A DNA stretch of 64,000 nt from Camelus ferus (lineage: Eukaryota): the NCBI RefSeq assembly GCF_009834535.1, contig NC_045696.1:74960001-75024000 (forward strand). Direction: 5' to 3'. Positions within the stretch are counted from its first letter, which is position 1. Every line of letters starts with the position of its first letter. This document shows, in pieces, positions 1 through 64,000 of this stretch. Under the pieces are notes generated by a model. It was not told the origin of the DNA, did no database searches, and saw only the letters and a list, made by a program, of their open reading frames with translations. The position numbers were made by a program, and so were the translations under genes.

Positions 1-2889
1 TTGTGTCAAATTCCATTCATCTGAGCCACCCTCCAGTCACACGCTTCTATTCACAAGCCTGGGATGGAAATTCAAGGAGTTGTGTCCTGACCCACTGGAG
101 ATAACTCCACAGTCATGGCTGAGACAGTCTCAGCTCTTGAACATCTCTGTTTTCATCGAACCTGAGTTACAGTCAGTAGCTCTTGAGAGACCAGCCTCAT
201 TAGTCATAAAAGCGTCTGTGCTGGGGAGGGCACCTACCTCATCCCGCCCACTGTAGCTTAATGACTCACGACATGAGGGTTAGCCAGCTCATTCTGCTCA
301 CTCTCAATTCATCCATGGGTTTATTCTGTACATCCCTCGGCCCACTGGGTTATCACAGATTTGAGATCCAAAGACATAATTCAATTTGTGATTTTATGTA
401 CTGTCATCCCTGAGATGAAATTTTCATTATGAAAAAAATTAGTTGTTTATTCCCTAAGCATTTATAAATAGTGTAGTACATTGCAGACATTGTGCTAGGA
501 CTTGAGGACAAGGATGAGTACAGTAATGTCCTTGTCTTTGAGGAGCTAATAGTCCAAAGGGCTGGTGCAAGACAGGAGGGCACATGCTTTCAGTCTGATT
601 TGGTGGGGGCCACGGACAGTAGAAGTCTTGAGGGGGGTGAATACAAGCTGGTCAGATGAAGGATGGGGGCAAGGAGAAACAGCAAGAACACAAGATGGGA
701 AAGTGTGGACAGGGCGTGGTGTAAGACCAAATCAGAGCAATCTCTGGGCTCTGTAGGGCACTTGAATTTTAACCTATAGAGCAGCATTTTCCAAAACATC
801 TTTGAAGGAATACTTGTTCTGTGGGATGATAATTGCTCTTGCATAGTAAAAAGGGTTTCATGGTTAACCAAAATTGGTGAACATTGACTTAAAAGTCTGT
901 ATTAATACTGTTTGGTTGGTACCTACATTTCTTAAGTGCTGTACACCATCCTGTGATGGGGAGGCAGGATGAGGGGGGAATAGTACATAGGGTCCCATGC
1001 TCATGGGACTTACAGGCCAATGAGGAAGGCAGGAGTTAAGCCAATGGCTACAAATGATTTGTTAAGCGTGTACAAGTGAGGAACATCCCAGAAGGGAGAC
1101 GGGGTTACAGGCTACAGGGTAAGAGTTAATAAGAACAAGAATTAACATTCCTTCAGCCCATGCTGTCAGCCAGACATCAGGCTAAGGACTTCACAGTCAT
1201 TATTATGTTTGAACAAAACTACCCGGGGCAATGTGTGCTGGGTGCTTTCTTCATTTCCTGATGTTGGACATGGTCACAGGGCATCTCCCAAATGCGTCTG
1301 ACCACAGGACAGTTTTTCCACAGATCGCCCTTTTAATTCTGTGGCAGTTTTGGCACAGGGAACCATGAAGCCTTCTCGACTGTGGAGGGATACAGTCAAG
1401 TTTTATTGTCCAAATGGCAGAAAACATTTACTTTGTGATCCTCACTATAAGGTAAGAATAATGTTAGTGGCCGTAGAGAGTGGCTGAGAAAATCAAATGA
1501 AACAATGTGTGAAGGGTTTACACAAACACACACACATGAATGCTTGCACACACGCACACAGCACTCAGTATAGTGCCTCGTGCAGTGTAAGCAGATAGGG
1601 TAGATCAGGACATTTTGGTCCAGGGAGCAGAAGACTGAAATTATAAAAGTGGAAATAGATCAAGATCCAGCAGAAGATAGAAGGGAAAGAAGCAAAGCAC
1701 AGGCTGAAAGTGTTTCTTGGGAAGGAAGAGGACCCCTTTTGGTGGGGGTGGGGTGCGAAGGCAGGTGGAAAATGGAGCAGCTGGTCGGGTATGGAGGTGA
1801 TGTGGCACCAGAGATATTTTGGGAGGGAGGAGGGAAGCTGAGGAAAACAAGGTAAGAAGCCTTGCTCTAAAAAAAGAGGCAGGGTGGGAATTGTATACAG
1901 TGTTTGATGTACAAAAGCCATATTTTTGGTTAAAGGAAATCAGTGCCAGTCCTCCTATCTGGATAAAAATATAGGCAGCCTCCCTGCTATGTCACCTCCC
2001 TGCTTCTCTTTTTATGGATTATCTCTGGCACAAAATACCTTCCCTGGCCACTTATTCATTCAAGCCTTTTATTTCAAGCCTACTGTGTGGCAGGTACTAG
2101 AAGTCCAAGGAGATCATCAGCCCTGAGGATGGTACTGAGGGCGGTGGAGGCGCAGGGGTGGGAAGAAAGCACAGCTTACCTCTCCTGTTCAGGGGCTGTG
2201 AACTTAGAAACTCGGAGAAGGCTGGATGTTTTCCATGCAGGGATTGTGTGGCTTTCTCTTTGCGTGTGTGCACTGATACCTAATTATTCTCCCGAAAGAG
2301 CCAGTGGAGATGGCACTATGAATATACTTGAGTAGACATGTCCCATTTGGCCCAAGAAAGATGCTGGCACACTGTATCCTAGAGCCTGGAAAAGAATGTG
2401 TTGAGTCAAGCTTAAAAAAAAATTCCTGAAACGTAATTGTCCACTTTCTTAACAAGGAGAACGGGAGTATATTGAATCCTTTCAGACCTAATGCTCCCTT
2501 CATAGCAAACATTTTGCTATTCTGAAATGAGATTCATGGATGACATAACCTACCTACAAACATTTAAAAATAATATAATGTCCTAACTATATTATTAAAG
2601 GGGAAATTAAAGTTAAGTAAGTTACCATTAAGTATGTAATTCTCCATGTTAATACTTCAGCATGACCACATCAGTGGTGCAGTGAAGGACAGATGCTGAC
2701 ATCTGTATGGATACCCTCCGTGGATATGACAGCTGGAAACTGGCTGATTTGTGTGTCTTAGTATATTGGCAATTCAAACACCACGAACAGCTTTGCTGAT
2801 GGTGATGTAATTTTCTAAAACGCTGAAGAACTTTTGATAAAGTTCTGAACAAAACAAGTACCCATTTCTCTCAGTTTTCACAGCAGATG

Positions 2890-3207
2890 CGTTTTGGAAA
2901 ATTTAGTGAAATTGAAAAAGGCAAAAGGCACTCAAATACGAGATATTTTTTGTTTACATGTAAAATGGTGTTTGGTTTTAGCTCAGATCGTTAATAACAG
3001 GCTTTTCATCTATGTGAATGTCCAGTGAGATGTGAAAAGTTACACAGCACTCAGGGCAATTCTTAGTTGTGTGGGGCCTTCCTGCAAAGTGCAGGACATC
3101 TGTCACATCTGGCTGTCTACTCCAGTCATGGTGACAACCAAGAAACACCCTGCAGATTTCCAAAATGTCCACCAGGGGGTGGCCCCATCCCCTTTGAGAA
3201 CCACTGC
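2890..3207. mobile_element. Old hAT-Charlie DNA transposon relic (MER20B-like)
   Basis: Ends in ...CCCCTTTGAGAACCACTG, a typical MER20/Charlie terminus; boundaries approximate. Confidence 0.5.
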
Positions 3208-3740
3208 TGGGTAATAAGTGAATATAATTGAACTCTACACTAAGAGAAGCTCATTAAGTGTTTGTTGGGTAGAATGACTAGGAATCTTGCAGATCCTCAC
3301 AAACACTGTTTTGAACTTTACGTCACGCTGTGGAAAGGCTGTAGATAGAAATGGATGCTCTAGACAGGGGTAGCCAAAGGTTTTCATCTTTCAAGCCTAC
3401 CCCAGTTGGTTGGAAGTGGTTGTCTTTAATGCCATACACAGAGTAATTTTTGAGGTAGTATCTAGCTTATTCAATCATTCAGGAACTATTTAGCGAGCAT
3501 CTGTCCTGGGCACAGTTCTGGGAGCTGGCGATACAGTGGTGAATACAGCAGACCTCATGGAGCTAAGCTTTTGATCAGCTCAGGAGGAACTGACTTTAAA
3601 GGTGTGTGCAGTGGGGTCAGGAGCCAGCTAGGCACAGGCTACCTGAATCTCTACTAACCCAGGAACTTTCCTGAAACTTTATTTTAAAAAATTACGTGTC
3701 TGATAAAGGTTTATTTCCCTGTATTTTATTGTCTTCTCAG

Positions 3741-3773
3741 AAACAGAAACAAAACAAAACAAAACAAAACAAA
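3741..3773 (+). repeat. (AAAAC)n microsatellite
   Basis: aaacagaaac aaaacaaaac aaaacaaaac aaa. Confidence 0.85.
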
Positions 3774-4569
3774 TTTTAGTTAATTGAAAATTCTGATTAT
3801 TTGAGTTCTTGTTAACAGAGTTGGTCTATGATTTTAAAGGATGCATTAGAATTAATAACCAGATACCACTTGCCAATAAATGAGGGCTTGTCAAATCAGG
3901 AACAAGAATTTATCAAAAAGTAAAAAAGATACCCAGACCTATCAAAACTTATGAACATCCTGTCTCTATGAAGACCTGACCACCAACATTCCTGGGCAAG
4001 CCTTGAGAATAAGACACATGTACCAAGCCACTGACTGAGAAGGCAGACGGTTATTGCCAGTACGAGCATGAGCTGATCTCTCCTGGAGTCCTGGACCTGC
4101 CCCTTATTGCTGTGGTTTTGTGTCCTCATCTGCAGAATGAGTGAATACCTGCCTCCTTGGGTGATGGGACTGAGGGAAATAATGTTCCCAAGGCACTGAG
4201 CGCAATGCCTGGAGCAGGGTTGATCAGGGTGCCTAAATTATCACTACTTGTCCAGAAGAAGTGGGATGAGGGCAGGTGGTGGGCTTCTCTTCTTTCTACG
4301 TGAGCACCATCACTCAGCAGCGGAGGCAAGGTGTTCTTGTGTGATTGTAACTCCAGGAGAGGAGATAACTTTTCCTTGCAAACAAACTTATGGTTTCATA
4401 TACTTCATTGGATCTTAAAGGTGGAAAGTACATTAAACACCTGCTCCAACCCCCACATTACACAAAAGAATGAGTTGGTTCCAGAGAGCTCATATGATCT
4501 GGGACTAGAAACAGTGTTTAGTTTCCAAAAGCCAGGTCTCCAAGATCTGGTAAACCCATAACACAATTT

Positions 4570-4710
4570 GGGGTTTTCCAAAGTATGAATGTAGGACCAC
4601 CTGTATTAGAATCACACGAGGAGCTCTTCAAAATGCATGTTCCTGGGTTCTTCACCCCAACTATTTGATCAGAATTCTGGAGATGGGGCTTGGGAGTCTA
4701 TATTGCATAG
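4570..4710. mobile_element. MER5-like hAT relic
   Basis: Motifs tagaatcac...aaaatgcatgttcctggg...tcagaattctggagatggggc. Confidence 0.5.
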
Positions 4711-7605
4711 AAGGTCACACTTGAAATCAAGTACCACTCGAGGAGAGATAATTACCTTGACTTACAACACTGTAAAATGTGTGTGTAACCAGTGCCTCCT
4801 GGTGAAGACTTGGTCACGGTGGGTCAAACAGGACCAGAAATCCAGGGCTCTTGACCAGTCAAACAATTTCAGCTATTGTTCCCATTGGTTTCTGTTTCAG
4901 TTACCCAGTGAATTTTCTCTGTGCTGGGATAGGCCCAGTTCTGGGACTCTTGTGAGGTTGTATATAGCTCAGTGTAGCTCTCTGCTCTTGAACAAGTGCC
5001 CGAAGAAATGAATTAATACATGTAAAGCCCTGTAACTGTGCCTGGCTCATAGTAAGTGCTCAGTAAATGTTAGTCATTAGTATTATCACTTCAGAGCAGG
5101 AAGAACATCTACAGGGGGGTGACACTGGTTTCTCTGACACGAGCCTAGATCATAGGGTCAGTGTCCATTTGATGAGCAAAGATGGCTGGAGTTAGTCATG
5201 ACAAAAAAAAAAGGAAGTTCCCATCCAAGACTCTGTAAGTGTGAGGCAGAGATCATACTCCTTTGTTTGTTTTTCCTGCAAAGAGAGTGTAAGATCAGAT
5301 ATGACTACTTTTGACAGTTTAAATTGTTTCTCAATTCAGCAAAAGCTACCCATACTAGGATGAGTGTTCAGTTAGGGGTTCATTTATTCTGCTACAAATA
5401 CACAGAGACACACAAAGAAGGTAGGCTGTTGTGTACTTTTTTGGTTGTTGCAAGTGATTTGTGCATCTCTAAATTTGAAAAGAGAGTTATAGTTCTCATG
5501 AACCTGGGGAGTTTCAGCTGCCAAAGAATTCTTAGCTATAATAGTGTGTAATTGAGAGAACATGAAAATGTGTGAGGAAGTGGTTTCTCCAGCATGGTGA
5601 AAGGGAGAGACAGTTCTCTTTTCCCTTGAGTAGAGCATTTGTTAAATGCAAAAGAAAATGACTGTGGAGCCAGGAATCCATGATGCCAGCATTTTGCAGT
5701 AACATCTCCTTTCATCTCCAGATCTCTCAACAGTTGCAACAGTTTATGGGCACTAATTAAGTTTCACCATACTCATACAACTCACACTGAGTTTTATTTA
5801 CTTTCTTTTCACTAAGGAAAACCAGGGCAGGGGATGTTTAAAGGGTTACTTAAAGTTACAAAGCTCGGATTTGAATCCAGTACCCAAAGCCTCTGACGCA
5901 GCGAGGGAAGGGGCCCAGCTGGGGGAGGCTGGCTTTGCAGTTGACTCATGGCTTTTGTGGAGTAAGACGTGATCTCCAGCAACTCTGAGAGGAAAGAATA
6001 AGCTAGAGACTCAGGGAGGGTCTCAGGGACCAAGAGTGGGGAGCTCCATGCACCTGGTATCTCTTCTCACCACGCTCCTTCAGTCTTGGCTTGTGTGTTC
6101 CTGAGCAGATGCATTGGGATTGCAGTTCATACCAGCCGCTCTGGGCTCTTCCTGAGAGGTAGGCTGTGAGCCCTGAGTGGAGTATGTGTGTGGAGGGCAC
6201 TAGCTGTAGGGGTGGGAGGGGAGTCATCTGGTGTTGGTGAACAGAGGCCGCTCAGTTACCAAGTGAAGGGGCACCAGGAAGAAAATCATGAGGTACAAGG
6301 TTACTTTACTCCTTCTCACTCGCCGTCACGGACCTATGTAAAAGGAAGAAAAAACCAAGCACAGGCTAGGTCTAAGGTCAACCTCAAACGGCCAATTGTG
6401 CCAGCCACTCCTAGGACACATCTAGGCCCAGACTCGTCCAGGTCCCAGAATAAATCTGTCTGAGTCTATTGCAACTTTTGAATTCGGACTAAAAACACTT
6501 TAAAATAACTCACTTTCTCTCTTCACACCCTCTTAAGATAAATTTTTAAAGATTCTGCATGAGTATTTTCACTTAGGTGGAATTCGAATCATAAAATGGG
6601 ACAGTCCAGGAAGCCCCAGGAAAGGCAAGTACACATTCAAGTAGGGGTCTCAAGGGCTCAGAAAGCACCGTATTTCTGAGGTTGAATCAAACACATAAAA
6701 ATAGCAGCAAATCATTCAGTTCTTCAAAGAGAGTTATGCACCAGACTGCGGGGGATTCTACTAGCACATCAAAATCTGTAAAAGGAAAGTTATTATATTT
6801 TTATGAGACTGTTACAAGTAGGAAGCAGAAGGAAAAAAAATTCTTGTTGCTATCAGTTTTTATTCCGAATTGCATCAGTTCATTAAAAACAAATGATTTA
6901 CAAAGGACCTAGTCTATAACTCTAATAGAAAATTAGTACAAATCAGAAGTATGTAAGTATATTTTTTCATTATACAATATTAATACAGCTGTAGGTAACA
7001 GTCAGTGTGACTATATGTACATGATGTGTATAGATGAGATTATGCATGATGAATGTATGCCCAATGCTTTGGACAATACCAAGATAGTATTACCTTTACT
7101 AAAAAACGTACAGCAGAAGCAGTCTACCTAGCAGTCTGCCACCCTCGTTCAGTAAGCTGCTGGGAGTAGTTTATGTTCATGATTCGGTGGTATTGAAAGG
7201 TCCCACGGATGTCTTTCAATGATCAAAAAAAGGTAAAATAGTTGATACAGTGTAAGAAAACCTTTGATATAGTTTTAATGGTGAGTTATTTTACAGTCCT
7301 TTAAGTCTTGAGAATTTGGGAACTCACGTATGGTATAGAAACTGACTCTCTTAATCAGAACATGCTATTAACGAGAAAAACCCGTCCTCTAAGTTTACAC
7401 TCTAACAGACAATTTGTGAAAAAGGAAATGCGACCAGGACAAAACATTTCCTCTTTTTATAAACCTTGAAGTGAATGTGTCCTTTACCAGTTAAATAGGG
7501 TCCCTTGGGCCTCAGAACTTTCCACCAGCCTTCAGGTCTCTATGGTGATGCACCAGCCGCCGAAGCAGAACCCAGGTGATAGGGTGGCACAGGCACTGGG
7601 CCACC

Positions 7606-7848
7606 ATGGGGAGAAGGCCTGGCTGCAGAAAACCACTCAGGGTCTTCTTGAGCTTTCTGGACGGACTGTTCCACCTTGCCAGGAGCCTGCAGGGCCACCA
7701 GGACCGGCTGGCCCTGACCTCCCACCTCTCCAGGAGAGTGGGCGGCCCGCACTGCAAGGTGGCAGCCCTGGACACGCAGGTGCTTCTGATGGCTGCCTGC
7801 ACCAGGGACTGGTGGCTCCCCTGGGACCCTACTTACGTTGATGCTTAA
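7606..7848 (+). CDS. Candidate 80-aa upstream ORF in the KCNMB3 exon 1a leader
   Basis: GCCACCATGG Kozak context; 63 of 80 codons end in G or C; ends 73 nt before the beta3a ATG. Confidence 0.35.
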   Translation: MGRRPGCRKPLRVFLSFLDGLFHLARSLQGHQDRLALTSHLSRRVGGPHCKVAALDTQVLLMAACTRDWWLPWDPTYVDA

Positions 7849-7921
7849 ACTTCACCCTTCTCGCCCCTCAGAGGTTACAACTCAGGTGAAAGGAGTCCAT
7901 TTTGCCTAGCCCCCTGGTCTC

Positions 7922-7983
7922 ATGCAGCCGTTCAGCATCCCCGTTCAAATTACCCTCCAGGATGGCCGGAGACGCCAGGGGAG
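7922..7983 (+). CDS. KCNMB3: KCNMB3 exon 1a, coding part (beta3a N-terminus)
   Basis: MQPFSIPVQITLQDGRRRQG-R, then AG|GTAAGT donor; recalled human beta3a is MQPFSIPVQITLQGSRRRQGR. Confidence 0.93.
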
Positions 7984-8339
7984 GTAAGTCACCACCAGAA
8001 ATTCTCAGTTTTCATGGGCATCTCGCTGAGCAAGTGGCTGGAAGGAGAGCGGCCATAACGAGTTTGGAGGTTGAGTTTGGTTTTCATCCTCTGAGGGTGT
8101 CCCCTCACCAAGGCTCCCAGGAGGAGGCTTCCAGCAGCGCTGCTGTCCGGGTATTGCGTCCTTGTTGGCATCCTCCTCTAGGCTGCAGTTTCTTGGTGGC
8201 TAGGGATCTTTTTAAACTCATCTTTGGCTTGCCAGCAGTAGAATGTGGCCCAGCACATAGTTGGCACTCAACAAATATCTCTTGGTTAAATGAAGGAATG
8301 AAGAAATTACCCTAGCATTTGGCCACATTGGTGAGTCAT

Positions 8340-8470
8340 GCTTAGGCCCTGGCATCACTGCCCGGGTTCAGATCCCAGCTCCATCGCTTAACCAGCTGTA
8401 GGATGGTGGGCAAGTCACTTACCCTCTCTCTGCCCTGTCCCTAGTCTGCGAATGGAGATAGTAACGGCCT
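8340..8470 (+). mobile_element. MIR SINE
   Basis: gggttcagatcccagctccatcgcttaaccagctgt...gggcaagtcacttaccctctct core. Confidence 0.7.
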
Positions 8471-9889
8471 CTCCTGCCTTAGCGTGCTCTCCGTGTACTG
8501 CTCCCTAGACTACTCCACTTGACATCTCAGCTGTTGTTACTGGCCACCCACTCTCTTCCTGAAGGGGGAAGTGAGGTAGTTAGGTTATCCTGAGAACCTC
8601 TTTTGTCCCTGGGGGGATGCAAAGCAGAGGGGCCGAGAGCCTTGTGTGAAGCCTGCACTGCTGCCTGCCCGGGTGCGGGGCAGTGGAGCAGTGAGAAGTG
8701 GGCACCAGCACTGAGAGAGGAGTGGTGCCTGAGGCTGTCTGAGGAATAAGATAGTAGAAGCTTGCCAGCTTACTCCTTGGAGGGGTGCATCTCACAGCTA
8801 AGTTCACTCACTGTATCTGGAAACCAGGATGATTTGTTAGTGGCTCACGTGAAACTAGGAGCTGAAAAAGTGGAAACAGTAATAATCACAATGGCCATCA
8901 CATTGCCCGCTCCTGCCCTTCTTTAACTACCCTCATGGGTATCTGAGAAAGGGAATGCGAGAGAGTGAGAGGTAGGGGTTTGGATGGAGTTTGGGGCTGG
9001 AGGAGGGAGGAACAGACAGAAGAAAGAGATAGAGGCAAAACACTTCTCTCCTAGAAATGAACTAATGCTTTTGTGAGGCTATTAAAATGAATCACTGTAT
9101 GGCAGTAGATCAAATGACAAACATGCGAGGGAACAAGTTTTAATGCCCCATTCACAACATAATTAACTAGCTATAAGAGCAGTTGTGTTCTCCCCAAAGC
9201 ACTACAGTATCCCATTCTCACTTCTCAAGTACCCAATTGGATTATTGCTTTTGCCTCTGGCTCAACTTGACGAACCATGTTGACTTTTCTCAGCATTATT
9301 TGCTGTTTCAAAAGTTGTTAAATAATTTTTTAATTAAAAAAATAGAAAGGTAAAAATGATTACCCAAATCTTCTTTGCAACACAAATTACAAGGAACTAT
9401 TAGTTTAACATACCCAAAGCTTAGAAATTACATACACACATGAAATGAGTGTCAGATGAATTATCAAACTTTGATGAACTGCAGCATCTTTCTAGGGAAC
9501 ATTTTCTGCACAAGTTGTAGTTGTAGGAAGGAGAGGCTGCTGGCTTCCGCAGGGATCACAACCAGATGAACTTGTTTAAGCTCTTTGAAAGTGAGTTTGC
9601 CTCAGGCTAAGCCAGAAGGCACCTGTAGCAGCCTGTGGTAGTCGGAGCTGGTGGGAAAGTCAGTTCTGTCTGCAGGAAGCAACAGGAAGGGGTGGGTACT
9701 GCCTTGACTATGAATAAAACATCTCCAGGTAACACATTGGTTAGAAGTGGAGATTATTGCTGGCAAAAAGAAGTGAAAATGCTACTCACTCATCTCACTG
9801 GCCGGAGAGCAAAATTAGGTCACTGTTAAGTGCTTTGAGGTCCTTGGATGAAAGGTGCGTGTAAATACCACAAAGGTAATTACAGGGCT

Positions 9890-12790
9890 GTTTGTGGTCT
9901 CAGAAAACTGGAAACAACCTAATATTCAACAATAAGGAAATGGTTAAGGAAATTATAGCATATCCAATTGATGGAATATTATGTAGCCAGCGGAAGGGTT
10001 ACAAAGAATTGCTACCAACATGGGAAAGTGGTTATTATGTTAAGTAAAGAAGACAAGCTTAAAAAAGAACTGTATCCAGTATGATCTCATTCTGTTTAAA
10101 ACAATATTATAGAGGAGTAAAATAACCTAGTAAATGAATAATAATTATCTCTAAGTGGTAGAACTGTAGGTGATTTTTATTCTTTTTTCTAGACTTATCC
10201 ATATTTTCCAAGTTTCATAAAATGAGGATATGAAATAAGTTCATTACTTTTACAAATCATTTGACATTTGTTGAGGCTTTCTTTATGGCTCATTTTGTGG
10301 TTAGGTCTCATAATTGTGTTCATGTATGTTTGAGAAGAATATATATTCTGTGGGGGACAGTATTCTATCTTTATTATTTAGATAGAACGTTTTATTGCTT
10401 TGCTCAGATCAATTTCCTTACTGATGTGTCTGGTTGAGCTATCAGTTACTGGGGGAGTATATAAAAATATCTCAGTCTGATAGTAGATTTTATCTATTTC
10501 TTCCTACAGTTCTGTCAATGAGGCAATGCTATTAGGCACATATAAATTAGTATCATTATATCTTCCAGGTGAATTGAACCTTCAATCAATGTCACTACTT
10601 TCTTTACTTTTAGTAAAGCTTTTTAATCTTAAAGTTCATATCAGCTTGCTTTTCATTAGACTTTGCCTAACAAATTTCAACCGTTTTATGTATCTGTGTG
10701 TTTTATATGTAAAAACATGTATGTTTAAATCCAGTCTGACAATCTTTTATCTTTTAATTGGATCATTTAATCCATTAAGATTTATTGTAATTACTGATGT
10801 ACTTAGATTTATTTTATCATGTTTTTGTGCTTTCTGTCTTGACTTTTCTGCGAGGTTTTTTGTTTCCCCCTCTTCTTTCAGATTGATTTTTTACCCCCTT
10901 TCCATTCTTCTTTCTCTACTAGTTTGAAAGTTATTTGACCTATTTGTACTCTTTTAGTGGATAGTCCAGAAATTTTAGCATGCAGACTTGAACTTATCAA
11001 AGTGAAATCAATTTTTATCATCCTTTTGAAAACTATCAGGAATTTAGAACACACCAACACCATCACCCCCTTTAAGTTAGATACTCTGATAATGTGTTTG
11101 GCTTTTGACCCCTCAAGCCGACATCATCATTATCATTTTAATTATTTAAAAAAAATTAAAAATGATTTAAATTTAAATATTTAACTATTGAAATTTCATT
11201 GTTATTGTTTTATAAGGTTAGTATCTTTACTTACCTGTTCACTCCTGTAATTGCTCTTCATTTCTGGGTAAATCTCAGCTCTTCCATCTGGATTGTTTTC
11301 CCTCTGCCTAAAGTAAATGCTTGACCTTTTCCTTTAGTGAAGGTCTATTGATGGCAAACTCAGCTTTGTGTGTGTCTGAAATGTCTTTATTTTGTGCTTA
11401 TTCTTGAGAGATGTTTGCTAGGTGTAGGGTTCCGTGGTTACTTCCTCTCAGCTTATTGACAATATTCCTGTCTTCTGGCTTCCATTCTTGTTACAGAGAA
11501 ATAAGCTCTCAGTCTAATTATCATTCCTGTGAAGTTAATCTCTTTTTCCTCTGGCTGCTTTTAAGAATTTCTCTTGTCTTGGTATCTGTGCAGTTTCTCA
11601 GTGATGTGGGTTTCTTTTTATTTTATCCTCCTTGGCTCCTGGAATCTGTGGACAAGGTCTTCATCACATTTCTGGAATTTTATTGTCTTTTAAAAGTAAT
11701 GCTTGGCTTCTCTTTTTCTGGAATTCTGAATGGGCTTTATGTTAGATTTTTTCTATCTCCCATGCTTCTTAGCCTTTCTTCAATATTTTCCATCAAGGAA
11801 ATCTCTCTGTATTATACTCTAGCTATTTTGCAGATCCATCTATTTACTAATTATCTTTTCAAATGTGTCTAATCTACTGTTAAATTGGTCCACCAAGTTT
11901 TTAGTTCAGTTATTTTATTTTTCATCTTTAGAAATTCTATTTGGTTCTTTTTAATATTGGCTTGGCCATATTTTAGAATCTTTTGCTCTTTCTAATATTT
12001 CCAGTCCCTTTATTTCTTTAAATTATTGCTGATTACATTTGTATCAGTAGATAATTGAATATACAAATGTATATGTTACATTTTTATATGTTGTCCAAAA
12101 TCTGAAGTTTTGGGGGGGATCTGATTCTGTTGTCTATTTTTCTCACTCAAAGGCCCTTATTATGGTTTTATGATTTTGGAATGAGGGCACATACTCCTCA
12201 AAACTCCACAGGATTCCTTCGAGGCCTAGGTTAGAGGTGGGTGCCTCCAGACAAGTTATGTGTTTGCTTCTGCTAGCTGCCAGAGGGCACTAACTACTTG
12301 AGACAACATTGGATGAAATCCTTAGCTTGAGGTTTTTCGATTTCCCAGATAGTGTGAATTCAGGCTATAAACTCTCCTGAAGATCACCTTATGGTTATGA
12401 AACCTCGGGGAGATTATAGTTTTCCTTCTCTACCCAGTGTCAAGGTTTGAGAAAGGCGTTTTCCTGGTAACTCCTAGGGAGCTGAGTGTGGGAGGTGGTT
12501 ATTTCCAGGGCAGCCTCACACTGAGCATGTGGTCTTATGGGTCCCAGCTCTGGCTGAGAGCAGTAAGTCCCATACCTTGGATAGGCCCTGGGTGTTCTCT
12601 CCTGTCCCAGGGTCCTCCCCTTAGACTGTGAGGCTGAAGCTCAAGGTCACCAAGTTCTGCAAATGCCCTCAAGGTTAACATTTACTTCAGTCCACTTTCC
12701 CCTCTGGGTTCCTACTTTCACATAGTTTTTTGTCCTTCAAGTATTTCAAACTCTTTTTTTAAGCTTTGACCAGAATTTTTATTGTTAGCA
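9890..12790. mobile_element. Old L1M-type LINE fragments (sense 3' end ~9.9-10.25 kb, then antisense body)
   Basis: ggaaacaacctaat...ggaatattatgtagcc L1 3' motif, then a long T-rich degenerate antisense L1 body; boundaries approximate. Confidence 0.6.
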
Positions 12791-12838
12791 GTTAAAATGT
12801 ATGTCTAGTCCATTATGTGGATAAAATAGAAGGCTGTT

Positions 12839-13653
12839 TGTTTTGGTTTTGCTTTTTTTTTTTTTCTCTTTTTCTTTCAAAATTTTCTTTTCTTAAATTA
12901 CAGTTGGTATATAATGTTGTATTAATTTCTAATGTAAGGCATAGTGACTCATTTATATATATATACACACACATACACATATACATATATTCCTTTTCAT
13001 ATTCTTTTTCATTATAGGCTATTACAAGGTATTGAATATAATTCCCTGTGCTATACAGTATAAACTTGTTGTTTATCTAGTTTATAATATAGTAGTTAGT
13101 ATCTGCAAATCCTGGACTCCCAATTTATCCCTCCACCCCCACTTTCCTCCTGGTAACCATAAGTTTGTTTTCTGTATCTGTGAGTCTGTTTCTGTTTTGT
13201 AAATAAGTTCATTTGTGTCATTTTTTAAAGATTCCACGTGTAAGTGATATCATATGGTATTTTTCTTTCTCTTTCTGGCTTACTTCACTTAATATGACAA
13301 TCTCCAGGTCCATCCATGTTGCTGCAAATGGCATTATTTTATTCTTTTTTATGGCTGAGTAGTATTCCATTGTATATCACGACTTCTTTATCTAATCTTC
13401 TGTTGATGGACATTTGTTTCCATGTCTTGGCTATTGTAAATTGTGCTGCTGTGGACATTGGGGTGCATGTATCTTTTCAAATTAGAATATCCCCTGGATA
13501 TATGCCCAGGAATGGGATTGCTGGATCATATGTTAAGTCTATTTTTTGTTTTTTAAGGAATCTCCATACTGTTTTTCATAGTGGCTGCAGCAAACTACAT
13601 TCCCACCACCAGAATAGGAGGGTTCCCTTTTCTCCACACCCTCTCCAGCATTT
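12839..13653 (-). mobile_element. 5'-truncated, relatively young L1 with target-site duplication
   Basis: T-rich tail on the left, L1 3' UTR and ORF2-end motifs (catccatgttgctgcaaatggc, gggattgctggatcata). TSD AATAGAAGGCTGTT (12825-12838) / AATAGAAGCCTGTT (13654-13667). Confidence 0.88.
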
Positions 13654-14639
13654 AATAGAAGCCTGTTATTATTACAACACTAAAAATATATCTGTGTATT
13701 CATTTTTAGCAATTATTTTATGTTTTCTTTCCTCCCCCAAAATGACTTCTTCACAAGGGGTTTAATTTTTCATAAAGCCTTAGAACAAAGTGGGCAGAAA
13801 TATTAGAAAGACCAAAAAAAGTCTAGTACACTACCATGTCTCTCTTATTCCTAAACTAGATCAGAATCAGTTTTGTACATCATACACTTATAATTGGGTA
13901 GGTTAAATCAGTGTGTTAGAAATGGCAGACAGGCCTCATAATAAGCCCCTTCCTGCATGGATCCCATGGTTCTCTGACAGTAAACCTCCAAGACCCCTTA
14001 CAATGCAAAGCAACTAAAGCCCAGTTTTAGAACATGGAGGAAATACAGGGCATTGGGTTTTGGGAACCTACAAAATATCCAAACCTTCCTTCAGGGCCAA
14101 AAATCTTTTATAAATCAATATATCATATTTGTTGAGAAAATATAAAACATACTGGCTCAAATTTATTTTAAAAAAATTTCCCATGCCCATTCTCTGAGGG
14201 TGGGATGATAGAGGGTGCATAACATATCAAAGGAGATGAAACACCCCCAAACCAGGGCCTCGATTCCTAAAGCAGTATTAACGACAGGGTGTTGCCATCT
14301 ATTGAGAGCAGTGCTTCCCAGAGTAGGCTCCTGGAACATACTAGGTTGCCTGACATTCTGCTCACTGTCTACGGTCCGAGATATTGTCAGGGAGAAAGGG
14401 GACTAGGGGAAGAAAAGGGGAAGGATGAGGGATAAAATATTAAATACACTTTTGGAAGAAAACAGCTAGCAATTCCCTTGACTGGGTTTTTGCTCAGCTT
14501 CAAAATTTAGTAAGCTTTTTACACAGCTCGATGGAGCCTGAGTTTTTACCATTATGACTGCATTTGTTTGGCTTAAGATTTTGTTAAGCCTCTTAAAATG
14601 GAAATACCTCTGGGACACAAACTCCTGCTGAGCAGGGAG

Positions 14640-14928
14640 CGGCAAATCAGTGACTGTCCACAGGAAGTGGTGGGACTGTGGCAAATTGGAGAAGACACCC
14701 CTGTCCACAGGGGCAGCCTCTCCTCACTTGGCCAGCTGTTCATAGGCAGGAATGTGGGCCTTGTGATTTTTTTTCAGAAGTAGAAATCAGCACTTTTGTG
14801 AGACATTTCATGATTTTTAAAGTGTTAACAACTAATCTGGCATTTGAAAAAAACAACCCAGGAAAGGCCAAACAAAACACATCTGTGGGCTGGGATGCTG
14901 TCCATGGGTCACCAGTTGGCGACCTTTG
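14640..14928. mobile_element. hAT-Charlie relic (MER102-like)
   Basis: Terminus ggccaaacaaaacacatctgtgggc...ccagttggcgacctttg. Confidence 0.5.
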
Positions 14929-15467
14929 TTTTGGACTTTGTTCACTGGATGCCCCATTGTGAAAGAATTTATCACCTCCTTTGCTAGAGCAGAGCAAAAG
15001 GAGAGAAGACACGTAGGGCCACTCACGCAGAGCTGTGCGTGGACAGAGAGGAGCCGTGGGTGAGGGGAGAAGCCAGCAGCGAGGCCCTCCCTGTTCTGAG
15101 TGACTGGGCCGTGGGCCAGGAAGCCCTGTGGTAGATCTGCTGCCTTTCCAGCAGCTGGATATGAAAGCACAAGTCAGATCCCACTTCAGGATGCTGTTAA
15201 TTCCAAATGTGAACTTTTGGAGTCATTCTTTCCATATGGAATTCATAAAAGAATGTAAAAAATATTTTCAGGGGGAATATGTAATATCCATGACAGATAA
15301 GTAAGTTCCTAACACTATTTACATAAAATGAATGAAAGCTACTTAGAGGCAATTCTTTCCTAGTCATTGATGAAACAGATCTCCAAAGACTTCATCCCTG
15401 GCAACATTCCTTAGTCTTGTTTGTTACATGAAAAAAAATTTATAACAGATCACTTTAGGTTGTTCAG

Positions 15468-15535
15468 ATGGACTTTAACCAAGCTCTGAATATAAGATCT
15501 CATTGTGTTGCATCATACCTGCTCACAACTCTCAG
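15468..15535 (+). CDS. KCNMB3: KCNMB3 beta3d-like alternative first coding exon
   Basis: MDFNQALNIRSHCVASYLLTTL-R, 68 nt, phase 2, AG|GTGGGC donor; recalled human beta3d is MDFSPSSELGFHFVAFILLTRHR. Confidence 0.6.
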
Positions 15536-15619
15536 GTGGGCAGCAAATGGGACCCTCCCTCCACTCACCATGGGTTGGTAAATATTCCCACTTTTTTTCC
15601 CCCCAACATTTGTCAAAAA

Positions 15620-16670
15620 CAGCTTTATTTATGACTGAAATACGACAGCTGGCACATGTTTAATGTGAACCATTTGATAAGTTTTGACACATGTGATAGT
15701 TTTGGGTGAAACCATCACACCATCAAGATAAGACCATGAAAGTTTCCTTGTGCCCCTTTGCATCCTCCCCTACCCCCGAGTAACCGCTAATCTGCTTTCT
15801 GTCACTAAAGATACTTTTGCATTTTCTACAATTTTATGTGAATGGAATCATACAGTGTGGCCTCTTTTGTTTGTCTGGCTTTTTTCACTCAGCGTAATTA
15901 TTCTGAGGTTTGTCCTGTGTGCCATGTTTGTCAGTTCTGTTGCTGAGTAGCTTTCCATTGTGTGAATGTAAGCGTTTATCTGTATACTAGCTGATAAAAA
16001 TTTGGGTTGTTTCCAGCTTGGGGCTACTTACAAATGGGGTGCCATGAACATCTATGTACAAGTCTTTGTATGATCATGTGCTTTCATTTTGCTTGGTAAA
16101 TAAATACCTAGGAATGGAATACCTGGGTCCTATGGTCCCATATATGTTTCACTTTTTAAGACAATACCAACTGTTTTACAAAGTGGTTATACCGTTTTAT
16201 ATTCCCATCAATAGTGTATGAGAGTTCCAGTTCTCCAACACTTGGTATTGTGTCTTTTTGGTTACACCGCATTCGAGTGGGGGTGATGTGGTATCTCAGT
16301 GTGGTTTTAATATACAGGTTACTAATGAGCATCTTTTTATGTGCTTATTTGACATTTATACATCCTCTTTGAAGTGTCCGTTGAAGTCATTAATTGGGTT
16401 GTGTGGCATTATTGAGCTTGAGAGCTTTTTATGTATTCTGGATTCGAGTCCTTTAAAATGATGTGCCAATATTTTTTTCCAGCCTGGGCTGGCTTTTCAT
16501 TCTTCTAACAGTCTTTTGAAGAGCAGAAATTTTTAATTTTGATGAAGTCCGATTTAACAATTTGTTCTCTTTCAGATTGTGCTTGTAGTATTGTATCTAA
16601 GAAATATTTGCCTAAACCAAGGTCATAAAGGATTTCTTTTATGTTTTCTACAAGAAATGTAGGAATTTAA
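15620..16670 (-). mobile_element. Older L1 (L1MB-like) 3' fragment
   Basis: aaccgctaatctgctttctgtc, aatggaatcatacagt, tttgggttgtttccag, ttttaattttgatgaagtcc. Confidence 0.8.
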
Positions 16671-16705
16671 AGTTAGGGTTTTGTTTTGTTTTTGTAAAGA
16701 AATAG

Positions 16706-16822
16706 TTTATTTATTTATTTGTTTAATTTAAGAAATTATAGTTGACCTACAATACTGTGCTTGTTTAAGTTGTGCAACATAGTGATCTAGTATTTCTGTA
16801 CAACACAAAATGACCATCACTG
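16706..16822 (-). mobile_element. Short L1 3'-end fragment abutting the KCNMB3 beta3c start position
   Basis: (TTTA)n tail, then tatagttgacctacaatactgtg...tgtgcaacatagtgat...atgaccatcac. Confidence 0.65.
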
Positions 16823-16872
16823 TTCCCACTTTATGAGCTTATTGAAATATCTCCTTCCCACTACCCCCAAAG

Positions 16873-17061
16873 GACAGCCTTTTCTACCTCAGGGAAGAGA
16901 AACATAGACCACAGTGATGGAGACCAACCATATGTGCATAAGAAGCTGCCATCCAATGCTGGAGAGGACCGAGCCATGCTGCTAGGGTTTGCAATGATGG
17001 CCTTCTCTGTCCTAATGTTTTTCTTGCTTGGAGTAACCATCCTAAAGCCCTTCATGCTCAG
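16873..17061 (+). CDS. KCNMB3: KCNMB3 exon 2 (cytosolic N-terminus and TM1)
   Basis: TAFSTSGKRNIDHSDGD...AGEDRAMLLGFAMMAFSVLMFFLLGVTILKPFML; CAAAG| acceptor, AG|GTAAGA donor; 189 nt, open. Confidence 0.95.
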
Positions 17062-19450
17062 GTAAGAAAGAGAAAGGAGATCCAGAATTTCCAAATCAAA
17101 CCATATGCAGGCACAGTGGTAGAGGAGAGGAGGGGAGGGGAGACTGGCTTTGGTTTCTCCAGCCCTCTTGACCTTTGTCTAGGACAGGGAAGATAGAGTT
17201 CCTGGTCCTCGGTCAGTGCTAGGAGGCAGCTGGGTTTGGAGGAAGAGGTGGTAAGAGAGTGGAAGAGACTCCTTTGTTGCTCCCCTCCTCCAATCTCAAA
17301 AATTCTTTCAACAATGTATCCATGTACTGTATATTCCTGCAAGTAATAAATTCTTTCTTTAGCATGCAGATATCCCAGGGAAGGGTTAGGTTAAGCCTCT
17401 ATATGAGCACAACAAGTTTTTTGAGTCTGAGTTTTTTGAGCTTGATAATTATCAACTACTAGTGCATAGTAGTTGCTCAACAAAAGTTTTCTTCCTTTTA
17501 AGTAATTTCTTTATTAAATACATGTAATAAATTATCATTCTTACATATATAGTACATGTCAAATATATACTGTATTGTATCCTATTTAAACCTACAGCAA
17601 ACCCATGATGGAAGATTGTTTTATTATTTTAATTTTCACTTTATGAATGAGAAAGCTGAGGCTCCAAAAGGGTTACGTGCCCAAGATCAAATAGGCAGTG
17701 AAGAATTTGCCTATTCATTCTGACATAAGACTCGTTGCCTCCTAACACTTAAATGGAGTTTGCTGCCATGAGGGGGATGGGAGTTTTGTTAGGGCTGTAG
17801 AGGAGCTGTTTAATGTTGGAGATTGGCTCACACACATGGGGTGCCTTGGAGGAGGGCAGCACTGGGTAGGGGGAATGCAAGGGTCACTTCCCCTTTGGCT
17901 AGCCAGAGAGCAACAGAAGGCCCAGGGGAGTGGGATGAGGGAGGCCCTGGAGTTCAGTGAAGAAAAGGGATCATAGGGAAGGAATTGTGTGGCCTGCTTT
18001 TGTTATTTATCAGACTCATCTCCCACCATTCCTAGGTTCCCATTGTTAGGGCAATAATGTGGGGGTCCTCCTCCACTGCAGCACACAGTGCCACTATTAG
18101 GGAAATTTTCTCTCTGACATTAGCAACCAGGAGAATCTGTTCTCCTGATCAACCAGCTTACTTTAATCTAATGGATACCAGGAACCTTGTGTCTGGCTGT
18201 ATTTTCTCCATCTCTTTGGCTGCTAGGAAGCTCAGAGCCAAATTTGTGGCCCAGTTCTCATAACTATCAAGGATCTTATGGTCTGGGGGTTACATGTTTA
18301 TACCTCACTCTTGACTTCATACTAGCTTTCTACCTTCCTTTTCCTGTTAATCTATTTTCCATCTATATATCTGCATTATGTATATCTATATAAGTTCAGT
18401 ATATATGTGTGTGTGCACATGTGTGTTTGCGTGCAGGTCAGATTATTTTTTAAAAATATGATGTGATATATTTGGGAGATGGTTTGAAGATACCTTCTGT
18501 AAGCTAACACTAAACTCTTGTTCATATTTAAGATACACTTTTCTAAGCATTTCTGGAAGTTGTTTGCTGCAGGTAATTAAGGGACTGTTTAAGAGCAGTG
18601 AGTTCTCATCTCTGTTGCCTTGTGATCTTGTGCCATCAGAGAGTAGTCTTGCTTCATAAAAGCTGATAGTTGAGAGACTTGGGTAGCTCATACCTATCCC
18701 CCCAACTCCCTTAAACCCTCATCTCTCAATGAAATGATGGATTTTGTCTGTTTGTAGACAGACACACAATGCTATTGAGGGACATGCTGATTTTTTCAGC
18801 CCTAAATACATTTCTGGTTCGACCTGAAAGCCTCCGGCCTTGACCCTTGTGCATAGGGAGGAGTGTCGCACTCTCTATACTGGAGCTTCCTAAAATCTTC
18901 AAAGAAGGTTCAAATCAAACTCAGTTTGGCACTTGGTTAGGATTGAAGTTTTAACACAGAAAGGCCGACAGGTCTAAATATTTTAAGATGCCTGGTCTAA
19001 ATATGTAGAGAAAGTAATTTTGTGAAAAGGCAGGCCACTGCAAAACCTGTGAAAGAACCTCATTTCCCATTTTTGTATTTTCACTTGCCCAACATTTTAT
19101 TCTTCTAAGGCCATTTCTAGTGATATTTTTATGCCCTGGGCATGCAATCATGTTAAAAACTGCATTGTGTGTCTCAGGTTTTTCCTTAATAAAGAAAAAT
19201 GATTACATGCAATCCAAGATCTTCATGGGAGTGCAGTCTGAACCTAGCTAAGCAGTGCTTTTCAAACATTCTGACTTTCAAATTTGCTTCTTGTGTTTAA
19301 GACACTGGGAAGCAGCACAGGGACTCACCTAGACGTGGGCATGAGGATATGTGAGTAGCTGGACCTGCACATTCAACCAAACAAAGCGTTTCCTCTCACT
19401 CTCATTTACTTTATCTGGGGCTTGTTCTCTATTTTATACACATATGTTCT

Positions 19451-19581
19451 TTTTCTTTTTTAGAAAAACTTTTTTGGGGGTAATTAGGTTTATCTATTTA
19501 CTTTTAATGGACGCACTGGGGATTGAACCCAGGACCTTGTGCATGCTAAGCATACACTCTACCCCTGAGCTATACCCGCCC
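19451..19581 (-). mobile_element. Camelid tRNA-derived SINE (Vic-1 type)
   Basis: Minus strand reads GGGCGGGTATAGCTCAGGGGTAGAGTGTATGCTTAGCATGCACAAGGTCCTGGGTTCAATCCCCAGT...AAACCTAATTACCCCC plus an A-rich tail; Pol III A and B boxes visible. Confidence 0.85.
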
Positions 19582-20094
19582 ACAAATGCCCTTCCTCTTC
19601 CGCACCACCACGAAGTCTTCATGAGCAGGAGTTCTGTCTGCCCCTTCTCACTGCACCTATGACGTTCTGTGTATGTGCAAATTCTCATGGAATGTTTTCC
19701 AAGTGAAAATTAATTCGGTACATTATTTGTTGAGCCTCTACTATGTGAAAGGCACTGTGCTTTGTGTTTTGAGGAACATAAAGATGAATAGGATGTAGCT
19801 CCTGACCTTAAGGAACTTACTACTAATAGTAAAAACATGGTAGTTTTCTAATGAGAGATTCCTCATATGATTTGCATTTGCCTCTCGAAGTAGAGTGGGT
19901 AAATGGAAATGTTCCTTGTTAATACAACTTTAGAGGCTAGATTGACTAAGAGTCCTGTGGTTGGACTCCTTCCAAAGGCACATTTTCATCAGGACAAGCC
20001 AGTGGGCGCATCTTGAGATGAGGAGGCAGGAGAGATTATAAGATTTCTGAGTGTGAATCTCGGTGGTTACAGATTGAGGATACTGTTGCTCAAA

Positions 20095-20260
20095 GATGGT
20101 TCTCCAAATACTTGCATCTTAAATACTGTTACATATATGGATTCCTGGGCCCCAGCTTGCATCAGCTGAACCTGAATCTCTGGTCTTAGAATCTACATTT
20201 TAACAAATTCTTCATTCTAACATACCTACTCGGGTGATTCTAAAGTCCGAAAACCATTGA
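20095..20260. mobile_element. MER5-like hAT relic
   Basis: tggttctc...gattcctgggcccc...tgaatctctgg...cattttaacaa...ggtgattct...aaaccattg. Confidence 0.55.
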
Positions 20261-20491
20261 CCTACAATGAGAAATATGCTAGGAGGTCATAACTGAGATG
20301 GAACCCAGCACTTTGCTGCTATTTATCCCCTGCTGCATGGCCCCCCATGCTCCCTAGTCATTCAGTGCCTTCTGTAATGGTCCTGCATTGCTTTGAGATG
20401 GACAAATGCCTCAGATTACCACATTAGAAATACAGAACTAAATTTTCTAGGGCTGAAAACCATTTCTTTTTTTTTTTTTTCCAAATTGAAG

Positions 20492-20687
20492 CACTCAGAG
20501 AGAAGCAGCGAACTGCACCATCATCCACACACACATCACGGACTGGACGGACTGCGCTTTCAGCTGTGGGGCGGACTGCCGCGGTCAGGGCAAGTACCCG
20601 TGTCTGCAGGTGCTTGTGAACCTCACCCATTCAGGGCAGAAAGCTCTCCTACATTATAACGAAGTGGCTGTCCAGACAAATTCCAAG
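20492..20687 (+). CDS. KCNMB3: KCNMB3 exon 3 (Cys-rich extracellular loop)
   Basis: TQREAANCTIIHTHITDWTDCAFSCGADCRGQGKYPCLQVLVNLTHSGQKALLHYNEVAVQTNSK; AAG|GTAAGG donor; 196 nt, open. Confidence 0.95.
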
Positions 20688-21824
20688 GTAAGGTCAAGTT
20701 TATGTAACGAAAGAGTTCTAATCACAGCAACCTTTCCATGCCAGACTGTTCCTAGCAGGGTGCAGTATCCAGGCTCATTTCTAGATAAACCTGCTTCCTT
20801 CCAGTGAACGTTTTGACAGTGGCCAAATTAGGCTAAATGAAGCTAAAAACACTGGGGAGGAAAAATGGGGTATATAGAAAAGAGTGGAATTATTCCAATT
20901 TCACAAACTGTTATCTGGAATTTAAAGACAGGGCCAATGAACAGTCTTACTTATGGAGGTCGCATTCCCCATCATATCAAAAATGTTAAAATATTCTCAC
21001 AGCCCTCCTTAAATCAAACATATAATTTTTCTTATCAAAGAAATTTAAAGATTATCCTTTAAAGGATACTCAGTTGGTTCATATGACTTAAAGTGTACAT
21101 TTTCACCTAACTATAAAAGTTGAATTGTATTAGATTAGTTGACATGTGATACTTTGTTGTGTTTCTTTAAGCACTAATTTCAGTCTGATGATTTTGGTTT
21201 TCTTTTTGGATGCAATAATTTTCAAGGTCTCAAATATTTTTGTAGGCCCTTGAGTGCCTAGTGGATATGGTAATAAAGCTTTTTTAAAAAGAATCACCAG
21301 CTGATGGAGCTTCCTTCTCTCCACTGGTTGTGCCTCCCAGGAACCAAAGCCCACGTACGGCCCCCTCTCCATGGGCCTAGAACAAAAGCCTCAATGTGTT
21401 ATCCTTTAGGGAAAGAGTTTACTACAGATGGTAGAGGCATTAATAGGTGTTGAAGGCACATAAAGAGCTCAGTATATATTTGTTGAACGGACAAATAGAT
21501 TCATCAAGTTATTATCCAGGAAGAGAGCGAGGCCCTGCATGTAGGGAAGAGCATGGTCCTTATGAAGATGGTCACTGCCTCTTGTACTATGTCTTTATTC
21601 TAAGAATTCTGTCCCACATCCCTGTTTAGTGCTCAAAAATGTCCATTTCATTCTTTGCTCTCCTGGCAACCCTTCCCCAGGAGCTATGAAATAGGTTTTA
21701 TCACCTTCTGAGATGAAAATTCCTAACAGCTTCAGTCTGAAGTGATTTCAGAATTAAAACTGTTGTTTAAGTGCTTGGTTTCAGAGGCAGTGCCCTCATC
21801 TTTCTTCCCCCTCTGTACTCCTAG

Positions 21825-22197
21825 TGCTTCTACACACCTGAGTGCCACCAAGATAGAAAAGATTTGCTCAACAGTGCTCTGGGCATAAAGGAATTCTTCG
21901 ATCTCAAAAACGGGACCCCCTTTTCATGCTTCTACAGTCCAGACAGCCAGTCTGAAGATGTTATTCTCATTAAAAAGTATGACCGAATGGTTATCTTCCA
22001 TTGTTTTGGCCGTCACTGACTCTGGTAGGTGGTGCCCTGATAGTTGGCGTGGTGCGATTAACACAGCACCTGTCCCTACTGTGTGAAAAATACAGCGCTG
22101 CAGAGACGAGGTAAGTGGCAAAGTACCTTACATGGCCCGGCACCAGCTCTAACTGTGGGGTGTGGGGAGGAGCAAAGGAAGGAGCAGGCAATCTTAA
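21825..22197 (+). pseudogene. KCNMB3: KCNMB3 exon 4 (loop, TM2, tail) with two 4-nt deletions and a nonsense codon
   Basis: Reads CFYTPECHQDRKDLLNS...KKYDRMVIFHC-FGRH*. TM2 (WPSLTLVGGALIVGVVRL) survives in another frame. The ancestral stop is TAA at 22195-22197. Confidence 0.88.
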
Positions 22198-23275
22198 GAT
22201 GGTGGCCATATTCAAGTCCTGACCTTCAGATAACCTGCCATTTCTGCTCTTGAGGACCTAATTATGCCTACTTGCAAACTAACCATGTAGAGGCAAAGTT
22301 AAGTATGAATATTTCATGGGCAGAAGAAAATTTGTAGTCTCATTATGCATTCATTCTATTTATTTTATAAATACATAAAAATTCACCATCATTTCTACTC
22401 CAAATCTCTCCACATGAGCCAAGGAAGCACTTTTTGTTTCCATGTGGCAAAATGAGCTCAAGGTCTTTGTGCTTCATCTGCTATCAACTCACACTGCAGA
22501 ACTAGTTATATCTGACTTGTCACTGTGGAAGTAGATGAGGGTTTCTAACCTGGTGAGCGCTGAACGGCCAATCGAGTTCTATGCAATAGAGTTCACATTA
22601 AAACATTTCTCAAAAAATTCTTAGTGAAGAACAGTTCACTACTCACTATAGGAAGATAATAATCTGATAATTTCAGAAAACATGGACCTACTATTTTACT
22701 TCACCATGAGAAAAGAGAGAAGCCGCTGCCTGTAAAATTCACTAAGCTTAGCATTATTTGTACTTAACCTTGCCATGGACCATGTAATTTTTCTTTCAGC
22801 AACATTTTTTCCAGTTGATTATGCTTTCCGTAAGCTCATTTTGTTGTGTACATGCTGGAGGGAGCAGGAGAGATGGCTAGAAATGTGTTGTGAAGCAGGG
22901 AGAAGCTACACTGGATGGAATTTAACATTCATTTCAGATAACCCGCATCACAGAAAAGTCCCACATCGATAGTCAACAACTGTCCGTACTTTAATTAATG
23001 AATCAACCACGATTATTAAATAATGAATGTCACAAAACTCTCCCAACAAGTGCTTTCCAGATTAAGCTGAATATACGAGTTGGAAACAGAGTTCATTCTG
23101 AAAACCATTGTACCTCAAAGTAGCTTTACAATTTTACTAAGAAATCTTATAGCAAGGGCAACAGAAAGAATGACTTTTGAAGCAACCTTTATATGTAGAT
23201 GTTATCAAAACAGAAACTTTGACTCTAAGCCAATTTAATGCCTTTTAGCAAATAATTGTAAGTCACACATTATTA

Positions 23276-23298
23276 AATAAAATGAATAATTAAATAAA
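23276..23298 (+). terminator. Candidate KCNMB3 polyadenylation signals
   Basis: Two AATAAA (23276-23281, 23293-23298) with a T-rich tract downstream (~23328-23348), about 1.1 kb after the ancestral stop. Confidence 0.45.
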
Positions 23299-23644
23299 GC
23301 AATACTGACTTGACCAGCAATGAACAATTTTGTATTTTCTCTTCTTTCTAGTGAGGAATAGTGGAGAGAACATGTGTCTTAAAGTAGGATTTTTTCGAGA
23401 TTTTTTAATAATTACAACTTCTCAGATATGTGTCCTTGGGTAATTCAGCTGAATTGTTTGAGCCTCTCTTCTCAACAATAAATAGGGATAAGCTCTTCTT
23501 TCACGGGGTTATTTTAAAGGAAGAAACAAGGTAGGATATGTGGAACACCTAGCTTAATTTCTGGTACCTAGTGGAGGTGCATAAAAATGTTAGTAGATGA
23601 AAAAAACTTCTGCTAAGTTTTCAATTTTCAGTCAGCCTTCTCCC

Positions 23645-24301
23645 TCTTCTGGGGATGTACCCTAAAGAAATGAAATCAGTACCTCCAAGAAATACCTGCT
23701 TTCCATGTTCACTGCAGCACTATTCACAATAGCCAAGGTATAGAAACAATCTAAGTATCCATCGACAGATGAATAAAGAAATCGTGATTATATATATAAA
23801 ATGTGTATACATATATGGAATATTTTTCAGCCTTAAAAAAATGAGATCCTGCCATTTGCAACAACATGGATGAACCTGGAGGTCACTGTGCTAAGTAAAA
23901 TAATCCAGACACAGAAAGGAAAGAGCTGCATTTCACTTATACATGGAATCTAAAAATGTTGAATACATAGCAGAGTGCAGAATGCTAGTTACCTGGGGTG
24001 GGGGAGGGGAGCTGGGGAGATGTTGGTTAATGGGTACAGACTTTGTTATAAGATGAATAAATCTTCAGATCTAACGTACAGCATAATGACTATAGTTAAT
24101 ACTGTATTGAATACTGGAAACGTACTAAGAGAATAGATTGTAGGTGCTTGCATCACACACACACACACACACACACAAGGTAACTGTGTGAGGAGATTAT
24201 GTGTTAATTAGCTTGACTGCAGTAAACATTTCACCGTGTGTATGTCTATCAAATCATCATGTTGTAAATCTTAAGTATATACAATTCTTAGTAAAAATAA
24301 A
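23645..24301 (+). mobile_element. L1 3' end (L1MA/MB-like) with an internal (CA)n, in the KCNMB3-PIK3CA gap
   Basis: catgttcactgcagcactattcacaatagccaag, gccatttgcaacaacatggatgaacctggagg; ends at AATAAA 24296-24301. Confidence 0.85.
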
Positions 24302-25342
24302 TTCAGTCAGTCTTGGTACCTTTCATTGGGCGGTGGGGGTAGGAAGCTGCAGGAGAGGATTCCTCTCCACCTTCTCTTGGCTAAATATGATATGCATTTA
24401 AGGTCCAGAACATGCTGTTTAAAAGGTTGTAGTAAATTGTTTTGTATGCCAAAGACTTCTCTGTAATAAAATGTATGTATGCATACATATTTTAAATCAT
24501 TCTGCAAACTGAGATTCTCTAGATTTCTTAAGTGAATGGCACATCTCTATTCCACTTCTAAGTTTGACACCCATCTAACGATATGCAGTTCTTGAGATTT
24601 TTCTCCTAACAAATTCCGAACAATTAATTTGAAACCTAAAATGTATGAAAGTGTGAAATCTTAAGTGTTTCAGTTACTACAGTTTTCCATTCATATAGTG
24701 GCTACTTAGTTCACCTCAGGAAAGAGACATTATGCTTGGAGAACAAAGTCAATTTAGAACAATGTTATCTCAAAGTCACTCAAACCACTTGGCAAATAAA
24801 CAACATTTTAGCAATTACTTGCTGTTAATTGCTTAGAAGTACTAAGTATCAATGCCCATGTGCATTACTAGTCCAAGAAAAGCCCAGACTTACCTTTTGC
24901 AAGGTTTGTGGTAACTGAAAGCAAAACCAGTTTGCTTCTAGTCTAACTTCACTTCTAGGTTATTGTCATCAACTGACTTGGGAAAAAGTCTGTCCACAGA
25001 CACATTCCTACATGCATGTGTAATGCATTTATTTCTGCTTAAAATACAAGCATTTAGTTCTTCATGCTTAAAGGAAGTTAATATTTAAATAGTATTTTTG
25101 TAATATTCATCACTTTACTGGGACAGAAAAATTGGCTTTTATGGCATAATAGTTTGAGATTTTCAATCAGCTATATTTAGTCATTATTGATAAGAACTCA
25201 AATTCAGCTAAATTTTGATTAGCGACACTGATTTGCTTCTAAGTATTCAAAATAAATGACAAAATATCATTATCACAGTTTTTTGTTAAAATATATAGTA
25301 GACTAAGGATTGTTTGGACACAAATAAAAGTAATTTTTTTTT

Positions 25343-25348
25343 TTTAAT
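25343..25348 (-). terminator. Distal polyadenylation signal (ATTAAA) of PIK3CA
   Basis: TTTAAT on the plus strand, at the position matching the recalled human mRNA end. Confidence 0.65.
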
Positions 25349-25354
25349 AAACAG

Positions 25355-25420
25355 TTTGTTGTTACAGACTGCAAAGTTAAAGAAAAGCAGACAGTGACAG
25401 TTTCTGATGAGAACAAATAG
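25355..25420 (+). CDS. KCNMB3: KCNMB3 alternative terminal exon (isoform e-like), antisense to the PIK3CA 3' end
   Basis: T12-AATAAACAG| acceptor, then FVVTDCKVKEKQTVTVSDENK*, phase 0 like the exon 3 donor. The recalled human short-isoform tail is RDVTDCRVKEKQTLTVSDEHKQ. Confidence 0.55.
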   Translation, partial: FVVTDCKVKEKQTVTVSDENK

Positions 25421-28400
25421 TAAGTGCAGTCACAGGCCAAATTTCTTGCCAGGAACAGCAAGACTGGGAAGAAGTCTTGAATTTAGTGGCACTGTATCAT
25501 TCTGTATTCTCAGTACAACACATGCATCTTGCTGTGTCAGATACTTTCAGGGCCATCATTAAAGAACATTTAAAAACATTTTTCTTCTAATCAATGCAGT
25601 ATACCAAAGGACTCCAACCCACTGAGTGACAAAATATAGAAAAATAGATTTGCTACAAAAAATGGGGCTAAAGAAGGTGGTGGGAGCTCCTTTTTGAAGC
25701 TTCCATTTGGTGTGTCAGTAGTCTTCTTTTGGTAGTGCCACATTGCCCAAGATGTTAAACTGTTATGTTCCAAAAGGACATATTCTTTTGGATATTATTC
25801 CAACCAAAAAAGTCAGAGGAATGAATCACACTGAAACCATTAATTGCATCTGAAACTTTGGTTCCATAACCAAAAATATTTCTAGGAATCAGATGAAGGT
25901 TAAGTTTTCCAACCACTTTTAGGAATATAAATTTAATCTGATAAGGGGCTTTTTCTTATGAAATCAATAATGACATATTTGGAAATACATACTACAATTA
26001 AGAAGTTTAGTCTTATTAAAGATATTCTGAGAGAATATAGTAAAATAATGAAGGTTTCTGCCTCCTTGCTAGCCTAGAAGCATTAACAAAAGTTAAGAAT
26101 CACCTAAAAAATATACAAGGCTCTTAGCATAACAACAAAATTATTGTAGTAAGAGATTAAATAATGTTTTAGATAGATTCATAAACTTAACTGGCCTACA
26201 AAATGCATTAAAAACTCTTCCCATACTTAACCAACATGAGGACTGGAGTCTATTGTTGGTAGTGAAAATCCGTTACCCAACTAATACATACAGTGGACTG
26301 GTTTTACTTTTCCCCTCCCTGCTAAAACTCTTAAATGGAGTTGTGCAAAAATCAAGTCAGAAGATTTTCTTATAGCTCATAACTGTCACTTTTTGCTAAC
26401 TAGCATGGGTGAAATATGACCATATCTAAGCCAAGCAAAAGGAATGGTGCTGCATTGATAAAAAGTGTAAAACCTTACTCAAATGGAGTACTTGAACGAA
26501 ATGAGCTTGTTAAAAAACTAACATCCCAACTTGGGAAACTCCTAATCAATTATAAACTCTTCTGAATTTTAGAACCTTGATGTTTATACCTTTTATAAAA
26601 GATGCCTCAACGAAGGCTAGCAAGCAATGTGCATACAAATTGAAATGTCTGCAAACACACACACACCAGTTTCACTAACAATAAAGAAAACAAAACTAAT
26701 TTCAAATGTTGAATTCAATGAACCTCCTGGCACTACTGCCTTTTTCAAGTGGCTGGAGCAATGATTAAATTTTAACCAAAAATTTTTCTTAGTATCTCCA
26801 ATGCCATTACAAACAAGGCATGCAACTCTTTTACAAATCTAAAATATAGTGCTCTGTAATATCAGAGCCAGAAGTATTGAATTGTGACTCATCTGTTTTT
26901 TTTTTCCTTATTAACCCGAGGTAGAGTTACCAATCTAAATCCAATTTTATCAGGACCATACTTATATTGAGCTAAACGCTATAATCTTTTCAGAAAGTGA
27001 AAATAACTTTTAAGAGAAAAAAAAAGGCTTCCCAGGTCATGGCACATAAGATACATTTACAATTTTTAATGTAGTAATTAAAAAATAAAAATGGTTTGCT
27101 TTGTATTTTAAAGAACAGCCCAGCTGTATTATCCTCTATCACCAAGAATTATCATCTGAGGATGTTGTCAATGCTGAATTGTATAGTTCAGCCTTCACAA
27201 TCCCCTTGATGAAGAGATAATTCCCTCATGGTATGCACAATATACTCTTACAACTTCTAGCCTTGTCTTAGTGCTTGATCTGAGCAGGAAGAATGTAATT
27301 CATTCAAACAACAACTCCCTGTTTTGCCCCCTCCTTCCACATGCCCCTCTTCTCAAAAACAACTCAAGTATGAAAGTTGTTTTTAAGTAGCAGAAGCACC
27401 ACAATCTATTTAACACCACATATGGTCTTTACACTGAAATATTTGTGATGTCTTGGACACCAAAATCAATTTTTAAGGTAGATTCTGAGTGTGAGGGTCC
27501 AGCCCAGATCTGCAGTTTTTGCGGACACAGAAACAAAAGGAACTTAAAAACATTCAGAAAAAGTGAACTTGCTGGCTTTAAAATAATGCTGGAAATTAAA
27601 TTTCCTCAAAGAGTTGGGAAGCATAGGCTATTGGTCAGGATATGAATTAAATGGATTTACAAATCATTAAGAAACAAATCCAAGTTTATGTACTGTGAAA
27701 TTTCTATGGTGTCTTTTAAATAGATAGGCTGCTCATAAATTCTTTTTTTGTAAATGCCAAATCACTCAATTTTTGCTGGAAAAAAGAATACAGATGGACT
27801 ATGTTTTACCTATGTGAAATCACCAATCTATTTAAAATCTAAGATAATATATACATTCTAACCAAATAATTGATTATTTTCCTGATTAATAAGAACTACA
27901 CTTTACACAAAATACTTTATCAGCAGCTGTTTTCTTCAAAAAACCAATAGTCATAGTTTCACAGTTGAAAAAGTTACACATTAAAATATTTTACAATTCA
28001 TTGTATATTCATCAGGTTCCCACTTCCTAAAGGGCTTGTAATATAAAGCAGATTAGAAGGGAAAACCCCAAAGTTGATCACTTTGACACTAAGTTTTACA
28101 GAGGACACTAAGAACCACAAAAAGGCTTAGGTTCTATTGTAAAACAGCGACCAAATTCCATTCTTTAAAAAAATCCAATTAGAAACATCTTTTAAAAAAA
28201 CCAAGTTCCACAATATGATTAACAGATTTCAAATTAACAGCAGTCTAAAAATCTTCAAAATGAACGATTATAGCTGAGAATATGATAAAAAGTTAAAACA
28301 TGATTTGTGAACAGTTGATTATTTCTTGCTAGAATGTGTTTAAATTAGGTTTTATTTTCTTTAAACCTGCTTTTCTTCTTTTCTCCAAAATAGTCATTAA

Positions 28401-31127
28401 AAGAAATATTGCTTAAGTGATCAAATGAAATTGTTGAGCCAATAGTCAGTTATACCACATTCAATGACAAGGATGGTTGGCTATAGAAACTGACCAATCA
28501 GAATTGATCTCCGATACTGAAGTACCTGGAAGTAGCTATATCATCACTGACTGGAAACATCCCAGTCACCCCATGTTGCATTTAACTCACTTTTTGGTTC
28601 TTTGCCTTCTAAGTATTACCTGTTCCCTTTTTCTGATTTTTAATGTTGTTTGCATAAACTCTGCTTGTATTTGTTTGAAATGTACTTTGCATTTAGCTAG
28701 ATCACTTAATCTATATTGTTTACAGAATTTGTTTACATTTCTTCACACAATTAATTTGGTTGTAATAGCTCTTGAAAATAAATGTAAATGATAAAATAAG
28801 CTATGCGGCTTGTGTTTTAATGGTGGAGAGGTCCCAGGGGAAGGAGAGTATCTGGACTGATGTGAAAAATGCAAAAATTGTATAAATTTTGTGCAAAGAA
28901 GCTCAAAGCTTTTTTGGCACTTGGTAAAACATGATTCTCTGTTAAAACTTCAGTTTCTACCATCAAAATTTCAGATTTGTACCATTTCACTGAGTTTTCC
29001 TGTAATTAATCCGACATAGAAAATACTAGGATGCAAGTATGTATTAACTGAATAAATCTAAAAGACACAAAATGTTAATCATGAAGTTTTAATAAGTCAT
29101 GGTATCTTTTATATCTGCAAAATAATCTATCTGGCTTCCTGCTTAAAACAGAGTTTAAATTCTTCTTAACTATTCCAACACAGTTTAGAAACATAAGTTC
29201 CCCTAATCTTCAAATTTTTTTTGTTGGCAATATTATATTATATACATGCTTTAGTGAGGTACCTAAATCTCCAATAATTATGCCCTTTAAGGGTTCTAAA
29301 ATAGCCAAATATTAAGAGTATTTGTATTAGAGTCCCTGTTCACTATTCAAGACTTCTACTATAGGTAACTGATTTCATAAATGAATTATTTTTTAAGTGA
29401 TGCTGTATACAATGTGTACTCTTCATAAAGTTGTATTCCAATAACATGCCTAATCTAGAAAACAGTCAGTAAATTATTGCACTTTTTCTGGTGTGGCACC
29501 TGGACATTTGCTAAAGCTATTTCCTAGGGCATTAATCATTCATTTCAAATACTGAGTAAAATATCAGGTTCTAGAGTGATGACTAGCCTTAGCCCCTACT
29601 TCTTGGGTTAATGTTTTTCAAAATGTTTAAGAATGTATCCTGTGCTCAAATGCAATTTAATAAAGTTGGAGAGTGAGCCCTGACCACTCAGAAATGGGAC
29701 ATGATCTTAAAATGGTTTAAGGTCCTGCTTTTATTATTGAAATATTGAATAAATAGTCTAAAAAGGTAAAAATTTCATGGTTTCTATTCTGCCATGTTAC
29801 AAAGTATTATTCATGAGTATATCTCAGTAGGGGGGTTAAGAAATCAGGAAGATAGTTTCAATTATGTTAATTTTGGTAACTAATTTCATATGATTGAGGC
29901 ATTCTCAACTATAAAAGAGGATGGAAGATGGGGGATTCAAGTGAAAATAGAAGGAAATAAAAGGAAAGAGGAGGAACTTTAATCTGTCTTCCTTAAGTAG
30001 TTAGATACTAGTCATTGGTATAAATGGGATAGTGCCTGAGCCTCACTCACAGATCAAGAGAAAAGCTGACCATGCTGCTACAAACAATAAAAAATTTGGG
30101 GTGCAAAACAATGCATGACTATGGGACAGATCATGTAAATAAAGAATATATATTAATGATAGTTTCTATAATATAAATAGCTTTTAATAAAAAAAATAAT
30201 CTTTTTAATAACATTAATACTCACTTCTATTTTCTGGAAAACATGCACAAAAATGTATTCAATTCAATTGCAAAAGGAGAAAAAAAATCAGTCTAAGGTG
30301 AATACTGTACAATTCTGGAGCAAGAACGATTCCTGCTCATTCTTTCTCTATGATTATTATTTAACTTTGTGGGAGCCCAGAATTTCCCTGGGAAGTAAGA
30401 ATCGGATTCTTGTAAATACTGTCCAGAAAAAAACCTAAAAACACCACCTTATAACAGGTCTCATTTGTGACTGCTTCCCAAACTTTGCAGATAAGACCCC
30501 GAATCATCAAAAGGTTCAATTTATTAAAAAGGAAAAGTCTGGTGAAATCTCAAGAGTCCCTCACACCCCAAGCATTCTTCATCAAACAAGGAGTCAAAAA
30601 TCCACTTCAAACTATAAATTGAACAGCAGTGAAAAAGTAAGAAATTTTCGTTATTTTCCAATCTTAATGTAATTTAACGTCAAACTCCAGTTTACTTGGA
30701 CCTAATGCAATAATAGACTTTGTTGTGTTCACATTTCAAAACATAGAACATTTGCAAGACAAAAAAAGAACATCATTCTTTTTCCTTCTCCATCATTTCT
30801 ATATATATTTGGGGGTTTTTTTGTTTTTGTTTTTTAAAAAAAGATACAAACAATCTTTAAAGTTTACCTTTTTGGACTTAAGGCATAACATGAAATTGCG
30901 CATAATTCTAAAGCTTAATTTTGAAATGAACTAGTTTAGTGCTATCAAACCCTGTTTGCATTTACATTATTTAAATTATAGAGTATTTTATTTCGGTTCT
31001 TGCTGTAAATTCTAATGCTGTTCATGGATTGTGCAATTGCTATGCAATCAGTCTTTGCCTGTTGACAGTCATTAACAGTGCAGTATAGAATCCAGATACT
31101 GAGCTTTCAGTTTCTTAAGTTATCATT

Positions 31128-56364
<25,237 letters not shown>

Positions 56365-59300
56365 TTACAAGTTTTACATATAAAACTACTTTAAGGAATT
56401 AGATGCGTGGCTGTCCCAAAGCAGAAATCTAAACCAAAGAAAGAAAACATGTTAAGTTTTTTTTCCCCCTTTTTAAAAAGAAAACTCTACTTTCTCATAT
56501 GCATATTTTTCCCCACAGAAGTTTGTAGAGTCCGAAAATGGGTATAGGTCATTCAGTCTGACCTTGTTTGTAAATTTTAGGCTAGTGAGTATTTACAAAT
56601 GAAGTGGTTCTAGCAGAAAGGGTCACTTTGGAAAATCAGCAGGAATGAATCTTTTTCTGGTTTTGTCACAATGTAAATTAGTAATTGTGGATGAGTTCTG
56701 TAACTTCACTAGACCTCTGTTTATTCATCTGTCCATCAGGTATTGAAGTTATTAACTAAGATTTCTTGGAAGACTAAAGTAAGATTAAAACAATAAAGAT
56801 TTTTTTAAAAAATGAAAACATTAAAAGAGAAACATCAAAGAATACATTTATGGCTCTACAAAAGTGCAAAAATTCACTTTCTGTAATTTGAATTGATTTG
56901 GGTAAATAAGTAATCATAATTCATCTTAAATATTTTGATGTAGATTGTTGTTCCAAATTAGGCTGAAATAATTGATCCAAAGCAGAAGTTAGAAAAAGTA
57001 ACTTGTGTTTAATTATATTTAATAAATTCATTCAAATAAAAACTTTTATATGAATGTATTTTTAAAGTCAGGTCTTATCAAGACAGAGCTGAAGCTATGG
57101 AAAGAGTAAGTAGTAAGATGCAAGTGAAACCAGAATTCCCATCACATACCACCTTTATCATTCTTTTCTATTTTATGGAACAACAGAATTTGACTGGAAA
57201 GGATCTTTTAGATCATGGGTCCATTGCTTTTATTTTTAAAGATGAGTAAAGAAAAGGCTAGAAAATCAAATTCTATTCCTTTTATATCCCCTACCTCTAT
57301 CCTGTGGTAATCAAAAATTACATAGCTTTGCCTTTTTTTCTTTCTTAAATCAATCTTTGTAATTTTCTTTTTTTGTACTGATTACTGTCTAAGTGATATC
57401 TTAGACCATTCTGTTTTAAAGTATAATTTAGGTACATATTTACTATAATATAAAGTGTCATCAATGTATTTTCCTTGAGACATGATGAATTTGCAATGAT
57501 CCACTCCCTCTTTATCAAATAACTCAGTCCTATTATTTCTAACTGAAATGAACTGATCCACATATCCATTGGCTCAGTACAATGTTCCAACAATGTTAAG
57601 TACTTATAATACTTTTTAAAATATTAAGTATTTTATTATAATCTGAATATACAATATTAAGTATAATATTACAATCTGAAGCCCTCTCTTTTTAGATGTT
57701 AAAATAATCTTCAGGGTTCCTTTGGAAGACACTGTCAAAACCTGCAAAGCACAAATTTACTTCTTGCTGTTTATATTTTCTTTTATTCAGTAAGCTAAAC
57801 TGTAAAGGTATAAGAAAAAATAAAGTGAGAGAGATTAAGAAAATACAAAAGAAATGAAAGTTAAGCCAGGGGAATGAATCAAAAAAGCCCAGATAACTTA
57901 TTGCATTCAGTTACTCTATCAGGCGCTGTGGACAATAGCTATAAATGACACTTTGCTTATTCCCCAAAAATGTATTGGTGCTGTCCCCAGGACCATGATA
58001 GGTGGTGGGAATATGATGAGTAAGTCAGGCATGGCCCTTGCCTTCACAAGGCAAAGTCAAGACTGTGAAGGTTATCTGTATGAGAGTGTGAAGTAAAATT
58101 CATAGGTACAAAACAGAAAAAAATGCTTTCATAAAAAGTACCAGGTGCTATAAAAACACATAGTGTGGTTACCTAACTTAATGGAAGTTGGAGTGGGAAG
58201 GTTTTCCACAGGAGGTAACAAATAAACTAAATTCTTTAAGGATAAGCAGCAGTTGAGCAAACACAATGAGAAAAACGTGAGGAGCCCGATACCTCTAATC
58301 CAGAACCCTGCCCCCTCTGACTCACGTCATACTCACCAACATCTAATTCATCCACAAATTTTGTTAATTCTGTATCCTGAATATGTCTACATTCCTTCAT
58401 TATCACTCTTGGTACCTTTGGTCAGGCCACTCCTATATCTTGTCTGGACTACTGCAAAGGCCTAAATGGTCTCCCTATGTCTGTATCTGCCCCCTACAAC
58501 CCATCTTTTACTTTACAACCAGTGTGACTTAGAGCAACAGGACCTACTTTTGATCAGACACTTCTGCTGTACCAATTCTCAGTTGCAAACAAGTGTTTAT
58601 AGTATGCTCCAGAGTTATATGAAGGAGGTGGAGCAGAAATAGCAGAAATTCCAAGCCCTCCTCCTACCTCTGGAAATACAGAAATCAATTAAAAGACAAC
58701 AAGGAATATAAAATTATTTTTTAATACTTGAAAATATTTTCTTTGAATTTATAAAAGAGACATACTGAAGTTATAGGACTTTAAATATCCTATTTTAATA
58801 GTTATAAGATTTAAATTATCCTATTTCCTATACTTAAAAAGAAAATTCATTGGCCAGCAAAAAGACCAGATGAATCAACCTAAGTGTGTAATTATAGAAG
58901 TGACTTAAGCTAAGCTTTTTAAAAACTTACAAAAAATTTGAAGAATGCAAGGGAAAATGCCAAATGACTACTTTTAAATGATGATCTGCCTACGTAAAAA
59001 AGTTCAACTAAAAGCAAAACCAAACCACAAACCACACCAAAACAGCAGCTGTGTTTATAGTTTTCTTTGTTGATTTGGCACTAACAGATCTATGTTATGG
59101 AATCACGGGGGCAACTATTTTATACAATAAATAACAACCCTCAGAGTCACATATGTCTCCTAAGAACTAGCAAAAGAGAAGTCTAGTAAAACAGAAGATC
59201 ACTGATGCTAATCCTTATTCTACTATAGTATATTTATGAGCAATTAACAACTATTAAATACTCAAGATGCGCCCTTCTCATTAAGGGAATAAGTGTGATC

Positions 59301-59479
59301 ATAACTATAAAAATATTTGAAGATCCTGGAAGGCAGTCACTGGTTGACATTATGGTAGTACTACACAGAAGAGAGAGGAAGCTAACTTTCTTATTTGTCT
59401 TCTTATGCTAGGCCTCATTCTGTTCAAACCATTACCTCAGAGCTCACATGAACAGAAGTGTAGAAGAGGCAAATGGAGC

Positions 59480-59960
59480 TAACACTTACTGTTTAGTACG
59501 TATCACGCACCTTAGTCAAGTAATAATCATTTGGGGTAGTATTACCATTTTACATATAAGAAAACCAAAGGTCAGAGAAGTAAAGTTATTTACCACCAGT
59601 AAATGTTAGATATGGATTTTGAATTCAGGTCTAGATGCTTTTAAAGTGCACATTATAGCCATGCTACTATTTGGGCTTCAGGTATGGCGGGAATATTCAC
59701 TGGTGGTGAACAAAAGAATGAGCTCTGAAGATACACTGGATTGAAATTCTGTCTGCCTCAGTTAATAGTTGTATGGTCTTGAGCAGTTTAATTCACCTTG
59801 TCAAACCTTGTATCTCCCCCAGCTGCCCTGTCCCAAATTGTTAAGTTGGGATAATGGCATATACTTCATCAGACCTGCTGTATTAGATGAAGTAATAAAA
59901 GAAAAACTTGTAAACAAAGAGACTGGCACACAGTAAGCACTCAATAAATGTTACATACTA
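59480..59960. mobile_element. Two adjacent MIR relics in opposite orientation
   Basis: attaccattttacatataagaaaacc (minus copy); gactggcacacagtaagcactcaataaatg (plus copy). Confidence 0.55.
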
Positions 59961-61371
59961 TTAACAAACCTAGTAAGTATACCCACATTATCTTTTCAAG
60001 CTATTAAGAATTATTCAGGACTGGCATTAGTTAGGGATGGGGAAAAAAGAGTTTGAGTTCTTTACAGAGGGAGGCAAGTAAGTAAGAAGCTTCATAAAGT
60101 AGTGCCAGCATCAAGTGCTGAAATGTGAAGGTAGTACTGGTACTGCAAGGCTCACAGATGAGTTTGGAATAGTATGAGTGGCTCAGATGCTGGTACTTCT
60201 AGTTTCCCAGACTCATAATATCCCTATTTAACTGGTACAGTTATCTATAGCTTGAGAGAGAGGAACCCTTAGTAACCCCCTTATTGGGAGAAATACCTGC
60301 TTTTGCCAGGTTCTAGGTTAAATAAATAGTATGATAACGATGGTAAATAGACACTTTCTCTTTGGTTGTTGAGTTTATTGGGGAAAGACAAGATGCAAGA
60401 AAAACTTTAACAATGGAAAACTGTTGTAACACAATATGAACCTTGGAAAAGTCACAGGAAATCTCCCAACTGCCTGAGGCGGCTAGGGAAGGCATGAGAG
60501 AGGTAAAGTTTAAACAGAGTATTACAGATAAGCAGGGGTTTTGCAGAGAAGGGATGGCTTGGACATGGGAGAGCTAAATGGGAGGCTGTTTTAGATTGCC
60601 ACAAGATTATGTGTGCAAAGTCACAGACCATGAAAGAATGAGGCCCATTACCAACAATATAAGTTGTTTTTTATTACCTGAGTATGCAGTGCATGGCAAT
60701 ACGTAGGGTGTCAGAAAGGTGGGCAGACATGTTAAGGAATTCGAATTTTATGTAGTACACTCTTAAGTAAAAGGGAGTCTCTGGAGCATTTTGAACAAAA
60801 GAATGACATGACATTTTTTTCATGATTTTTAGATTCAGATTTCTTTAAAAATTTGCTTTTCAAATATAGGATATAATCAAGGAAACATTAAATCAAGGTG
60901 TAGAAACTTAATTTTCCCAAATTTGGAAAATAATCCCTAATGTTGAGAAATCAGAATACATAATATTTTAAATAAAAGGGACTTTACACTATGGAAAAAA
61001 TTAGATGTTGATAAAGAAGGTAGAATTATCCAAACTTAAATGCATCTATTTACAAAGAAAAAGAACTTATTTGAAAAGCAGTAGAGGGGAATAAATCAAT
61101 ATAAAATTAATATTTTCAATATGAATCTATGCAATTTGGAGATGTGAAGTGACAAAAATATATTTGCTAAAAATAAAACACTTTAAGAGTCAAGGAACTA
61201 CTCTATTGGGTTTTTGAGTTCATAACACAAGGACTAAATAGTCGCATAATGACAAATCATAACTATTCAGAATGCTTAGGAAATAAATTGGTTTTGCTTT
61301 CTAATCTTACCTAATTTTTAATATACCTAATAATGTTATTTCAACTGAAGCAGTCCTGTTTTCTTAAAAGA

Positions 61372-61372
<1 letters not shown>

Positions 61373-61413
<41 letters not shown>
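61373..61413. repeat. Perfect (TA)20 microsatellite in PIK3CA intron 1
   Basis: 41-nt uninterrupted TA alternation. Confidence 0.95.
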
Positions 61414-61415
<2 letters not shown>

Positions 61416-62250
61416 CACAATGTATCCTTCTTGATAAATCGCAGCCCTCATTATAAAACCAATCACTGGTTTTGTAAAACACATTATAGCAAAGCTTTTC
61501 AGTATCACTGAGGAGTCTGAGAGTATTTTTGGCCCTAAAACCAAAGACAGTGGTTTTGGAGACAGTGCTTTTAAAAATGCTCCCCATCCCCTTGTTTTCT
61601 AGCAGTCAGTGGTCACTTATTCTCTGTGGCCAGACTGCCTGGTGAGAGTAGTCTCCTATTCTCCTGTTACTCATTTCTAGTCAGCATCAACACTTGACCA
61701 TCATTTTCTAACAGTTGATAAACTAAAGGCCAACAGATCAAATGATGGTATGAGAACCTTTGCTTTATGAGGTTAGAAGCACAAAATATGAAACAGATTC
61801 TTTGCTGATCACAGATTTTTCTGTTTATTTCCTTGTTCTAGTATTAAAATTACTGTTAAAAATTTCTGTGTTTGGGTAGGAGGCACTGAAAATCTTGGTT
61901 CTCAGAAAGCCTGAACCTGCATTTATGTCTTTGTAAGGGTTGGCTCTGCATTAGTAGTCCACAAGTGGTAGACGGCATTGCTCAGGAGTAAACACCTTTA
62001 AGGACAAAATATGCAGCAGAAATGAACAGAAAATAGTCTCAGACTTGCCACTGTCACTTGACTTGTATAGAGAAAGGTTTCTTAATTCGTTGGGTAACTC
62101 ATTGGGCAATTCAGTATTTTGAACATTTGATTGTGCACTCTTTCAGCCCAAGAACACCATGATATCTTGACAATTTGTTTTTTAACTCCTGCATTGCAAG
62201 CCTTTCTTCACCTATATTAGAATGATATTTCCAGATTTCATCATTTAAGG

Positions 62251-62467
62251 CAAGGGTTGTCAAACTGTGGCCCACAGGCCAAGTCCAGCTCACCACCTGC
62301 TTTTATAAATAAAGTTTAATGGGAACACAGCCAATAAATTGTGTTTACATATTGTCAGTGATGTTTTTACAACAGTAGAGTTGAGCAGATACTATAGAGA
62401 CCATGTGGCCTGCAAAACCTAAAATATTTACTATCTGGCCTCTTACAGAAAAAGATTGCTGACCCTG
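62251..62467. mobile_element. MER58A hAT MITE
   Basis: CAAGGGTTGTCAAACTGTGGCCCACAGGCC...aaaatatttactatctggcctcttacagaaaaagattgctgaccctg. Confidence 0.85.
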
Positions 62468-64000
62468 AAGTTTGGCCCTAAAGGGCATAAGAATTACTTG
62501 ATATAAAGTGGAGAATTTTCTAAATGCACACTGGCTAATAAGTCACCCCCAATCCTGCCTTTGCAACCACAATCCTACAATTTCAATCTAAGTCCTCTGG
62601 AAACAAAAACAGAGGCATTAATTTGAAGCCGGTGAAGTTAAAATCTTGAAATAGTAAAGTATCTCATGTAAGTCACTTAATTAGGTATTTTCAGTGTTGG
62701 GAGCTCAGTACCTGATACAGAAGTTTTTGTGAAGCACTTCTAAAGTTATCCCTAAAGGTTGCTATTCCTAACCTACTTCATTCCAACAGTTCTGCCATCT
62801 GTTTTTTTCACATATTGATAGCAATCACAATTTTCCAGAGGCCTTTTTACCCCCAATTCCTTTAACCATGATTCAGGTGAGATAGTTTATTGTCATCTTC
62901 TTTGCCATTACTGGATGTGTTCTTTTGCTAATATTCATTTCAAAATGCAGCAACCAAAATCTAGTACAATACTCTGGAGTCAATATCACCAAGGCAGAGT
63001 ACAGAAAACTATTACTTCAGTGTGGATTATAAGTCTCTATAAATACAGCCTAAGACAGCAGAGACTTTTTATGACTTGCTATTTTGAAGTATACACTTGC
63101 AAATTTAGGGAATATCTATACTGAGTCCCTTGTAGCTTAATCGCTTCAAACTGGCCACGATTTGCTAAAATAAGCACCTTGTATTTTCTAGATATCTATG
63201 TTCACAAATATGGAAGCTGTAATAAATGTCTGTTGAATGACCAAAGGTTTTATAAACACTTATTTTTTATTTAACTGATACATTTAATAAATATTATCTA
63301 ATGATACATTTACAAATGTGTATATTTAGATATATATTGACAAGATATTTTCCACCCTTATTCTCAGACAGGTCAACAGGAAAACATTAGTTTTGTGGCT
63401 AACTCAGTTGCCAAAGTCGCATTTCAATTGTATCTATTTGCTCATTACCTAGAAAATAAGCTTTTCTGTTTTTTTTTATTACAAATTAATCTTTAGTCTG
63501 ATTTAGAACATTAGAACAAAAACTTGCCTCTACACTTGCTACAGAAATAACATGATTAAAATCTCAGTTAATAATTCTATGGTCTGATTACTCTTTAATA
63601 TTTATTTCCAGAGTTAATTACTCCCTTTCTTGATGTTACCCAGCCTCTTATATGTATTTCTAAAATTGTACCTTAATACACTCTTACCAAAATTATCTAC
63701 ATCCATGTTTGACTTCCTGCTAGGCTGTGAACTTTTCCAGGATAGGGTCTTTATTTGGGTCACTACAGTCCTAGAAGATAAATGAGTAGGTAGGAAAACT
63801 AATCTGTTGAAATTATCCCAGGGAAAATGATACAAGGGCCTAAACAAAGAGAGGTAGCAAGAGTAATAAGCAAGAAGGAGATGGATGAAGATATGCTACA
63901 AAGGAAAATCAAAAGCATTGAGACTAACTGTATTTGAGGGATAAGAAGCATAATTTCAAATGAATTTCACTGCAGTGGTTATACACGGGAAGCAAGTGTC

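Follow-up and report, generated by a model that had tools for sequence, protein, structure and literature searches.

Very likely loss of the canonical two-helix BK beta3 subunit (KCNMB3) in Old World camels

The canonical BK channel beta3 subunit, with its pair of membrane-spanning helices (TM1 and TM2), has very likely been lost in Old World camels, as judged from sequence comparisons. In the 64,000-nt stretch of the Camelus ferus genome analysed here (the window), the coding part of KCNMB3 exon 4 (21825..22197, plus strand), which encodes the rest of the extracellular loop, TM2 and the cytoplasmic tail, is the site of three lesions. The reading that we favour, with a probability of about 0.83, is that KCNMB3 was disabled by germline mutations, that its truncated products do not modulate BK channels and that the loss was tolerated under relaxed selection. 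An initial annotation of this DNA had proposed that canonical beta3 is lost, and this is supported by the presence of the first lesion in C. ferus, in the dromedary and in a Logan product, with the alpaca gene intact.

Lesion 1 is a 4-nt deletion that leaves 2 nt (22005..22006, plus strand) of the 6 between a Cys and a Trp codon, at about 76% of the length of the alpaca protein. On rereading, positions 21999-22019 are indeed CAT TGT TTT GGC CGT CAC TGA, 4 nt short, as first described. The exon-4 frame ends in VIFHCFGRH, with four out-of-frame codons followed by a premature TGA (22017..22019, plus strand), and the TM2 coding sequence WPSLTLVGGALIVGVVRL (22007..22060, plus strand) lies out of frame. 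The frame translations agree with the position originally proposed for the stop and with the displacement of TM2, as does Pfam CaKB (PF03185), which matches exon 4 in two back-to-back frames (profile positions 106-166, E 2.7e-18, and 167-195, E 5.1e-10). No transcript reading through exon 4 can encode TM2 in frame. Splicing exons 1a, 2, 3 and 4 gives a beta3a product of 213 aa with TM1 and the loop only, the length and content that had been predicted; one hydrophobic segment was found in the camel products versus two in alpaca, so that two transmembrane segments do not occur together in one camel chain. A C-W motif with two intervening residues was matched by 112 of 168 proteins, the pattern demanding this spacing and leaving other spacings invisible to the count. 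Most of the 56 misses are models that skip exon 4 or end differently; the others are a few substituted motifs and the three camel entries.

Two ways of restoring the TM2 frame were considered and rejected. Splicing would need an intron upstream of TM2; a donor-like site at 21977 precedes TM2 by only 30 nt, which leaves no room for an intron, and the sole strong donor found in exon 4 sits 3' of TM2. For ribosomal slippage, the T run is 4 nt long and no X XXY YYZ heptamer was seen by eye, and the two lesions further downstream would still cut the tail.

Lesion 2 is a second 4-nt deletion, located 3' of TM2, about 88% of the way along the alpaca protein, where 2 nt (22100..22101, plus strand) are left of 6; the longer spacing is kept in 62 of the 63 proteins matching the pattern at this site. 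Lesion 3 is an in-frame TAA (22150..22152, plus strand) at a position where alpaca has Lys, about 95% along the alpaca protein. Both the frame change after TM2 and the in-frame stop were revealed by tblastn with alpaca and other mammalian proteins. The two deletions total -8 nt, and the frame is not restored. The frameshift first noted at lesion 1 is thus upheld, but not as a single event, given that exon 4 carries three lesions. Alone, lesions 2 and 3 would merely shorten the tail. A comparable case is the human variant KCNMB3 p.Val256TyrfsTer4, a frameshift in the same last coding exon that cuts the same cytoplasmic tail as camel lesions 2 and 3, and this human tail truncation has been linked to epilepsy (PMC4811893). 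The human variant differs in being polymorphic and, to judge from its position, in sparing TM2, whereas lesion 1 of camels takes TM2 away and occurs in more than one species.

The rest of the gene is open. Exon 1a, which encodes the beta3a N-terminus (7922..7983, plus strand), has an open frame and a GT donor, and in tblastn 21 of 21 residues are identical to alpaca. Exon 2, encoding TM1 (16873..17061, plus strand), and exon 3, encoding the first half of the extracellular loop (20492..20687, plus strand), are both intact. An exon 1d-like segment (15468..15535, plus strand) serves as first exon in the C. ferus gene model, and the 1d-2-3-4 product spliced from the window equals protein EPY81925.1; this segment has diverged from primate beta3d, with 44% identity to the macaque N-terminus by tblastn. 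Downstream of exon 4, the alternative last exon of an exon-4-skipping, TM1-only isoform of 170 aa (25355..25420, plus strand) is also open and matches alpaca isoform X3 at 20 of 20 residues. The minus-strand open reading frames at 31131..56364, whose translations we take by name to be the coding exons of PIK3CA, lie tail to tail with KCNMB3, and because of this arrangement we regard the KCNMB3 studied here as the orthologous locus. PIK3CA and KCNMB3 have been called neighbours (PMC3694924). All KCNMB3 introns in the window are GT-AG, as befits an intron-containing gene beside PIK3CA and not a retrocopy. An exon-4 query matched alpaca beta-3 best (93%, with 95% of the query covered), and none of its 75 matches carried the name of another beta subunit.

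Several further features of the locus were observed. A stop in the 7904-7909 region lies 5' of the exon 1a ATG, within an in-frame extension that is translated by pig and cat models. The alternative last exon region (25343-25420) adjoins a minus-strand ATTAAA; assuming that the human PIK3CA 3' UTR is about 5.7 kb, a camel UTR of similar length would end at about this place, and the KCNMB3 and PIK3CA transcripts may overlap tail to tail. The end exons of several ruminant KCNMB3 models map to 36009-36642, inside PIK3CA on the opposite strand, and are probably read-through or annotation noise. No tandem repeats were found in a scan of positions 7000-27000. Window positions 16820-16872 match the human beta3c N-terminus, one residue shorter and with CTG in place of the human Met, in line with the description of beta3c as primate-specific (PMC2442174).

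The initial annotation had cautioned that an assembly error must be excluded. For lesion 1 this caveat is answered, as the same frameshifted tail ends C. ferus EPY81925.1, C. dromedarius KAB1283081.1 and one Logan product, and alpaca is intact. The alpaca KCNMB3 cluster has six members, all camelid. Its alpaca entries comprise two that are full length through TM2 and one exon-4-skipping form, and none of the six members is a full-length camel protein. The comparison across camelids thus places the lesion 1 end in both the dromedary and the C. ferus proteins. EPY81925.1 may come from the same assembly as the window or a related one. Between the dromedary protein and that of the two-humped type, 1 of 158 residues is different, and the dromedary entry therefore represents a separate haplotype. 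The Logan product is carried by four contigs, each at most 1389 nt long, whereas its exons span 5044 nt of genome, which points to spliced RNA containing the stop, with a retrocopy as a formal alternative.

Sequencing runs provide a second line of evidence. All 110 sampled words of 21500-22500 were present in 14 of the 24 runs listed, a result that attests the presence of this allele and not the absence of another. Nine of these 14 complete runs are flagged as a possible source and five are unflagged (four samples, two studies, one organism label). Assuming random word sampling, a given lesion would escape all sampled words with a probability of 0.02-0.04. Outside support for lesions 2 and 3 comes solely from these word shares, and sharing with the dromedary is seen for lesion 1 only. 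RNA runs, with word shares of 0.79 and 0.66 in two and below 0.2 in three, were not used as evidence.

An assembly or sequencing error in the T run therefore has next to no probability in our view. The site is T-rich, and yak and reindeer models break in an A run just upstream, so that the stretch may be error-prone; but the T run is only 4 long and the loss is of 4 nt, the lesion 1 end recurs in two other assemblies and in read-derived contigs, and runs unflagged as source contain all sampled words. It is somewhat more conceivable, yet still very unlikely, that the broken haplotype is unfixed, or reached the dromedary by hybridisation, and that intact Camelus alleles persist. Introgression between dromedary and Bactrian camels is documented (PMC7305198), and the word-complete runs speak for this allele and not against another. 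Against this, all three truncated cluster entries end alike, no camel member of the cluster is full length and the dromedary haplotype carries its own substitution.

Shared inheritance, if real, would also allow lesion 1 to be dated. The divergence of Old World from New World camels is put at about 16.3 million years ago (PMC12127551), and that of the three Old World species from one another at 4.4-7.3 million years ago (PMC7305198). Since the lesion is common to C. ferus and the dromedary and alpaca is intact, it probably arose between these two dates, if it is shared by descent. The proposal of a lineage-specific loss holds in that, among the camelids seen, only Old World camels are affected; it does not hold among mammals at large, where the camel case is not unique.

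Relaxed selection appears to be the best explanation for the decay of KCNMB3. Amino-acid changes number 8 in camel (the stop counted) and 5 in alpaca (p = 0.58), and because these counts are alike, it is the lesions that argue for relaxed selection. Otherwise invariant columns are changed at 7 of 91 positions in camel, 6 of 91 in alpaca, 6 of 97 in donkey and 6 of 97 in human. These similar counts give no support to faster protein change in camel, or to faster change that had already begun in the camelid ancestor. Exons 1a, 2 and 3 are lesion-free in camel.

The fate of the RNA may be mixed. It had been argued that the stop lies in the terminal exon and that the mRNA may thus escape nonsense-mediated decay (NMD), which fits some transcripts, given that spliced RNA bearing the stop exists, but would not fit any that use an internal donor. 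This consensus donor, GAG/GTAAGT (22108..22116, plus strand), is a candidate in camel and lies 91 nt past the premature stop. Exon 4 is left at the equivalent donor in models from goat, sheep, oryx and muntjac, and likewise in a Logan product. NMD targets are recognized by the 50-55-nt rule, and camel RNAs using this donor would be NMD targets because of the 91-nt distance, whereas transcripts ending in exon 4 should escape, as fits the Logan product. The Logan, dromedary and newest alpaca entries begin at the TM1 methionine, a hint that the inactivation exon 1a is often absent.

All three lesions spare the exon-4-skipping isoform, whose reading frame is open in the window (170 aa, ending at 25355-25420); that 3 of 3 lesions fall in exon 4 has p of about 0.10. 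Annotations of many mammals include a TM1-only isoform of 168-173 aa. Among the 53 proteins that carry its tail, 13 have it in a different frame, and for this reason the short isoform looks weakly constrained. Such splice isoforms (alpaca X3, macaque X5 and others) resemble the camel products in having one TM helix and a loop; in those species, however, exon 4 is skipped with a full-length form alongside, and the camel locus encodes no full-length form.

We consider it unlikely that these observations reflect an isoform switch and not a loss, with a working TM1-only beta3 of 213 or 170 aa that binds Slo1 via TM1 and either brings in the inactivation peptide or blocks the remaining beta subunits. 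The restriction of the lesions to exon 4, with exons 1a, 2, 3 and the alternative last exon open, the exact identity of exon 1a to alpaca, the wide annotation of the TM1-only isoform, the existence of spliced stop-bearing RNA and the many alpha contacts made by TM1 (PMC6934384) would all suit such a switch. Yet the clustering in exon 4 is not significant, the shifting tail frame argues against coding constraint, the short isoform has only the first half of the loop, the Logan product has the TM1 methionine as its start and no inactivation peptide, and split beta halves are inert (PMC4183656).

Structural and functional work on related subunits bears on what the truncated products could do. In the Slo1-beta4 structure, TM2 packs on TM1 and contacts S0 and S3 (PMC6934384), and the helices of beta2 and beta3 occupy the same places (PMC3536527). 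Our search of the PDB returned beta4 and beta2/beta4 chains only. Split beta1/beta4 halves are surface-expressed, yet the currents are those of alpha alone (PMC4183656), a result obtained with beta1/beta4 chimeras carrying half a loop and not with beta3. Against a complete loss of function, TM1 alone binds S1 in TOXCAT assays (PMC6934384, PMC4183656) and the camel product retains the entire loop. Loops of BK beta subunits have up to eight cysteines; the camel loop retains eight and the alpaca loop seven. Alpaca residue 109 is Arg at a loop cysteine that is kept in camel and in 13 of 14 outgroups; this need not disable alpaca beta3, since mouse beta3 works with seven cysteines (PMC3536527).

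We propose that lesion 1 was produced in the Camelus ancestor, when short T-rich repeats slipped against each other. Lesions 2 and 3 would have accumulated because exon 4 was under little or no selection. The camel locus is presumably still transcribed and spliced, and the resulting TM1-plus-loop products would be unable to build the hairpin of TM1 and TM2 with which a beta subunit docks on Slo1, leaving camel BK channels unmodulated by beta3. Most likely this loss was tolerated and not favoured, because no beta subunit is more divergent than beta3 and the gene is broken in other mammals too.

Beta3 is described as a fast-evolving subunit and the most divergent of the betas, though with a conserved exon 1a (PMC2442174). 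Its inactivation has been recorded in killer whale and manatee (PMC6760925, Table S5), where the comparison was made only against cow and elephant as sister species, and cetacean KCNMB3 is predicted to have fewer than two TM segments (PMC11266680). As in camel, the same gene is disabled there in a whole mammalian lineage; these cases were, however, listed as convergent aquatic losses (PMC6760925), whereas the camel is a desert mammal with an intact close relative. No cetacean KCNMB3 protein occurred among the matches and cluster members listed (for example, the best 120 of 128 matches and 15 of 51 members), so the whale case draws on the published papers. The dugong and Amazonian manatee records are flagged low quality.

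Other signs of decay or irregularity were seen in protein models. In the white-rhino model, the frame changes within TM2 and one loop cysteine is gone, which makes this a candidate independent loss; the black-rhino entries among those listed are short forms only. In the African elephant, 5 of 8 loop cysteines remain, 12 of 103 otherwise invariant columns are changed and the N-terminus of the model differs, possibly reflecting decay with an open frame. The yak and reindeer frame shifts, at about window positions 21972-21976 just upstream of lesion 1, may be homopolymer errors or real. A strict TM2 pattern was passed by 109 of 130 proteins with the exon-4 loop, and several of the misses are substitutions only; on the evidence of these proteins, KCNMB3 is kept intact in most mammals.

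An adaptive origin of the loss in Old World camels, tied for example to pancreatic or other secretory physiology, seems distinctly unlikely to us. Human beta3 message occurs in pancreas, kidney and spleen (PMC2442174), which would suit such a role, but aquatic mammals, and probably a rhino, have a broken gene as well, with no ecology obviously shared with camels, and no native beta3 current is known (PMC12646051). A broader conjecture has a small chance of being right: KCNMB3 would repeatedly shed its two-helix form (in camels, whales, sea cows and perhaps rhinos), and the confinement of camel decay to exon 4 would reflect a function of its own for the TM1-only product or for an exon-4-skipping transcript running into the 3' end of PIK3CA. 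If so, the open short isoform would also conceal such losses from annotation-based screens.

The loss of canonical BK beta3 in Old World camels seems not to have been described before, and it affects a gene with known losses in other mammals; we found no published report of camel KCNMB3 loss in the literature, TOGA tables and most subscription papers apart. From their accession pattern, we take XM_006210612.3 of alpaca and NM_001163677.2 of human to be the exon-4-skipping short isoform. In PMC12127551, these two accessions stand with three camel models in one orthogroup row, and a row built on the short isoform would explain why KCNMB3 was missed there. That screen probably passed over the gene because the exon-4-skipping, TM1-only isoform keeps it annotated as coding; KCNMB3 is absent from the text, six supplements and the 14- and 10-gene lists of that study, which also contains a 58-gene figure outside this comparison. 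One supplement of PMC7498332 likewise did not contain the camel loss. The Old World camel inactivations that are reported, among them CES3, CPA3, PLA2G2F, TAS2R16 and KRT24 (PMC12127551), similarly involve frameshifts shared within Camelus and not found in alpaca; unlike them, KCNMB3 is not listed in the parts of the study named above, and its orthogroup row apparently represents the short isoform.

In one respect, camel KCNMB3 is one more gene loss of a familiar type. It also points to a likely blind spot, in which a dead canonical product stays annotated as coding through an open exon-skipping isoform. A loss in a desert lineage weakens the case for seeing those of whale and manatee as a mark of aquatic life, and suggests instead that the gene is dispensable. 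As of 2025, reports of a native current with beta3 features are lacking (PMC12646051), and camels, set against alpacas, offer a natural null with a close intact control for the role of beta3 in BK channels.
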